A stretch of 64,000 nt of DNA from an uncultured Trueperaceae bacterium (GTDB taxonomy: Bacteria; Deinococcota; Deinococci; Deinococcales; Trueperaceae): positions 384,001 to 448,000 of the forward strand of contig CAWCXJ010000013.1 of assembly GCA_963799485.1 (NCBI GenBank). Direction: 5' to 3'. Below, piece by piece: positions 1 through 64,000 of the stretch. Position 1 is the stretch's first letter; every line of letters starts with the position of its first letter. The notes below the pieces were generated by a model. That model saw only the letters and a program-made list of their open reading frames with translations. It did no database searches and was not told the origin of the DNA. The position numbers and the translations under genes were made by a program.

Positions 1-97
1 CGTCTGGTAGCAGCGCACGAATCTGGTCGACTGTCGTATCGTCGCGCTGACCCTTTGCACCCTTGTCGCTCACGGTTAAAATCACAGTCCGAATCAT
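1..97 (-). CDS. MogA/MoaB-family molybdenum cofactor biosynthesis protein (N-terminus; runs off the window)
   Basis: Manual translation from ATG at 97: MIRTVILTVSDKGAKGQRDDT, the typical MogA/MoaB N-terminal motif. Confidence 0.75.
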   Translation of the reverse strand, partial: MIRTVILTVSDKGAKGQRDDTTVDQIRALLPD

Positions 98-257
98 GCT
101 TGACAGCATACCTGCAGCTCGAGCCTCAAGCTGCGGCGGCGTTTTGGTTTTTATGTGTACCCGGTTGAAGCCGGAGTGTAGCAGTCCCCCGTGCGACGCG
201 GTAGGCTAGAGCGAATCAGAACAGGCTGCCGGAACTGCGGACAGCATAGGAGGCAAA

Positions 258-1480
<1,223 letters not shown>

Positions 1481-1484
<4 letters not shown>

Positions 1485-2413
1485 GTATTCTCGTAGATAC
1501 GAACACCAAACTACTGGTTCAGGGCATCGGTAACTTCGGACGTTTTCACGCCGACCGCTCGGTCGCTTACGGCACCAACGTCGTCGGCGCGGTGCATCCG
1601 AGCCGTGCCGGACAGACCGAAGTCTTCGAGGGCGAAACCGACCACTCCGGCGTTCCCGGACGGCCCGACACCTACCACGTTGAAGTCCCCATCTTTTTTA
1701 CGGTGCAAGAAGCCGTGGAGCAGACCGGCGCAAACGCCACCGTCATCTTCGTACCGGGGCCGTTTGCCGGTGACGCCATCATGGAGGCCGCCGACGCCGG
1801 CATCCCGCTGATTGTCTGCATCACCGAAGGCATCGCTATTATGGATATGGTGCGGGTCAAGCGCTACTTGGAGGGCAAACCCACGCGCCTGGTCGGGCCG
1901 AACTGCCCCGGCGTCATCACCCCGCACGAATGCCGCATCGGGATTATGCCGGGATACATCCACCAAAAGGGCAAAATCGGCGTTATCTCGCGCTCGGGCA
2001 CCCTGACCTACGAAGCAGTGCATCAGCTGACCCAAAACGGCCTCGGGCAGACGACGGCTGTCGGTATCGGCGGCGACCCCGTAAACGGCACGAACTTTGT
2101 AGACGTTTTAGAGATGTTCAACGACGACCCGGAAACCGAAGGCGTGGTGATGATCGGCGAAATCGGCGGCACCGCTGAAGAGGAAGCCGCCGCCTGGATC
2201 AAGGCCAACATGACCAAACCCGTCGCGGGCTTTATCGCCGGGACGACGGCCCCACCGGGCAAACGCATGGGGCACGCCGGGGCGATTATCTCGGGCGGGA
2301 AAGGGACGGCTGCCGACAAGATGGCGGCCCTGAAAGACGCCGGGGTGGTGGTTGCGCCGACGCCGACGGATATGGGAGCGGCGATGATGGAGGCGATGGG
2401 AAAAAAGTCTTAA
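1481..2413 (+). CDS. sucD: Succinyl-CoA synthetase alpha subunit
   Basis: Start at ATG 1481 (ATGA overlap with sucC stop); [29 protein letters not shown] phosphohistidine motif. Confidence 0.95.
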
Positions 2414-2433
2414 GATAAATCTCAAGAGCTTCT

Positions 2434-3255
2434 ATGGACGAGTCAAAAAGTGAAAAACTTGCAAATTTTATCTCTTCTATGGAAGCTCTGAGCAGTGCTT
2501 TAGACGAATTTTTTGGACTGGTTGAAAAAGCGGCGGAAGACTACAAGCAAGCATTAAAAGATGGTTCCGAGAGTGACATCGAGGATGCTCTTGAGAGTTT
2601 CATGTTTTCTCAGTATCAATATATGCGCTCTAAATTTAATGGCTTATGGTACGAGGATATCAATTTAGAGCGCGGAATTTATAGACATGTTCCTTCTATA
2701 AGCATGTTTGGGGCACTCGATTTTGAATTTCTGATTCAGTCCTTGCTCTATATTCTTCAGGACAAGTACTATACTTTGACAAGCACCAGTTATGACGGTG
2801 GCATAGACCTTGAGTTCAGAGAAAACTTTTATTTCGGAAACGATATTGTTGGCTTCGGAAATTACTATGCTCAATGTAAATTGTATAGAGGAAACGTTCC
2901 GGTTGCACACATTAGGGATTTCTTCGGAGTAATAACTAATCAAGCAGCAGAGGGTTATTTCTTCACTACGGGAATAATTTCATCTTCGGGTAAAAAATTT
3001 ATTGAGAGTGCAAACAAATCTTCTTATTCGAACAAGTTGTACTTTGCGGATAAGCAAACTCTAAAGGTGTTACTTGAGATGGCAGATGAGGTTGTTGCTG
3101 TCACTGAAGCGCTCATGGAGATTGATTACACCACAGGCAATGGTCAAGAAACTTTTGATACACTTTGGAAACAGATAAAAAGAATCAAGCTCAAGAGCAA
3201 AGAAGTTATGAGTCCAAAACAACCAACAAACTTTCAGCGGAAACTTTTTGAATAG
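2434..3255 (+). CDS. Mrr-like (PD-(D/E)xK) restriction endonuclease domain protein
   Basis: DGGIDL...AQCKLY...VPVAHIRDFFG...GYFFTTG is the Mrr_cat pattern; clearly AT-rich relative to flanks. Confidence 0.75.
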   Translation: MDESKSEKLANFISSMEALSSALDEFFGLVEKAAEDYKQALKDGSESDIEDALESFMFSQYQYMRSKFNGLWYEDINLERGIYRHVPSISMFGALDFEFLIQSLLYILQDKYYTLTSTSYDGGIDLEFRENFYFGNDIVGFGNYYAQCKLYRGNVPVAHIRDFFGVITNQAAEGYFFTTGIISSSGKKFIESANKSSYSNKLYFADKQTLKVLLEMADEVVAVTEALMEIDYTTGNGQETFDTLWKQIKRIKLKSKEVMSPKQPTNFQRKLFE

Positions 3256-3294
3256 ACAAAGGTAATGGCCCACCGAAGAATGCTACGTTAAGGG

Positions 3295-3603
3295 ATGGTC
3301 ACAAAGGTCATAAGTTGCTACCACTGCGGGAGTGAAAAGCTCAAGAAGAACGGTTTTGCGCCTAACGGCAAACAGAAGTACTGGTGTAAAGCTTGCGGCA
3401 AAGCGAGCCGCGATAGGCCAGCTGCTAAAGGTTACCGCGAAGCGCGCAAGGAAGAGATTCTAAGGGCTTATCAGGAGCGTTCAAGCTTGCGAGGTCTGAG
3501 TCGCACGTTTGGCGTGTCTAGAACTACAGTGACGAAGTGGCTCAAAAAAAACCAAGACATTAGCGCCACTCAAAGACACCCTGCTTCCCCCGGAGCGCCC
3601 TGA
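3295..3603 (+). CDS. insA: IS1 InsA-like (zinc ribbon + HTH)
   Basis: CYHCGS...KNG...GKQKYWCKAC zinc ribbon then HTH; A8 run at 3544-3551. Confidence 0.85.
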   Translation: MVTKVISCYHCGSEKLKKNGFAPNGKQKYWCKACGKASRDRPAAKGYREARKEEILRAYQERSSLRGLSRTFGVSRTTVTKWLKKNQDISATQRHPASPGAP

Positions 3604-3607
3604 GCAA

Positions 3608-4027
3608 GTGATACTCGAACTCGATGAGCTTTGGTCTTTTGTAGGTTCTAAAAGCAACAAACGCTGGGTCTGGTTCGCTCTTTGCAAACGGACACGGCAA
3701 GTTGTCGCGTGCGTTGTGGGTGGACGCGGTGAGGCAACGTGCAAACAGTTATGGCGTTCGGTACCTAAATCTTACCAGCAGGGCAGCTGCTACAGCGATT
3801 TTTGCAAAGCCTACCAACTTGTTCTCCCCAAAGAGCGCCATCAGGCCGTTGGCAAAGGCACGGGTTTGACCAACCACCTTGAGCGTTTCAACTGTACTCT
3901 TAGGCAACGGCTTAGTCGCTTCGTTAGAAAAACCCTGTCTTTCTCCAAGTCCGATGCAATGCACCTCATTTGCTTACACCTCTTCTTGCACCGCTACAAC
4001 TTAGAGCGGGCTTCGAGCATTCGTTAA
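3608..4027 (+). CDS. insB: IS1 InsB-like DDE transposase part (probably reached by recoding at the A8 run)
   Basis: ELDELWSFVGSK, YSDF, TNHLERFNCTLRQRLSRFVRKTLSFSK motifs. Confidence 0.88.
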   Translation: MILELDELWSFVGSKSNKRWVWFALCKRTRQVVACVVGGRGEATCKQLWRSVPKSYQQGSCYSDFCKAYQLVLPKERHQAVGKGTGLTNHLERFNCTLRQRLSRFVRKTLSFSKSDAMHLICLHLFLHRYNLERASSIR

Positions 4028-4110
4028 TGGGCCACTACCGACAAATTCCGAGTTCGCCGCCAGCTCGAGCCCCTCTTCGCTCTATACTGTTCTCTGAGGT
4101 TGGTGACGAC

Positions 4111-4344
4111 ATGTTGGACTGGTCAAGCTGCTCTGCGGTAGAACGTGACGCTCAAAAAGTCAGTGGGGCTTGGGTGTTTAAGGGCTCGAGGGTTCCGGTC
4201 AGGGCACTTCTTGAGAACTTGGAAGATGGTGCAACGGTAGACGAGTTTCTCGAGTGGTTTCCCGGAATGACCAAGAACGCAGGTTCAGGGGTACTCGAAC
4301 ACTCACCAGTCGTAGCTTATAACGCTGAGCCTAGCGGTACGTGA
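4111..4344 (+). CDS. DUF433-domain protein (VapB45-like antitoxin), C-terminus possibly degenerate
   Basis: VERDAQKVSGAWVFKGSRVPVRALLENLEDGATVDEFLEWFP; ATG at 4111. Confidence 0.8.
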   Translation: MLDWSSCSAVERDAQKVSGAWVFKGSRVPVRALLENLEDGATVDEFLEWFPGMTKNAGSGVLEHSPVVAYNAEPSGT

Positions 4345-4560
4345 TAATACTTTAGGATTAAGGTCACCATCGCCCCACTACAAAGCATCGGCGGTAGATA
4401 TAACGTACGGGGGCTTTCGAATTAGGATGGACAAATTCTCGATAACGGGCGTCCGCACTGACCGAAGCCGGAACAAGCCGGGTTTGAGACGTTAATCACC
4501 ACAGACTTCAGAAGCGTGCCTATCAGCAAAATTTGCCGGAGCGCGAGCGACGACTTGCAG
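4341..4560 (+). pseudogene. Degenerate PIN-like (VapC45/DUF5615-type) toxin
   Basis: GTG overlapping the DUF433 stop reads IIL*D*G; fragments ELGW, EQAGFETLITTD and YQQNL are separated by frameshifts. Confidence 0.6.
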
Positions 4561-4588
4561 TAGTTCCTCCGGCAGCATAAAGCATAGA

Positions 4589-4910
4589 GTGAAGCTACTG
4601 TTTGACCAAAACCTTTCGCACCGACTTGCACAAACGCTCCGCGACCTTTCCCGGTTCGTTGCATGTGCGGAACGTAGGACTCAAGAAGCAGTTGACACTG
4701 TGATGTGGAACTATGCTAAAGAACACGGCTTCACAATCGTCTCAAAAGATATCGACTTTCGACCAAGGAGCTTTATTTTCGGAGCCCCGCCAAAGTGATT
4801 GGCATACGCTTGGGCAACTGTTCTGACGGCGAGGTTGAGTTGCACCTCCGGCACCATGCGCCAAGCAATTGAGGCTTTTGATGCAGACACAGGCTTGTCT
4901 TTCTCACATA
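4589..4910 (+). pseudogene. DUF5615-family PIN-like toxin, frameshifted
   Basis: MKLLFDQNLS...WNYAKEHGFTIVSKDIDF...GAPPK, continuing as GIRLGNCS and QAIEAF in shifted frames. Confidence 0.72.
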
Positions 4911-4930
4911 TCCGTTGGGAGCCGAACTTA

Positions 4931-5168
4931 ACGACTGAACCTTTACGGTACGAACTCATCATTTACTGGAGTGAAGAGGACAATGCCTTTATCGCTGAAG
5001 TCCCCGAGTTGCCGGGGTGTGCGGCAGGTACGAAGTTTGCGAAGCAACGGCGCGACTTACGCCGAAGCAGTAGCCAACGCTGAAATTGTGATTCAGGAGT
5101 GGCTCGAGACCGCCAAAGAGTTGGGCCGTGATATTCCGCAACCTAGAGGAAAACTCGTTTACGCTTAG
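4931..5168 (+). pseudogene. HicB-family antitoxin disrupted by a ~19-bp insertion
   Basis: YELIIYWSEEDNAFIAEVPELPGCAA and GATYAEAVANAEIVIQEWLETAKELGRDIPQP in adjacent frames; no canonical start codon (ACG at 4931). Confidence 0.8.
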
Positions 5169-5225
5169 AACTTTCGGTAAATCTTATAGAGTATTGATTC
5201 GCACATCAGTTTGTGCAATCAGAGC

Positions 5226-5426
5226 GTGGCAACGAATTTACAGTTAGATGACAACTTGATTCGTGAAGCCCTCGAGCTCGGCAAGCACCGCACCAAACGC
5301 GCCGTTATCGAGGAAACGTTACAGGAATACGTGCAGCGCCGTAAACAGCTCCGGGTGCTCGAGCTCTTCGGCACGGTCGAGTACGATAAAGATTACGACT
5401 ACAAGGTGCAGCGCCGCCGGGAGTGA
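5226..5426 (+). CDS. VapB-family type II antitoxin
   Basis: ATNLQLDDNLIREALELGKHRTKRAVIEETLQEYVQRRKQ...FGTVEYDKDYDYK; GTG at 5226; stop overlaps next start. Confidence 0.8.
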   Translation: MATNLQLDDNLIREALELGKHRTKRAVIEETLQEYVQRRKQLRVLELFGTVEYDKDYDYKVQRRRE

Positions 5427-5787
5427 GGGTTCTAGTTGACACCTCGGTCTGGTCGCTGGCGTTCAGGCGTAACGAAAACGCCGATGACCCACACGTCATG
5501 CTTTTGCGCGAGCTTATCCGCGACGGGCGTGCGCTACTCCTCGGTGCAGTTAGGCAAGAGGTACTTTCAGGCATCCGCTACGAGGCACAGTTCGAGCGGC
5601 TCAAACTTTACCTGCAAGCTTTTCCTCATCTCGAGTTGAGCAGTAACGACTTTGGGCTGGCAGCAGCATTTTTTAATACCTGTTCTGTGCGGTTGCAGCG
5701 CGTAGGCAGTTTGAAATTTTAACAACAGACAAGGACTTCAGGGCATTTCAGACACTTTTACCTATCAAACTTTATGGTGCCGGATAA
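5423..5787 (+). pseudogene. VapC PIN-domain toxin with internal deletion/frameshift
   Basis: VLVDTSVWS...QEVLSG...FFNTC, then the usual GS-x-TDFLI segment is absent; CAVAARRQFEILTTDKDF resumes in another frame, stop 5785-5787. Confidence 0.8.
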
Positions 5788-5991
5788 GGCTGCGAGAGCT
5801 TTACCTCGCGACCCTCGGATACTTTTCCGGCATCTCTAAAATGTCTAAGCTCAATACGTCCAGCGCCGGCCAGCAGAGATGGTTAGGCGACTCGAGCCAA
5901 GACTTTATCTCAACCGGGTTTGTTCAGCAAAACGCAGCCTAAACCTCAGGTGACCCCGTGCTTTTTTCCCAAACTCCTGTTATAACTGCGT

Positions 5992-6918
5992 ATGAAACTC
6001 TGGCTTACCTGTCTGCTCTTTCTCACCGCTTGCGCCCCCACCTTTACGCCACCCGCCGCGCGCGCGCCCGTCATTCCCGGCGCAACCCCGCAAACCGTCG
6101 CGTTCGGCCCCTACACCACCTACTACGAAACCCTTGGTGAGGGCGACGCGGTAGTTCTCGTGCACGGGATTGGAGGCGGCTCGAGCCTGTTCCAGTACCG
6201 TAAAAACGCCGCCGCCCTGGCAGCTGCCGGGCTCAAGGTCTACGCCCTCGATTTGCTCGGTTTTGGTCGGAGCAGTCGCCCGGACATCCGTTATACGCAG
6301 GATTTACTGACCGAACAGCTCACCGAATTTCTAGACCGGCTGCCGACGCCTGCCGCCGTCGTCGCCAACGGTCTCAGCGCGGCCTACGCGATCCGCATCG
6401 CCGCCGAACGTCCGGAGCTCATCAGCAAACTCGTGCTGATTAGTCCGACCGGCTACGAGCGGCTTGCCCGTCCGCAAAACGAAGACCGTATCGCCGGGTT
6501 CAACCGGTTTCGCGGGATTTTGGGCGGGATTTTTAACACCTTGCTGCTCGACCCCGGCACGCAGCGGTTTTTCTTACTCGACGCCTACGCAGGGCGCAAG
6601 AGCCTGACGCCCGAAGTTCTGGAAAGCTATGATGATAATTTGCGGGTTGAAAACGCCCGCTGGGTGATTTTTTCATTTGTCAGCGGCAACCTAGACCAGG
6701 ACGTCTCACGGCTCTGGCCCGAGGTGCAGCAGCCGGTGCTGATCCTGTGGGGCAGCGAGGCGACGACGACGCCTATCGGCGACGCACAGGACTTCATAGG
6801 GGCGAGGCCGCAGACGACGCTGCTACCGATTCGCGGCGTCAAGCTCTTGCCAAACGAGGACAGGCCGGGGGTGTTTAACCGGGTGGTGCGTTCCTTTTTA
6901 CGGGGCGGGCTGGAATAG
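5992..6918 (+). CDS. Alpha/beta-hydrolase-fold lipoprotein
   Basis: Lipobox LTAC; LVHGIGGG, DLLGFGRS, ILWG motifs. Confidence 0.8.
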   Translation: MKLWLTCLLFLTACAPTFTPPAARAPVIPGATPQTVAFGPYTTYYETLGEGDAVVLVHGIGGGSSLFQYRKNAAALAAAGLKVYALDLLGFGRSSRPDIRYTQDLLTEQLTEFLDRLPTPAAVVANGLSAAYAIRIAAERPELISKLVLISPTGYERLARPQNEDRIAGFNRFRGILGGIFNTLLLDPGTQRFFLLDAYAGRKSLTPEVLESYDDNLRVENARWVIFSFVSGNLDQDVSRLWPEVQQPVLILWGSEATTTPIGDAQDFIGARPQTTLLPIRGVKLLPNEDRPGVFNRVVRSFLRGGLE

Positions 6919-6923
6919 CGGGG

Positions 6924-8099
6924 ATGATTAAAGCTGCCTTACGTTCGAGCACGCGCGTCTCGAGCTTTGGTGAAACCGTTTTTGCGACCTATACCCGTCT
7001 CGCCGAGCAGCACGGAGCGGTCAATCTGGGGCAGGGCTTCCCCGACTTCGCGCCGCCGGACTTTGCTCTGGAAGCCTTGCGCGAAGCGGCCTCCGGCCCG
7101 CAGCAGTACGCGCCGCTGCCGGGGTTGCCCGCGCTACTCGGGGCCGTCGCCCAAAAGATGTCGGTGAGCTTGGGCCGAGAGGTGCGTGCGCCGGAAAACG
7201 TGCAGATTACCGTGGGCGCGACCGAGGCGCTTTTTGCCGTTATGCAGGCGTTTGTGAGTCCGGGTGATGAGGTGGTGGTACTCGAGCCCTTTTACGACGC
7301 CTACCCCGCCGACGTGGTGATGGCGGGCGGGGTACCCAAGTTTGTCGCCTTAGAACCGCAAGGAAACGACTGGATTTTGGACTTCGACGCGCTCGCAGCG
7401 GCGTTTACGGACAAAACCAAAGCCCTTATCTTAAACACGCCGCACAATCCGACGGGCAAGGTTTTTACGGCGGTCGAACTCGACCGCATCGTCGCGCTAG
7501 CCGAGCATTACGACGTACTTATCGTCAGCGATGAGGTGTACGAGCACCTCGCCTTTACGCCGCATGTGGGGATTACGAGCCGTCCGGGGGCGTGGGAGCG
7601 GACCTTGAGCGTCTCGAGCATCGGCAAAACATTTTCGGTGACAGGCTGGAAGGTCGGTTGGGTGGTCGGGCCGGAGGCGCTCATCACCCCGTTACGGCGA
7701 GCCCATCAGTGGATACCGTTCGCGGTGGCGACCCCGTTGCAAGCGGCGGCGGCGGAGCTTCTCAAAACAGCCGGGACAAACGGTTACTACGCCGAGTTTG
7801 AGCAAATGTTCAGGCACAAACGCGATCTACTTCTGGCGCAGCTCCGGGACACGCCGTTTCGGGCGCTCGAGCCTCAGGGCGGCTATTTCGTTATAGCAGA
7901 CAGCGCGGCTTTGGGTTACAAAGATGATGTTCAGCTCTGCAACGCGCTGCCCGAACGCGCGGGCGTCGTCGCCATTCCGCCGAGCGCGTTCTATTCGGAC
8001 GCGCACAAACCTCTGGCTAAAAACCTCGTGCGTTTTGCCTTTTGCAAGTCGGATGAGGCGATTTGGGAGGCCGGAAGACGGCTTCGGGGGCTCGCGTGA
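6924..8099 (+). CDS. Class I/II PLP-dependent aminotransferase (YbdL/kynurenine-glutamine transaminase-like)
   Basis: NLGQGFPDF, NTPHNPTG, SDEVYE, SIGKTFSVTGWKVG, VRFAFCK. Confidence 0.9.
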   Translation: MIKAALRSSTRVSSFGETVFATYTRLAEQHGAVNLGQGFPDFAPPDFALEALREAASGPQQYAPLPGLPALLGAVAQKMSVSLGREVRAPENVQITVGATEALFAVMQAFVSPGDEVVVLEPFYDAYPADVVMAGGVPKFVALEPQGNDWILDFDALAAAFTDKTKALILNTPHNPTGKVFTAVELDRIVALAEHYDVLIVSDEVYEHLAFTPHVGITSRPGAWERTLSVSSIGKTFSVTGWKVGWVVGPEALITPLRRAHQWIPFAVATPLQAAAAELLKTAGTNGYYAEFEQMFRHKRDLLLAQLRDTPFRALEPQGGYFVIADSAALGYKDDVQLCNALPERAGVVAIPPSAFYSDAHKPLAKNLVRFAFCKSDEAIWEAGRRLRGLA

Positions 8100-8806
8100 T
8101 GTTTTTACTCGGGCTTACGGGCGTGGGTAAAAGTACCGCCGTAAACGCCCTGCAAACGAGTGGCGTCCCCCTGACCCTGCTCCCTAACCGCCGCACCTTG
8201 ACCGACGAGCTGATTATTCCCGAGATGCAGCGGGCGGCGGGTAGCGCCGTAAAGCCCGTAAAAGATAGACTCGAGCGTTTTGAACTGACCCGGCACTACC
8301 GTAAAACGCATCCGGGCGGCGTCGTCCACGCGCTCTTGAAACATCTTGAAAGGCACCCTTACGGCGACGAAGAAACGCTGCTGTTCGACAACCTGCGTGC
8401 GCCGGACGAGGCTCGAGCCGCCGCCGAAACCTTTACGGGCGCACGGTTTATCGCTCTGGACGCACCTCCTTTGGTACGGCTGTTACGGCTCGTGGGCAGA
8501 CACGACGATTTCGACCAAGTTGCGGCGCAAATTAAAAGCACCTCTTTTACCGAACAACTCCTGGCCGTAGAAAACCTGAACGCGCTGTTCGACGCGAACA
8601 AGCTGGCACTGCTAGCAGCACAAGGCGTACCCAGACGCGACATTCTAAAAGCCGTTCATATCATCGTGGGCGAAGCGCAAAACTACGATATGAACGCTGC
8701 CGCCGCCTACTTGCACGAAACGCAGACTGCTGCAACCTTTTTGCACCTTGACACCGCCGACCTCTCCCCGGACACGGTGCGGGCGCGGATTCGGGCGTGG
8801 CTCTAG
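8096..8806 (+). CDS. P-loop NTPase/kinase-like protein
   Basis: N-terminal Walker A GLTGVGKST; FDNLR; start overlaps the aminotransferase stop. Confidence 0.7.
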   Translation: MMFLLGLTGVGKSTAVNALQTSGVPLTLLPNRRTLTDELIIPEMQRAAGSAVKPVKDRLERFELTRHYRKTHPGGVVHALLKHLERHPYGDEETLLFDNLRAPDEARAAAETFTGARFIALDAPPLVRLLRLVGRHDDFDQVAAQIKSTSFTEQLLAVENLNALFDANKLALLAAQGVPRRDILKAVHIIVGEAQNYDMNAAAAYLHETQTAATFLHLDTADLSPDTVRARIRAWL

Positions 8807-9867
8807 TGCCCGTAACGTTTGTCGAGACGCGGCCCGTGCAGCTGACGCTTAAAGGCGCACTCCGCTGGGGCAAGGCGGGTGAACTGACGAAGCTCGAGCA
8901 CGTCCTCGTCTCGGTTTTCGACGACGCCGGCAACGTCGGCACCGCCGAAGCGCCCGTGCGCCCGACGATTTACGGCGAAACGGTCGCGAGCATCCGGGCA
9001 ATCATTCACGAAGAGTTGGAGCCGGGGCTGGTCGGCCTAAAAACCGCTGACGTCGCCGTGCAGGGGGAGGTTTTAGCGCGTATTCCGAACAACCACTGCG
9101 CCAAAGGCGCGCTCGACACGGCGCTCTGTGAACTGCGGGCAAAGGCGGCGGGCCGGAGCTTATTTGCGGCGGAGCGGGGTGACGCACAGCAAATTGAGGT
9201 CAGCTTTATTCTCGGTATCGCCGAACCGGACATCATGCTCGCCGAAGCCGAGCGGGTTTTTGAGCAGGGCGTGCGCGTTTTCAAGGTCAAGGTGGGCCGC
9301 AGCGCCGCGCACGACGCCCAAGTTTTGGGTGCGTTGCAGCACACCTTTGCCGGTGCGGGCGTGACACTCTACGCCGACGCGAACGAAAGTCTGAACCCGG
9401 ACACGGCCGCGCGTGAGCTGGAGGCTTTACGCAAGCTGGGCGTCGCCTACCTCGAGGAACCGCTCCCCGTTCATCTCCTCAAAGAGCGGGCCGCGCTTAA
9501 ACGAGCCGACATCTTGCCCCTCATCGCCGACGACTCGTGTTTTACGCTCCCTGAACTGGGGCGCGAGCTGGCTTTCGACACGTTCGACATCTTGAACATC
9601 AAAACGGCCCGTACCGGTTTTACGGTTTCACAAAAGATGCTGACGCTGGCACGAAGCGCGGGTAAGGGTGTGATGGTCGGGTCGCAAGCGTCGGCGGGAC
9701 TCGGGACGTTGCACGCCGCCATTTTTAGCAGCAAGGCGGGCGTGACGCATCCGTGCGAGCTGAGTTTTCCGCTCAAGCTGGAAACCGACGTTCTCAACGC
9801 ACCGCTGAGGTTTACGGCGGGCTATCTGGACGTTGCGCCGCTGGCAAAACTGCACCTCAACGCGTAG
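8797..9867 (+). CDS. Enolase-superfamily (muconate lactonizing/dipeptide epimerase-like) protein
   Basis: FKVKVG, DANE, EEP, ADDS, NIKTAR motifs. Confidence 0.85.
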   Translation: MALVPVTFVETRPVQLTLKGALRWGKAGELTKLEHVLVSVFDDAGNVGTAEAPVRPTIYGETVASIRAIIHEELEPGLVGLKTADVAVQGEVLARIPNNHCAKGALDTALCELRAKAAGRSLFAAERGDAQQIEVSFILGIAEPDIMLAEAERVFEQGVRVFKVKVGRSAAHDAQVLGALQHTFAGAGVTLYADANESLNPDTAARELEALRKLGVAYLEEPLPVHLLKERAALKRADILPLIADDSCFTLPELGRELAFDTFDILNIKTARTGFTVSQKMLTLARSAGKGVMVGSQASAGLGTLHAAIFSSKAGVTHPCELSFPLKLETDVLNAPLRFTAGYLDVAPLAKLHLNA

Positions 9868-9967
9868 TCTCGAAAGTAAGGGGCCCTTACAGCTCCGGGC
9901 CCCCGGTCTCGGTAAGGTAAACCATGATGTACAGCGCAGCTTACAGACCGGCCTGCAGGGAGGGCAG

Positions 9968-10159
9968 ATGAGCACAGCGCTCGGGATTTTCATCGGCGGC
10001 GCAGTGCTTTTCGTCGTCGTGCTGGCGGTGTGGCTCAACCCCGGCCTCGGTGTTTTAGCGCTGCTACTCGCCGTACTTGCGGGCATCTACGCGCTTAGAA
10101 GCGTGGTCGGCAAGGCTGCGCGGGCCCGCCGTAAACGCCGCCTGAACCGTAAACGCTAA
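9968..10159 (+). CDS. Small membrane protein
   Basis: GGAGG RBS, two hydrophobic segments and a basic tail. Confidence 0.55.
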   Translation: MSTALGIFIGGAVLFVVVLAVWLNPGLGVLALLLAVLAGIYALRSVVGKAARARRKRRLNRKR

Positions 10160-10191
10160 ACCGTCTATAGACTGCCGTATCAACTGCTGTA

Positions 10192-10413
10192 TCAACTATC
10201 GTGCAGCTGAAACACCAGGTTTCCCAGCGAACGCGCCTCTTCTTCACGCGCCCTCGAGACGGTATCGGCGAGTTCGCGCCAACGCAGATGGCGCTCGTAG
10301 GTGACGCCGTAAACCTCTTGCAGGGCGGCGTTGACGCCTGCTTGTACCGAATCCGGGTCGAGCTGCGGGTGTTCGCGCATGACGCGGGCGGCAATTGCCG
10401 TAAGTCTCCTCAT
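10192..10413 (-). CDS. Hypothetical protein
   Basis: ATG preceded by a purine-rich stretch; plausible helical composition. Confidence 0.45.
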   Translation of the reverse strand: MRRLTAIAARVMREHPQLDPDSVQAGVNAALQEVYGVTYERHLRWRELADTVSRAREEEARSLGNLVFQLHDS

Positions 10414-10583
10414 TTAGCCCCTTTCCGCCTGTCTAGTTTATAAAAAAGCACGGGCTTTGCCATCAGACGTTCGTCCTAGACCGGTGGGGCGCTTTGGGGC
10501 TAGTACCTGTGCGGGCGACGCTTCAGGACGAACAGCGGCGTTAAAGGGGTATAAAGCCTCGTAAATATACCTGACAAACCCGT

Positions 10584-12035
10584 TTAGAAGAGCACATCGT
10601 GGCGCTTGGCCCAGACGACGAGTTCGGCGCGCGAGTGAACGCCGAGCTTTTTGTAGAGGCTCGAGACGTAGTTTCGCACCGTGTTGCCCGCGACGCCGAG
10701 GTTTTGAGCGATCTGCGCACTCGGCTCGCCCTGACAGATGAGCTCCAGCACCTGCCGTTCGCGCACGGTAAGCCGCGCGAGTTTAGCAGACGTTTCGGCT
10801 GAAGGGTGTTTGCCTCTTACGCTGAGCAATTTCTGGGCCAGCGTCTTGCCTAACCAGTCGGAGTCTTTGAGCACCAGATTAACGGCTTCGACAAGTTCGG
10901 CTTCAGTGCGTTTCCACTCGCTCACGTCGTGAAACATCCACAAGATGCAGCCTTGTTCGTTGATCTGCAGCGTTTCCGCCGAGACCAGCACCTCGCACGT
11001 GTCCCCGGTTTTGGTGTGGAGTTTAAGCTCGAGGTCGCGGTAGCCGCGCCGGGTACGGAGCAAATTGGCGACGACCCGTTCCCCTTCGCTTTTCCAGAGT
11101 CCGAGTTCGGCGGTCGTGCGCCCCGCCGCTTCGTTGGCACTGTAGCCGGTGAGTTGCTTGAAGGCGGCGTTGGTGTTCAAGATGCGCCCGTCGTGCGCGG
11201 CGCTGATAACTCCGGCAACCGGGGCCAGATTAAACGCTTTGGAAAACCGCTCTTCGCTCTGCGCGAGCGCGTCTTCGGCCCGTTTGCGCGCGTCGAGGTC
11301 GATAAATGTCAGGAGCATACACGGCTCGCTAGCGACCTCGAGCGGTTGCCCGCCGACCACCACGAACTTCTTTCCCCCGGTGCTCGTCGTCAGGTACGAC
11401 TCGAGCGCCCGGATGACCTCACCTGTATGAAACTTTTTAAGGGTCGTTTCACGGTCGCTCACCCCGGAAAAAATGTCGAACTCGTAAGCGGTGCGCCCGA
11501 TGATCTCTTCGCGCCGAAACCCGGTCATCTCCAGAAAGCCCCGGTTGACCTTGATAAAACGCAAGTCCGAAAGCCGGTTGATCAGCGCCGGGGCCGGATT
11601 TGCCGCAAACGTCTTCTCGAACCGCGCCTCGGCGTCGAACTGTTCGGTCTCGTCTTCTAAAAAGAGGGCGAAAAAAGCCGGCTCGCCTACCGCGTCCTTG
11701 ACGCTCACACCCCGGCACCGGTGAACCCGCACATCGCCTGCGACCGGCACTTGGACGATCAGATCGGTAAAAGTCTCGCCGTTTAGCAAGAGCTCGAGCG
11801 GATAAGCGTTCGGTGCGAGCGGCGTACCGGTCAAATCGAGGAGCCGAAAGGTGTTTTGGTAGCCTGTAACCGTTTCGCCGAGCGCGGCAAACTCGGAAAC
11901 CCCGTGCAACGTAAGCGCCGCGCGGTTCGCGTAGCGCAGGCTGCCGTCTTGCGCCAGCGTCACAATCCCTGTACTGAGGTCGGCGATAAGGGCCTCGAGC
12001 TGAAAATACTCATCTGCAGGAACGGACTTCACCAT
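10584..12035 (-). CDS. Multi-PAS domain LuxR-type HTH transcriptional regulator
   Basis: Three PAS-like repeats (YANRAA, VNRGFLEMTGF, TNAAFKQLTGY); C-terminal LTVRERQVL...IAQNLGVAGNTVRNYVSSLYKKLGV. Confidence 0.88.
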   Translation of the reverse strand: MVKSVPADEYFQLEALIADLSTGIVTLAQDGSLRYANRAALTLHGVSEFAALGETVTGYQNTFRLLDLTGTPLAPNAYPLELLLNGETFTDLIVQVPVAGDVRVHRCRGVSVKDAVGEPAFFALFLEDETEQFDAEARFEKTFAANPAPALINRLSDLRFIKVNRGFLEMTGFRREEIIGRTAYEFDIFSGVSDRETTLKKFHTGEVIRALESYLTTSTGGKKFVVVGGQPLEVASEPCMLLTFIDLDARKRAEDALAQSEERFSKAFNLAPVAGVISAAHDGRILNTNAAFKQLTGYSANEAAGRTTAELGLWKSEGERVVANLLRTRRGYRDLELKLHTKTGDTCEVLVSAETLQINEQGCILWMFHDVSEWKRTEAELVEAVNLVLKDSDWLGKTLAQKLLSVRGKHPSAETSAKLARLTVRERQVLELICQGEPSAQIAQNLGVAGNTVRNYVSSLYKKLGVHSRAELVVWAKRHDVLF

Positions 12036-12085
12036 CTACCTATCATGGCGGCAACACCCTCGGACGACTGTAGGATCGGCTCTGC

Positions 12086-12130
12086 TAGGTGCCCTGATAT
12101 TAGGTGCCCTGGTATCAAGTGCCTCGGCAG
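12086..12130. repeat. 15-bp imperfect tandem repeat, 3 units
   Basis: TAGGTGCCCTGATAT / TAGGTGCCCTGGTAT / CAAGTGCCTCGGCAG. Confidence 0.6.
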
Positions 12131-12332
12131 AGGTCGCCCCCGGGCATTGTGTTGGTAGGAGCGGCTCAGTCGGGTCTTTGGGAGCTAGCGGAACGTCAGG
12201 GTCGGGGATGCGCGGGTCGCCATGACGAACGATAACCTCTCGGCGCCTCTCGAGCTGACGCGGTGGAGGTTTTTAGCGTACCCTGCGTTCCGGCGCTCAA
12301 AGACACCTTTATGGCGTACCTGCGGGCGATGT

Positions 12333-12830
12333 TTAGTGGCTGCGCGGCAGATACTTCTCCCAAATCTTGTCGATAGTGGGCAAAATCCCGTAGGCCGACG
12401 AAAACATAAAGCGGGGTGCGTAAGGCCGACGTTTGAGGAGCATGGCGGCCTCTTCGGGGGTGCGGTCGCGTTTTTTGGCGTTACAGCGGCGACAGCACGC
12501 GACGACGTTTTCCCAGGTCGTGCCCCCACCCCGGCTCCGGGGCAGCACGTGGTCCAAAGTCAGGTCGCTCGTTTTGCTGAGGCAGTACTGACAGGTGTGG
12601 TCGTCGCGGCGAAAGACGTTTTTGCGGTTAAAGGCGACGCGGTGACGCGGCGGGCGCTTGACGAACTTTTTAAGGCGGATGACGCTCGGCACAGGAAAGA
12701 TCTGACTCGGCGAACGGAGCACCTTGTCCGAATCTTCGACCCGTTCGGCGATGTCGTGCATCAAGAGCGCGACGGCGCGTTTGACCGAGCAGACGTGCAG
12801 CGGTTCGTAAGACGCGTTGAGAATCAGCAC
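12333..12830 (-). CDS. HNH endonuclease (McrA-like)
   Basis: LILNASYEPL, PSVIRL, RDDHTCQYC, TLDHVLPRSRGG, WENVVACCRRCNAKK; true start uncertain. Confidence 0.88.
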   Translation of the reverse strand: MLILNASYEPLHVCSVKRAVALLMHDIAERVEDSDKVLRSPSQIFPVPSVIRLKKFVKRPPRHRVAFNRKNVFRRDDHTCQYCLSKTSDLTLDHVLPRSRGGGTTWENVVACCRRCNAKKRDRTPEEAAMLLKRRPYAPRFMFSSAYGILPTIDKIWEKYLPRSH

Positions 12831-13040
12831 CCGCGTCGCGTTGACGTTGGCAATCTGCGAATCAGTTGGCGATGCGGCTTCGTCGGAGAAGACGCTTTCT
12901 GCTTCGTCGGGGGTCAGGTAGTGGTCGGCGGCGACGCCTCCTTAGGGGTATAGCCTGAAGTATAACCTGTTTTGCGGCGGCTCAGGGTTACAGTTTGATG
13001 AAACGACCTTATGAGACGCCGATGGGATGACGACCGGGTA

Positions 13041-14069
13041 TCAGCGCGGCTCGCGCGCCAGTTCAACCAACCGTGCGACGAGTTCGGCGTAAGGAACACC
13101 CGACGCCTCCCAGAGTTTGGGATACATGCTCGTCGCCGTAAAACCGGGCATGGTGTTGATTTCGTTGAGGTAGAGCGCGCCTTCATGCAAAAAAAAGTCC
13201 ACGCGGGCGAGTCCGGCGGCGTCTACGGCCCGAAACGCCGCTAATGCCAATTCCCGGCAGCGTTTGGCAGTCTCCGGGGGCAGCTCTGCCGGAATCTGGA
13301 GTACCGCTTCGCCCGCGGTGTATTTGCGCTCATAGTCGTAAAATGCCCCCGTAAAACGAATCTCACCGACGACGCTGGCTTCGGGTGCGTCGTTGCCGAG
13401 CACACCGACCTCGAGTTCCCGTGCGCCCGTCAGCCCCTGCTCGACGATGAGGCGGCGGTCATAGCGGGCCGCCTCGTCTAGGGCAAGCCGGAGTGTCTGA
13501 ACGTCGTCGGCGCGGCTGATACCGACCGACGACCCTAGATTGGCGGGTTTGACGAAGACCGGCAAGGCGAGCGCGCTCAGCTCGTCTAAAACCCTTTCAG
13601 GTTGCCCTTGCCACGCCCGCCGCGTCACCACCCGGTACGGCACATTCGGCAGCCCGTGCGCGGCGAACACCGCTTTCATCATCCCCTTGTCCATCCCGAC
13701 GGCGCTGCCCAAAACGTCCGAACCGACAAACGGCAGCCCCATGATTTTAAGAAGCCCCTGCACGCTGCCGTCCTCCCCGAAAGGGCCGTGCAAAAGAGGC
13801 AAAACCACATCGAAGGCGGCGGGCTCGAGCCGTGCCAGACCACCTGCTTGTGCGTTTGTTTTACTCTCAACTATCTTACTCTCAGCGCCGTTTTCCAAAA
13901 CCTTGATTGACCCATCTGGCGATAAAAGCCGCCCGTCCCTGGCGATCACCAGAGGGGTCAGCTCGAGCTGCGCCCCTGCCGCCGCCAACACCGAACGCGC
14001 CGACGCGAGCGAAACCTCGTGTTCGTCCGAACGACCGCCGCAGAGAAGGAGGACACGGGGGCGAGTCAT
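13041..14069 (-). CDS. ddl: D-alanine--D-alanine ligase
   Basis: GGRSDEHEVS, LHGPFGEDG, VKPANLGSSVG, NEINTMPGFT. Confidence 0.95.
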   Translation of the reverse strand: MTRPRVLLLCGGRSDEHEVSLASARSVLAAAGAQLELTPLVIARDGRLLSPDGSIKVLENGAESKIVESKTNAQAGGLARLEPAAFDVVLPLLHGPFGEDGSVQGLLKIMGLPFVGSDVLGSAVGMDKGMMKAVFAAHGLPNVPYRVVTRRAWQGQPERVLDELSALALPVFVKPANLGSSVGISRADDVQTLRLALDEAARYDRRLIVEQGLTGARELEVGVLGNDAPEASVVGEIRFTGAFYDYERKYTAGEAVLQIPAELPPETAKRCRELALAAFRAVDAAGLARVDFFLHEGALYLNEINTMPGFTATSMYPKLWEASGVPYAELVARLVELAREPR

Positions 14070-14320
14070 CTGTATACCACTGTAATGTGTAACTTACACA
14101 TAGTTTAGCCTACGCGTTTTACGGCGGTTTTGGCAAGGGTTGAGAATCCGGAAAAATTGATAGTGGGCTTAACGTAGGGTACCTGACAAATGTACCTTAC
14201 GGGCTATGCTTTACTCATCTAACTTCGGGTTTCAGGCCTGACACATAGGCCGAGTGGCGACATCAACAGGCGAATCAAGCCGCCATCTCTAGAAGTCGTG
14301 TACCGCTTTAGGAGGCAGTT

Positions 14321-15244
14321 ATGCGTAAGGTTTTACGGAGTTCACTTGTAGCAGGTTTACTTTTAGCAGCGGCGTCTTTCGGGGCAGCCCAGGAAGGTCC
14401 GCTAACCATCGGCTCGAAAGTTGATACCGAAGGCACGGTTTTGGCGCAGATTATGCGGCTGATGCTCGAGCAAAACGGTTTTACGGTCAACGACCGCAGC
14501 GGGTTCGGTACGACTTCGGTGGTGCGCGAAGCGCTCCTCGCCGGCGAAATCGACATGTACCCGGAATATACCGGCTCGGCCCTGACCTTTTACCCGAACG
14601 CCGACGTACCCGAAGGCGTTTCGACGCAGCCCGAGGAACTCTACAACACCGTAAAAGAACTCGACGCCGAAGCGGGCGTGACCGACCTGGGCCGCTCACC
14701 GGCAAACAACACCTGGGCAATTGCCGTACCGCAAACCCTGGCTGAAGACAACGGCCTTACGACGATGGCCGACCTTGCCGAATACATCAACAACGGCGGC
14801 GCGTTCAAGCTGGCCGCTTCGCAGGAATTCGTCGACCGCCCCGACGCGCTCCCGGCATTCGAGGAAACTTACGGTTTCGACGTGACCAACGACCAGCTCG
14901 TCATTCTCGCGGGTGGCAACACCACGCAGACCGAAACGGCGGCAGCGAACGGTACCGACGGCGTCAACGCGGCGATGGCCTACGGTACCGACGGCACCAT
15001 TTCGGCGCTCGGCCTCGTTACCCTCACCGACCCTGAAAACGCAGTCGCCATCTATCAGCCCTTTCCGGCAGTGCGGACAGAAGTCGCCGAGCAGTACCCG
15101 CAACTCGCCGAGATTCTAGACCCGGTGTTTGCCGCACTCGACGAGGGCGTGTTGCAAGACCTCAACGGTCAGGTTGCCGTCGACGGCGCAAATCCTGCCG
15201 ACGTCGCGCAGACATTTTTAAGCGAAAACGGGTTTCTCAACTAA
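14321..15244 (+). CDS. osmF: Glycine betaine/osmoprotectant ABC substrate-binding protein
   Basis: Signal peptide; GSKVDTEG, YPEYTG, ANNTWAIAV, AYGTDG. Confidence 0.88.
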   Translation: MRKVLRSSLVAGLLLAAASFGAAQEGPLTIGSKVDTEGTVLAQIMRLMLEQNGFTVNDRSGFGTTSVVREALLAGEIDMYPEYTGSALTFYPNADVPEGVSTQPEELYNTVKELDAEAGVTDLGRSPANNTWAIAVPQTLAEDNGLTTMADLAEYINNGGAFKLAASQEFVDRPDALPAFEETYGFDVTNDQLVILAGGNTTQTETAAANGTDGVNAAMAYGTDGTISALGLVTLTDPENAVAIYQPFPAVRTEVAEQYPQLAEILDPVFAALDEGVLQDLNGQVAVDGANPADVAQTFLSENGFLN

Positions 15245-15265
15245 GCCAACCAAGCACTAGAGAAC

Positions 15266-15297
15266 AGCGGGGTCGGTGAGTGAGCGGCCCCGCTTTT
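15266..15297 (+). terminator. Intrinsic terminator-like hairpin
   Basis: AGCGGGG...CCCCGCT stem followed by a T run, just after the SBP stop. Confidence 0.6.
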
Positions 15298-15388
15298 GCA
15301 CTAAGCTAGTACACCAGTCTAATTTGATGCTGGACTCTCAGTTTCGTTACAACACCGACTTTTGCACTAAGCTAGTACACCGATCTAA
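15293..15388. repeat. Two ~30-bp direct repeats separated by 36 bp
   Basis: CTTTTGCACTAAGCTAGTACACC exact at 15293 and 15359, extending as AGTCTAA / GATCTAA. Confidence 0.8.
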
Positions 15389-15429
15389 CCGCAACGTGGG
15401 CAAAACGCTGGAAAACACGGGGAGACGAG

Positions 15430-16857
15430 ATGCTCGGGTCACCTGCTTATCGGGACAAGGTCAACCGTATTACAGTGCTGGCGGCGCTTTTGGGGGTCTT
15501 TGCCCTCTTGCCGGCGGTAGGGCCGAGCTGGTTACTCCTCAAGGCCAACCGTCTGGTCGCCGGGGACGTGTACGGTGCGTTCGCCTCGTCCCCCTACGCG
15601 TTTGCGCTTTCGGGTGCGTGGGCGCTGCTGCTGCTTGTCAGCTTCGTCCGGTTTCCGGGTCGTGCCTGGGTTTTGGCTCTGTTATGTGCAGCGGCGCTTA
15701 CGCTCGGGTTGCTGCTTGTGGGGGGGGGCTCGAGCACGCTCCTGAGTGACGCGTCCGACCCCGAACGCGCGCGTATTTCACTTCAGGGCGGCGTCTGGTT
15801 GACGCTGCTGGCGTACTACATCGGTATCTTCGGGTCGCTCGGAGACGCGCCGCAAACGAGCCGGACGCACCTTTTGATGGTCTTGCCGGGGCCGCTCATC
15901 GCCGCAGGGCTTGTTTTTACGGGAACCTTCGGGAGTGTCGGCCTGAGCCAAGAACTCGCCTCGCAAGGTGGCGATTTTACGGCTGAAGTCCTCCGGCACT
16001 TGGCGCTTGCCGGAACCTCGGTGCTGCTCGCGTGCGCCATCGGGATTCCGGCGGCAATTTGGGCGGCGCGGCGGGCAGAGGCGGCGCGGCTCGTGTTGCC
16101 GACCGCCAGCTTTTTGCAGACGATCCCCTCGCTGGCGCTCTTCGGCATCATGCTCTTGCCGCTTGCACGGCTCGGCAGCAACGTTACGGTCGGACAAGCC
16201 TTACTCTTTTGCCTCATTGGCGGGCTTTTAGCTGCGGGCGTCGGTTTTTTGGCACGCCGCGCTGCGGGCTGGCTTCAGGGCGTCCTGACGGTTATGACGC
16301 TGCTCGTCGCGCTGCTGCCGGTGCTGCTCCTGACGGTGATGATTGCGGTCGTCCTCAACGACCTGTTCGTTGCGGTGTTCAGTCTCAATTTTTCGCGGCT
16401 CAACTTCCCCAACAGCCTGGCTGCGCCGCTCTCGAGCCTCGGCGTCCGGGGTATCGGCACCGCGCCCGCGCTGATTGCCCTGACGCTCTACGCGTTTTTG
16501 CCGATTGTCCGCAACACCTACACCGGCATCAAAGAGGTGCCGCGCGCCGCGACCGAAGCGGGCCGCGGGATGGGGATGAGTCCGGGACAGATTTTACGGC
16601 GCGTCGAACTGCCGCTCGCGCTGCCGCTCATTATGGAAGGGGTGCGGGCTTCGGCGGTCTTGACGATCGGCATTGCGACGGTAGCCTTTTTGATCGGTGC
16701 CGGCGGCCTCGGCACCTTTATCGAACGCGGGATTTCGCAGCAGGTTCCCGACCTCATCTTGCTGGGGGCGCTGCCGATTATCGCTCTGGCGCTGCTTGCC
16801 GACGCCCTGTTGCGCGGGCTCGGGCAGCTTGTGACACCTCGCGGGATACGTTCATGA
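15430..16857 (+). CDS. yehY: Osmoprotectant ABC permease (YehY-like)
   Basis: QTIPSLALFG, GIGTAPALIAL, EAGRGMGM, GAGGLG; many TM helices. Confidence 0.85.
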   Translation: MLGSPAYRDKVNRITVLAALLGVFALLPAVGPSWLLLKANRLVAGDVYGAFASSPYAFALSGAWALLLLVSFVRFPGRAWVLALLCAAALTLGLLLVGGGSSTLLSDASDPERARISLQGGVWLTLLAYYIGIFGSLGDAPQTSRTHLLMVLPGPLIAAGLVFTGTFGSVGLSQELASQGGDFTAEVLRHLALAGTSVLLACAIGIPAAIWAARRAEAARLVLPTASFLQTIPSLALFGIMLLPLARLGSNVTVGQALLFCLIGGLLAAGVGFLARRAAGWLQGVLTVMTLLVALLPVLLLTVMIAVVLNDLFVAVFSLNFSRLNFPNSLAAPLSSLGVRGIGTAPALIALTLYAFLPIVRNTYTGIKEVPRAATEAGRGMGMSPGQILRRVELPLALPLIMEGVRASAVLTIGIATVAFLIGAGGLGTFIERGISQQVPDLILLGALPIIALALLADALLRGLGQLVTPRGIRS

Positions 16858-16870
16858 CAGGAGAACGCGG

Positions 16871-17974
16871 ATGATTAAGCTCGAGGGCATCACCAAGCGC
16901 TACGGCGAGCAGGTCGCCGTAAAAGACGTCAACCTGACCTTCGGCGACGGCGAGCTGACGGTCTTGATCGGGCCGTCGGGCTGCGGCAAAACCACGACGC
17001 TAAAGATGATCAACCGGCTGATTGAACCCTCTTCCGGGCGCATCCTGATCGGCGACAAAGACGTCACCAAATCCGACCCGGAAAGGTTGCGGCGCGGGAT
17101 CGGCTACGTGATTCAGAGTATCGGTTTGTTTCCGCACATGAGCGTGCAGGAAAATATCGAAGTCGTCCCGAAATTGCTCGGTTGGGACAAGAAACGCAGT
17201 GCTGAGCGGGCGCATGAGCTGCTAGAGGTGATCGGCCTTGACCCGGCCCGCTACGCCTCGGCGTACCCGAAAGAGCTCTCCGGCGGTCAGGCGCAGCGTG
17301 TCGGGGTAGCGCGGGCGCTCGCGGTTGACCCACCCGTGTTGCTGATGGATGAGCCCTTCGGCGCGGTTGACCCCTTGACCCGTGAACGGTTGCAAGAGGA
17401 GTTTTTACGGCTTCAGGCTGAGCTGAAGAAAACGGTGGTGATGGTCACACACGACATCGACGAGGCGATTAAGCTCGGCGACCGTATCTGCGTGATGAAT
17501 ATCGGCGTGGTCGAGCAGTTCGGCACGCCCGAGGAGATTTTACAGGAACCTGCAAGCCGCTTTGTGCGGCAGTTCGTCGGGGCCGACCGCGCCTTGAAGC
17601 GCCTCAGCCGGGTGCGGGTGCGTGAGCTGATGAAGCCGGTCGTGTCGCTCGAGCTGAGCGCGTCCCCTAAAGAGGCCGAGGTCGCCCTGGCGCAACACGA
17701 GACGGTCTACATCACCCGTTCGGGCAAACTCGTCGGCTGGCTCGACCGCCGCGCCTTCGCCTTTGACACGAACATCGAACGCGCCTACACCGAAGTCGCC
17801 GGGAGTTACGCCGTCGGGGAAAACGACGACGTGCGCGGTGCGCTCGCCAAACAGCTCGGGCAGGGCGTCACCGAGCTACCGGTCGTAACGCAAAAAGGTG
17901 AACTCGTCGGGATTTTGGATTTGTCGGCGATCCTCGAGGTTACGAAAACGCGGCGAAACGCGGCGGCGGCGTGA
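16871..17974 (+). CDS. yehX: Osmoprotectant ABC ATP-binding protein with CBS-like tail
   Basis: GPSGCGKTT, LSGGQAQR, LMDEPFGAVD, VTHD. Confidence 0.9.
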   Translation: MIKLEGITKRYGEQVAVKDVNLTFGDGELTVLIGPSGCGKTTTLKMINRLIEPSSGRILIGDKDVTKSDPERLRRGIGYVIQSIGLFPHMSVQENIEVVPKLLGWDKKRSAERAHELLEVIGLDPARYASAYPKELSGGQAQRVGVARALAVDPPVLLMDEPFGAVDPLTRERLQEEFLRLQAELKKTVVMVTHDIDEAIKLGDRICVMNIGVVEQFGTPEEILQEPASRFVRQFVGADRALKRLSRVRVRELMKPVVSLELSASPKEAEVALAQHETVYITRSGKLVGWLDRRAFAFDTNIERAYTEVAGSYAVGENDDVRGALAKQLGQGVTELPVVTQKGELVGILDLSAILEVTKTRRNAAAA

Positions 17975-18765
17975 GTACGGCGGCAGCTGCCACCGGTCGG
18001 CACGTCACGGGCAGAACGGCGAGAAATCGGGCGCTTTTACAACTTGCGCTGGCCTTCAGCGTTTTTGCGCTGCTCTTTTTGCTCTTCGCCCAGCAAGCGT
18101 GGTGGGGCGCGGCGCTGCAGTTTATCTTTCCGGAAAACCGCGCCGTCTTGTTCGGGCGGGCGACGCTGCTGGAGCTTTCCTTGCAACACCTGAGGCTCGT
18201 CGGGATTTCGCTCGGTATCGTGCTGCTCATCAGCTTGCCGCTGAGCGTGTGGCTGACGCGGCCTCAGGGTCGGGCGTTTTTGCCGCTGGTGTCGTCACTG
18301 CTCTCGGTCGGGCAGACGTTTCCGCCGATTGCAATTCTGGCGCTCGCGTTGCCGTCGTTCGGTTTCGGCCTCCGCCCGACGCTGATTGCGCTCGTGACCT
18401 ACGGGTTGTTGCCGGTGACGAGAAACGCGGTCGCAGGCCTCGAGGCCGTTCCTGCGACCCTCAAAGAAGCTGCGACGGGGATGGGGATGGGGCCGTGGGA
18501 GCGGGTCTTTAAGCTCGAGCTGCCCTTAGCAACCCGGGTGATTTTAGCGGGCGTTCGTACCAGTACGGTCTATACGATTGGGACGGCGACGGTCGCGCCG
18601 ATTATCGGGGCGGGCGGCCTCGGGGTGCCGATTATCGCCGGTCTGACGACGGGTAATCTGGCGTATGTGCTCGAGGGAGCCGTGCCGGTTGCGCTCCTGG
18701 CGCTCACGGCGGATTTCGCGCTGGGGAGGCTCGAGGTCGCGCTGACACCGGCGGGGTTGCGCTAG
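17971..18765 (+). CDS. yehW: Osmoprotectant ABC permease (YehW-like)
   Basis: GQTFPPIAILAL, EAATGMGM, GAGGLG. Confidence 0.85.
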   Translation: MSTAAAATGRHVTGRTARNRALLQLALAFSVFALLFLLFAQQAWWGAALQFIFPENRAVLFGRATLLELSLQHLRLVGISLGIVLLISLPLSVWLTRPQGRAFLPLVSSLLSVGQTFPPIAILALALPSFGFGLRPTLIALVTYGLLPVTRNAVAGLEAVPATLKEAATGMGMGPWERVFKLELPLATRVILAGVRTSTVYTIGTATVAPIIGAGGLGVPIIAGLTTGNLAYVLEGAVPVALLALTADFALGRLEVALTPAGLR

Positions 18766-18844
18766 GTTTTGTGGCCGGTAGGTGTTTCGGAGCAGGTTCA
18801 TCTCTTTTTTTCTCCAAAATTGGGTGTTGATTCGAGCTGGGCAT

Positions 18845-19030
18845 TTTGAGGATGCGTTGCCGCAGGTCTGGTGAACAGCTGCCCATACCTCAGCTTGTGC
18901 TGTGGTCGTGAAAACTGGAAGTGCTACTGTTTTTGCCACCTTTGCGACCTGGTGATTTGCTCTGCCCCGAACGCTACAGCAGGATTTCGGCGTGAAGCCG
19001 GCGACCGGCAACGGCTTTTGACGTGCGCGT
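18845..19030 (-). pseudogene. Possible IS630-like N-terminal remnants
   Basis: SPDLRQRIL and VARRLHA-like fragments with stops and frameshifts. Confidence 0.35.
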
Positions 19031-19112
19031 GCAGCCGTGCGGCGTCTTTTTGTCAGCCACAAGCCGAGCTCGTAGTAGCCCGCCTCTCGGCGTCTATGCT
19101 AGCGTTACAGCT

Positions 19113-20030
19113 ATGAAAACCTTAGGACTTGACCTTGGCGGCACGAAGATTTTGGCCGCCGTGGTCGAAAACGGTCAGATTCTCGCGCGGCAGCAGTTGC
19201 CCACCCCGCGCACGGGTTACCCCGCTGTGCTGGGCGCGCTCGCTGAGGTGGCGGGAACACTCTTAAAAACGCATCCTGAAATTACCCGCATCGGTCTAGG
19301 GTCGCCTGGGCCACTCGATATGCGTGCTGGGAAGGTTGTCTTTGCGCCTAATATTCCGGGTATGGAGGACGTCCCTATCGCACGCGACCTGAGCGGGCGT
19401 CTGGGTCTCAGCGTCACGCTGGAAAACGACGCCAACGCCGCCGGTTACGCCGAACACCTTTACGGCGCGGCTAAAAGCTTGCAGAGCAGCATCTACATTA
19501 CGATTTCGACGGGTATCGGTGGCGGGCTTTTCGTCGGCGAACGGGTGGTGCGGGGCGCGTATGGCGTCGCCGGAGAGGTCGGGCACATGACCATTTTACC
19601 GGGCGGGCCACTCTGCGGCTGCGGACATTACGGTTGCCTGGAAGCCGTTGCCGCGGGCCGCGCCCTCGCCCGGGACGGGTCTCACGCCTACGGAATGCTC
19701 CTTACAACGAACGCGGTATTCGAGCGGGCGCGGGCCGGGGAGCGGTTAGCGCTGCGAGTCGTCGACCAGGCGGCGCTGTATACCGGGCTGGCGTTTTCCA
19801 ACCTGCTCAAAATCTTCGACCCCGACGCTTTCGTGCTGGGCGGCGGGATGATGCGGACGGGCAGCTTTTATCTGGACAAGGTTCAGGCCGCTGCCGACAC
19901 CTTTACAGAAGGTTTCCCCAATGCGAAACTACTGCTTGCCGAACTCGGTACCGACGCCGGGGTGATCGGGGCGGCGGCGGTTGCCGCGCACGAACTCTCG
20001 GCGGTCGAAGGGCCGTCGGTGCCTTCGTAG
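19113..20030 (+). CDS. ROK-family sugar kinase (glucokinase-like)
   Basis: GLDLGGTK, ENDANAA, STGIGGG, GEVGH, CGCGHYGCLE; start ATG 19113. Confidence 0.9.
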   Translation: MKTLGLDLGGTKILAAVVENGQILARQQLPTPRTGYPAVLGALAEVAGTLLKTHPEITRIGLGSPGPLDMRAGKVVFAPNIPGMEDVPIARDLSGRLGLSVTLENDANAAGYAEHLYGAAKSLQSSIYITISTGIGGGLFVGERVVRGAYGVAGEVGHMTILPGGPLCGCGHYGCLEAVAAGRALARDGSHAYGMLLTTNAVFERARAGERLALRVVDQAALYTGLAFSNLLKIFDPDAFVLGGGMMRTGSFYLDKVQAAADTFTEGFPNAKLLLAELGTDAGVIGAAAVAAHELSAVEGPSVPS

Positions 20031-20033
20031 CGG

Positions 20034-20339
20034 GTGGAGGCAGTAACGGGGGCTGAGCTTGTCACGGGCGTTGCGGCGGGGGGCGTACTCTTCGACGTGC
20101 GGCCCTTACCGAAGCGGGTGTTCGGCCTCGAGCCCCACCCGCTCGAGCTGGACGCGCTGCAACGGGGCGAACTGCCCGATTTGCCCCACGACACGCCCGT
20201 TTATCTAGTCTGCGAACGGGGCCAGGTGTCTGAGCTTGCCGGGTTATACCTCGAGGCGGCAGGGTTTACCCGGGTTTACCACCTGGCAGGCGGCACGAAA
20301 GCGTGGTCAAACGGAGCTGGAGCTGTTCGGCGTGGGTAA
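20034..20339 (+). CDS. Rhodanese-like domain protein
   Basis: FDVRP, VCERGQVS, GFTRVYHLAGG. Confidence 0.8.
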   Translation: MEAVTGAELVTGVAAGGVLFDVRPLPKRVFGLEPHPLELDALQRGELPDLPHDTPVYLVCERGQVSELAGLYLEAAGFTRVYHLAGGTKAWSNGAGAVRRG

Positions 20340-20362
20340 ACAGGCGTTTTTTCGGCGGTCTA

Positions 20363-21223
20363 TAGCAATTACCGGAGTAATTGAGCTAAAGATAAAGTGA
20401 TGAAGGCTTATTGATTTGGATTTACGCGAACGTATCGTTGAGGCAAAAGCTGGCGGTCTGTCTATCAGACAGACCGCCAAACGCTTTAAGGTAAGTTGTG
20501 CAAGTGTCAAACGTTTTGTCAGGCTGGAGCGGGAAGCAGGAAGCTTAAAAGCAAAGCGGCGACCTGGTAAACAACCGCTCCTGAACGATGAAGCACTGAG
20601 TGTTTTAGAGAAGCAGGTCCGGGAACGAAACGATCTAAGCTTGGCTGAGCATTGCCGGGAACTTGAACAGCGCAGCGGTTTACGAGTAAGCGTCACAACG
20701 CTGCAGCGCAGCTTGGGGCGGCTAAGCATCACGAGAAAAAAAGACGAAACACCCGCGTGAGCGCGATGGACAAGCAAGGCGAACTAGGCTCACGAGGGCC
20801 GGCCGAAGGTTGCCCGTTCTAGATGGCTGGTCAGAGGTGATTCAGTCCATACCCAGACCTTTGGCACTTACCGCGAGCATATCCTGTACCCTACGCTGTT
20901 TTCAGGGCAGATCGTAATCCTCGGTCCGAGCGTAGCGAGAACACAACGTAACAACTACAGCATCCATACCGACAGCAGGATTCGTGAACTCATCGAAGCA
21001 AAAGGCTGCACACTGCTCTTTTTGCCAACTTAACCCACCTGACCTGACGCCTATCGAAAACGCCTTTTCTAAGATCAAGGCGCTGCTTAGGCGAGCGAAA
21101 GCTACAACTCGAGAGGTGCTATCCCAGGCTGTTAGAGCTGTCTGTGATGCTATTTCTCTTCAAGACATTCTCAGTTGGTTCGGTAACTGTGGCTACTTGG
21201 GTCATTATCTGTGAAAACTGCTA
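20363..21223 (+). mobile_element. Degenerate IS630-family element (internal deletion, two micro-insertions)
   Basis: TA-flanked ends TAGCAATT / TAGCAGTT; MKAY..DLRERIV N-terminus with a stop; A7 slippery site; GQIVIL-DN and PDLTPIENAFSKIKALLR motifs. Confidence 0.85.
20781..20822. repeat. 42-bp micro-element, copy A
   Basis: 38/42 identical to the outer parts of 59318-59410. Confidence 0.8.
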
Positions 21224-21482
21224 TAGCAGCTCGCACCAGCTCTGGTGAGCTTTCAGTAGCCGCAGTAACTGGCTACGTTCCGGCAAACCTGCAAAAAGGC
21301 CGTCATAATCTCGTTTGAGCCAACGGTAAAAAGTTCTAAAATGAGTCCCTTTAAGCGCAAACAAGATACCGATAGTCACCAGTTCACCCGGGTACAGCTT
21401 GGCTTGCGGGTGCTTGGACAAAGGTGGTAGTTGCTCATCAACTTGATAGAAGATATGGATGATAATGTCCTCGGTAGCCATG
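21221..21482 (-). pseudogene. IS982-like transposase N-terminal fragment
   Basis: EDIIIHIFYQVDE...KHPQAKLYPGELVTIGILFALKG...LPERSQLLRL; cut at the IS630 end. Confidence 0.6.
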
Positions 21483-21509
21483 AACAGCCTCCATATGAGC
21501 TTGAACACC

Positions 21510-22000
21510 TAATCTTGCCCCGTTTTCCCGGAAAGGTAGTTAAGCAGCTTGCATGAAGTGTACCCTTTCAAAATCGTGGGGGGATGAAAAGCCCAGAGCG
21601 GAGTGCCTGCGCTTGGCGTTGTAAAAGCCCTCGAGGTAGCTGAAGATGCCGGTTCTAGCCTGCTGACGGGTTTCATAATTTGCGGCAACCTCATCAGTGT
21701 TAAGCGTAGCGAGAACGACTCGACAACTGCATTCTCATAACAACTGCCCTTATCCGACATGCTTTGCTGGAAGCCGTTCACGTTTAATTCGGCTCTAAAG
21801 GCGCGGCTGGCGTACTGAGTGCCCTGATCCGAATGGTGTGAAAGTGCAGTGGTAGCAGTCCGCTGCCGGGTTGCCAGCGACAGCGCTGAAAGCGTTAGGT
21901 CATCTGTCAACCTCTCTGAGAACGCCCAGCCTACAACCCTGCGGCTAAATAGGTCGAGCGTCACGGCGAGGTAAAGCCAGCCCTCAGCTGTCGAGATATA
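21510..22000 (-). pseudogene. IS3-family transposase C-terminal fragment with right end
   Basis: EGWLYLAVTLDLFSRRVVGW, HHSDQGTQY, ENAVVESF; frameshifted tail YLEGFYNAKRRHSALG; end resembles an IS3 right IR. Confidence 0.85.
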
Positions 22001-22062
22001 GAGGGTGTTTGAAAAATAACCCCCACTCGTGTTTGAGTGGGGGTTGATGATCAAACACCCTC
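22001..22062. mobile_element. 62-bp MITE-like palindromic element
   Basis: GAGGGTGTTTGA...TCAAACACCCTC terminal IR, inner AACCCCCACTC/GAGTGGGGGTT stem, TA on both sides. Confidence 0.75.
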
Positions 22063-22064
22063 TA

Positions 22065-22264
22065 AGTGGATTGCACGCCGCCATCTGCGCCACCTTGCAA
22101 CCTCCGCTACCAATGATCCCCCACACGCACGCGTCAAACCCTAGCCCGAGACGGCGATCTTGCAGAAGTGTTTTATAAGGGCGCGTAAACTCTGCTAGGG
22201 CTGACGCTGAAACCGCTCTTTTCTGTTCCATCTGAGACTATACAGACTTTTGTCCGGGTTTCAG
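22065..22264 (-). pseudogene. Transposase N-terminal fragment with IS end (IS4-like)
   Basis: End CTGAAACCCGGACAAAAG resembles the 62055 end; TATAGT -10 then ATG; LLQDRRL...GIIGSG fragment. Confidence 0.45.
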
Positions 22265-22300
22265 TTTTTTCGCTTGACTTTTAACACAGCATCTCTAGTG

Positions 22301-24346
22301 TTACTGCACCGCGACCGGCGCCGCTTCCGGCGCGAACAGTATCCAGCGCTTAAACGGCGTCAGATCGACCTCGATTCCGGTCGTGCTCACGAACGCAAAG
22401 CCGCCTTTGGGCGTCCAGCTGCCGGGGATTACTTTGCCGCGCAGGTAAAGCGTCGCTTCACCGCCGCTGTAGGGCAGGTAAAGACGCCCCTCGGGGTCGT
22501 CCGGGTAGGGAAACGCAACAACGCGGGCGACGACTACGGCGTCGGCGGTGACGGCTTCTTGCACCGCGTCGGTGGCTTCCGCGCCGCTCCTGACCCAGCG
22601 GTATCGGTCTAAGTCGGGCAGGTAGCGAAAGCCGCTCGAGTAGTCCGCCGAATAGTTTACGGTGACAGCAGCAGCGTTCGGCGCGTCTCCGGGCGGGGTG
22701 TAGAGCGTGCCGTTGACGCTGTTTTGCAGGCGACCTACCGCGTCCCGCAGGGCGGTTCCGGTAGAAAAGGTGCTGTGCGGCGCGGCGCGGTCGGGGGCTT
22801 GGGCGAACAGGTCACCTTGTTGCAAGGCGTCTAAAGTCGGCAGACCTTGCGAAGCGATACGCCCGACCGTACTTGGTGCGCCGCCGACGTGAACGAGGGT
22901 GCCGTTCATGGCTAGGGCGGCCTCGAGAAAATAGTCGCGGGCACTCCGAATGGGCCCGACCTGGGCGGGGTCGCCTTTGGTGTAGACGCTCATAAGCCGC
23001 GTTAGACCACCCTCGACGGGCATTTCAAAGACGCTCGAGGCCTCGACCAATCCTTGCTGCGGATAGGCGGCGTCGGCGTTGTCGAGAAGCACCGCGAGGG
23101 GTTTCTCGAGGGTGACTTCAAAGTTCTGGACGTTGGCGACGCCTGCGGGTGCCGTTCCTGCTCCGTCCGACGCTGCGCCCTGTCCGTCAGCAGCCGCCGC
23201 TGTACCTGTTTGGGCGTTGCGGGGACCGTCACCTGCGTCGGCAGCACCTGCGGCGGCTGCCGGGTCGGTTTCCGGCGTCGCGGCAGGGGCAGTCACGACC
23301 GCTTCCGCGTTCGGGGTAACGACCGAAACCGCGTCACCGACGGTAACACCGGGGGTTACGGCGAGCGGCTGCGCTCGACTCACCGAGACCTGGGCTTGCG
23401 GCTCGGGTACGTTCTCACCGGGCGCGACCTCACCGCGGACCGAGGGTTGCGGTACGGCGCGAGCCTGCGCCACGACCGCGCCCGCTTGCGGCTGCGGCAC
23501 GGGCCTCGAGGCAATTTGGGCCGTCGCCGCAGGTTGCGGCAAAGCCTGCGGCGCGCTGACCGCCGCACTCGCCTGCGGTGCAGGTACGTCTCTAGCAGCA
23601 AACTCGACCGCCACATCGGGCTCGGGAATCGCGTTCTCCGCGGTGACTTCGGCCTGGGCTTGCGGCAAGGTGATCGCTTGCAAGGCCAGTTCAGCGGTGA
23701 CCTCGGGGGTCGGCAGCGGTTCGCTCAGGGACACTTCAGCCTGCGGCGTTACGGCAATGCGGCGCTCAGAAGTCACGGCGATCTCGGGGTTGGGCGTGGG
23801 CAGCTCGAGCGCCGGTTGCAGGGGTTGCGGCGCGACCTCGACAGCTTCGATTTCCGGCAGCGTCGTAGCCGGGGGTTCTACGGGGAGCGGCGGCGTCGGC
23901 GCAACTTCCGGGACGCGCGCGGGCGGCGCTTGTTCGGACGGGGGCACGGCTTCGGCAAGTTCTGCCGGGTTTACGGGATTCACAGGTACGGGTACAGGGT
24001 CGGTAGTAGCGTCGGTAGCAACTTCAGGAACGGCTGCGCTTTGAGTCGCAGCGTCTTGGGCAGCGTTACCGGCAACCTGCGAGGTATCCGCTGGCGGGGC
24101 CGCTTCGCCGGTGGCGGCGGCAGGGGTCGCGGGTGCGCCGTTCTGGGGCGGGGTCAGCTCGAGCACCAGCAGTTGCGGCGTCTCCTGGGGCGGCAAGACG
24201 TAAAGCCACACCGCGCCGAGCAGAACGATCGCGTGAATAAGCAGCGACAAAAGAAGCGCACGCCGCCGCTCCCGGTCTCCCCAAAAACCGGCTGAACCGG
24301 AGCGCTCCGAGAGGCCTGAACGTCCGGCTGGTTGACGACCCGCCAA
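22301..24346 (-). CDS. TonB/TolA-like anchored protein with Pro/Ala-rich stalk and C-terminal DUF3048 domain
   Basis: N-terminal TM LLLSLLIHAIVLL (SxxxH); C-terminal PLAVLLDN..AYPQQGL..EMPVEGGLTRL..GPIRSARDYF; TTG start directly after the exbD stop with GGAGG upstream. Confidence 0.85.
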   Translation of the reverse strand: MAGRQPAGRSGLSERSGSAGFWGDRERRRALLLSLLIHAIVLLGAVWLYVLPPQETPQLLVLELTPPQNGAPATPAAATGEAAPPADTSQVAGNAAQDAATQSAAVPEVATDATTDPVPVPVNPVNPAELAEAVPPSEQAPPARVPEVAPTPPLPVEPPATTLPEIEAVEVAPQPLQPALELPTPNPEIAVTSERRIAVTPQAEVSLSEPLPTPEVTAELALQAITLPQAQAEVTAENAIPEPDVAVEFAARDVPAPQASAAVSAPQALPQPAATAQIASRPVPQPQAGAVVAQARAVPQPSVRGEVAPGENVPEPQAQVSVSRAQPLAVTPGVTVGDAVSVVTPNAEAVVTAPAATPETDPAAAAGAADAGDGPRNAQTGTAAAADGQGAASDGAGTAPAGVANVQNFEVTLEKPLAVLLDNADAAYPQQGLVEASSVFEMPVEGGLTRLMSVYTKGDPAQVGPIRSARDYFLEAALAMNGTLVHVGGAPSTVGRIASQGLPTLDALQQGDLFAQAPDRAAPHSTFSTGTALRDAVGRLQNSVNGTLYTPPGDAPNAAAVTVNYSADYSSGFRYLPDLDRYRWVRSGAEATDAVQEAVTADAVVVARVVAFPYPDDPEGRLYLPYSGGEATLYLRGKVIPGSWTPKGGFAFVSTTGIEVDLTPFKRWILFAPEAAPVAVQ

Positions 24347-24757
24347 CTAGTTGCCTCCGGTAGCAATCGCCACGCGCTCGGCACCTGCTTGCTTAATCAA
24401 GTCCATCACCCGCACGGGCAGGCCGTATTCGATACTCTGGTCGGCGCGCATCACCACGGTCGTCGCGCCGCTCGTCTCTAAAATAGGTCTGAGCGACGTG
24501 ATGAGCGTCGCTTCGGTGACCTCGGCGCCAGCCAAATAGATACGCCCTTCGCCGGTGATCGTGACGGTCGGCAAGTCCGAGGTTTGCGCCTGGGTTTGCG
24601 CTTGCGGCAGGTCTACGGGCAGGCCCGACTCGAGCGAGATAAAGGTCGTCGAAACCATAAAAAAAATCACCAGCGTAAAGACCACATCGACCATCGGCGT
24701 GAGGTCTAGCAGCGGCCCCGTTTGGGCAACGGCGCGGTTACGGCGGGCGCGGCTCAT
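24347..24757 (-). CDS. exbD: ExbD/TolR family protein
   Basis: DLTPMVDVVFTLVIFFMV, VDLPQA, RADQSIEYGLPVRVMDLIKQAG; start ATG 24757. Confidence 0.9.
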   Translation of the reverse strand: MSRARRNRAVAQTGPLLDLTPMVDVVFTLVIFFMVSTTFISLESGLPVDLPQAQTQAQTSDLPTVTITGEGRIYLAGAEVTEATLITSLRPILETSGATTVVMRADQSIEYGLPVRVMDLIKQAGAERVAIATGGN

Positions 24758-24794
24758 ACTGTACTCAACCCTGACTCGTTCGTATCTAACTTGT

Positions 24795-25478
24795 TCATAC
24801 GGTGGGCTCGAAGGTATCGGCTTGCGTGGCTTCAGTCCGGCCCGTGCTGCTCCGCGCGGTCTCACGGCCTTTTAACGACACCGCCTGCGCCACGTTCCCC
24901 ATCAGCTCTTCACGGCGACGCTCGAGTTCGACCAAAATCCCCTCGACCCGGCTCGCCAGGTAGCTATGCCCTAAAACGGTCGGGATGGCGACGAAAAGTC
25001 CCGCCGCCGTCGTAATCAGCGCCTGACCGATACCGCCTGCGAGCGCTGCCGGGTCGCCCGTTCCCTGCGACGACACCACTGCAAACGCCTGAATCATCCC
25101 GGTCACGGTTCCCAACAGGCCCAAGAGCGTCGCCACCTGTGCGATAGTCGCCAGCGGACGCAAGCCGCGCGTAAGGTGCTGTTCTTCGCTCAAATACGCT
25201 TCTTGAAAGGCCGCCTCGACTGCCGGACGCCCGTAAGGAATCCGGGCGAGCGCCGCTTTGAGCACGCGCGCGACCGGGCCGCCGTGGTGATCGCAAGCGA
25301 TCATCGCCATCTCGAGGTTTCGGCCCAGCACCGCCGCGTTCACCCGCGCCATCAACCGGTCGGCGTCGGGGCGCTCACGCGAGAGCTTAAAAAGCCGGGT
25401 CAGAAATAAATAAAGGGCGTAAAGTGAGAGCAGTAAAATAACGAGCAGCACCGGGCCGCCACTCAAAAGCAAATCCAT
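24795..25478 (-). CDS. exbB: ExbB/TolQ/MotA proton channel family protein
   Basis: LLGLLGTVTGMIQAF, GIGQALITTAAGLFVAIP. Confidence 0.9.
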   Translation of the reverse strand: MDLLLSGGPVLLVILLLSLYALYLFLTRLFKLSRERPDADRLMARVNAAVLGRNLEMAMIACDHHGGPVARVLKAALARIPYGRPAVEAAFQEAYLSEEQHLTRGLRPLATIAQVATLLGLLGTVTGMIQAFAVVSSQGTGDPAALAGGIGQALITTAAGLFVAIPTVLGHSYLASRVEGILVELERRREELMGNVAQAVSLKGRETARSSTGRTEATQADTFEPTV

Positions 25479-25610
25479 AGTTCACCATCCTAAAAGCCGC
25501 TCGCCTTAAACGCGTGAGAGGGTGCGCGCACAGTTAACCCCCACCCTGAAGGTTCAGTTTACGCTTTTGTACGCGCCGCTACAGCAAATCTGACCTACAA
25601 GCCACGCGGG

Positions 25611-28358
<2,748 letters not shown>

Positions 28359-28505
28359 GGTGAACCATCATGTGCACGTAACAACCGGAGAAACCCGTGC
28401 GTTTTGGAGATTGGATAACATAAGACGATTGTAAAGCTTTTGGGCAGTGAGACGACGAGGCGTCTGTATTTTTCGGAAACTCTGAAAACAACGTCAGGTC
28501 GTCCT

Positions 28506-29279
28506 CTATTCCCCTTCGGGCGCACGCCACTGAATCCGCTCGATAGCCACGGCGCGGCCTCCGGAAAGTGTCAAGTTTACGGCGCACACCGTACCGGGCG
28601 CGTCGGCAGGTTTATAACGTTTAGGGAGTCCGGTGGTAAAGCGGTAGAGCACTTCGTCGAAACGCATCCCGATAGCCGAGTCCTGCACACCAGTCATTCC
28701 GACGTCCGTAAGGTAGGCCGTGCCGCGCTTTATCAGCTCGTCGGCGGTCTGCACGTGCGTGTGCGTGCCGATGACGGCGGCGACCCGGCCCGCCAAAAAC
28801 TCGCCCAGCGCCTTTTTCTCCGAGGTCGCTTCGGCGTGAAAATCGACAATTACGGTGGTGTTCGGCGGCGCGGTCTCCAAAAATTCGTCCAGCGCCCGAA
28901 ACGGGTCGTCTAGAGCGGGTAGGAAAATCCGGCCCATCGCCTGTACGACCGTGACGCGCTCGCCGGTGCGGGCGCTCAGGGTAGTGTATCCGAGCCCCGG
29001 CGCACCCGGCGGGTAGTTGAGCGGGCGGATGAGGCGCGGGGTTTCCTCCAACAGCTCAAACGCCTCGCGCCCGTCCCAGGTGTGGTTGCCGAGCGTCACT
29101 ACGTCCGCCCCGGCGTCTAGGAGGCCGTTGAAGTGTTTTCGGGTAATTCCGAAACCGCCCGCGATGTTTTCGCCGTTGACGATGATAAAATCAAAATCGT
29201 CCCGAACTTCCGCCAGGTAACGCTGCGTGACGGTGTAGCCGGGGGTGCTGAAGACGTCGCCGATAAAAAGAACGTGCAC
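28506..29279 (-). CDS. TIGR00282/YmdB-family metallophosphoesterase
   Basis: FIGDV, NGEN, TLGNH, DFHAEATSEK, GTHTHVQT, TDVGMTG. Confidence 0.92.
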   Translation of the reverse strand: MHVLFIGDVFSTPGYTVTQRYLAEVRDDFDFIIVNGENIAGGFGITRKHFNGLLDAGADVVTLGNHTWDGREAFELLEETPRLIRPLNYPPGAPGLGYTTLSARTGERVTVVQAMGRIFLPALDDPFRALDEFLETAPPNTTVIVDFHAEATSEKKALGEFLAGRVAAVIGTHTHVQTADELIKRGTAYLTDVGMTGVQDSAIGMRFDEVLYRFTTGLPKRYKPADAPGTVCAVNLTLSGGRAVAIERIQWRAPEGE

Positions 29280-29314
29280 AAACTCAAGCTACCACGCGGG
29301 TTTCGCTATGCCGC

Positions 29315-29677
29315 TTAACCGTTCGCCTTGGCAACCGCGTAAAGCTCACGCCACAGGGTTTCATTCCAGCCGATTTCAACCGTGTTACTGCTCCTTAAAA
29401 GCGGTTGTTTGAGCAGGGCCGGAGTTTCCAGCAGGCGCTCTAAAAGCTCATCATCGGACAAGCGGAGGTACCCCAAACCCGAATCTTCGTAAGCCTTTGA
29501 ATCCTTCTCAATCAAGCCGTCTACGCCGACACGCTGCACAAAGCGTTTAAGCTCGCCGGGCGCAGTTTTGCCCGTATTCAGGTCGATAAACTGCGGTTTA
29601 AGCCCGCGCTCCTTAAAAAACCGCAACGCTTTTTTGGTGTCCCTGGACTTTTGCGTACCGAAAACGATCACGTTCAT
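29315..29677 (-). CDS. ArsC/Spx-family protein
   Basis: FGTQKSRDTKKALRFFKER, LLKQPLLR. Confidence 0.8.
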   Translation of the reverse strand: MNVIVFGTQKSRDTKKALRFFKERGLKPQFIDLNTGKTAPGELKRFVQRVGVDGLIEKDSKAYEDSGLGYLRLSDDELLERLLETPALLKQPLLRSSNTVEIGWNETLWRELYAVAKANG

Positions 29678-30002
29678 CTGCCTATAGTAGACGCTGAAGC
29701 GGCGGATGATTGAAGCCGGTAAATCTGTTGGAAGTCACCGGTGAAGACGCTCAACTTACCAAAGGTAAAGCGGGCGGGGTTCAAAGGCCAAGTGAACTTC
29801 GGCCCTCTTTACCCAGGTAGCAGTGGTGATGACAAAAGGTGGTAACAAAAGAGGCGCGTTTGGAGCAGCGCTCACAGACCTACCTGTAACCTTTCCACCG
29901 GTAGCACTCAAAGAGTAGCATTCAGAGCAGGCTCACGAAATCTGCTAAGGAAGCGGCTCGAGCAGGCTCGCAAAACCTTCCGCTAACCGTATTCCAAAGC
30001 CG

Positions 30003-30041
30003 GCCTGAGAAGAGCTTCTGTCTTTCTCAGGCACTTTTTCT
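30003..30041 (+). terminator. Intrinsic terminator-like hairpin
   Basis: GCCTGAGAA...TTCTCAGGC stem followed by a T run. Confidence 0.55.
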
Positions 30042-30163
30042 GCACTGTAACCGCTGCTGTGAAAGCTGTGAAGTAGCATGCTGTGAAATATCCCAGCGAC
30101 GCCTTTACCGGGGCGTTGCTAGACTTTCGGCGTGGCCATTCAGCCGGTAAAGCCAAAACGTAG

Positions 30164-32239
30164 ATGAACCGGCGCGTCGTCGGTGGGTTTGTCGTCCCGC
30201 TGCTCCTAGCTCTTTTTACCTCGCTGGTCGTTTTTCAGATTGTCCGGACGTATAACCGCAACGTCGCCAGCGTCACGGCGGCGAGCCGCACCGCCGGCAA
30301 CCTCAACATCCTGATTAAAACCGTTATCGACGCTGAAACGGGTCAGCGCGGGTTTGCCATTACCGGCAATGAAACGTTTTTAGAACCGTACCGCTCGAGT
30401 ACCGCAGGTTTCGGCGTCGCACTGTCGGCGCTGCGCCGGGCACTCCCCGACGAGCGCAGTCAAAAGACCTTGGGCGCGGTTGAAGCGCTTTTCGAGCGCT
30501 GGCAGCGGGAGGTTGCGGGCGTCGTGATTCAGGCGCGGCGGCGGACGCCGGTAGAGTTTAGCGGCGCGCTAGGAGACGCGGGCGCGGCGCTGACCGAGGC
30601 GCGCGTCGCCGCATTACGTTATGAACTTACCGGTAACCCGATCTTTGTAAGCCGCGCCGAAGTTCGGCTCGAGCGGGCGCAGAATCAGCTGCAGCGGGCG
30701 CTCTTGTCGGGTATTCGGGGTGAAAAGCTGACCGCCGTGCGTGCCGCTGCTGCCCGGCTAGATGAACTTGGCAGCGCGGGGGACGTAGCGGGGGACGTAG
30801 CGCGCACGAACGCTTTGGCGGGCGCGCAAGCGCTCGACGATACGCTCTCCCGGCTGGCGACCGAGGCTGAAACCGCTGAAGCGGGTGTGACCGCGCTGAT
30901 TCGGGCGGGCGCGGGCAAACAGCTTACCGACGAGATTCGCACGCGGGTCGGGGAGCTTTTAGGTGGGGTCAACAACACGCTGGCGCGTACCCTCGAGGCC
31001 GGCAGCACAGGCACCCAAAGAACGCAGTGGGTCGCCTTTTTCGGCCCGCTATTTGCCGCACTGATGAGTTTACTGGTGATTTTGCAGGGACAGCGGCAGC
31101 TCGAGCGTTCAGTCAGGCAGCTCGGCGCGGTCGTCGAGGCGGTCGCGGCGGGGCAGCTCGAGCGCCGCCTCACACTCCCGCCACGCGATGAGCTGTATTC
31201 CTTAGCCGAGAACTTCAACCGTATGGCCGACAGGCTGAGCGAACGCGAAGGGCAAAACGCACAGCTCGGCGAGTTTGGCAACACCTTGCAGACGTGTAAA
31301 ACAGCGGAAGAGGCGTACCGCGTCACTGAGGAGTTTGCGCCGAAGCTGTTCGGGCTGTTTTCCGGGACGCTCTACCGGGTCAGTGAACCGCGCAACGTGT
31401 TAGAGGAGGTCGCACACTGGGGTGGTAAAATAGCGGACGCTACAGCGCCGATCTATACCCTGTCCGACTGCTGGGCGCTGCGCCGGGGCAAGTTACAGGT
31501 TGTCGACGGCGAACGCGGGATCGTCTGCCTGCACGCGCCTGCGCCGACGACAAGCCTCTGCGCGCCCCTGGTAACCCAAAATGAAACCTTGGGCGTGCTT
31601 TACCTCTACGCGCACAACCCGGCAGCGCGGTTTAGCGAGGCAACCGAGCACTTTGTCGGCACGGTTGCCGAACAGCTGGCGCTGGCCCTGTCCAACCTGC
31701 GGCTACGCGAAAGTTTGTTGCAACAGTCCATCCGCGACCCGTTGACCGGCCTTTTTAACCGGCGGCATCTGGAAGAGACGCTGGACCTCGAGCTGCACCG
31801 CGCAGCCCGCAGAGAAGAACCCATCAGCGCCGTTATGTTCGACGTCGACCACTTCAAGCGTTACAACGACCTGCACGGACACGACGCTGGAGACGCCGTC
31901 CTTCGGGCCTTGGGCGGGCTGGTGCAGCGTTACATCCGTGCCGGAGACGTTGCCTGTCGCTACGGGGGTGAGGAGTTTTTACTGCTTCAACCGGGCATGT
32001 CGGCCCACGACGCGCTCGTCCGCGCCGAAACGCTGCGTCAGGCGGTCTCGCTGTTGTCGCTCGAGCATAACGGCGTCGCCCTCGACAACATTACGGTTTC
32101 GTTAGGTATCGCCACCTATCCCGAACACGCGCTGGGCCGCGCGGCGCTCCTCAAACGCGCGGACGAAGCACTTTACGAAGCTAAACGCGCGGGTCGCAAC
32201 CGGGTGGCCGGGGCGGCTGTGAGCAAAGAACCGGCCTGA
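30164..32239 (+). CDS. Membrane diguanylate cyclase (CHASE3-HAMP-GAF-GGDEF)
   Basis: DAETGQRGF (CHASE3), NFNRMA (HAMP), CWALRRG (GAF), DPLTGLFNRR, DVDHFK, RAGD I-site, RYGGEEF. Confidence 0.92.
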   Translation: MNRRVVGGFVVPLLLALFTSLVVFQIVRTYNRNVASVTAASRTAGNLNILIKTVIDAETGQRGFAITGNETFLEPYRSSTAGFGVALSALRRALPDERSQKTLGAVEALFERWQREVAGVVIQARRRTPVEFSGALGDAGAALTEARVAALRYELTGNPIFVSRAEVRLERAQNQLQRALLSGIRGEKLTAVRAAAARLDELGSAGDVAGDVARTNALAGAQALDDTLSRLATEAETAEAGVTALIRAGAGKQLTDEIRTRVGELLGGVNNTLARTLEAGSTGTQRTQWVAFFGPLFAALMSLLVILQGQRQLERSVRQLGAVVEAVAAGQLERRLTLPPRDELYSLAENFNRMADRLSEREGQNAQLGEFGNTLQTCKTAEEAYRVTEEFAPKLFGLFSGTLYRVSEPRNVLEEVAHWGGKIADATAPIYTLSDCWALRRGKLQVVDGERGIVCLHAPAPTTSLCAPLVTQNETLGVLYLYAHNPAARFSEATEHFVGTVAEQLALALSNLRLRESLLQQSIRDPLTGLFNRRHLEETLDLELHRAARREEPISAVMFDVDHFKRYNDLHGHDAGDAVLRALGGLVQRYIRAGDVACRYGGEEFLLLQPGMSAHDALVRAETLRQAVSLLSLEHNGVALDNITVSLGIATYPEHALGRAALLKRADEALYEAKRAGRNRVAGAAVSKEPA

Positions 32240-32372
32240 AAAACAAATAGCAAATTGGGCAAGCAGAGCGTTTTTGTTCTCCCTGCTGCCTTCTCAATTC
32301 TCCCTTCTCTGCACAACTAAGCTTCCAGACAATCAAAGAACACTCCAGAAGCTCAGCTGATATGATAGCCAC

Positions 32373-32834
32373 GTGAATTTCGACGCGGTTGACCGGCGCA
32401 TTCTGGAAGTTTTACGCGAACAGGGGCGCGCCTCGCACGCGGCCCTAGCCAAAGAGGTCGGGCTTTCGGCTCCGGCAGTCGGGGAGCGGATTAAAAAGCT
32501 CGAGCAGAGCGGGGTCATCGCCGGCTACGCCGCGACCTTTCACCCCGAAGCCCTGGGGCTCGGTATCTGCGCGTTCGTTGCGATTGCGCCACAACCGCGT
32601 AATCCGGGCGCGAATTTGGTCGAAAACCTCCGCGCTATGCCCGAAATCGAAGAGCTGCACGCCGTCGCCGGGCCTTACGGTTACATCGCCAAAGTTCGGG
32701 TCGGCACGCCCGAAGAACTCGACGCGTTTCTAGACCGGCTCTGGGTTTTGGAGGGCGTCGAACGCACCGAAACGACGATGGTCTTGCGTACCAGCGTCGA
32801 AAGACCGATGTACCTGCCCTTTACCGACTCGTGA
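32373..32834 (+). CDS. Lrp/AsnC-family transcriptional regulator
   Basis: DAVDRRIL...LAKEVGLSAPAVGERIKKLE..GVI. Confidence 0.92.
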   Translation: MNFDAVDRRILEVLREQGRASHAALAKEVGLSAPAVGERIKKLEQSGVIAGYAATFHPEALGLGICAFVAIAPQPRNPGANLVENLRAMPEIEELHAVAGPYGYIAKVRVGTPEELDAFLDRLWVLEGVERTETTMVLRTSVERPMYLPFTDS

Positions 32835-33985
32835 AGGCCACCATCAGAGAGCTCGCTGCCGCGGATTTGGACCAGCTCTTCGCCCTTCGGCAAGTCGGCT
32901 TTCTAGACCGCTCGGACTTTTCAAACCTCGATGTGCGGGCGCGTCACGCGGCGCGGCTGCCCTACACGACCGGACACTTTTGGGGCAGCAAACTGACGAG
33001 CGCCGCCGTGTGTTATCCCTTCGAGATGTTTTTGGCGGGGCGGCGCGTCCGGGTCGGCGGCTTGGCGAGCGTGCTGAGCGCGCCCGAAACGCGGCGGCGC
33101 GGGTTCGTCAAGGACTTGCTCAAAGCTGCTCTGGAACGGTTGCGCGAGAGTGAGGTGGGCTGGACGCTCGAGTACCCCTTCGACCCGCGTTTTTACGCGC
33201 GCTACGGTTTCGCTTCTGTCCCGACCGGCTCCGAAGTGACGTTCCCTGCCGAAAAACTCTTCTCCGGCCCCGCCCCGGACGCCGAACGGTTTACCGGCGA
33301 CGCGGCGAAAGTTCTGGAACCCATTTACGAGAGCTGGGCGCAAAACTACTCGCTGACGCTCTTGCGAACGACAACCGCGCGCGCCACCTGGAGCCGCATC
33401 ATTACAGAAGACCGCTTTTGCTACCTGCTGGAAGACGCTTACGCCGTCATGGAGCTCGAAGCAACCAGAGCAGGACAGACGCTCACCGTTCACGACTACG
33501 CCTTTGCTACACCCGCCGGACGTGAGCGGCTTTTCCGGTTTCTCGGCGCGTTTTACGGTCAGGCCGACCTGATCAGCCTGCATTTACCGCCGGACGAACC
33601 CCTGGTGTTCGACCTGCAGACGTATCACACAAATCATTTGCCTATCTTGCAAGCGCGGATTGCCGACGTGCAAGCAGCTCTGCAAATTTTCGGCAGCCCG
33701 GATGTAAAAAATTTTACTTTGCGCGTCGATGACCCATTTTGCAAGTGGAACGACGGGGTGTTCGAAGTCGAACTTAGTCCCGCAGGAGGTGCGGCGACGC
33801 CCGCGCGTAAGGAACCTGTGCTGAGCCTGACTATCAGCACCCTGACGCAACTTCTCAGCGGCGCACTGTCGGCGGCGGCGGCGCAACGTGCCGGGTTATT
33901 GGTGGGAGACATAGGCGTTGCCGGAATTCTGGCGTCACTCAGCGGCGACCACCTCCCCTTTATGCCGGGCTCGGACTATTTTTAG
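32831..33985 (+). CDS. Eis-family GNAT acetyltransferase
   Basis: GGLASVLSAPETRRRG, YPF...FYARYGF, VDDPFCKWNDG SCP2-like tail. Confidence 0.85.
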   Translation: MKATIRELAAADLDQLFALRQVGFLDRSDFSNLDVRARHAARLPYTTGHFWGSKLTSAAVCYPFEMFLAGRRVRVGGLASVLSAPETRRRGFVKDLLKAALERLRESEVGWTLEYPFDPRFYARYGFASVPTGSEVTFPAEKLFSGPAPDAERFTGDAAKVLEPIYESWAQNYSLTLLRTTTARATWSRIITEDRFCYLLEDAYAVMELEATRAGQTLTVHDYAFATPAGRERLFRFLGAFYGQADLISLHLPPDEPLVFDLQTYHTNHLPILQARIADVQAALQIFGSPDVKNFTLRVDDPFCKWNDGVFEVELSPAGGAATPARKEPVLSLTISTLTQLLSGALSAAAAQRAGLLVGDIGVAGILASLSGDHLPFMPGSDYF

Positions 33986-34035
33986 CCTGTACGTTTGACC
34001 AGAGACCGCTTCTTGCGAGCGTCTAAGGTGAGAAC

Positions 34036-35121
34036 ATGCTTTTTTCCTCCCGCTACGCCGCCCTTGTCGCTGCTTTGGTGCTTTTAGCCGGGTGTAACCA
34101 ACTAGCCCCTACGCCTGAGCCGAGCGGCACCGCGCCCGGTACCTCGCCGGGTATCGGCTCCGACACCACCGCCCAAACTCCCGTACCGATCATCCTCGAT
34201 ACCGACCTCGGCTTTGACAGCGACGACGCGGGCGCGCTGGCTGTTTTGCACCGGCTCACCGACCTCGGCGAGGCGCAGCTGCTCGCGACGATAAGCGTCG
34301 TCGGCGACCCGCAGAGTGCCGGCGCACTCGACGTCATCAACACCTATTACGGGCGTCCGGACACGCCGATCGGCGCGTATCAGGGCGACCGCTGGATCGA
34401 TGCCAGACCGTACTGGTACAGCACGCCGACCGACTTCTTGGGGCCGCTCGTCACCGAGTACGAGAGCGACGTAAAACACAAGAGCCAGGTGGCAGGCGCA
34501 GTGCAGCTCTATCGCCGCGTCCTCGCCGAACAACCAGGCCGCAGCGTCACGGTCGTAGCGGTCGGCTTTTCCCTCAACCTCGCCAACCTGCTCGCTTCTG
34601 CTCCCGACGCCAGCAGCCCGCTTTCGGGACGGGCCCTGGTCGCGCAAAAGGTCAAACGGCTCGTCTATATGGGCAGCCGGGTTCAAACCGGTGGCGTCGA
34701 GGACAGCCGCCCCGACTTCAACCTCGGGGACGGCCCCTATAAAGACGGGCGCAGCGCACAGCAAGTCCTTAAAAAGTGGCCTACTGACATCGTCTTCGTC
34801 GGCGGTGAAATCGGTAGCAGCATCAAGACCGGCAAGAGTTTACGGGCGCAGCTTCCCGAAAACCCGGTAGCTCAAGCCTACGACCTTTTTCCGGGAGTCG
34901 ATGCGCGGGGCGAACGCGCGTCGTGGGACCTGACGGCGGTACTCTACGCGGTGCGCGGTGGCGGCGACTTCTGGCGCGTCGTCGAGGGCGAACACCTAGA
35001 GATTGCCGCCAACGGTGTTACGCGCTGGCGCGCCGGGGGGGTTCGCCCGGGCCGCTACCGCCTCGAGCAAACCGGCCCCAGCAAAGCGGTTGAGGGGGCG
35101 CTCGAGTCTCTGCTCAACTAA
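34036..35121 (+). CDS. Nucleoside hydrolase-family lipoprotein
   Basis: Lipobox LAGC; ILDTDLGFDSDDAGAL; SWDLTAVLYAVRG. Confidence 0.8.
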   Translation: MLFSSRYAALVAALVLLAGCNQLAPTPEPSGTAPGTSPGIGSDTTAQTPVPIILDTDLGFDSDDAGALAVLHRLTDLGEAQLLATISVVGDPQSAGALDVINTYYGRPDTPIGAYQGDRWIDARPYWYSTPTDFLGPLVTEYESDVKHKSQVAGAVQLYRRVLAEQPGRSVTVVAVGFSLNLANLLASAPDASSPLSGRALVAQKVKRLVYMGSRVQTGGVEDSRPDFNLGDGPYKDGRSAQQVLKKWPTDIVFVGGEIGSSIKTGKSLRAQLPENPVAQAYDLFPGVDARGERASWDLTAVLYAVRGGGDFWRVVEGEHLEIAANGVTRWRAGGVRPGRYRLEQTGPSKAVEGALESLLN

Positions 35122-35530
35122 GTTGGGGCAAGGGGCGGTACATCAGCACGTCGGTAGCGGGGTCGGCTTCCGTAAAGCCGAACTGCTTGTAAAGACTTTC
35201 CGTACCCCCGGCAGCGATGAGCATCAGGCTGAGTTGCCGAGTTTCAGCGTAGGCCACAAGCCGCAACACGGTACCCTTGGCGACACCCCGGCGGCGATAG
35301 TCGGGGTGCGTCATCACGTCCAAAATCTGCGCCCAGTACACATCTTCTAACACCCGACCGAAACCGATTAGCTTGCTACTATCCCAAACTGCGACAAAAT
35401 GGGCAGCGCGTTCTAGAATCAGCCGAGTTTTGTCCGGGGTACGCATACCTTCATCATTCCAGCCAACTGCGGTGTAGAGCGCGTTCAGGGCCTCCCCTGT
35501 CAGCGCCGGGTCGTTCGGAACAAACCTCAC
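35114..35530 (-). CDS. GNAT acetyltransferase
   Basis: LIGFGRV, ILDVMTHPDYRRRGVA, LYKQFGF; GTG 35530 overlaps the helicase stop. Confidence 0.85.
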   Translation of the reverse strand: MRFVPNDPALTGEALNALYTAVGWNDEGMRTPDKTRLILERAAHFVAVWDSSKLIGFGRVLEDVYWAQILDVMTHPDYRRRGVAKGTVLRLVAYAETRQLSLMLIAAGGTESLYKQFGFTEADPATDVLMYRPLPQLS

Positions 35531-37062
35531 TGCACCGCCTCTAAAAACCACCCCGGCAACCGCCCCCTTTGCCGTTTCAAAAACGCCGTAAAGTCGGCGT
35601 CGAGCACATAGGTGACGGCGAAATCGTCGGCGCTCCGCACGCTCCGACCGTAAGCCTGTACCACCGTCAGACAGGTGCGCCAGTCGTACCAGGTCGGGTC
35701 GAGTTCGCGCCGCCGCGCGATCTGCGGGTCGCCCAGATACGGATACGGCAACTTGCAGATGACCTGCCAGCGCGAGAGGTCGCCCGGAAGGTCGATCCCT
35801 TCGGTCATACTCGGCGTCAAGAGTACCGTCGGTTTACGGCTTTTGAGGTGTTGCTCTAACGCCATGTCGCGTCCGTCCGCGCCGTAATGTGTGACCAAAC
35901 GCGCCGCGTGACGCTTCGGCAGATTCTTGGCGATATACGCGGCGATTTTGTAAGTGTGGGTGTGAATCAGCCCCTTGTCATCGGGGTGCGACTCCATCAG
36001 GTCGGTAATTTCAGCGACGACTTTGGGCAGGTCGCGCTCCATATAGTGCCGGGTCAGGCGAGCCGTGTTTTTTGGGTAGATAGGGCGGTTTTCCGGCGGA
36101 AACTCGGAGGCAACGGCGATGATTTCAGCGGCTTCGGGTTCGACGCCGAGGCTCCGCAGGTACGTCGGCGGGTCGAGAATCGTCGCTGAGAGCATCAACA
36201 CCCGCTCACCGAAACGAAACATCAGTTGTTCAGCAAATGAGGCAACTTTTACGGGCTTAAAGGTCACGCGCTGTCCGTCACTGCCCGAGGTGCGCTCGAC
36301 CACCCATTCGACGTTTTCTTCGTCGCGGCTGTAACGCAGCAGTTCGAGGCGAGAAAGCTGCGTATCCAACCACTGTTTGTGAGCTAAAAGCTCAAGCGCC
36401 ACCTCAGCGGGCAGTTTGGCCCCCTTAAGCTGCGCCTCCAACTCACGGCGGCGTTTTTGCAGCAGCGGCACCACGTCTTCGGCGAAACCGAAGTATTCCA
36501 GATTGTCGAACGCCGTCGGCAACGTCTCCCCTATCCCGACCCGGCGGAGCTGCACATCTGAAAGCGTCACCTCGACAAACCCCATCAAGGAACCTTCAGC
36601 GTTATGCGCTTCGTCCAGAACCAAGAGCTCACGTGGCCCGAAACCGCCCTGATAGTTGAGTTCGGTGAGGTAGTACGCGTAGTTCATCAGCGCACTGCTC
36701 GCCGCCATCGCCTCGTCTTTGGCGCAAAAGTAGGGGCAGTCGTCGCACTCGGGAAACTTGCGCCCGGTGATGCACGGGGCGGCGGCGGCGTGCGTCGGGG
36801 CGACCAGACAGCGGTAGTTGGCGCGGCCTTTCATCAGGGCCAGGTCGGGAAAATCGCGGCCGTACTGGTCTTGCAGGAGTTTCTGGGCCGTCAGAACGTA
36901 GGCGCTCTGTGCTTCACGGGCGAGCGTCACGGCGATGGCAGACTTGCCTGAACCGGTCGGCGCTTCGATGACGACGAACCGTTTGCCCGCTTTGAAGGCG
37001 GCCCTGGCTGCTTGGATGGCCCCTAACTGACCTTGGCGGTAGGTTTTGAAGGGAAACGGCAC
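35527..37062 (-). CDS. DinG/Rad3-family ATP-dependent DNA helicase
   Basis: EAPTGSGKS, KGRANYRC plus Cys cluster, DEAHN, SATI, EGIDLPGD, QAYGRSVRS. Confidence 0.9.
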   Translation of the reverse strand: MPFPFKTYRQGQLGAIQAARAAFKAGKRFVVIEAPTGSGKSAIAVTLAREAQSAYVLTAQKLLQDQYGRDFPDLALMKGRANYRCLVAPTHAAAAPCITGRKFPECDDCPYFCAKDEAMAASSALMNYAYYLTELNYQGGFGPRELLVLDEAHNAEGSLMGFVEVTLSDVQLRRVGIGETLPTAFDNLEYFGFAEDVVPLLQKRRRELEAQLKGAKLPAEVALELLAHKQWLDTQLSRLELLRYSRDEENVEWVVERTSGSDGQRVTFKPVKVASFAEQLMFRFGERVLMLSATILDPPTYLRSLGVEPEAAEIIAVASEFPPENRPIYPKNTARLTRHYMERDLPKVVAEITDLMESHPDDKGLIHTHTYKIAAYIAKNLPKRHAARLVTHYGADGRDMALEQHLKSRKPTVLLTPSMTEGIDLPGDLSRWQVICKLPYPYLGDPQIARRRELDPTWYDWRTCLTVVQAYGRSVRSADDFAVTYVLDADFTAFLKRQRGRLPGWFLEAVQ

Positions 37063-37164
37063 CCCTCGAGCCTATCATTTGGAACGTGCCAAAGAGCGCG
37101 GCACAATCTCTGCCGGTTCGTTTTCGGCGCGAGAAAGTCGGCGCTTACGGTTATAGTTACCTCC

Positions 37165-37878
37165 GTGACCCAAGACGTAGCCGTACTCTTCGTCATCTTC
37201 TTTGCGGCGTTTGTCCGGGCTACCGTCGGTTTCGGCGACGCGCTCCTGGCGGTGCCGCTCCTTACACTGATGATCGGCTTAGACAGCGCCGCGCCCCTCG
37301 TCGGGCTGATTTCGGTTTCAACTGCGCTGCTGATGTCGGGGCTTTCGTGGCGAGAGATGGACGTACGGAGTATTCTCCCGCTGCTATCAGCGGCGGTCGT
37401 CGGCATTCCTGTCGGCGTGTTTTTGCTGCGGAACGTCGAGGGAGCGTGGCTTATTCGCGTGCTGGGCGTTTTGCTCGTCGGCTTCGGCGTCTACCGCCTT
37501 GCGCGTCCTGATGTTCCCGGTATCACGCACCCCGCGCTCGCGCCCGTTCTGGGGTTTTTTGCGGGGATATTCGGCGGCGCGTTTAATATCAGCGGGCCGT
37601 TTGCGGTGCTTTACGGCAGCCTCCGGCGCTGGCCCCCGGAGGTTTTCCGCGCCAGCTTGCAAGGTTACTTCATCGTCACCAGCTTGACGATTGCCGCGTC
37701 ACAGGGACTTGCCGGGTTATGGACGGTGCGCGTATGGGAGCTTTACGGCTTCGCGTTGCCGCTGACGTTCGCGGCGATTTTTGCCGGTAACGCGCTCGCG
37801 CAGCGGGTCAAGGGTGCAAGGCTCGAGCGCCTCATCAGCGTCGCCGTCGCCTTGTTGGGCCTTACTTTGCTGGTGTAG
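37165..37878 (+). CDS. TauE/SafE sulfite exporter family protein
   Basis: VGFGDAL, GIFGGAFNISGP; multi-TM; GTG 37165 after a TATAGT -10. Confidence 0.85.
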   Translation: MTQDVAVLFVIFFAAFVRATVGFGDALLAVPLLTLMIGLDSAAPLVGLISVSTALLMSGLSWREMDVRSILPLLSAAVVGIPVGVFLLRNVEGAWLIRVLGVLLVGFGVYRLARPDVPGITHPALAPVLGFFAGIFGGAFNISGPFAVLYGSLRRWPPEVFRASLQGYFIVTSLTIAASQGLAGLWTVRVWELYGFALPLTFAAIFAGNALAQRVKGARLERLISVAVALLGLTLLV

Positions 37879-37903
37879 CAGTTGTGTTTGCCCCAAGTGC
37901 TGC

Positions 37904-39734
37904 TCACTTCAGGATAAACCGCTCGACCAACGCCTCGTATTCCGCTACGCGCCCTTCAGCAATATCCAGGCTTTTACGCCAGAAGTCCACACTCTCGAGG
38001 TCGATACCGAATCCGGCGGCGAGCGGCGCGGCGTCGTTCATCCCGGTTTTAGATAACAGTTCGTCGTAGCGTGTGTGCCAGCCCTCGGGGTTTTCCTGAT
38101 ACTGCGCGTAAAGCCCCAGGCCGAACAGGTAGCCGAAGGTATAGGGGAAGTTGTAAAAACTGCGTCCGGTGCTGTAGTAGTGGCTTTTTTGCGCCCACAT
38201 GAGCGGGTGGCGGGCGTCTTCAGTGAGGGCGTCGCCGTAAGTCTCGCGCTTGCGCGTCCAGCATCAGCGCGCTGAGTTCATCTACGGATAATTCGCGCTC
38301 ACGGCGCTTTTCAAAAACAGCCGACTCGAACCGGAAACGTGAGTCGATATCCACGACCAATTGCGTACTCCCGAGCAAATCTTGCTCCAAAATCGCCAGC
38401 TTTTCGGCTTCGTCCGCGCGGTTTAGCAGTGCGTTGGTCACGACCGTTTCACAGAAGATGCTGGCGGTTTCAGCGAGGGTCATCGGGGTGTCGTTTTGTA
38501 GCGGCGTGCGGCCCGCCCCAAAAATGCAGAGGTTGTGGTACGCGTGTCCGAGTTCGTGGGCAGCGGTAAACACGTCGTCCAGACCGCCGCCGAAGTTGTG
38601 CATGATGCGCGACTCCTGTACACCCCAAACACTCATGCAAAATGCGCCGCTGCGTTTGCCTTTACGGGGCGGTACGTCGTGCCAGCCTTCAGCAAAAGTC
38701 TTTTGGGCGAACGCGGCGAGTTTGGGTGAGTAGCTGCCGAACACCTCGGTCACGAAGTCGGTCGTGTCGGCCCACGAAAAGTGGCGCGGCGTTCCAACCG
38801 TGACCGGAGCCAGCAAGTCGTACCAGGCCAGCCTAGGTTTGCCCAAAAACCTGGCTTTGGCTTTTAGGTAACGCCGGAAAACCGGAAACCGTTCGCGGCA
38901 CGCGCTCTGCACCGCTTCCAGACTCTTCCGGGTGATGTGGCTGCTAAAGAGCGCTTCGTCCAGCGCCGTGTCCCAGCCGCGCCGCCGGGTCGTCTCGTTG
39001 ACCTGGGCCTTGATGCTGTTCATGGCGGCGGCGTAGGCGACGACGTTTTGGTTAAGGAGCTTGAGTTCCGCCTCAAACGCCGCCTTGCGAACGTCGGGGT
39101 CGGCGTCGCTCTGCAGGTTTCTGAGTTCGGTCAGCGGGTATTCGGCCTCGTCACGTCCCGGCAGGGTCTTTTTGATCGTCGTGCGACTGCTCAGGTCGCC
39201 GTGAAGTTTCGCCCACGCCTGCCCGCTGCTTGGGGCGAGCGCCGAGAGGAGTTCCTCGGCTGCTTCGCCCATGAGGTGCTCTGCTTCTTCACGGCTGCGG
39301 CGCACCAGGTAGCTGTGCGCCTTGGCTACTTCGGACGCGTTAATCAGCGCCTCGGCGTCGAGCGCCCCGAGCCACGCAGTCAGCCGGACACTCAAAAAGC
39401 TCATCTGGCTACCCAGCGGCGCGAGCGCCGAGGCTTCGGCTTGTGCCCGGTCGTTAAAGGCGTCTGTTGAGATAAAGCCCGAAAGGTACGGGTAGATAGT
39501 GCCGACTCGCGTACCGAGGTCGTTAAACCGGTCTATAAGGTCTTCAAACAGCGTTACGGTCTCGGCGGTCACAGGAACGGCTTCTGGTACGCCGACCTTG
39601 TTTTCGTCCATCAGTTGCGTAAGGGACTCGAGCCTTACCTTCAACTCGTTTTTAGCTTCATTAAACTCAGCCGAGTCCAGACCCGGGAAAATCGAGGTGA
39701 GTTGCCAGTGGGGAAGCGGGGAAGTTCGACTCAT
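37904..39734 (-). pseudogene. pepF: M3B oligoendopeptidase F with a single frameshift near 38250
   Basis: HELGHAYH, TLAETASIF, FYNFPYTFG; removing one base after LDAQ restores RETYGDALTEDARHPLMWAQKSHYY. Confidence 0.85.
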
Positions 39735-39757
39735 GCCCTACCTTAAATCGTTAACTA

Positions 39758-40935
39758 GTACAGGTTCAAGCGAACAGAATTGGGTAAAGGCGTTCGAGCT
39801 TAATTCGGGCGTCGGTGGTGGAGAAGTGCCAGTCGATTTTGACAGCCCGCTTGCGGCGCTCGTGAAGCCAGGGTGTTGCCAAGCGTTCGAGTTTGGCACG
39901 GTTGCCTACGCGCTGGGCGAAGGCTTGTCGTGCCAAAACCGACCACCCCAGTTCTTGCACGTTGAGCCAGGAACCGTGTTTAGGCGTGAAATGGAACTCT
40001 GGCTTGTTGGCGATCCGGTGTGCTTGCTCGGCTGGGAAGGTCTCGTATAGCGCAGCCTTGGTCTGGGTACCGAGGTTATCCTGCACCACCACGACGACTT
40101 CTGCCTCCGGGTACGCAGCCACCAAACGCCTCATGGCGTGCGCGCACTCGACTTTGGTACGTTGCTCGGTAGCCCAGACGTCACGTTTTCCAGTCAAGGG
40201 CTCCACGTACCCGAACAGGTTCGCTGTGCCTTTGCGCTCATATTCGTAGTCCACTTTTTTGACCCGTCCGGGCTTGGGCTTTACGGGCACGAGCACGTCG
40301 GCGCTCGGCTGAGTGGGTCGTTCGTCAAAACCCACCACCGGACGCCTTTTGTCGTACGCTCGGGTGTACACGTCCAGCACGTCTTCCAGCGCACAGACGA
40401 AGGAGGCGCTCTGTTCAGGGGGAATGCACCACTGTGCTTTTAGATGTGGCTTGAGCGCGTTTTTTTCAGCACCTGTCGCACGCTCTCCAGTGAGAGACGG
40501 TCCAGCACCGCGAGCCTCACGACTTCGTCCGCCAGCATTGATAGTGTCCAACGGGGCGCTTCGTTCGGTACGTCACTGCACGCCGGCGCGATCAGCCGCG
40601 CCGCCACAGCAGCGTCGAGCTTGCGGGGTATGCCTTTGTTCGGACGGGGTTTGCGCTGGACAGCGTTCAGGCCCTCGGCGTTGTAGCGCTTGCGGATGCG
40701 TTCGACTGTCTCTACCGTGATGCCTAGCGCTGTAGCTACAGCCTTATCCTTGAGTGCAGGGCCGTTCTCGTCAGCATTCAGCAGAATGCGGGCGCGCGTG
40801 AGTTCCTGTGCTTTTGCACTGCCCGGGCGTGTCAATCCCGCAACTGCTCCCGTTCGGCAGCGTTCAGCTTTACTAGTCGTCTCATGCCCTTACGCTACCA
40901 GCCCTTGACCCAATAGTAAGCGATTGAAGCTCTAC
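39758..40935 (-). mobile_element. IS630-family element (orfA frameshifted near its start; A7 -1 site)
   Basis: Ends GTACAGGTTCAAGCG / GTAGAGCTTCAATCG in CTAG context; RARILL, WCIPP, DERP, YERKGTANLF, DNL, TPKHGSWLN. Confidence 0.88.
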
Positions 40936-41033
40936 TAGGCTGCAGCCTTTAGGAGCGACCGTCGTTTGTTCTTTATCATGCTTGGGAGCGCTCAGCAGCA
41001 CAGCACGGCTTACCCGCCCACCGAAGCGTAGCG

Positions 41034-41687
41034 TTACAGCGTAACCTTGCGGGCGTAGAAGGCCTCCGCAAAGCGGCTCTTAGCATTTGCTTCAACCCCG
41101 CGCAGCCGCATAAGCGCCGAAAAGGTCTCGCGGTCGAACCAGGGTTTAGCGTGCTGCGTTTTGAAATGCTCGAGCAGCAGGTCGATTTTTTTTTGAACGT
41201 GCGCGTCAGGAACTTGGACAAACAGATTAGGGACGCCGAGGTCACCGTCGTACTTGGGGATTTCGTATTCTAAAACGAGGTGATTACGAAACGTGTTCCA
41301 GGTCAGGTCGGAGACGACCCGGTGGTCTTGATGCCGATCGTGCCGATAATGGGTAAAAATGACGTCGGGAGAAACGCTCTGCTTAAGCGTTTCAAAATAA
41401 TCTTTGATGTCTGCACCGTCGTAACCGAAGTAGCTCTCCCGAAAATGTTTGATCACGACGTTTTGCCGCGCCGCTTTGGTCAAAAAATGGGCTGCGCTCG
41501 CCCTAGCCTCGCGGGTACGCGCCTCGTTTGCGCTCAGCACAACCCAGGTCACCGAGACGCCGGGGTAGGTCTCGAGCCATGACAACAACGTTCCGCCACA
41601 CCCGATCTCGATGTCGTCGCTATGCGCGCCCAAGCACAAGATATGCAGTCCGGCAGAGCCTGCGGGGAGAAAAGTCAACCGCCTCAC
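41034..41687 (-). CDS. PIG-L/LmbE-family deacetylase
   Basis: GAHSDDIEIG, DRHQDHRVV, YEIPKYDGDL, AEAF; GTG 41687 overlaps the rfbF stop. Confidence 0.88.
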   Translation of the reverse strand: MRRLTFLPAGSAGLHILCLGAHSDDIEIGCGGTLLSWLETYPGVSVTWVVLSANEARTREARASAAHFLTKAARQNVVIKHFRESYFGYDGADIKDYFETLKQSVSPDVIFTHYRHDRHQDHRVVSDLTWNTFRNHLVLEYEIPKYDGDLGVPNLFVQVPDAHVQKKIDLLLEHFKTQHAKPWFDRETFSALMRLRGVEANAKSRFAEAFYARKVTL

Positions 41688-42463
41688 GCGTCTTTTTCCC
41701 ACACTTTCCAGGGAGCCTTGTCGTCCGCCCACAAGCCTTCCAGATGTTGCTTGTCCTTAAATGTATCCATCGTCGCCCAAAAGCCGCCGTAGCGCTGCCC
41801 TACCAGTAACCGACTCGTAATAAGCCGCTGAAACGGTTCCTCGACCAACTCTTCACCAGACCCGATATACTCAAAGATGTCCCGACGAAACGTAAAGTAG
41901 CCCCCGTTGATAAGAATGTCCGAGGCGATGCTGCGAATGTCCATAACGGCGTTATCCTCGCCCAAGTAAACGGTGTGCAAACTCAGATGCGGCCTGACGC
42001 ACATAAAGCTGCCTACCTTACCGCTCTCTTTCAGGCACGCGATCTGGCTGCCCAGGGGCGCGTCGGTCAAGGTGTCGCTGTAGTTGGCGAGAAAGTAGTC
42101 GTCACCCGCCAGGTAAGGCTGAACCTTTTTAAGGCGCTGACCGATGTTGGCGCTGAGACCGGTATCGACGAAGGTAATACGCCAATCGTGCATATCCCGG
42201 CTAAAAAGTTCAGGGGTTTGTCCGGCGCCGGCGAGCGTAAAATCGTTTGTCAGGTATTCGTCAAAGTCGACGAAGTAACGTTTGATGCTCTCGGCCTTGT
42301 AGCCCAGGCAGAGGATAAACTCGGTGTGACCATGATGCGCGTAGTAACGCATGATATGCCAGAGGATAGGATAGGGCCCGACAGGAACCATCGGTTTCGG
42401 GATCGTTTCAGAATAATCGCGGAGACGAAGACCAAGACCTCCGCAAAAAATGACGACTTTCAC
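41684..42463 (-). CDS. rfbF: Glucose-1-phosphate cytidylyltransferase
   Basis: FCGGLGLRL, IPKPMV, ILWHIM, INGGYF, FWATMDTFKD. Confidence 0.9.
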   Translation of the reverse strand: MKVVIFCGGLGLRLRDYSETIPKPMVPVGPYPILWHIMRYYAHHGHTEFILCLGYKAESIKRYFVDFDEYLTNDFTLAGAGQTPELFSRDMHDWRITFVDTGLSANIGQRLKKVQPYLAGDDYFLANYSDTLTDAPLGSQIACLKESGKVGSFMCVRPHLSLHTVYLGEDNAVMDIRSIASDILINGGYFTFRRDIFEYIGSGEELVEEPFQRLITSRLLVGQRYGGFWATMDTFKDKQHLEGLWADDKAPWKVWEKDA

Positions 42464-43791
42464 AGCTTTCCTCCTGGCAGCTCGCTACGCCCTGGCCGGG
42501 GCCGAAAGAAGGTTGCGCTCTGCTCAGCGTGCAGCCGGTCGCTCAGCCGCGCCCTCGGCAGCGCAACGTCGGTGTAGCGAAGTACGCTGTTTTTGGGTAT
42601 AGCCCGGTTCAGACGGCAGCCTCCGGAAATTCCGATAGGCAGCATGTCTTCCGTGACGGCGACCTCGGCACGCTCGCACACGCCGTAGGCCAGGTAGCCG
42701 CCGATACCGTCTAAGGTTTCCCCTGCTTTGAGGTCGCGTTTTGCCTGCGCCACCACCTCGACCCTAGGTGCACCCAAGGGAGCCATCACCGCGTCGCCAA
42801 AAAGCACGGCCCTGGCCACCGACGTGGGAACTTCCATATGGCAGAGGTGGTGCGGGGTCTTAAAACAGTAGAGCGGCCCGTCGCCGAGCTTGAGGTACGC
42901 CAGGTAAGGACGTTGCGACTCAAGCGTAGCGCCCGCATAGACGAACACCCCGGAGCTGGGTCGCGCGCCGACGAGGTAATCGACGACCCCGCCCAGAGGC
43001 TCGAGCTGCGTTACCTCGAAAAAGTGCGTGGCGTCTTCGGCGTCACCTGAAAAGCTCGGGCCGAGCATCCCGCGCTGCAAAACGGTCATCCCGGTCGCGT
43101 TGGCGACGCTCGCTTGCTCTAAAGACATCTTGGTGCCGTCGGCGTAGCTGGTTATCATATGCGGTTGCTGTCCCCACGCCTCGGCAAAACTCCGCTGCGT
43201 CGCGGGTGTGCGAAAGGGATCGTAAAGACCTTTGACGGTGCCGCAGAGGAGCGGCGTAAGTCCAAGACCCTTGACGAAACGGTAGAGGTTGACCTGTACC
43301 CCCGGATGATCTCCCTCGGTGCCGCTCAAGACGACCCCGGCACGGTCGGCGTAGACCTTGAGAATCGGCCCCAGGGTCGCGTCAAGCTCGGCGTTTAGCA
43401 GCAGCACGTGCTTACCGTGGGCGACGGCTTCTAAAACGACTCGAGCGGCGAACTCGACCGTGCCGGTCGCCTCGATAAGGGCGTCGATACCCTCTACTTG
43501 GCACAGCAACTCGGCGTCGTCGGTTACTGAGACGTGGCCCGGTTTCTGGAGGTTGGCCTCGAGGTCGGTAAGGCTCGTTACCTGGCGAATATCTGTTACA
43601 CCTGCAGCGTGGCAAGCCCGAACCGCCCGCTCGGCGTCCCGGTTGGCGACCGCGACCAACGCCATACCGGGAACACAGTTGACGATCTGCTGAACGATCC
43701 CGCTGCCCATAAAACCGGCCCCGATCAGCCCTACCCGGACAGGTTTGTTCTCTTCGGCCCGCCGCGCGAGCGCCCGGTCGACGATGATCAC
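42460..43791 (-). CDS. NAD(P)-dependent oxidoreductase with C-terminal SAF domain (homoserine dehydrogenase-like)
   Basis: GLIGAGFMG, NAELDATLGP, DGTKMSLE, AKRDLKAGETLDGIGG. Confidence 0.85.
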   Translation of the reverse strand: MIIVDRALARRAEENKPVRVGLIGAGFMGSGIVQQIVNCVPGMALVAVANRDAERAVRACHAAGVTDIRQVTSLTDLEANLQKPGHVSVTDDAELLCQVEGIDALIEATGTVEFAARVVLEAVAHGKHVLLLNAELDATLGPILKVYADRAGVVLSGTEGDHPGVQVNLYRFVKGLGLTPLLCGTVKGLYDPFRTPATQRSFAEAWGQQPHMITSYADGTKMSLEQASVANATGMTVLQRGMLGPSFSGDAEDATHFFEVTQLEPLGGVVDYLVGARPSSGVFVYAGATLESQRPYLAYLKLGDGPLYCFKTPHHLCHMEVPTSVARAVLFGDAVMAPLGAPRVEVVAQAKRDLKAGETLDGIGGYLAYGVCERAEVAVTEDMLPIGISGGCRLNRAIPKNSVLRYTDVALPRARLSDRLHAEQSATFFRPRPGRSELPGGKL

Positions 43792-44321
43792 TGCAATTCT
43801 CCGATAAGCGACCACTGCCGGTCTTTCTCGGAGACGACCGTAACCGGCAGAGGCCAGTCGATCTGCAAAGCCGGATCGTCATAACGCACCCCGCGTTCAT
43901 GCACCGGGCTGTAGCGGGCGCTTACCTGATAGATAATTTCTGCGTTCCGGGACAGCGTCTGATAGCCGTGCGCGAACATCTCCGGGACGTAAACTGCGCG
44001 CCGGTTTTCGGCGCTGAGTTCTACGCTTGTAGGTTGCAGATAAGCGGGCGAGTCCGGACGCATATCGACGATCACATCGAAAACCGCACCACTGACACAG
44101 CGAACGAGTTTGCTTTCCAGCGCAGGTGAAACCTGATAGTGGAGCCCCCGCACGGTACCTTGTTCGTAACTTTGCGCCAGATTACTCTGTACGACGGTCT
44201 GGGAAAGTCCGTGGACGCCAAACTCGTCTTGACAAAAGATGCGGGTAAAACTTCCCCGCGCGTCTTCGTGGGGTTCGGGATCTATGACGAACGCTCCCCC
44301 CGGCAACTCCGTAAAAATCAC
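43788..44321 (-). CDS. rfbC: NDP-4-keto-6-deoxyglucose 3,5-epimerase (RmlC family)
   Basis: DARGSF, GTVRGLHYQ, KLVRCVSGAVFDV, FAHGYQT, DDPALQIDWP. Confidence 0.9.
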   Translation of the reverse strand: MIFTELPGGAFVIDPEPHEDARGSFTRIFCQDEFGVHGLSQTVVQSNLAQSYEQGTVRGLHYQVSPALESKLVRCVSGAVFDVIVDMRPDSPAYLQPTSVELSAENRRAVYVPEMFAHGYQTLSRNAEIIYQVSARYSPVHERGVRYDDPALQIDWPLPVTVVSEKDRQWSLIGELQ

Positions 44322-45457
44322 GGTGCCACTTCACGAAACCGGTCGGGTACCGGCGTAGCGGACGGTACTTCAGCTGCCAGCATCATGTAGGCCGCGATTT
44401 GCCTCTCGCAGACGCTACGCATGTCTTCGCCCGCCGCAAAAGCCCTTGTCCAATCGACGATCCAGGAGAGGGTGGTCTCGACCGGGAGCAGCGTTTGCCA
44501 ACCGAGCCCGGCAGCAGCTTTAGAGACGTCGAGCTTTAAGAGCGTGTCCTCGTGGGGGTGTTTTGCGGCGACTTTTTGCGGTGGGTAGGGGCTCCCCCAG
44601 AGCTTGTGAAGTGCCTCGGCAACCCAACCGACCGTGCGGACACCGGCGTCATGAGGCCCGAAATTCCAGGCTTCAGCGTACTCCAACTCCCCTTCGTAAA
44701 GCCGTTCTGCGAGCATGAGGTAACCCCGGAGAGGCTCGAGCACAAACTGCCACGGACGCGTTGCCTGAGGGTTTCGCAGCTCCGTTCGTTCACCTTTTAG
44801 AAGCGCCCTGACGGTATCGGGAACCAGCGCGTCGCGTTTCCAGTCGCCGCCCCCGATGACGTTGCCCGCCCGGGCAGTCGCGAGCGCTACGCCGTGCTGC
44901 GCGTAGGTAGCCGGACTGAAGTAGGCCTGGCGGTAACTCGCGGCGACCAGTTCGGCACAGGCCTTACTGCTGCTGTAAGGATCGTGTCCACCCAGCACGT
45001 CCGACTCGCGGTAGCCCCAGACCCATTCGCGGTTTTCGTAGCATTTATCCGAGGTAACCATAACCACAGCCTTGACGCCGTCCACCTTACGAACCGCTTC
45101 CATAAGCTTGACCGAGCCGAGCACGTTGGTGGCGAAGGTCGTAACCGGGTCTTCATACGAGGTACGTACAACCGACTGCGCTGCCAGATGGATCACAATT
45201 TCCGGCTTGAAATCACCAAGTACCCGGCGTAAGTGGGCCAAGTCGCCTACATCGCCAGCGACCGAGGCCATACCTTCGGCGACGCGTCCGGCGGTAAACA
45301 AGTTAGGCTCGCTGGGCGGGGCCAGCGCGTAGCCGGCTACGTCTGCGCCGAGCTGCTGTAACCAGAGCGATAACCAGCTTCCCTTAAAACCCGTATGACC
45401 GGTAAGCAAGACCCGTTTGCGGTACCAAAAATCCGACGTTACGGTAGACATGTTCAC
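44318..45457 (-). CDS. rfbG: CDP-glucose 4,6-dehydratase
   Basis: TGHTGFKGSWL, TSDKCYEN, DPYSSSKA, RAGNVIGGGDW, RPWQFVLEP. Confidence 0.93.
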   Translation of the reverse strand: MNMSTVTSDFWYRKRVLLTGHTGFKGSWLSLWLQQLGADVAGYALAPPSEPNLFTAGRVAEGMASVAGDVGDLAHLRRVLGDFKPEIVIHLAAQSVVRTSYEDPVTTFATNVLGSVKLMEAVRKVDGVKAVVMVTSDKCYENREWVWGYRESDVLGGHDPYSSSKACAELVAASYRQAYFSPATYAQHGVALATARAGNVIGGGDWKRDALVPDTVRALLKGERTELRNPQATRPWQFVLEPLRGYLMLAERLYEGELEYAEAWNFGPHDAGVRTVGWVAEALHKLWGSPYPPQKVAAKHPHEDTLLKLDVSKAAAGLGWQTLLPVETTLSWIVDWTRAFAAGEDMRSVCERQIAAYMMLAAEVPSATPVPDRFREVAP

Positions 45458-46407
45458 GTTTCAACCCTCTCACTGCGTCTAGTCGCCCCGTTCTGTACGG
45501 GAGCGTTTGTCTCGGCAACCGCGAACTGCTTTTTCCAGTGCGAATAGCTCGGCAGCTGCTTTTTGGTCAGCGAGTTGAGATAGCGCCAGTCACGCCGCAA
45601 GTAGGCGTGACCACGAAACCAGGCCGCCAAAAAGTGTTTGAGCGTGACACGATTTTTAGCGAAGCGCTTGAGGTTGGCAGCAAACCCTAGAAACTCATAC
45701 AGCGCAGCTCGCGCGAGGTTGCGCTTGGCGATAAGCGTATCGAACAGATTGGTATATATCTGACCGTCGATGGTTTCTACGCCGTACTCGGGAGGAGCGC
45801 GGTTGTGAAGTGCTCTGGCGTCAGGTTCGTAGATAAGGGAGACGCCGTGGCTTCGCCAAAGCGCACCCATAAAGATATCCTCTGAAGTGCTGACACGGTC
45901 GTTCCACGGCAGCGTCTCGGCCAATACCTTGGGGTAAAGAAAAAAGGCTCCCAGCAAGAAGCTGGGTTCTTCGTCTTTCAGCGCGGGGCGCCCATAGCCT
46001 ATTGGGCGAAGGACGAAAGGGCCATCCCAGCTCGGCCCCCAGAATACCGAACCACATACCACAGCCCATGTTTGCGTTGACATATAACGGTCGTAAAGCG
46101 TTTTGACGGCGCGCGGCTCTACGTTGACGTCGTCGTCTATATTGAGCAGCAAGGGTTCGGTCGCAACGCTCGTACAAAAATTTTTTGAAGCGGAAATGTT
46201 TTTGCCCTGATGCCGGTAGAGCCTGACAAAAGAAAACGTCTTACAAACGGCAGCGGTGGCGTCTCTGGCGTCTACGGCCGGACTCGAGTCGCACACATAG
46301 ACAGAAAACCCGATAAACCTTCGGGCTTCTGCAAGCGCCTTTAGGCATTCGTATAGTTTGTCCGGGCGGTTCCTGGTAGGAATGACGATAGCAAGCCTTG
46401 GTTTCAC
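45454..46407 (-). CDS. Glycosyltransferase family 2
   Basis: IVIPTRNR, CDSS, NIDDD, SEDIF; likely start GTG 46407 (ORF open to 46665). Confidence 0.8.
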   Translation of the reverse strand: MKPRLAIVIPTRNRPDKLYECLKALAEARRFIGFSVYVCDSSPAVDARDATAAVCKTFSFVRLYRHQGKNISASKNFCTSVATEPLLLNIDDDVNVEPRAVKTLYDRYMSTQTWAVVCGSVFWGPSWDGPFVLRPIGYGRPALKDEEPSFLLGAFFLYPKVLAETLPWNDRVSTSEDIFMGALWRSHGVSLIYEPDARALHNRAPPEYGVETIDGQIYTNLFDTLIAKRNLARAALYEFLGFAANLKRFAKNRVTLKHFLAAWFRGHAYLRRDWRYLNSLTKKQLPSYSHWKKQFAVAETNAPVQNGATRRSERVET

Positions 46408-47048
46408 TAGGTCGTCCTCACTAACTTGCGCTCGAGTCGATAACCGGCACTCTTGTGTGAGCCACGGTTCCAGCCCGACATGGATGAGACCGGAGGCGAA
46501 ATCAGACCGGAGCGGGCGGCACTTGCGCTTGTAATACGTTTTTTTGGGAACCCGCCGAACTTTGAGTGAGCCCGGCGGGTAGAATAAAACGTTTTCAGGC
46601 CGAGAAACCACTTTTGAGCTGAGCCGGGGCGCTGGTGCATGATGATTATTATCACCCAGGTTCACAGCTCGCGGTGACGAATTTTCACTTTCAGCCTTTC
46701 ATCCTGGGCTCATAACTGCTTACCAACCTCTATTAGAGACTCAGGCACGCTACCAGTAACGCTTGACCCAAGATGCACGACCAAACTTTGATTCACGGCC
46801 TAATCGCTCAGGGCATAGTGAGGGTGACAACAAGCACGACTTGCAGCTAGACCCGGCCCGATCCAATTTGCCGCTTCCCTGACAAAAAATGGTGGAGTTC
46901 GTACTTAAAAGCCGCTAACGCGCCCGTTTGTCGAATCTCATCTGCGTCAACGCACACTTGCTACCGCGAAACATCTGAACTTACGGGGGTCTCGCAACAA
47001 CTTGCTTGCGCAGTCTTACCTTTACGGCCTCAAATAGCCGTAGGCGCG

Positions 47049-48542
47049 CTACTCGGTGACCGTGCGAATGTAGCGGCGGTATTCGCGGTTGTCGAGGCGC
47101 TGCTTGGCGCGGGTAGCGACGACTCCGAGGAGCGGAATACCCATCGCCTTGAGGCGCTCTGCGGCGGTACTCAAGCTGCGCCTGTCGGAACGCTTAAAGT
47201 TGGTGACCAACACGGTGTGAGTGCACAGCGGCGCGATAGAAAAGGTGTCGGCAACCGGCAAGAGCGGCGCGGAGTCGATGACGATCACGTCGTAATCGCG
47301 CTTCCACAGCTCGAGACAAACCGGCAAATTACGGCCCAAAAGCGGCGTCGCGGCGGGTCTGAAACCCGGTACGACGTCGAGGTCGCTGCCCGAGACGATC
47401 AGCTTGGTAGGCTGGTGTTTATCCGGGGCCGCGAGGTAGTCGAGCAGCGAGTCGTCGTTTTGGGGAAGGTTGTAGCGTTTGGCAATTGTGGGTTGCCGCA
47501 AGTCCGCGTCGACGAGCAGGGTGCGGTAGCCGTGCCGGGTCAGGCTTTCGGCGAGGTGCAGAGCGACGGTCGTTTTACCCTCGTCACTCTTGGGACTGGT
47601 TATCAAAATCACGCGTTTGCCCGGCGTCGACGACGCGAGCAAGAGTCGTGCCTGAAAGTAGTCGGCAGCTTCCCTTAAGAGGTGCGCGTTGCGCGTATCG
47701 GGAAACTCGGCGAGTACGGGCAGGTCGGTGGCCTGCCTGACTGCTTCGACGTCGCGCAGACGGGTGTCGAGCGCGCTGCGAAGCAGCGCCACGCCGTAGA
47801 CGACGAAGACCGTAAATACGGCTGCGAGCGCCGCGTAAAAGAGCGGGCGTGGCGTCACCGGTACAGGCGGCGGGGTGGCAGGTTCGACGATACTCAGCAG
47901 TCCGGCTGCCGAGTCGAGCAGGGCGCGCGCGTAAGAAAGCTCTTCTTGCTGCTGCGCCCGCAAGCTCACACGGTTGTCGATCTCGCTTTGGCTGGCGACC
48001 TCACCCATCAGCCTGAGCGACTCAACCGAGCTGTCGAGCGAGGTGATCTGCGCTTCCAGGGTGTCGATACGCTGCCCGATATTTTGGCTGGCCCGGCGGT
48101 AATCCCAGTCGACGAGCGCCTGGGCAACGGCGTTGGCGCGGCGCGCCGCAATCCGCGCGGTGCCCGCCTGCACCTGCACCTCGATGAGGTTTGAAAGCGC
48201 GTCACGCTCCCCTTGTACCGTCACCGAAACCGTGTCGCGCAGCTCGGCGACGCTCAAACCGCGCGCGCCGAGCCGGGCAATCGCGTCTTCTAAAACAGGT
48301 CTGGTCAGCGCGAGGTCGCTGTAGGCCGCCGCTTCTATCGGCGGCGCACTGAGCGAGGTCGAGGTCGACGAAAAGGTATTCGTCGATTTGGTCGCCAAAA
48401 TAACGGCGGAGGCTTCGAAAGTGGGCTCGAGCCGTTCGCTAAGAACGTAAACCCCGGCGGCAACGAGCGCGGCAAGCGGCAACGCGATCAGCAGCCCCCG
48501 CAAAAGAAATCTGATCAGTTGTCCTAAATCTGCTTCTTTCAA
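47049..48542 (-). CDS. Polysaccharide co-polymerase/BY-kinase (Wzz + CpsD/Wzc-like)
   Basis: Two TM flanking a coiled region; SPKSDEGKTT, VDADLRQP, IDSAP; short C-terminal Tyr region. Confidence 0.88.
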   Translation of the reverse strand: MKEADLGQLIRFLLRGLLIALPLAALVAAGVYVLSERLEPTFEASAVILATKSTNTFSSTSTSLSAPPIEAAAYSDLALTRPVLEDAIARLGARGLSVAELRDTVSVTVQGERDALSNLIEVQVQAGTARIAARRANAVAQALVDWDYRRASQNIGQRIDTLEAQITSLDSSVESLRLMGEVASQSEIDNRVSLRAQQQEELSYARALLDSAAGLLSIVEPATPPPVPVTPRPLFYAALAAVFTVFVVYGVALLRSALDTRLRDVEAVRQATDLPVLAEFPDTRNAHLLREAADYFQARLLLASSTPGKRVILITSPKSDEGKTTVALHLAESLTRHGYRTLLVDADLRQPTIAKRYNLPQNDDSLLDYLAAPDKHQPTKLIVSGSDLDVVPGFRPAATPLLGRNLPVCLELWKRDYDVIVIDSAPLLPVADTFSIAPLCTHTVLVTNFKRSDRRSLSTAAERLKAMGIPLLGVVATRAKQRLDNREYRRYIRTVTE

Positions 48543-48862
48543 CCCAAGCTCCTCGCTGCCCGCACCGCCTGCAGCAACCTAACAGACGCAGTTATCGGTG
48601 CCCGGCTCCAGCTAAAACCGCAGAGCCCCGGACTGCAATACTATTTTACGCATTCCGCCGCAAGCAGCACGGGCAAATCGTACCCAGCTGGTGTATAAGG
48701 GACGCTCGAGTCCGCCGGAAACCGACCAAGGAGAGCACGCAGAAGCAGGGTTCCAGGCGGTAACGTCCAACATGCTTGAACCGGGTTTTGTAAAAAAGGT
48801 CAAGGCGTAGCTGAAACGTGCCGGAATTTTTAAGAGGAATAGCCCGTGAACAGAAGGGGCGG

Positions 48863-50095
48863 TTACGCGACCTGAGGTTCGTACTCTTCTGACGTACCGG
48901 GTTCTTTGCTCGTTGCGGTAGCCGTGCTTGCGCTGCCTACGCCCAGCTCGGCAAAGCAGCGCGCGAGGCCGTCGGCCAACGCTGCCAGTGAAAACCGCGC
49001 CAGCGCCGCACGCCGCGCCGCCGTTCCCAGGGCCGCTGCCCGCTCGGGGTTCTCCAGCACCACCTTGATGGCGGCGGAGAGCGCCGCAACGTCGCCGGGC
49101 TCGACCATAAACCCGGTCTCCCCGTCATCGATAATTTCCGGGATCGCGCCCGCGCGCGTGGCGACAACCGGTTTTTCTGAAAGCATTCCTTCGACGACAA
49201 CCCGCCCGAACGGTTCGGCAGCGACCGAGGTGTGCGCGACGATATCGACGCACTGCATCAACTCGGGGACGTCACGCCTGAAACCCAAAAAGTGCACCCG
49301 GTTTTCCAGACCCAAACGCTGCACCTGTTCTCGCAGACACGCGGCGTAGGCGTCTTCACCGAAAAGCGCGTCACCAACGAGCAGCGCGTGAACGTCCGGC
49401 AGCTCGGTCAGGGCGTCAAGCAAAACGTGCTGGCCTTTCCATTCGGACAAGCGGCTGAAGACGCCGACGACCGGTGCGTCGCCGATACCAAGATCACGGC
49501 GCAGGTCACGGCGGAGGTCGGCAGCAGCGGTCGAGGCCTCGAGCTCGTAAGCAGCTACGTCGATACCGTTGTGAACGACCCGGACCTTACCGGCGCGCCC
49601 GCCACTCTCGACGAACGCGTCGGCTGTCGCCTGCGAGTTGGCGACGACGAGCGCCCCGGTAAGGTTGGCAAGCGCGATGACGAGCTTGCGGTTTGCGGCA
49701 CTAAAATGTTCGGCGGTCAAAATATCGTGCAAGCACCAGACGATTGGTTTGCGCGACGTCAGCGCGGCAAGTGCGCCGACCGTAAAAGCCTTTTGCGAGT
49801 TGGCGAAGATAACCTCGAAGTCTGCCGCCGTGCGCGCGACTTTGCGGGCGAGCGCCAAGAGTTCGGACGCTACGCCGAGGCTTTTATAGCCTTTTGCCTC
49901 CCGCGTAACGCCCAAAAGCTTTTGGGGTGCCGCCATCACCTCGACGTCGGCCCCGGCGTTACGTAGACTTTCGGCAAAGGCACCTTCGGAAAAGAGCAGG
50001 GTTTTACTTCCGCGACCGTAGTGCTTTAGGTAATCCAGCAGGTACAGCTCAGCTCCCCCCAGAGCGGCGGCGTGGCTTAGGTACAGGGTTTTCAT
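48863..50095 (-). CDS. Glycosyltransferase family 4
   Basis: GGAE, HNGID, RLSEWKGQ, EPFGRVVVEGM. Confidence 0.9.
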   Translation of the reverse strand: MKTLYLSHAAALGGAELYLLDYLKHYGRGSKTLLFSEGAFAESLRNAGADVEVMAAPQKLLGVTREAKGYKSLGVASELLALARKVARTAADFEVIFANSQKAFTVGALAALTSRKPIVWCLHDILTAEHFSAANRKLVIALANLTGALVVANSQATADAFVESGGRAGKVRVVHNGIDVAAYELEASTAAADLRRDLRRDLGIGDAPVVGVFSRLSEWKGQHVLLDALTELPDVHALLVGDALFGEDAYAACLREQVQRLGLENRVHFLGFRRDVPELMQCVDIVAHTSVAAEPFGRVVVEGMLSEKPVVATRAGAIPEIIDDGETGFMVEPGDVAALSAAIKVVLENPERAAALGTAARRAALARFSLAALADGLARCFAELGVGSASTATATSKEPGTSEEYEPQVA

Positions 50096-50617
50096 AAGTG
50101 CATCCTTTCAAGGGGGAAAGTCGGTCGGTAGCGTTCATAAACCGGGACGGTGTAAAACTTCTTGAAGCGTCAGCGTAAATACTTATGTGCATCATCGAAC
50201 CGGCTGATTGATTACAACGAAACCGGTTCAAGCGGTAGCTTTTTTGCTTGAAAGCGTGGGTAGCTTTGCAGAATCAGCGGTAGAACTCACAGCAGAACAA
50301 GCGCGAGCAGGTGAGGCTCGAGCTTATAAACCCTGTGCCCACGGCTGCATGTCAAGCGCCGTAGCTGTCGCGGTCTTGCTCGTCTTCGGTTGAAACCGGG
50401 AAGCTGCCCCCCCCACAAAACAAGAAGATGTTAAATATCACCAGCGCGGTTAGAAGTAAGAGAAGTCCAAGTGACATACCTCACACTAGGCGTTTGTGGA
50501 GGGCAGTGTCAATGCTCTAAAGGACAATACTCTTGGAGTACAAAACCCGTCCAGGACGGCACTTTTTGGACAGTGGCCTTGTTCGCAAAAAGGCTTAATT
50601 CTTTTCCAGAAAAAGGA

Positions 50618-52882
50618 CTACGCCTTTAGGGTTGGCGTAGGCTCGGTGAGTGTGGTAAGGAGTGCTTGGCTCAGCGACCGGGCGGCAGCCTTGTCTAAAA
50701 GCTGGTTGCCGTTGCCGCATTTGGGCGAGAGCACGCACCGCGGACACCCGCTCCGACACGGGCAACGCGTAAGCAGTTCATATGCCGCCTTCAGCCACCC
50801 GACAAACCTTGTCGCACCTTCTTTGGCGTAGCCTACACCACCGGGATAGCCGTCGTAAATAAAGATCGTCGGCAGACCGGTCGCAGGATACGCCGGATAC
50901 GAGACGCCGCCCACGTCGGCACGTTCGCAGAGGACGAACGCGGGCAAGAGACCGATGAGGGTGTGCTCGAGCGCGTGAATAGCGCTCGGCAACAGGTTTG
51001 GCGGCACCGCCCCGGCGACGCCTGCAACCTCGAACCAGAGCGCCTGCGTCGGATACGAGGCGTCAGGCAGGTCTAGGGGACGTTCGTCTAGAATCGTCTC
51101 GTGGTAGAGGCGTTTACGCACATACGAGGTAAACGCGGTCGTCACCTGAACCCGGCCCGTGTGGACAGGGCCGAAGCGCTCGGCCTCGCTTAAGACCGTA
51201 ACGTCGGTTTCGGAACGCACCTGCGTGTAGGTGTCCTCGAGGTGTGGCAGCAAAAATGCTTCGCCCTTTTCCAGATCCAGGTTACGCACAAGGTAGTTTT
51301 CGCCTTGATGCAAGTAGACCGCGCCCGGATGAAGCTCACGGAGCGCACTCACCCGGTCGGCCTCGCCCAAATTGCGCCCCGGGTTGTCACGCAGCTTGAT
51401 ACGCCCGCCACCCGTACCGCGCACGCTTAAGTTACGGTGCGGATAACTGCCCCGGTAGACCCAGCGTCCCCGGTAGGCCGTAAAACCCGCCAGCGACGCC
51501 AACGCCACCCCGCCGACGAGCGGCTCATGGGGCCCCAGCGGCCTTTCGACCGCCGCACACGCCAGATGCTTGGGGTGCAGTTCGGTATTAAAGGCGTCGG
51601 CGACCGCGTGTTCGGCGCGGCCTTCGGTGATCATTTCAGGATGCGTAAGGTAATACTCGTCTAGCGGGTCACTGCCCGGAATGAGCAGTGTCAGGGCGCG
51701 CGTACCGCCCCGACCCGCACGTCCGGCGCGTTGCCAAAACGCCGTCAAAGACCCCGGATAACCGACCAACACAACCGCATCGACCCCGCCGATATCGACG
51801 CCCAACTCGAGCGCACTCGTCGCGGTCAAGACAGTGATTCGCCCCGCCTTGAACGCCGCTTCGATATCCCGGCGGTCGCTGGCCTTGTAGCCGGCCCGGT
51901 AACTCGACAAACGCGCCTTCTCGTCGTCGGTCAAGCTTTCAGCCGCGTAACGGCGGAGCAGTTCGGCGGATTTGCGCGAGTTGCAAAAAAAGATACTCTT
52001 AAGCCCCGTTTTGACAAACAGCGCGGCAAGGTCGGCAGCTTCGGCGTGGGTGCTGCGGCGGCGCCCGTCTAACCCGGCCTGACCGGGCAGGTCGGGGGGA
52101 CGCCAGAAGAGCAGTTCGCGTTCGGCGCGGGGGCCTTCGTCTTGGGTCACGGCCTCGAATGGGAGCCCGGTGAGGTTGTGGGCGTGCTCCGCCGGATTAC
52201 CGATGGTCGCGCTTGCTGCCACGATCTGCGGCGACGCGCCGTAAAACCGGGCCAGCCGCAAAAGCCGCCGCACGATGTTGGCGACGTGCGTCCCCATCAC
52301 GCCCCGGTAAGCGTGCAGCTCATCTAAAACGATAAGCTCGAGGCTACCCAAGAACCGGGCCCAGCGCGCGTGGTGCGGCAAGATACCGTAGTGGAGCATG
52401 TCCGGGTTGGTCAAGATGCAGCGCGCGTGTTCGCGCACAGCCCGGCGCTGCTGAACAGGCGTATCCCCGTCGAACGTCGAGATAAAACCGCCCAGCCCCA
52501 ACCCCTCGGCGAGACCCGTGAGTTTCTCCAACTGGTCGAACGCCAGAGCCTTGGTCGGAAACAAGTAGAGCGCGTGTTTTTCGTGAGCGAGCGCGTCTAG
52601 GGTCGGGATTTGATAGCTGAGCGATTTTCCCGAAGCCGTCGGCGTCGCCACGACGACGTTACGCCCCGCTGCAGTGTGGCTGAGCGCCTCGGTCTGGTGC
52701 CGATAGGGAGAGATGCCAAGGTGCGCTAAAAGCGCCCTGTAACGCGCCGGTGCTGCGACCCGCTCGCCGGTAACGCGCCCCGGCAGAAAACCGAAAAACG
52801 CGATCTGGCCACGGTAGCCCGTTTGCGCGCCGAGCCAGCCGTGATACGAACGCCTTTGGGCAAGTGCGCCGGGAAGTTTCAT
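50618..52882 (-). CDS. DEAD/DEAH-box helicase with C-terminal DUF1998 (MrfA/Hrq1-like)
   Basis: TPTASGKS, DELHAY, SATIGN, ALELGVDIG, QRAGRAGR, YDGYPGGVG, CPCRSGCPRC; likely start ATG 52882. Confidence 0.9.
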   Translation of the reverse strand: MKLPGALAQRRSYHGWLGAQTGYRGQIAFFGFLPGRVTGERVAAPARYRALLAHLGISPYRHQTEALSHTAAGRNVVVATPTASGKSLSYQIPTLDALAHEKHALYLFPTKALAFDQLEKLTGLAEGLGLGGFISTFDGDTPVQQRRAVREHARCILTNPDMLHYGILPHHARWARFLGSLELIVLDELHAYRGVMGTHVANIVRRLLRLARFYGASPQIVAASATIGNPAEHAHNLTGLPFEAVTQDEGPRAERELLFWRPPDLPGQAGLDGRRRSTHAEAADLAALFVKTGLKSIFFCNSRKSAELLRRYAAESLTDDEKARLSSYRAGYKASDRRDIEAAFKAGRITVLTATSALELGVDIGGVDAVVLVGYPGSLTAFWQRAGRAGRGGTRALTLLIPGSDPLDEYYLTHPEMITEGRAEHAVADAFNTELHPKHLACAAVERPLGPHEPLVGGVALASLAGFTAYRGRWVYRGSYPHRNLSVRGTGGGRIKLRDNPGRNLGEADRVSALRELHPGAVYLHQGENYLVRNLDLEKGEAFLLPHLEDTYTQVRSETDVTVLSEAERFGPVHTGRVQVTTAFTSYVRKRLYHETILDERPLDLPDASYPTQALWFEVAGVAGAVPPNLLPSAIHALEHTLIGLLPAFVLCERADVGGVSYPAYPATGLPTIFIYDGYPGGVGYAKEGATRFVGWLKAAYELLTRCPCRSGCPRCVLSPKCGNGNQLLDKAAARSLSQALLTTLTEPTPTLKA

Positions 52883-53177
52883 CGCGCCCACAACTTCATC
52901 ACGTTTACAAGCGTACCTCCCAGGAACACCCGGTACGGTTTTGCGGTGCAGGAAGAGGTGCACAGGTAAAACGACCGACCTCGAGCGGCGTTCCAGGGCC
53001 GCAAAGCAAATTGCAAATCGTGACCAAAGCTCAGCTTCGCTTTACCCTTATTAGGCAGACTTCGCTGGAACGGCCCGTAAAAAGGTGGCTCTCACAGCAG
53101 ATTCTCACAGTGCTTTCCGGTCACGGAGGACTGTGCTAGACTCTGGTGTGCCATTTCCTCTAGGTCTCAACTAACTT

Positions 53178-54389
53178 ATGACGCTGTTTCTTACCTTGCT
53201 CTACGCGCTCGTGTTGCCCTATATCGGTTTGATGCTGCTGGTGGTCGTGGGCCTTTTACGGCAGAGCGCCCGCCCGCAAAACACTGAGGCACTCTCTGTC
53301 AGCGTGATTATTCCGGCGCATAACGAAGAGTCTAAGCTCGCGGCGACGCTCGCCTCGCTCAGCAAGCAGAGATATGAGGGAGCGCTCGAGTTCGTCATCG
53401 TCAACGACCGCTCAACCGACGCGACCGAAGCGATTATCGAAGGTTTTGTCCAGCAAGACGCGCGTTTTCGTCTCGTCAACGTCTATCTGCCGAGCCGCCG
53501 CTTGTCGCCTAAAGTCAACGCCGTCAACACCGGCATTCAGGCGTCTTGCGGCGAGATTATCCTGACTTCGGACGCCGACTGCCAGTACCCCGAAACGTGG
53601 GTCGCGGGCATGGTCTCGCACTTCGCCCCGGATGTGGCGATGGTCGTGGGGTACGTCGAGAGTACCAGAGCGAATGACGGCTCGAGCGCGGTGCAGCGTT
53701 TTGAATCGACCGACTGGTTGTCCCTCATGATGACCTCGATGGCGCTGACGCACTTCGGCTGGAAGTTCGCCTCGAGTGCCAATAATCAGGGCTACCGCCG
53801 CAGCGCTTTTGTCGAGATCGGCGGTTTCGGCGCGTCGGGCCGCGCCCCTTCCGGCGACGAAGACCTCCTCACGCAGCGGATGGGCAGGCTCCAAAAAGAC
53901 CGGATCGTCTTTGCCAACACCCCCGACATCCGCGTCTACACCCAACCGATGCAGGGCGTTTACGCGCTGCTGAATCAGCGCCGCCGCTGGGTCAGCCGCT
54001 ACTTTCACATCATGCACTACCACCCGGCCTTTTTTGCGGCGATTTCGGTGTTGGGCGCGCAGAGCATCGTGCTGAGTCTGGGCGTCGTGCTGGCCTTTTT
54101 CAACCCGGCCCTGATGCCTTGGGTGTTCGGGCTCTGGGGCGCGAAACTGACCGTCGAAGTTCTAGGCATGCATTTGGGCGAACGGCTGATGGGGCGGCGC
54201 GACCTGGGCGGTCTCAACACCGTTACTTGGGCAGTGCTGCACCCGTTTTTTATCGCTACGGTGGCGCTCTGGGCGTTTATCAAATCCGGCGAGTGGAAAG
54301 CGGGCGCGCAGAGCTACCGCCGCCGCTTCGTCAAGCGGCAGTGGCGCGAATGGCTCCGCAAAGTACGTGGGGGCGGCAGTATTCTTTAG
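53178..54389 (+). CDS. Membrane GT2 glycosyltransferase
   Basis: N-terminal TM, IIPAHNEE, NDRSTD, SDAD, SGDEDLL, QRRRW, C-terminal TMs. Confidence 0.88.
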   Translation: MTLFLTLLYALVLPYIGLMLLVVVGLLRQSARPQNTEALSVSVIIPAHNEESKLAATLASLSKQRYEGALEFVIVNDRSTDATEAIIEGFVQQDARFRLVNVYLPSRRLSPKVNAVNTGIQASCGEIILTSDADCQYPETWVAGMVSHFAPDVAMVVGYVESTRANDGSSAVQRFESTDWLSLMMTSMALTHFGWKFASSANNQGYRRSAFVEIGGFGASGRAPSGDEDLLTQRMGRLQKDRIVFANTPDIRVYTQPMQGVYALLNQRRRWVSRYFHIMHYHPAFFAAISVLGAQSIVLSLGVVLAFFNPALMPWVFGLWGAKLTVEVLGMHLGERLMGRRDLGGLNTVTWAVLHPFFIATVALWAFIKSGEWKAGAQSYRRRFVKRQWREWLRKVRGGGSIL

Positions 54390-54403
54390 CTTTTAACTGT
54401 ACT

Positions 54404-54426
54404 CGAGCCGGACGGCTCGCTTTTTT
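54404..54426 (+). terminator. Intrinsic terminator-like hairpin
   Basis: CGAGCC GGAC GGCTCG followed by C and T6. Confidence 0.6.
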
Positions 54427-54511
54427 GCCTGAGCGTTTTACGGCGAGCCTGAAGTGCTAGACTGTTCGGTACTTCACAGGGGCTTATGCACCTAACGTTT
54501 ACGGAGGCATC

Positions 54512-55747
54512 ATGAAAGTTTTTATTTTAGGCGGTGACGGTTTTTGCGGCTGGCCGACCTCACTGCACCTGTCGAACCTCGGTCACGAGGTCGTCATTAT
54601 CGACAATCTGTCGCGGCGCAACATCGACAACGAACTCGGCGCGACCTCACTCACCCCTATCTTGCCTATCGACAAACGCATCGCGGCGTGGAAAGAAGTC
54701 TCAGGTTACGAGTTGGGCTATTACAATCTCAACCTGGCGACCGAGTACGAACGCTTTTTGGGAGTTTTAGAAGCTGAACAGCCCGACGCCATCGTGCATT
54801 TTGCCGAACAACGGGCCGCACCCTATTCGATGAAGTCGCCAAGGCACAAACGCTACACCGTCGATAACAACGTCAGCGCGACGCACAACGTCCTCTGCGC
54901 GGTCGTCGAGTCGGGGCTGGACGTTCACATCGCGCACTTGGGCACGATGGGCGTGTACGGTTACGGCACCGCCGGGATGAAAATTCCGGAGGGCTACTTA
55001 GACGTCGAGGTCGTGACAGAAACCGGCGAGCGGGTCCAGCAGCAGATTCTCTACCCGACGAATCCGGGCAGCGTCTACCACATGACCAAAACACAAGACC
55101 AGCTCTTGTTTGCCTTTTACAACAAAAACGACGGCGTGCGCGTCACCGATTTGCATCAGGGTATCGTTTGGGGAACAAATACAAAAGAGACGGCCCGCGA
55201 CGAACGCCTCGTCAACCGCTTCGATTACGACGGCGATTACGGCACCGTCCTAAACCGCTTTTTGATGCAGGCCGCCGTCGGTTATCCGCTGACGGTTCAC
55301 GGGACGGGCGGACAGACGCGGGCCTTCATTCATATTCAGGACACCGTGCGCTGCGTCGAGCTGGCGCTGACGCACCCACCCGCTGCGGGTGAGCGCGTCC
55401 GCATCCTCAACCAGATGACCGAAACCCACAAGGTACGCGACCTGGCGCAGCTCGTCGCCAAACTCACGGGCGGTGAGGTGGCAATGGTGCCGAACCCGCG
55501 CAAAGAGTCACCGGAAAACGAGCTGCACGTCAAAAACGACCTGTTTTTGGATATGGGCCTCAACCCGACGACGCTTTCCGAGGGACTTTTACTGGAAGTC
55601 ACCGAGATTGCCAAAAAGTATGCGGACAGGGCCGACCTGAAGAAGATTCCGGCGACGTCTTTGTGGACAAAAGCACAACAAGCGGGCATCCCCGCGGCGG
55701 GGGTACCGGAAGGTGTTGCCGAGGAGAAGCTCGAGCCCGCCTCCTGA
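54512..55747 (+). CDS. sqdB: UDP-sulfoquinovose synthase
   Basis: GGDGFCGWPT, HFAEQRAAPYSM, HLGTMGVYG, PGSVYHMTK, DLHQGIVWG, RFDYDGDYGTVLNRF. Confidence 0.92.
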   Translation: MKVFILGGDGFCGWPTSLHLSNLGHEVVIIDNLSRRNIDNELGATSLTPILPIDKRIAAWKEVSGYELGYYNLNLATEYERFLGVLEAEQPDAIVHFAEQRAAPYSMKSPRHKRYTVDNNVSATHNVLCAVVESGLDVHIAHLGTMGVYGYGTAGMKIPEGYLDVEVVTETGERVQQQILYPTNPGSVYHMTKTQDQLLFAFYNKNDGVRVTDLHQGIVWGTNTKETARDERLVNRFDYDGDYGTVLNRFLMQAAVGYPLTVHGTGGQTRAFIHIQDTVRCVELALTHPPAAGERVRILNQMTETHKVRDLAQLVAKLTGGEVAMVPNPRKESPENELHVKNDLFLDMGLNPTTLSEGLLLEVTEIAKKYADRADLKKIPATSLWTKAQQAGIPAAGVPEGVAEEKLEPAS

Positions 55748-55999
55748 GAGTTACAAAACACAGCTAAAAAGCTTTGAGCAAGGCGGTCAGAAATTGAGGT
55801 CGCCTTTTTCAGAACGTAACCACGAACAAGCTTCCTAGACGCTGGGGTCTCCTCCACTAAATGGAGCGTATCAGCGGATTCGGCGGCGGAAACAAGGCAA
55901 AAGTTTGCCAGCTTTTATAAGTTGACAATGAGAAGCCTGAGATGCTAGAATCAGCGCGGTTAACCAGAAAATTCAGCTTGCTGGTCTTATGGAGAAGAG

Positions 56000-56521
56000 A
56001 TGAGTAAGCGTTACTTGACAATTCTGGCTTTTGTGGTTGTGACAGGTTTTGGCTTGACAGCATGTAGTAACGAAAGCTCTGACGGTGTAAGCAACAACAC
56101 CCGTGCATACGTTCACTCTGCAGACACCCATCCCTGTCTCAGCGTGGCAGTAGTGACACCCGATGTACTTATTGGGATTGAAACGACAGTTCGTGTAGAC
56201 GTCAACAACCGTTGTAACGAAGCAACCACCTACGAAAGCTCCGGCCCTCCTTACTCCCTAGCACTTGTTCGTGACGACAATAAGGTGGTCTGGTATACGC
56301 CATCAGAGCCTGTCACCGCAATTCTTCTTGAGTACACCGTAGAGGGAAACGGAACCACATCCTATGATGTACCTGCGCTGCTCTCAGCCGATACTGTATC
56401 TCCTGGAAACTACAAGATGATCGCCAACCTTTTTGTTCATCAGATAGACCCGGACGCAACGCAGTATGAAAAGCCTTTAAGGCTCGAGTCAGAACCGCAA
56501 AACGTCGATGTAAGCCTGTAA
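56000..56521 (+). CDS. Hypothetical lipoprotein (possible Ig-like/BsuPI-like fold), lower GC
   Basis: Lipobox LTAC; beta-rich; VVWY...PGNYKM pattern. Confidence 0.65.
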   Translation: MSKRYLTILAFVVVTGFGLTACSNESSDGVSNNTRAYVHSADTHPCLSVAVVTPDVLIGIETTVRVDVNNRCNEATTYESSGPPYSLALVRDDNKVVWYTPSEPVTAILLEYTVEGNGTTSYDVPALLSADTVSPGNYKMIANLFVHQIDPDATQYEKPLRLESEPQNVDVSL

Positions 56522-56529
56522 ACCAACGT

Positions 56530-56563
56530 AACCCTCGAGCCACAAACTTAAGGCTCGAGGGTT
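56530..56563. terminator. Perfect 12-bp stem-loop (possible bidirectional terminator)
   Basis: AACCCTCGAGCC...GGCTCGAGGGTT. Confidence 0.6.
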
Positions 56564-56629
56564 TGTATTAGCTTTAAGCCACATCTAAGCAAACCGCCAG
56601 TAATAAGGCATCTCTGGTACGCTAACCCT

Positions 56630-57775
56630 GTGCGCGTCGCCTACTTTACCGAAACCTTCTTGCCCAAAATCGACGGCATCGTCACCCGGTTGATGCGGAC
56701 GTTGGAACAGCTCCGGGCTTTAGGTCACGAAGCCATCATCTTCGCACCGCAAAACCCACCGGATACGTTTTCAGGCTTTCCTGTCATCAAGGTGCCGGCG
56801 GTGCCCTTCTATCCGTGGTACCCCGAACTCTTTTTGGGTCTCCCCCGCCCCCGCCTGGGCCGCGAATTAGACCGTTTCAAACCCGATATCGTGCATGTGG
56901 TCAATCCAGTCATTTTGGGCATGTGGGGCACGGCAATTGCCAAACAGCGCAACCTGCCGCTCCTGGCGAGTTTTCACACCGACCTGCCGCACTACGTCGA
57001 ACACCTCAACCTGGGATTTCTCAAACCGCTGTCGCACACCTGGATTCGGGACGTTCACAACCAGGCGCACGTCAACCTCTGCACCAGTCAGCCGATGGTC
57101 AATTCGGCGCAGGGCCTCGGCATCGAAAGGGTACGGCTCTGGCCCAAAGCGGTCGATACGGTGCGCTACACCCCGAATAACAGGTCTTCGGCGATGCGTT
57201 TGCGGTTGTCGGAGGGGCAGCCGGAGCTGCCGCTAATGGTCTACGTCGGACGGTTATCGTTTGAAAAACGGCTCGACTGGCTTTACGCGCCCATCACCAA
57301 GCTTCCGGGGGTGCGGTTGGCGTTTGTCGGGTCAGGCCCGGCAGAGCGTGCACTGCGTGAACAGTTTGCCGGAACGCCGACCGTTTTTACGGGCTACATG
57401 AGCGGCGACGAGCTGGCTCAGGCTTACGCCTCGGCGGACGTGTTCGCTTTTCCGTCCGACACTGAAACACTCGGCTTTGTGGCGATGGAGGCGATGGCTT
57501 CGGGTGTGCCGGTCGTCGGGGCGCGGGCCGGCGGCATCCCGGATGTCATCGACGAGGGTCAGAACGGTTTGATGTTCACGCCCGGCGACCTCGGCGATCT
57601 GACTGAAAAGCTCCGCACGCTGCTCTTCGACACAGAACGCCGTAAAACGTTCGGGGAACGCTCACGCACTGAGATGGAACGCTGGAGCTGGCGCGCGTCA
57701 ACTAAAAGACTGCTCGCGTACTACGCGCTGGCGCAAACGATTCACCGCCGCTACGACCCGCCGAGCAAGTACTGA
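56630..57775 (+). CDS. sqdX: GT4 sulfoquinovosyltransferase-like (SqdX/SQD2)
   Basis: FTETFLPKIDGIVTRL, HVVNP, SFHTDLPHY, NLCTS, YVGRLSFEK, ETLGFVAMEAMASG; near sqdB. Confidence 0.78.
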   Translation: MRVAYFTETFLPKIDGIVTRLMRTLEQLRALGHEAIIFAPQNPPDTFSGFPVIKVPAVPFYPWYPELFLGLPRPRLGRELDRFKPDIVHVVNPVILGMWGTAIAKQRNLPLLASFHTDLPHYVEHLNLGFLKPLSHTWIRDVHNQAHVNLCTSQPMVNSAQGLGIERVRLWPKAVDTVRYTPNNRSSAMRLRLSEGQPELPLMVYVGRLSFEKRLDWLYAPITKLPGVRLAFVGSGPAERALREQFAGTPTVFTGYMSGDELAQAYASADVFAFPSDTETLGFVAMEAMASGVPVVGARAGGIPDVIDEGQNGLMFTPGDLGDLTEKLRTLLFDTERRKTFGERSRTEMERWSWRASTKRLLAYYALAQTIHRRYDPPSKY

Positions 57776-57912
57776 GCGGCAAGCGACGTTGCTTTAGCTG
57801 TAACCACGCCGAGACGTCAGCTGCGCCGCGCGCCTGTAGTTAGCTGCTAAGCATAGCCAAACGGTTTCGACACCTGATTCGCGCCACTGCAGGAATGCAG
57901 TAGCATGGGGCC

Positions 57913-58806
57913 ATGACTGTCCGACCGTTTGAAAACCGAGACTTGCCGGGACTTCTAGAGTTACTTAAAACCCAAGATGAAAGGTCGTCGCAGCGCAGCA
58001 TGACGCCCGAAAGCCGGAGTATCGAAGAATTGGCGCTCGAGCTAGGTGAACTCAGCCCCTACACCGAGATGGTGCCTTTGGTCTTGGAACATGAGGGCCG
58101 GGTCGCCGCCTACGTCGCGTTATGCAACTACGAAGGCGAAGTCTTTTTAGAGGGGCCGCTGCTGCATCCTGAACTCGAGGTCGATGCGGATTCGCTGCTC
58201 GCGCAAATCATCAGCGAGGCCGGGGAGCGCGGCTACAGCTACCTCGAGGCGTTTATCGACGAGGCGAACCGGCGCGTCCAGGACGCGCTCGTCAAAAGCG
58301 GTTTCGAACCGTTCCACACGACCTATATCTACGAATTTCGGCGCGACACGCCGCTCAAACCACTAAGCCCAAGTCAGTTTCGTTTCGAGGTCAGTAAAGA
58401 GATCGACGTGGGGCTTTACCGTGACCTCTACCGGGATACGAGCGACAATTGGGCGACGCGGCTGGCATGGTTCGACGAAGACCTGCAAGAACGCTTTAAC
58501 GACCCTCAGGTCAGCCTGACGGTCGTTTACGAAGCAGATGCACCCGTGGGACACCTCGAGCTTGAACGTCTACCCGAAGAAGGCTACGCCGAAATCGCCT
58601 ATTTTGGGGTGCTGCCTGCTGCGCGCGGCAAAAAGCTGGGCCGCGAACTCTTATTGCACGCGCTGCACGACGCGCTGCAAAATGAGAGCGTCGAAATCGT
58701 TTTGGCACGCGCCCACGACGATGAACGCTCGGCGTCGTTTGCGCTCGAGGCCGTCGGTTTTAGGCTCTCACACGGGGTGGTGTCGTATACGCGCGAGCTG
58801 GCTTAG
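57913..58806 (+). CDS. Tandem GNAT acetyltransferase
   Basis: Two GNAT-like halves; YFGVLPAARGKKLG, LEAVGF. Confidence 0.75.
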   Translation: MTVRPFENRDLPGLLELLKTQDERSSQRSMTPESRSIEELALELGELSPYTEMVPLVLEHEGRVAAYVALCNYEGEVFLEGPLLHPELEVDADSLLAQIISEAGERGYSYLEAFIDEANRRVQDALVKSGFEPFHTTYIYEFRRDTPLKPLSPSQFRFEVSKEIDVGLYRDLYRDTSDNWATRLAWFDEDLQERFNDPQVSLTVVYEADAPVGHLELERLPEEGYAEIAYFGVLPAARGKKLGRELLLHALHDALQNESVEIVLARAHDDERSASFALEAVGFRLSHGVVSYTRELA

Positions 58807-59000
58807 TCCTACAGTTGCAGATGGCGCTTTTGCCGCCTGAAACGAGCGTGTCTCGCCTGGACCCGATGCCGCCGCCACCACGACCGAGCCAGAACAAACT
58901 GCGAGTCCAGCCTGCCATGCCAGAACAGCAGACACGGCAAATGCCACACCTCCGGCACACTCAGCGCGATCAAGCCATCGTTTGGGATGCTCCTTTTTAG
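58807..59000 (-). pseudogene. IS701-family transposase C-terminal fragment
   Basis: LIALSVPEV...FVLARSWWRRH...RHLQL* resembles IS701 C-termini. Confidence 0.6.
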
Positions 59001-59654
59001 CCTCACGACTACAGGTGCAGCAAGATGAAGTGTTGACCAAACAGATTCAAACCATCTACCAGCAGAACCGACGAGTCTACGGAGTGCCCCGTGTCCACGC
59101 TGAATTACACGCTCAAGAGATACGGTGTAGCCGCAAACGCGTCGCCCGGCTCATGCGCTCGGCAGAGCTTAAAGGCAAAGTCAAAGGAGACAAAAAACCC
59201 AAACGGTCTCCGCCATCTACGTCTGCTACCAATCTTCTGAGAACTCACGAAGTCGTGACGAAACCCGACCAGGTTTGGGTTTCTGACATCACCTATTTGC
59301 GTACGGGTGAGGGCTGGGAACTAGGCTCACCAGGTGCGCGGAGGCACTCCCTGTCACGAGTGACGAGTGCTGCGCAGCAACGGTCGCCGGCCGCAGGGTG
59401 CCCGTTCGAGCTTTATCTGGCAGTCGTTATCGACGCTTACTCTCGCAAGGTTATTGGCTGGGCCATACGGGAGCATCTTACCGCTACGTTGACGCTGGCT
59501 GCTTTCGAGGTGGCCTATCGACACAGACGTCCCCGACCGGGCTTGATCTGTCACTCGGACCGTGGGTCTCAGTACACCTGTGCAGTTTTCCAGCACTGCC
59601 TGAAAACATCTCGGGCACGGTTCAGCACGGCCCGTAGCTGTTACGAAAACGCTC
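59000..59654 (+). pseudogene. IS3-family OrfB fragment with an in-frame 93-bp insertion
   Basis: YGVPRVHAEL, RKRVARLMR, WVSDITY, GEGW[insert]LYLAVVIDAYSRKVIGW, HSDRGSQY, CYENA. Confidence 0.88.
59318..59410. repeat. 42-bp micro-element copy B carrying a nested 51-bp hairpin insert
   Basis: Outer 17+25 bp match 20781-20822; inner 59335-59385 includes TGCTGCGCAGCA and GTCACGAGTGAC. Confidence 0.8.
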
Positions 59655-59656
59655 TA

Positions 59657-59920
59657 GGGTCTGTCTGACTAAACTTCATAGCCATAGCATGATGGAAGCG
59701 ACAAGCACACCAGCGCGGTAGTTTCTACCCCGCTTGTCATGGCGGGTAGCCACAGCACGAAAGTCTTTAAGCCGGTTGATGCAGCGTTCAACAACGTTGC
59801 GACCCCGTTGGGGGTTGGTGGCTAAATGTGGCTTTAGCGTTTGCCACTGCTGCTCTTTCAGGTCTGTCCGTGCCATACCTTTACCCTAAACCGTCTTCAT
59901 CCCTTCTGTCAGACAGACCC
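59657..59920 (-). mobile_element. Internally deleted IS5-family (IS427-like) mini-element
   Basis: IR GGGTCTGTCTGAC at both ends in CTAG context; 66-aa ORF fuses MARTDL..QW to RNVVERCINRLK.FRAVATR.DK. Confidence 0.85.
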
Positions 59921-59923
59921 TAG

Positions 59924-61470
59924 ATGAGATGTGGTCTTGTGCAAGACAGGCGTCAGTTTATGCACGTTCTCGCACGCTTCGGAGCGCGCTAGGTTAAAGT
60001 GTGCGCCCAGCACGTCGAACGTCGGATAGTTCTTGAAGGAGTAGTAGGTTGTCAACAAAGGTTTACAGGATAAAGCCGAGCCAACTTGATGCGGGCATCA
60101 GCGGTGGTGAACTGCCAGTTCACTTTGGTGCCCAGCAAGTTGCGTTCGAATGTCCAAGCACCTACTTCTTGCGTAAGCCGGGTTAAGTCGGCGCTGCGCC
60201 TGTCTAGACACTGCTTGCTGAGCGCCGCAAATTCGATTTCAACGGCGTTTAGCCAACTGCCATGCTCAGGCGTGTGGTGCAACTCGAGCTTGGCGGCAAG
60301 CCGATGTGCCTCCTTGGGTTCAAAGGCTTCATAGAGTGACGCCTTTGAATGGGTGTTGAGCTGATCGAGGACGACGATAATCCGCTCTGCTTCAGGAAAG
60401 AACTCGTCTACAAGCCGCTTCATGCAGGCGGCGAACGCCAGCTTCGTTCGCCTTTGCGTCACCATCATCTCGCGCCAGCCCAATAGCGGTGCAAACAGCC
60501 CAAATACGTTGGCCGTGCCGTTTCTGACATACTCGAAATCGAAACGGGCAAGCTGTCCAGGTTTAGCGGGGACAACCTCACGTTTGTCCCCAATGAGGTA
60601 ACACGGACGTTCGTCAACGCAGACCACCGGAAACTTCGGGTCAAGCGGTCGCTCGTATACATCCAAGACATCTTCCATGTGAGCGACAAAACGGGCACTC
60701 GCCTCCGGAGGGATGCACCACTGTTCCTTTAAGTGAGGGGACAACTCGTTTTTTTGAGCGTCTGACGCACCGCTTCATGTGAGATAGTGCTGACCACCTC
60801 GAGTTCCACAAGCTTATCTGCGAGCATTCGCAACGTCCATCCTGCGTGTCCGGCGGGCGCTTCACTACAGGCGAGCGCAATCAGTCTAGCCTCGCCACGT
60901 CCGTCAAGTTTACGGGGCTTGAACCTCACCGCTTGAGCGTAGCCAAGGGCTGCTTGTAGTCCCTGTTCGGCAAACAGCCGTTTCGTGCGCCACACGGTTG
61001 TGCTGGCTATGCCCAGCACCTTGGCAATCTCTGTATCGCTAAGGTGTTCACCGTTGGTGTCGGCAAGTAGCAAGATACGCGCCCGGTCAATCTTCCGAAC
61101 ACGGGCGCTGCCTTTACGTGTCAACGTTTGAAGCTGTTCTCGTTCTTCTTCGCTCAGGCTGATCTCTCGTCTTCGCATTCTCTAGCTTACTCTGTAAACC
61201 TTTGTTGACAGCCTAATAGTAGTAAAGCAAAAATAGTAGCTTCGCCTCAGCACTCGGCAGCTTCCCTTTCCGTCCTGCGCCTGGTCTTCGCTGTTTGCCT
61301 CCCGGCTCGTGCACTTGCGCCTTCTCGGTTTCGTACGTCTCAGCAAACCCCTCCGTTAGCGCAGTGAACTTCTCCTGTGTAAGTCCTGTCAGCGCGCTGA
61401 GCCGTTCATCTCGTATCTTCGCCAGCATCTTCTCAGTCTGGCAGCTTCGCAGACTATTGGGGAACGACTC
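59924..61470 (-). pseudogene. IS5-family ISL2-group transposase fragment split by IS630
   Basis: LTGLT..F..L, RRPGAGRKGKL..EAKLLFLLYY continues across the IS630 as KNYPTFDVLGAHFNL. Confidence 0.7.
60044..61216 (-). mobile_element. IS630-family element, apparently intact (orfA 60729-61178, orfB ending 60052, -1 frameshift at A7)
   Basis: Long IRs TAGG(T/C)TGTCAACAAAGGTTTACAG with TA flanks; DERP, YVRNGTANVF, DQLNTH, TPEHGSWLNAVEIE. Confidence 0.92.
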
Positions 61471-61539
61471 TAGTCACTTATTCGACGCTATTTCGCAGAT
61501 GATTTAGGTAGGTTCGACGCTGGTTGAAGCCAAGCGCCT

Positions 61540-62054
61540 TGAAGCGGTGGTGGCAGACCGTGAGTTCACCGGCAAGCGCTGAGGGACTTAAGGCGCGTCA
61601 GCTCGTTACGCTGCCGGGTTTTTGGGTTACGCTTAGGTGTCGCCGTGACCCAGAGTAAAAAAGGCGAACTCGTGGTACTCGTGTGTAACGCCGATCCCGA
61701 CCAAGCGCTTCGACGTTACCCGGCTCGCCGGCAAATCGAATTCAGCGAAGCGCCGAGGCGAAGCCGTCCGCTTTTGTCCGCCTTGAAGTCACGGGGCTTT
61801 AACCTCGAAGACACCCACATGACCACGTCCCAACAGCCGGATAAACTTTTGGCTCTGTTGGCGATCGTGTTTGCCTGGGCACATCTTGTCGGTGAGCGGT
61901 GCTACCACGACCGGTCGTTAAAGCTTAAAGATGGTTACCTGCCCCAAAGCTGTTTCAAACGCGGCCTCGACGCGCTTCGCTCAGCCATCCTCGCAGGTCA
62001 TGCGCCCGCCCCCATCAGCCTTGACCAGTGTCTCAAACTTTTGTCCCCGTAGTG
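61540..62054 (+). pseudogene. IS4-family transposase fragments with right end
   Basis: VVADREF; QIE[insert]..SALKSRGFNLEDTH; end CTTTTGTCCCCGTAGTG. Confidence 0.8.
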
Positions 62055-62142
62055 AGGACGTACTTAGCCACCTAAGTTAAACTTTTGTGTCCGTTTACCC
62101 CTCTCCAAGACCATTTGTGTCTTTGGCATTTTTGCCGTTACC

Positions 62143-62505
62143 CTAACGCGCTTCTAAAATCACTACTGCTGTCGCGTGGGTGCGGGCGTGGCTCATGCTT
62201 AGGTGTGCGTTCCAGCCGTTTCGTTCCATCTCGGCGGCAATATGCTCGGAGAACTTCAAAACGGGTTTGTCACCGTCGCGCACAACCCACACGTCACGCC
62301 AACCGTGCGCCACGGGCCACGTCTTTTGAAACGCTTCTTTTGCCGCAAAACGAACGGCCAAGGACGGCAGCGGATGTGGTTTTTTCAGGCAGTACGACAG
62401 CTCATCGGGGTGAAAATGCCGCTCCAAAAACCTGTCGCGGTGCCGGTTCCACACACCCTGAATGCGGCCTAGTTCAACAATGTCGAGTCCTACGGCGATA
62501 ACCAT
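62143..62505 (-). CDS. acpS: Holo-ACP synthase (4'-phosphopantetheinyl transferase)
   Basis: VGLDIVE, RFAAKEAFQK, LSMSH; start ATG 62505. Confidence 0.92.
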   Translation of the reverse strand: MVIAVGLDIVELGRIQGVWNRHRDRFLERHFHPDELSYCLKKPHPLPSLAVRFAAKEAFQKTWPVAHGWRDVWVVRDGDKPVLKFSEHIAAEMERNGWNAHLSMSHARTHATAVVILEAR

Positions 62506-62533
62506 AACGTCAGTATAAAACGGCGTTTGAAGG

Positions 62534-63226
62534 CTAGGGGTGCCCCAACCGTAAAACGCGCTCACCGTCGGCGATGTAGGCGAGGTTTGCCATCCCCAGA
62601 AACAAGCCGTGCTCGAGCACACCGGGAACCCGGCTCATGGCGGCGGCAATTTCGTTCGGGTCGAAAGGTGCACCAAAGTAGCAGTCGAGCAGCAAGTTGC
62701 CGTTGTCGCTCCGGACAGGCTTCCCGTCCCGCTCACGCAGTACCGGGCGGCAACCGAGCGCCTGCAAATCTTTTTGCGCCGCGCCGAAACCGAACTCGAG
62801 AACTTCCGTCGGGACGGGTGCCTTTTCACCCAAGTAACCCACACGTTTACTCACGTCACCGATAAGGATAAAAGTGCGTGCCCGCGCCTCGACGATTTTT
62901 TCGCGCAAAAGTGCGCCCCCGAGACCTTTGATCACGTCGAGGTTGTCGGTCACTTCGTCCATCCCGTCAATGGCAAGGTCGACGCCTTCAGCTCCCAGTT
63001 CAACGACCGGAATGCCTCTTTCACGCGCGAGCCGCTCGGTTTCTACAGATGTTACGGCGGCACGGATATCCTTTATGTCCCCGTGTTTAAGCATCTCGCC
63101 AATCCCAAACGTCGCGTAACGGGCGGTGCTGCCAGTGCCAAGGCCCAAAGTCATCCCGGATTTAACGTGTTTAATCGCCTCTTTCGCCGCTTGTTCTTTA
63201 AGCGCCTCAGCGGACATGGGTTCCAC
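62534..63226 (-). CDS. rpiA: Ribose-5-phosphate isomerase A
   Basis: GLGTGST, DGMDEV, KGLGGALLREK, SDNGN, VPGVLEHGLF. Confidence 0.93.
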   Translation of the reverse strand: MEPMSAEALKEQAAKEAIKHVKSGMTLGLGTGSTARYATFGIGEMLKHGDIKDIRAAVTSVETERLARERGIPVVELGAEGVDLAIDGMDEVTDNLDVIKGLGGALLREKIVEARARTFILIGDVSKRVGYLGEKAPVPTEVLEFGFGAAQKDLQALGCRPVLRERDGKPVRSDNGNLLLDCYFGAPFDPNEIAAAMSRVPGVLEHGLFLGMANLAYIADGERVLRLGHP

Positions 63227-63317
63227 CGATAGAGCTTGTACGCCAAGCTGATTTCATCTTTTTTGTCATGCTGTAGATTAGCAAATGTGTAATAAGCTTT
63301 TTTAGGAGGAATTCTTA

Positions 63318-63785
63318 ATGACCCTTAAAGCAGGTGATAAAGCGCCGGATTTTACGCTCGAGTCCAACCAGGGTAGCAAAAGTTTGCGTGAGCTTCATGG
63401 CGAGTGGACGGTTCTTTACTTTTACCCCAAAGACAACACACCGGGTTGCACTCAAGAAGCGTGCGATTTTCGGGACGCCATGCCGGGGATGGGCGCGCAG
63501 GTTTTAGGCGTTTCGGCGGACGACCTAGCGTCCCACGCCGACTTTGCCGAGGGTCACAACCTGTCGTTTCCGCTCCTTTCCGATCCCACGGGCGAAGTCG
63601 CCAAGCATTACGGCGCGTTCGGCAGAAAAATGATTCCGCACACCGATAAAACCTACGAAGGTGTGCTGCGCTCGACCTTTATCATCGATCCCGACGGAAA
63701 CGTCGCCGAGGCGATGTACGGCGTAGACCATAACGGGCACGCGCAAGCGGTGAGTGAGAAGCTTGAGGAGTTGAAAAGGGCGTAG
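63318..63785 (+). CDS. bcp: Peroxiredoxin Q / bacterioferritin comigratory protein
   Basis: LYFYPKDNTPGCTQEACDFRD, RSTFIID; AGGAGG RBS. Confidence 0.93.
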   Translation: MTLKAGDKAPDFTLESNQGSKSLRELHGEWTVLYFYPKDNTPGCTQEACDFRDAMPGMGAQVLGVSADDLASHADFAEGHNLSFPLLSDPTGEVAKHYGAFGRKMIPHTDKTYEGVLRSTFIIDPDGNVAEAMYGVDHNGHAQAVSEKLEELKRA

Positions 63786-63856
63786 CCCTCGTTGGAATTA
63801 GGTAAGGTGCAGCGGACAACAAACGAAGGAGCAGAATGCTCCGAGAGGGAGTTGTC

Positions 63857-63970
63857 ATGAACAAGAGGTCGTACGAGATGAGTTTCAAGCTCGACGCGGC
63901 AAAACCGGTTGCTGAACAAGGCTGTAGTGTGCCTGAAGCGAGTCAACGTCTTGGTGGTCTTGGTCCGTAA
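63857..63970 (+). pseudogene. IS3 OrfA-like HTH fragment
   Basis: Manual translation MNKRSYEMSFKLDAAKPVAEQGCSVPEASQRLG then early stop. Confidence 0.55.
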
Positions 63971-64000
63971 CTTTGGACAGTCGAAGTATGGTCTTGGTTC

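Follow-up and report, generated by a model that had tools for sequence, protein, structure and literature searches.

An operon of exbB, exbD and a TonB-like arm with a DUF3048 head in Trueperaceae suggests a variant, not yet described, of the machinery energising the outer envelope

To our knowledge, proton-motive energy reaches the outer envelope through two kinds of machine only, Ton and Tol, and each is defined by the binding partner of its arm's tip. According to the available part of a recent study (Williams-Jones et al. 2025, Mol Biol Evol msaf138, PMC12204202), Tol-Pal occurs in Gracilicutes alone, TonB genes are often unlinked from their motor, and there are vWA-tipped "motor-driven force transducers", TonB-like arms that carry a non-TonB head and are encoded beside tolQR-like genes. 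The concept of a "motor box" in the arm also comes from that part of the study. Literature searches combining Truepera with ExbD, and Atribacter with ExbB and TonB, returned nothing relevant beyond this paper, and its text and supplement, in the portions available, contain no mention of DUF3048, YerB or Deinococc*.

The locus analyzed here lies in a stretch of 64,000 nucleotides, referred to as the window, from the genome of an uncultured Trueperaceae bacterium (99.99% complete, 4.63% contamination). Positions 22301-25478 of the window hold three ORFs, and all features given below are on the minus strand. The tight operon of exbB, exbD and a 681-aa ORF that had been read from the letters alone was confirmed. 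The exbB gene (24795..25478, 227 aa) encodes a MotA/TolQ/ExbB-family proton-channel subunit that matches PF01618 (MotA_ExbB) in Pfam with an E-value of 8.6e-30, and against the NCBIfam equivalog models it scored 81 bits for TolQ and 61 bits for ExbB, both below the cut-off. It was the single PF01618 match in the genome, and is thus the sole MotA/ExbB-family motor found by the profile search. The exbD gene (24347..24757) encodes an ExbD/TolR-family subunit (PF02472, E 4e-27) of 136 aa when read from the ATG at 24757. This is likely the true start, leaving a gap of 37 nt after the exbB stop; the first-pass annotation was right about the three ORFs but not about the extent of exbD, as the mechanically called ORF (24347-24865) starts 36 codons further upstream, overlapping exbB with a stretch that is probably untranslated. 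The transmembrane Asp of ExbD, D24 (codon 24686-24688), was present without exception in an alignment of 22 ExbD sequences from three Deinococcota families and Atribacterota.

The third gene (22301..24346, stop codon included) encodes a TonB-like protein of 681 aa, a putative force transducer that carries a DUF3048 head and is hereafter called the arm. Its TTG start is read immediately 3' of the exbD TAG stop, a GGAGG ribosome-binding site (24354..24358) lies within the end of exbD, 7 nt ahead of the TTG, and the N-terminus of the arm is conserved among homologues from the TTG onward. Translation of the arm is thus predicted to be coupled to that of exbD. The flanks, about 1.5 kb, of the Truepera-family loci contained no conserved fourth gene pointing to a partner. 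A metallophosphatase-like ORF recurs in 4/12 of these loci and a LysM/M23-like ORF in 3/12, both named from their translations; in the locus where strands were checked, both are on the strand opposite the operon, and they were not counted as parts of it.

In the arm, a conserved cytoplasmic D24-x3-R28-R29-A30 motif precedes a transmembrane helix (residues about 30-51, 24194..24259) in which the sequence RRRALLLS34LLIH38 places S34-x3-H38 within the hydrophobic stretch, as had been noticed at first reading. In an alignment of 56 arms, chosen for carrying an N-terminus, R28, S34 and H38 were invariant and D24, R29 and A30 were at least 90% conserved. A pattern built on the basic motif and run on 239 collected homologues gave 108 matches, comprising 93 SxxxH, 4 TxxxH, 1 AxxxH and 1 SxxxQ, the remainder being misfires of the pattern; the docking motif (93/108 plus five T/AxxxH) is therefore kept in homologues and not a peculiarity of one protein. 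From the Ser-His-Leu-Ser motor-binding motif, the arm carries the Ser and the His only (S34 and H38, both conserved); judged by the E. coli spacing, its Leu and Ser positions would be A45 and Y49.

Downstream of the helix, a hydrophobic, strand-like segment QLLVLELTPP (residues 58-67, 24146..24175) is marked out by its conservation, with V61 and P67 at least 90% conserved in the 56 arms, and of 100 arms bearing the His, 98 have an LLVLEL-type segment at most 50 residues beyond it. This segment is a candidate "motor box" that may contact ExbD; a complex prediction with two copies of ExbD residues 40-136 and arm residues 50-92, run without controls, scored 0.07 against a mark of 0.32, which counts neither for nor against such a contact. 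The linker, predicted to span the periplasm, follows (residues 68-399, 23150..24145). Its Pro/Ala-rich character had been described correctly and its length, given as about 350 aa, nearly so: it has 332 residues, of which 24% are Ala, 17% Pro and 12% Val, and VPxPxxxAxV-like units recur in the consensus of the 56 arms.

The C-terminus consists of a DUF3048 N-terminal domain (residues 413-538, 22733..23110; PF11258, E 3.7e-33, 115.2 bits against a cut-off of 25) and a DUF3048_C beta domain (residues 561-669, 22340..22666; PF17479, E 5.1e-08, 33.7 bits against a cut-off of 25). The motifs PLAVLLDN, EMPVEGGLTR and GPIRSAR, by which the domain was first recognized, are present in the translation and sit on nearly invariant columns of the family. 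An AlphaFold2 model of the 282 C-terminal residues (pLDDT 97) shows a two-domain YerB-like unit that fills the whole C-terminus. The head resembles YerB (PDB 2psb) in sequence (phmmer E 1e-21, about 25% identity) and in structure (Foldseek E 2e-24, TM 0.83; VIA-align Z 32.8 over 266 residues, rmsd 2.4). YerB was the only match in the PDB fold searches with Foldseek and VIA-align, the rest having Z of at most 3.1. Because the N-terminal two thirds of the arm are TonB-like, the protein might be taken for a conventional TonB or TolA with an overlooked C-terminal domain. This is almost certainly wrong, being refuted at the level of both sequence and fold: a Pfam-A search of the arm at E<=1 returned DUF3048 and DUF3048_C only, with no TonB_C, TonB_2 or TolA, the 282 residues fold as one YerB-like unit, and the genome has no matches to TonB-dependent receptors, TolB or Pal. 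The claim that the C-terminus is neither TonB_C nor TolA_C was hence borne out. A vWA match was found neither in Pfam nor among the hits listed in the two fold searches.

The near-invariant polar residues of the head are N423, Q430, E441, E445, T449, R450, R467, S468, R470, Y472 and H486. They are equally conserved in arms and in stand-alone DUF3048 proteins, as exemplified by N423 (28/28 arms and 81/81 stand-alone forms), R467 (27/28 and 80/81) and H486 (28/28 and 79/81). Such a dense set (N, Q, E, E, T, R, R, S, R, Y, H, D) is typical of an active or ligand site, and could mean that the head is a force-gated or motor-positioned enzyme. Its substrates as a hydrolase or transferase would be polymers of the wall or envelope, and the motor would deliver or activate it instead of tethering a structure or pulling on one. 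DUF3048 is also fused elsewhere to dockerin, RCC1, PEGA and TPR modules, and dockerin fusions are usually seen in secreted enzymes. We nevertheless consider an enzymatic head doubtful, since it has no structural likeness to any enzyme (the best match after YerB has Z 3.1), no catalytic motif is known for DUF3048, and the literature search found no functional study and no tested function for either DUF3048 or B. subtilis YerB. The family is large, with at least 5,525 representative clusters at E<=0.001, and is mostly stand-alone, as had been stated in the first reading: distant members mostly have 330-400 aa and signal- or lipoprotein-like N-termini. The gene context of the stand-alone forms in Clostridia, the housekeeping block phoH-7TM_HD-ybeY-dgkA-[DUF3048]-cdd-era-recO, was considered as a functional hint and gave no clear lead.

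In a phylum sample of 201 genomes, DUF3048 was found in 50, namely the own genome, 40/40 of its family and 9/9 of a second family, and only in genomes that also carry ExbD. When the coordinates were compared by hand, ExbD shared contig and strand with DUF3048 and lay 0.8-1.9 kb upstream of it in 49 of the 50 genomes, the exception being a contig break. Among 16 loci compared, exbD and the arm are linked in 16/16 and exbB is present in 14/16, the two misses being loci that end before exbB. Atribacterota-type loci were gathered with a 3-row alignment of distant arms; in 10 of the 12 loci labelled Atribacterota, exbD is directly upstream of the DUF3048 arm, with the same exbB-exbD-arm order as in Trueperaceae, and one of the two loci without an upstream exbD has just 61 nt of upstream flank. 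The linkage to exbBD is therefore not unique to this genome, and none of the three findings that would have refuted the first reading was obtained. In one locus from an uncultured bacterium, exbBD is missing up to 6 kb around the gene for an SLIIH-type DUF3048 arm.

Given that most DUF3048 proteins are membrane- or lipid-anchored and have no motor, the arm could be a passive anchor, that is, a YerB-like exoprotein on a long stalk, with exbBD in the same operon but mechanically uncoupled. We regard this as very improbable: it is specifically the motor-linked forms that keep the S-x3-H helix and the strand-like juxtamembrane segment, the docking motif being absent from stand-alone family members, the gene order is conserved across two phyla, the start of the arm appears translationally coupled to exbD, and the motor would be left with no transducer in the genome. 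We infer instead that the arm and the motor are physically coupled.

A sister family encodes exbB and exbD together with an arm that has T/AxxxH and a long linker and bears another head in place of DUF3048. A homologue search with this head returned no sequences, and its relatives were then gathered by a genome search. As the sister family keeps motor and arm and swaps the head, the arm appears to be a modular carrier. In a quick tree of the heads (SH-aLRT support, midpoint root), all 29 His-type arm heads from the Deinococcota side fell in one clade of 49 rows, and three Atribacterota-type heads were on the other side among stand-alone forms, with unresolved placement. Since the Atribacterota heads stand apart from those of Deinococcota, the tree does not show that the fusion arose only once.

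The absence of a receptor, TolB or Pal, first noted for the neighbourhood of the operon, extends to the whole genome. Neither a TonB-dependent receptor barrel (PF00593) nor a Plug (PF07715) was found genome-wide at E<=1, TolB_N was absent at E<=1 and the OmpA/Pal domain at E<=0.01, and TonB_C and TonB_2 had no match above the cut-off anywhere in the genome. The genome has one Omp85 match and three SLH matches, and by its gene content the organism is predicted to be double-membraned with SLH-type proteins. A genome with an outer membrane and SLH proteins yet without TonB-dependent receptors, and an arm that is TonB-like and not helical and TolA-like, would suit energised uptake by a non-canonical route, with the head either capturing a substrate or opening an outer-membrane channel other than a TonB-dependent transporter (e.g. 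an SLH-type porin), in analogy to TonB-dependent import. Part of the N-terminal subdomain of the head also aligns with periplasmic binding proteins, at a non-significant Z of 2.0-2.4. Uptake is nonetheless clearly improbable in our estimate, because this head, conserved residues included, is also widespread in Firmicutes, whose single membrane leaves no outer membrane for import to traverse, and no transporter gene is linked to it.

We favor, with a probability of roughly 0.7, the reading that exbB, exbD and the arm with its DUF3048 head form a self-contained three-gene envelope machine of the Ton/Tol type, with a motor-driven arm and a wall-directed head. ExbB and ExbD would form the proton-driven motor in the inner membrane, on which the 681-aa arm would dock via its helix (S34, H38) and probably also via the juxtamembrane strand. 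The Ala/Pro-rich linker of about 330 residues would span the periplasm and the wall and display the YerB-type head where the C-terminal domain of TonB or TolA would sit. There, the head may bind or process a cell-wall-associated ligand, either peptidoglycan or a wall-linked polymer. A wall ligand, rather than an outer-membrane barrel, is suggested by the lack of TonB-dependent receptors, TolB and Pal and by the polar residues shared with the YerB-like proteins of single-membraned Firmicutes; the only fold match of the head being YerB, a protein of no assigned function, this idea follows from phyletic reasoning. The proton-motive force might then pull on, move or switch the head, much as the first-pass annotation had supposed in proposing a wall or S-layer role, and the machine would serve Tol-like envelope maintenance and not nutrient import. 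Points against this reading are that only the Ser and His of the Ser-His-Leu-Ser motif are present, that the Truepera-family loci show no conserved fourth gene, that one SLIIH-type arm has no exbBD nearby, and that the Atribacterota heads do not group with the Deinococcota arm heads.

A broader and rather unlikely proposal is that the module is the missing energised envelope-maintenance machine of double-membraned Terrabacteria-side phyla that lack Tol-Pal, with the proton-motive force acting through DUF3048 on the wall or on the link between wall and outer membrane; the stand-alone YerB-like lipoproteins, which single-membraned Firmicutes and Actinobacteria have in their thousands, would be the same wall-engaging module without the motor. 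Without a TonB-dependent receptor, TolB or Pal, the ExbBD motor of this genome would otherwise have no assigned function, and the DUF3048-tipped arm offers a concrete answer to its purpose in the Truepera family, with a parallel answer, using another tip, in the sister family. For DUF3048, a family with one solved structure, an extracytoplasmic head mounted on a force-transducing arm is a first lead.

When compared with the Ton system of the E. coli type, the Trueperaceae system has in common the MotA/ExbB- and ExbD-family subunits with a transmembrane Asp, and an arm with a Ser-x3-His helix, a putative juxtamembrane strand and a proline-rich spacer. It differs in that the head is DUF3048 (282 aa, YerB fold) instead of a TonB_C of about 80 aa, in that the genome yielded neither TonB-dependent receptors nor Plug domains, and in that motor and arm genes are here invariably neighbours. 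With Tol-Pal it shares the motor and arm in one operon, a single housekeeping copy per genome, and an ExbB slightly nearer to the TolQ model than to the ExbB model, although both scores are below the cut-off; a task in maintaining the envelope, and not in import, is also plausible. Unlike in Tol-Pal, TolB_N and an OmpA/Pal domain were not found in the genome and the head is not TolA-like. Moreover, whereas Tol-Pal belongs to Gracilicutes according to the available part of PMC12204202, the exbBD-DUF3048 system occurs in Deinococcota and Atribacterota. The Atribacterota arms differ from those of Trueperaceae in having Lys/Glu-rich linkers, a length of 485-496 aa and, in many cases, Asn in place of His. 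With B. subtilis YerB (PDB 2psb) the arm shares the fold, the sequence and the near-invariant polar residues of its head, but YerB-type proteins are lipoproteins or signal-anchored proteins of 330-400 aa that have no motor, Ser-x3-His helix or long linker.

Among published systems, the closest likeness is to the vWA transducers. As far as the available part of PMC12204202 defines a force transducer, namely by a His-bearing helix, a linker, a non-TonB head and synteny, the Trueperaceae arm is one: both types have a TonB-like helix whose His is conserved, a linker that is disordered or rich in proline and includes a motor box (a candidate one in Trueperaceae), a globular C-terminal domain unlike that of TonB, and gene neighbours of the tolQ/tolR type. 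The Trueperaceae head, however, has the DUF3048/YerB and not the von Willebrand A fold, and its linker is several times longer than the domain II of about 100 residues given there for vWA arms. The vWA systems in that account have a heterologous tolR pair, whereas the Truepera-family operon has one exbD and no TPR gene, and their hosts are Proteobacteria, PVC, Bacteroidetes and Rhodothermaeota, as opposed to Deinococcota and Atribacterota for the DUF3048 arms. The initial statement that no description of such an architecture was known thus holds for the DUF3048 tip, for which the literature search found none, and not for non-TonB-headed arms as such, the vWA type having been published in 2025. 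Taken with the vWA arms, as available in PMC12204202, the DUF3048 arm supports the notion of the TonB-like arm as a modular carrier with exchangeable heads.

The operon under study occupies window positions 22301-25478 on the - strand, and the Pfam searches agree with the open reading frames (ORFs) on the description given in the first-pass annotation, namely three consecutive - strand ORFs, exbB, exbD and an ORF of 681 aa, the third of which begins right after the exbD stop. The exbB gene (24795-25478, - strand) encodes a 227-aa protein of the MotA/TolQ/ExbB family (Pfam E 8.6e-30). The mechanical ORF of exbD begins at 24865, within exbB; the ATG at 24757, located 37 nt past the exbB stop, yields a 136-aa protein of the ExbD/TolR family (gene end 24347, - strand; Pfam E 4e-27). 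The alignment of this protein with its relatives extends over the full length, and all 22 aligned ExbD sequences share its transmembrane Asp, D24. The third gene (22301-24346, - strand) encodes the 681-aa TonB-like protein, here named the arm. Since its TTG start directly abuts the TAG of exbD and a GGAGG sequence is located 7 nt upstream of the TTG, translation of the arm is probably coupled to that of exbD.

The flanks of the operon are unrelated to it. A PEP carboxylase gene is located upstream on the same strand, and the arm gene is followed downstream by an rve integrase-core ORF, a transposase-like IS630-type HTH ORF, and then rhodanese and ROK genes. Insertion-sequence debris immediately past the arm gene (20416-22231) includes the rve integrase-core ORF (21512-22231, - strand), a 95-aa ORF (21224-21508, - strand), a separate 76-aa piece (20984-21211, + strand) and the IS630-type HTH fragment (20416-20757, + strand), and the GC content falls to 0.54 in the region 20001-22000. 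Additionally, the GC content is low at 2001-6000 (0.48-0.52, as compared to about 0.60 elsewhere). This stretch contains an ORF for a restriction endonuclease of the Mrr type (2434-3252), a fragment of an IS1 transposase (3608-4024) and an ORF with DUF433 (3970-4341), and it probably represents inserted mobile or foreign DNA.

The N-terminus of the arm (residues 24-51, D-x3-RRRALLLS34LLIH38AIVLLGAVWLYVL) consists of a basic cytoplasmic stretch followed by a Ser-x3-His helix; only the Ser and the His are kept from the docking motif Ser-His-Leu-Ser, as it is given in the text of Williams-Jones et al. 2025 (PMC12204202). A conserved, hydrophobic, strand-like segment, QLLVLELTPP (residues 58-67), and a linker (residues 68-399) composed of 24% Ala, 17% Pro and 12% Val precede the C-terminal head, which is formed by DUF3048 (413-538, Pfam E 3.7e-33) and DUF3048_C (561-669, E 5.1e-08). 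The initial assignment of this C-terminus to DUF3048, and not to TonB_C or TolA, was borne out by the profile check, in which DUF3048 and DUF3048_C were the sole Pfam matches at E<=1, with none to TonB_C, TonB_2 or TolA; among the NCBIfam models, none matched the arm. The last 282 residues match Bacillus subtilis YerB (PDB 2psb) by sequence (E 1e-21), and a head model with a mean pLDDT of 97 (127-row alignment) superimposes on the same structure (Foldseek E 2e-24, TM 0.83; Z 32.8, rmsd 2.4, 266 residues). The best match after YerB among 48,161 representative chains reaches only Z 3.1, and the fold thus offers no functional analogue.

In order to determine the distribution of this architecture, the arm was used as a query against related genomes of the Deinococcota, and 29 of 41 gave a match (24/24 in the Truepera family, to which the window belongs, 4/4 in a second family, and 0/4 in each of three other families). 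The homologues carry source names from Trueperaceae or Deinococcales. In all 16 loci examined, exbD is found directly before the arm gene on the same strand, and exbB precedes exbD in 14 of them, the other two loci ending short of exbB. An evenly drawn phylum sample of 201 genomes contains ExbD in 149 genomes and DUF3048 in 50, the latter being confined, within this sample, to ExbD-carrying genomes. By family, DUF3048 is present in the window's genome and 40/40 others of its own family, in 9/9 of the second, and in 0/92, 0/57 and 0/2 of the others. The linkage to exbBD noticed in the window is not unique to one genome: when coordinates were compared by hand, 49 of the 50 genomes had ExbD 0.8-1.9 kb upstream of DUF3048, with contig and strand shared (in the 50th, the two matches lie near the ends of different contigs), and the linkage recurs in the Atribacterota loci described below.

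The SxxxH motif, also pointed out in the first-pass annotation, proved to be conserved in homologues. A pattern consisting of a basic motif followed by x-x3-x was run on 239 collected homologues and matched 108, including 93 with SxxxH, four with TxxxH, one with AxxxH and one with SxxxQ; the other nine were misfires or other N-termini, two of these being SxxxH arms caught at an earlier Arg run. A hydrophobic strand-like segment is located no more than 50 residues past the His in 98 of 100 His-bearing arms. R28, S34 and H38 are invariant in a 56-row alignment, which is not independent evidence, because its rows were picked for an intact N-terminus and are mostly motif-bearing. The stand-alone DUF3048 proteins (330-400 aa) lack the SxxxH motif, their N-termini being of the signal-peptide or lipoprotein-like kind.

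Three distant Lys/Glu-rich arms served as the query for a scan in which each species was represented by one genome. It returned 80 loci, whose neighbours were checked with HMMs derived from ExbB and ExbD of the Deinococcota. The exbD gene was found directly upstream in 10 of the 80 loci and exbB in nine, all of them under Atribacterota names. The 12 loci labelled Atribacterota comprise these 10, one with only 61 nt of upstream flank, and one encoding a 320-aa stand-alone form; the other 68 (Firmicutes, Riflebacteria, Coriobacteriia and others) gave no ExbB or ExbD match within the sensitivity of the two Deinococcota-built HMMs. The Atribacterota arms are of two types, SLxIH (loci L033 and L068) and an S...N variant in which Asn replaces His. 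Most of the arms directly 3' of exbB-exbD carry this Asn, e.g. FSLALNILI (loci L027-L032 and L034-L036, ORF starts at about 5340-5390). Asn is able to substitute for His20 of Escherichia coli TonB. The Atribacterota ExbD is 37-41% identical to that of the window, and thus about as close to it as the ExbD of the sister family discussed below (32-41%). In an uncultured bacterium (L026:5965-8103), neither exbB nor exbD lies within 6 kb of a 712-aa SLIIH-type DUF3048 arm, whose neighbours are LysE, DUF3108, metallophosphatase and sugar-metabolism genes.

The DUF3048 family is large: at E<=0.001 it comprises at least 5,525 representative clusters, of which 2,690 remain at 1e-10. In the literature searched, no tested function was found for DUF3048 or YerB. 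The near-invariant positions of the head are polar and lie in clusters along the sequence (N423, P429-Q430, G432, E441, E445-G-G and T449-R450, and further G464-P465, R467-S468, R470, Y472, H486, D617 and W644). Arms and stand-alone proteins conserve them equally, N423 being kept in 28/28 versus 81/81 and R467 in 27/28 versus 80/81. Since the same site is conserved in single-membraned Firmicutes, we infer from sequence conservation that the ligand of the head would be common to one- and two-membrane envelopes. This would speak against a protein of the outer membrane and in favour of a lipid-linked precursor, a polymer attached to the wall or peptidoglycan itself. In Clostridia and other Firmicutes (loci L037-L105), the stand-alone gene is located within a block yqfD-phoH-7TM_HD (PgpH-like)-ybeY-dgkA-[DUF3048]-cdd-era-recO-glyQS, the flanking clusters of which occur in 22-38 of 80 loci; this block is uninformative on function. 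Elsewhere, heads of this family occur in fusions with PEGA, RCC1, dockerin and TPR modules, which points to a portable extracytoplasmic module; the proteins P0136, P0157 and P0220 include fusions of DUF3048 with dockerin (two DUF3048 units), with an RCC1 beta-propeller and with TPR repeats.

For 127 heads, a quick maximum-likelihood tree (SH-aLRT support, midpoint root) was computed, in which one 49-row clade with a support of 100 unites all 29 His-type arms with several truncated ORFs and two PEGA-type proteins. The three Atribacterota-type heads fall on the opposite side, among stand-alone forms, with a placement that is not resolved. The PEGA-type proteins (P0022-P0036, P0111; about 490-545 aa) combine a signal peptide with an N-terminal domain resembling PEGA, and their heads, 63-80% identical to that of the window, group beside it in this quick tree (support 96); the window's own genome has no second, PEGA-type copy of DUF3048. 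The nesting of these heads inside the arm clade suggests that the PEGA forms probably arose from the arm head by a recent N-terminal swap.

A different head is found in the sister family of the same phylum sample, which has ExbD in 89/92 genomes and DUF3048 in 0/92. Here exbB-exbD is followed by an arm of 593-793 aa (L017:1910-5586, L018-L020; L106-L135) with a helix of the T/AxxxH type and a comparable strand, PLEVVTLAP, from which a very long Pro/Ala/Thr linker leads to a C-terminal domain of roughly 125 aa with two invariant Cys. A conserved secreted protein of 231-255 aa is encoded next; Pfam has no family for either this head or the secreted protein. Of 61 genomes examined in the family, 60 encode this head, and in those with compared coordinates it lies some 2 kb away from ExbD. 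The model of this head (pLDDT 81, 30 rows) has a sole match, at Z 9.5 over 105 residues with an rmsd of 3.5 (next match Z 2.8), to domain D2 of Treponema pallidum Tp0624, which is termed previously uncharacterised in a passage by its authors (PMC5104382). With exbB-exbD and a similar arm bearing another head, the sequences identify the arm as a carrier, the head of which has been swapped within one phylum.

The genome of the window (3.66 Mb, 99.99% complete, 4.63% contamination) has one MotA/ExbB-family gene and one DUF3048. It had been noted that neither a TonB-dependent receptor (TBDT), nor TolB, nor Pal lies near the operon, and this extends to the whole genome, in which no TBDT barrel or Plug, no TolB_N, and no TonB_C or TonB_2 above cut-off was found. 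The search for OmpA-family domains was also negative, and hence for proteins of the Pal or MotB type. One Omp85 match and three SLH-domain proteins are present in the genome, consistent with a double-membraned cell in which wall attachment is of the SLH type. Taken together, the architecture-level reading of an exbB-exbD motor with a TonB-like arm ending in DUF3048 is supported, and it can be reasoned that the proton motor would apply force to, or through, a DUF3048 head directed at the wall.

With its motor, candidate docking helix and spanning linker, the system is built like Ton and Tol, but it belongs to neither, having no TonB_C, TBDT, TolB or Pal. Contrary to a passage of an older analysis (PMC1586193), which denied the Deinococcus-Thermus group a TonB complex, an ExbB/ExbD motor with a TonB-like arm is widespread there. 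The text and one supplementary file of PMC12204202 mention neither DUF3048, YerB, Deinococc*, Truepera nor Thermus. The "force transducers" of that work, TonB-like arms tipped by a von Willebrand A fold, differ from the present arm in the head, the host phyla and the paired tolR genes, whereas the design is shared.

Follow-up and report, generated by a model that had tools for sequence, protein, structure and literature searches.

An ultra-small, nestable DNA element family with a covarying three-way-junction fold in transposase genes of Trueperaceae

Results

Nested micro-insertions in the window

The window, a stretch of 64,000 nucleotides, belongs to the genome of an uncultured Trueperaceae bacterium (G000; 3.66 Mb, 15 contigs). 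It contains a fragment of an IS3-family OrfB gene (58982–59668, plus strand), truncated downstream, in which a 93-bp insertion (59318–59410, plus strand) adds 31 codons in frame between the HTH_21 and rve domains and splits the motif GEGW|LYLA, as originally predicted. Intact IS3 homologues align without a gap: eleven of them run across the empty site with zero bases gained or lost, and in a public contig from a relative precisely these 93 bases are missing. The insertion consists of three nested units of 42, 24 and 27 bp, E1 carrying E2 carrying E3. The 5′ part of E1 (59318–59334, plus strand) comprises one strand of a terminal stem, a TAG linker and hairpin 1 up to the passenger site, and its 3′ part (59386–59410, plus strand) comprises the remainder of hairpin 1, a single-C linker, hairpin 2, the other strand of the terminal stem and a 3-nt tail. 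This tail is GAG, not TAG, and for this reason the 31 codons contain no stop. E2 (59335–59385, plus strand) is a 24-bp shell (59335–59352 plus 59380–59385) split by the 27-bp E3 (59353–59379, plus strand), which holds two mini-hairpins. The inner 51 bp had been taken for a single passenger; the coordinates given for it are exact, but it is made of the 24- and 27-bp units. The E1 part of this insertion is referred to below as copy B. By eye, a short element with inverted ends at about 59658–59924 breaks the 3′ end of the IS3 fragment, and more IS pieces come after it.

Copy A (20781–20822, plus strand) is a 42-bp long-loop variant of E1 without a passenger, located in the remnant of an IS630 transposase gene (20400–21214, plus strand) that has an internal deletion and frameshifts. 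It is identical to the outer 17 + 25 bp of 59318–59410 at 38 of 42 positions, in exact agreement with the coordinates and sequences of the original prediction. Alignment of its flanks confirmed that it sits at a deletion junction: the left flank ends right after the KKT motif, and the right flank restarts just before the second catalytic Asp. Since copy A marks an IS630 deletion, its flanks are not a native target and were omitted from the target counts below. The same remnant contains E4 (20924–20950, plus strand), a 27-bp micro-insert unrelated to E1.

The search for other genomic copies, by BLAST and profile, brought the number of E1 copies in G000, where the element measures 37–47 bp, to 11, one of them 5′-truncated. 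The full-length copies gave E-values of 1e-9 to 1e-18 in the genome search, and none of 364 genomes had more than one match to a reversed control pattern, so the matches are not due to chance. All 11 copies lie within transposase genes, of IS1 (three copies, at one nucleotide), IS3 (three copies, at two sites), IS5 (one) and IS630 (four, two of which represent one duplicated site), and intact transposase homologues lack the sequence. With IS making up ~0.44 of the harmless landing space, the probability that ten events all fall in IS is p ~3e-4, a crude, rough estimate for which the automatic test recognised 8 of the 11 sites as IS while the other three were assigned by separate evidence. Two other searches of G000 were set aside: an exact 18-mer repeat census, too strict for diverged copies, returned only the passenger and one E1 cluster, and a descriptor scan was uninformative (3 real copies among 7 matches, versus 2 matches in the reversed genome). 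At two places (G000:C6:606 and C11:1803) an IS5-family element is inserted in the CTAG at the 5′ end of E1.

The fold of E1

E1 is laid out as four bases, TAG, a hairpin, C, a second hairpin, four bases complementary to the initial ones and a short 3′ tail, with CTAG at the foot of hairpin 1. It is a three-way junction whose 4-bp terminal stem brings both ends together. In 27 E1 variants, 96.9% of 324 cells are paired, and the stem covariation is 0.134, compared to 0.044 after shuffling (0 of 500 shuffles reach the observed value) and at most 0.022 with slid partners; these values count sequences, not events, and are inflated by related sequences. Double Watson–Crick changes are present in each of the three stems among 52 variants, with the caveat that template switching can produce compensatory change and that palindromes can self-correct. 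In this set of 52 the terminal stem takes the forms GAAC/GTTC, GTAC/GTAC and GCAC/GTGC (a fourth type, GTTC/GAAC, was seen in locus L345), the perfectly paired types number three for hairpin 1 and six for hairpin 2, and the TAG linker is constant in 51, being TTG once. The GAAC and GTTC ends noted at the outset are thus present, not as a transposase-binding inverted repeat but as a covarying stem followed by a short unpaired tail.

Compared to shuffled sequences, the folding energy is not significant for the 42-mer (z 0.41), the 93-mer (z −0.82) or the 51-mer, and that of a plain 37-mer E1 has z −2.3. Because the folding energy is unremarkable by itself, the structure rests on covariation; of the folding and covariation proposed originally, the covariation was borne out in all three stems and the energy was not significant. 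Mismatched pairs comprise 7 G–T and 11 A–C in the 52 variants, and the lack of an excess of G–T over A–C fits folded DNA better than RNA. An Rfam search returned one chance match (E 6.4) and none above chance.

Nesting and length

Each stage of the nesting was seen separately: the empty IS3, plain E1, E1 with the 24-base unit, and E1 with the 24- and 27-base units. Plain E1 occurs at the IS3 base of copy B in run X5, E1 with the 24-base shell and without the 27-mer occurs in run X3, and genome G001 has E1 with the 24-base passenger alone, at the same E1 position as in copy B. The complete 93-bp composite is also present at a second IS3 site on contig C1 and slightly past the end of the window. 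E3 is known solely inside E2, in four copies in G000, and was found in 0 of 363 other Deinococcota genomes (≤3 mismatches). The 51-bp E2 + E3 unit occurs also in another double-hairpin host, at G000:C12:29312. In a sister genus, E1 and a 23–24-base element are nested either way round; E1 takes other micro-elements into its arms and enters theirs. The other double-hairpin host (L017, G000:C12:29296–29378) ends in CTAG and adjoins an IS3 end, and no second copy of this host was found.

Without a passenger E1 is 33–47 bp long, most commonly 37 bp. That the sizes are multiples of three, as the 42, 51 and 93 bp in the window had suggested, does not hold for E1: the 37-bp form occupies 41 of 87 sites, and most copies of it break the reading frame.

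Insertion behaviour and target preference

About 45 of 89 E1 sites, counted by eye, match an empty homologue without base gain or loss; three have one extra base, two have one fewer, and the remainder have no usable homologue. E1 thus inserts bluntly and without target duplication, as predicted, with occasionally one base more or less. CTAG was rejected as a target duplication, as the empty alleles contain neither CTAG nor the E1 ends. The ends are fixed across IS1, IS3, IS4/5, IS6, IS21, IS256, IS630, IS1595 and ISAs1-type hosts, and one identical 37-mer lies in nine distinct flank pairs. With respect to the host gene, 19 copies are sense and 25 antisense (n = 44), by which a preference for insertion into the sense (mRNA) strand was rejected.

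E1 reuses exact hot-spot nucleotides. At one IS3 site with four filled and four empty copies, monophyly of the filled copies was rejected (p-AU 1.9e-5), as it was at a second IS3 site with two filled and five empty copies (p-AU 1.9e-7). As the filled IS3 copies do not form a single clade, the same base must have been struck repeatedly or else precisely emptied. For the IS1 site the tree did not reject a single origin (p-AU 0.135).

For the analysis of targets, 8 of the 89 sites were dropped (IS-replaced flank, deletion, tandem neighbour, short flank, or the unpublished genome G334), and homologous targets were collapsed into 59 classes on the basis of similarity, whereby two unrelated pairs were also merged. 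C is present at −4 in 35 of the 59 classes and G or T at +2 in 48. The tail TAT always follows a pyrimidine (13 of 13, compared to 14 of 45 for tails ending in G; p 6e-6). Guide-like matching was not apparent: neither loop 1 nor the terminal 4-mer correlated with the target. Hairpins are mildly enriched at Truepera targets (p 0.011), are absent from at least 13 of 32 sites, and show no fixed register there.

Meiothermus targets are often clean hairpins of the form GC-NNN|GC, which was also found empty. E1 enters at the 3′ edge of the three-base loop, the net insert being 36 bases with one shared G, and tandem head-to-tail arrays of non-identical copies occur. We infer that the GC-starting Meiothermus form rebuilds its own target, which fits such stacking; no head-to-tail arrays of the GAAC form were seen. 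At locus L345 (genome G210), a tail-less E1 variant whose terminal stem is inverted occupies a three-base hairpin loop, at what is by eye the apparent 3′ end of a tnpB gene. Two further variants (L349 and L352, genome G196) lie in a composite repeat, apparently also within a tnpB gene as judged by eye.

Distribution and genomic settings

The exact E1 pattern was found in 12 of 364 Deinococcota genomes, with reversed controls near zero, and at 19 metagenome loci. In GTDB all 14 matches are in Deinococcota, and all of these belong to Trueperaceae or Thermaceae. A covariance model detected E1 in 12 of 128 Trueperaceae (a count that includes the unpublished G334, on which no other result depends), in 5 of 68 Thermaceae and in none of 125 genomes from a third family in the order; two genomes of the genus Meiothermus gave 39 and 48 matches. 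Two matches in viral contigs, representing one sequence with stems that are not E1-like, were dropped. The copies, empty alleles, nesting and distribution together agree with the original prediction of an ultra-small, nestable, non-coding mobile family in this lineage.

Of 84 scanned E1 sites, 44 adjoin an ORF with a transposase Pfam domain, representing many IS families; several further sites are IS by homology, and about a dozen are within another micro-element. A few are in or beside host genes, one being in frame in a penicillin-binding protein gene. We read the pile-up in Truepera transposase genes as reflecting hot spots, transport by IS and room to land without harm, not a function. The site in the penicillin-binding protein gene (L030, genome G199) consists of nested tandem copies of E1 that are read through in frame in the transpeptidase domain. 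In genome G002, E1 and other short repeats form long nests (L025 and L022) in tRNA synthetase ORFs, in frame inside that of valyl-tRNA synthetase and at the start of that of tyrosyl-tRNA synthetase.

E1 can hitch-hike on the IS it lands in, and duplicated E1 sites occur in several genomes. In genome G005, an IS630 (L146:572–1683) is present in 20 copies, of which 17 are full-length and three are broken by later insertions. All 20 copies are virtually identical and carry E1 antisense in the catalytic domain, with a net gain of 38 bases and stop codons; an uninterrupted copy of this IS630 was not found in G005, a genome that is 99% complete. Removal of the 37 bases of E1 leaves the IS630 out of frame; from the sequence, a full-length protein, longer by 13 residues, would result from a second frameshift, of −1. 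Another IS630, intact and related (53% identity, the first eight terminal bases in common), could act in trans.

Discussion

Mobility and mechanism of E1

E1 is very probably a real mobile family, a non-autonomous micro-element of some Trueperaceae and Thermaceae. We infer that it is mobilised in trans, and think it probable that it moves as folded single-stranded DNA via a trans-acting enzyme that cuts and rejoins. Given movement of this kind, a divergent or unrecognised HUH/Y1-type enzyme has somewhat less than an even chance of being responsible, host topoisomerase I is a more tentative candidate, and any other enzyme would be rather doubtful. The terminal stem would bring the two ends together, and a phosphotyrosine-type enzyme acting in trans would release the element, probably as a tiny circle. 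The enzyme would then join the released E1 to a single-stranded target that it has cut three bases downstream of a C, in many cases where a small hairpin loop has its edge. Head-to-tail arrays could arise by repeated entry if the first bases of the element rebuild the target, as in the GC-starting Meiothermus form. Searches for an RT, RAYT, IS200/605, IS110, IS91 or integron enzyme found none that tracks E1, and none of the enzymes suggested in the original prediction (RAYT, RT, IS110) could be tied to it. Tyrosine integrases are present everywhere and are thus uninformative. Searches with half-elements in 14 E1-bearing genomes revealed no gene between the E1 halves at 60 followed-up loci, which instead held nested or tandem micro-elements and chance matches.

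The target signature suggests host topoisomerase I as a candidate enzyme, although we consider it rather unlikely to be the one that moves E1. In the parts available of two publications (PMC3467081, PMC7587558), bacterial topoisomerase I is described as selecting a cytosine four bases upstream of the cut, and in that of the former the E. coli enzyme cuts only at C(−4). Like E1, type IA topoisomerase I has sites with C four bases 5′ of the junction and, in the same partial sources (PMC3467081, PMC7587558), uses single-stranded or hairpin substrates and breaks and rejoins DNA without base loss. As the fold would align the two ends next to each other, both lying three bases beyond a C, breakage and rejoining by a topoisomerase could amount to excision and insertion. 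One type IA topoisomerase is encoded in each of five genomes, and that of G000 keeps the pocket motif in an alignment to the mycobacterial enzyme. The topoisomerase I ORF of genome G273 (L337, G273:C10:19839–21164) encodes 656 aa, compared to 938–995 aa in the four others, and is either a split gene or an assembly error.

C(−4) is present at both junctions on one strand for copy B, E2 and E4, and at one junction for E3. A C stands at −4 of E1's own end at 86 of 87 sites, a proportion that is partly imposed by the search patterns. Among 19 other micro-inserts, found de novo by aligning IS copies and derived from fewer families, nine have C(−4) at both junctions on one strand, compared to the 23–24% expected (p ~0.02); the test is weak, as E4 was known beforehand and the result is not significant when all 32 cells are counted. 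However, the C(−4) rule of the topoisomerase is nearly strict, and 24 of the 59 E1 target classes break it, including the IS1 site with its three copies; a much-used E1 site in another micro-element also lacks C(−4). The net insert of 36 nt with one shared G in Meiothermus means that one exchange cannot satisfy C(−4) in donor and target alike, and the tail-less copy at L345 does not fit C(−4) in a single exchange either. The target preferences at +2, +3 and +6 are not accounted for by topoisomerase I. Since this enzyme is universal and E1 is patchy, the enzyme alone does not explain the distribution. Our searches found no literature linking topoisomerase I to the movement of mobile elements.

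It is unlikely that a RAYT (TnpA-REP) or the TnpA of IS200/IS605 moves E1 as an atypical REP/REPIN, with CTAG as the guide tetranucleotide. The CTAG at the foot of hairpin 1, the REP-like size, the absence of target duplication, the dozens of intergenic copies and arrays in Meiothermus, and the occurrence of Y1 genes in four of five Truepera genomes would all be consistent with this, as would the action of HUH enzymes on folded single strands, as described in the accessible part of PMC8266576. However, the Y1 genes examined belong to ordinary IS200/IS605 elements with ends unrelated to E1 and T-rich left flanks, and both RAYT-like genes carry GTAG palindromes of their own, not E1. A search with PF01797 in ten genomes found no cognate RAYT gene flanked by E1, and genomes G273 and G199 carry E1 without a Y1 match. 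The E1 junctions, in the 59 target classes, are not at the C|T reported for TnpA-REP, and a fixed left target of 4–5 nt is absent.

Copying through RNA, as a structured RNA used by a reverse transcriptase or as a tiny intron, is very unlikely; as a corollary, E1 may then leave the transposase mRNA and so keep the interrupted IS active. This would agree with the tRNA-like flush 5′ end and short 3′ overhang, with the occasional one-base slips at junctions, and with the G005 IS630, of which only interrupted copies occur. In that IS630, however, E1 is antisense, its excision would leave the frame broken, and the related intact IS630 could supply activity in trans. No RT was found in G000, G002, G005 or G275, and one was present in the fifth genome; the unbiased orientation, the lack of a wobble-pair bias and the lack of a convincing Rfam match are also contrary to an RNA intermediate.

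It is very doubtful that E1 derives from a larger element of the IS5, IS91, IS110, IS607 or integron type, as its remnant, its MITE or the footprint of its excision, with a full form that escaped detection. CTAG is repeated close to both ends in a manner like the target duplications of IS5, the GAAC/GTTC of E1 resembles IS91 target words, and IS110 is present in 10 of the 14 E1-bearing genomes. Against this, the empty alleles carry neither CTAG nor the ends, no gene lies between the E1 ends at the 60 loci, four of the 14 genomes have no IS110 match, and the IS110 of G000 has ends unrelated to E1 and a different target. Searches of the 14 genomes for a Y2 transposase and for the integron integrase IntI gave 0 matches each, in tests whose positive controls were silent.

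That the inserts arise at hairpins as side products of replication slippage, template switching or the repair of breaks, and spread only through the IS carrying them, is hardly credible: hitch-hiking is real, as in the 20-copy IS630 and the duplicated sites of several genomes, and many targets are hairpins, but the identical 37-mer in nine distinct flank pairs, the ends fixed across many IS families, the dispensability of microhomology or duplication and the filled IS copies that are not one clade already largely refute it.

Comparison with known small repeats

Literature searches found no published description of the E1 family. Elhai et al. (2008) reportedly described the small dispersed repeats SDR1–8 of Nostocaceae. 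Cyanobacterial SDRs are very small (about 21–27 nt), non-coding, dispersed, precisely inserted and nested, with a structure kept by compensatory changes, and we know of no mobilising enzyme assigned to them. By these features E1 is SDR-like, being very small, non-coding, dispersed, precisely inserted and nested, with a structure likewise kept by compensatory changes; the 24–27 bp of E2, E3 and E4 fall within the SDR size range and the 33–47 bp of E1 outside it. E1 differs in belonging to another phylum, in the three-way junction that closes both its ends and in its strong bias to transposase genes in Truepera. SDR5 inserts inside HIP1 (GCGATCGC), according to PMC4390886, whereas E1 enters not HIP1 but either three-base hairpin loops or sites with a loosely kept C(−4)/K(+2). 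The SDR repeats are also treated in a citing paper, as the available portion of PMC2884548 indicates.

With REPs, REPINs and BIMEs, as portrayed in the accessible parts of the sources cited, E1 shares its size, hairpins, tandem clusters, a four-base tag at the hairpin foot, the lack of a gene of its own and a probable single-strand chemistry (PMC3733652, PMC3116915, PMC8266576, PMC6006769). However, E1 has CTAG in place of the GTAG or CGTC tag at the palindrome foot, lacks a cognate RAYT and C|T ends, has exact ends with empty alleles, and in Truepera lies within genes and in few copies. The REP traits of being abundant, extragenic and clustered apply to it in two Meiothermus genomes, not in Truepera. 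The minus strand of E2 has GTAG ahead of a short hairpin. The portion available of one REP survey (PMC3733652) contains 0 matches for four genus names of this phylum.

E1 resembles peel-and-paste IS200/IS605 elements (IS608, ISDra2) in the absence of target duplication, in ends set by folded single strands and in a 3′ end that resembles the left half of the target, and differs from them in lacking a fixed 4–5-nt target, in being unrelated to the ends of resident IS200/605 copies and in a pairing that stops 2–3 bases before the 3′ junction. Like MITEs (RUP, NEMIS/Correia, Nezha), E1 is non-autonomous and can ride in or on IS; unlike them, it has only a 4-bp offset stem instead of terminal inverted repeats of 15–30 bp, makes no target duplication, and is half the minimal size stated in PMC3733652. 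The shared core and resident-guide target of an IS110 bridge-RNA cargo are lacking in comparison with the IS110 of G000, and a group II intron or retroelement is at variance with the presence of an RT in one of five genomes and an Rfam search with nothing above chance. E1 fails the tested defining features of a REP–RAYT system, a MITE, an IS200/605 derivative, an IS110 cargo and a retroelement.

DNA units of less than 50 bp are too short for known transposon ends. E1 makes the mobility of such units testable, with ends mapped to the base, a covarying fold, four nesting states and a target signature that names a candidate enzyme, and it represents a parasite of parasites, disabling or riding IS of many families. 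Should a host topoisomerase or an unknown single-strand enzyme move it, this would constitute a new mobility route and possibly a minimal, scar-free insertion tool. It is conceivable, if rather improbable, that E1, its passengers and similar 20–40-bp inserts are transposase-free mobile DNA parasitising the essential host topoisomerase I; this would explain the lack of a dedicated mover for SDR-like elements and would make E1 a precise insertion system of 37 bases.

Other micro-inserts

At least eight further micro-insert families of 20–51 bp were observed in transposase genes in the IS regions of G000 and the fetched loci. Multiples of three account for 14 of 19 micro-inserts other than E1, and several families are 27 bp long. 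In two diverged IS630 elements E4 interrupts the codon for the second catalytic Asp (G|AC, G|AT), at 20924–20950 of the window and at G000:C2:70100–70126, and a 14-base piece of it recurs at about 21703–21716 of the window. A 36-bp family occurs in both IS630 and IS1, and also bears a 15-bp passenger (L169).
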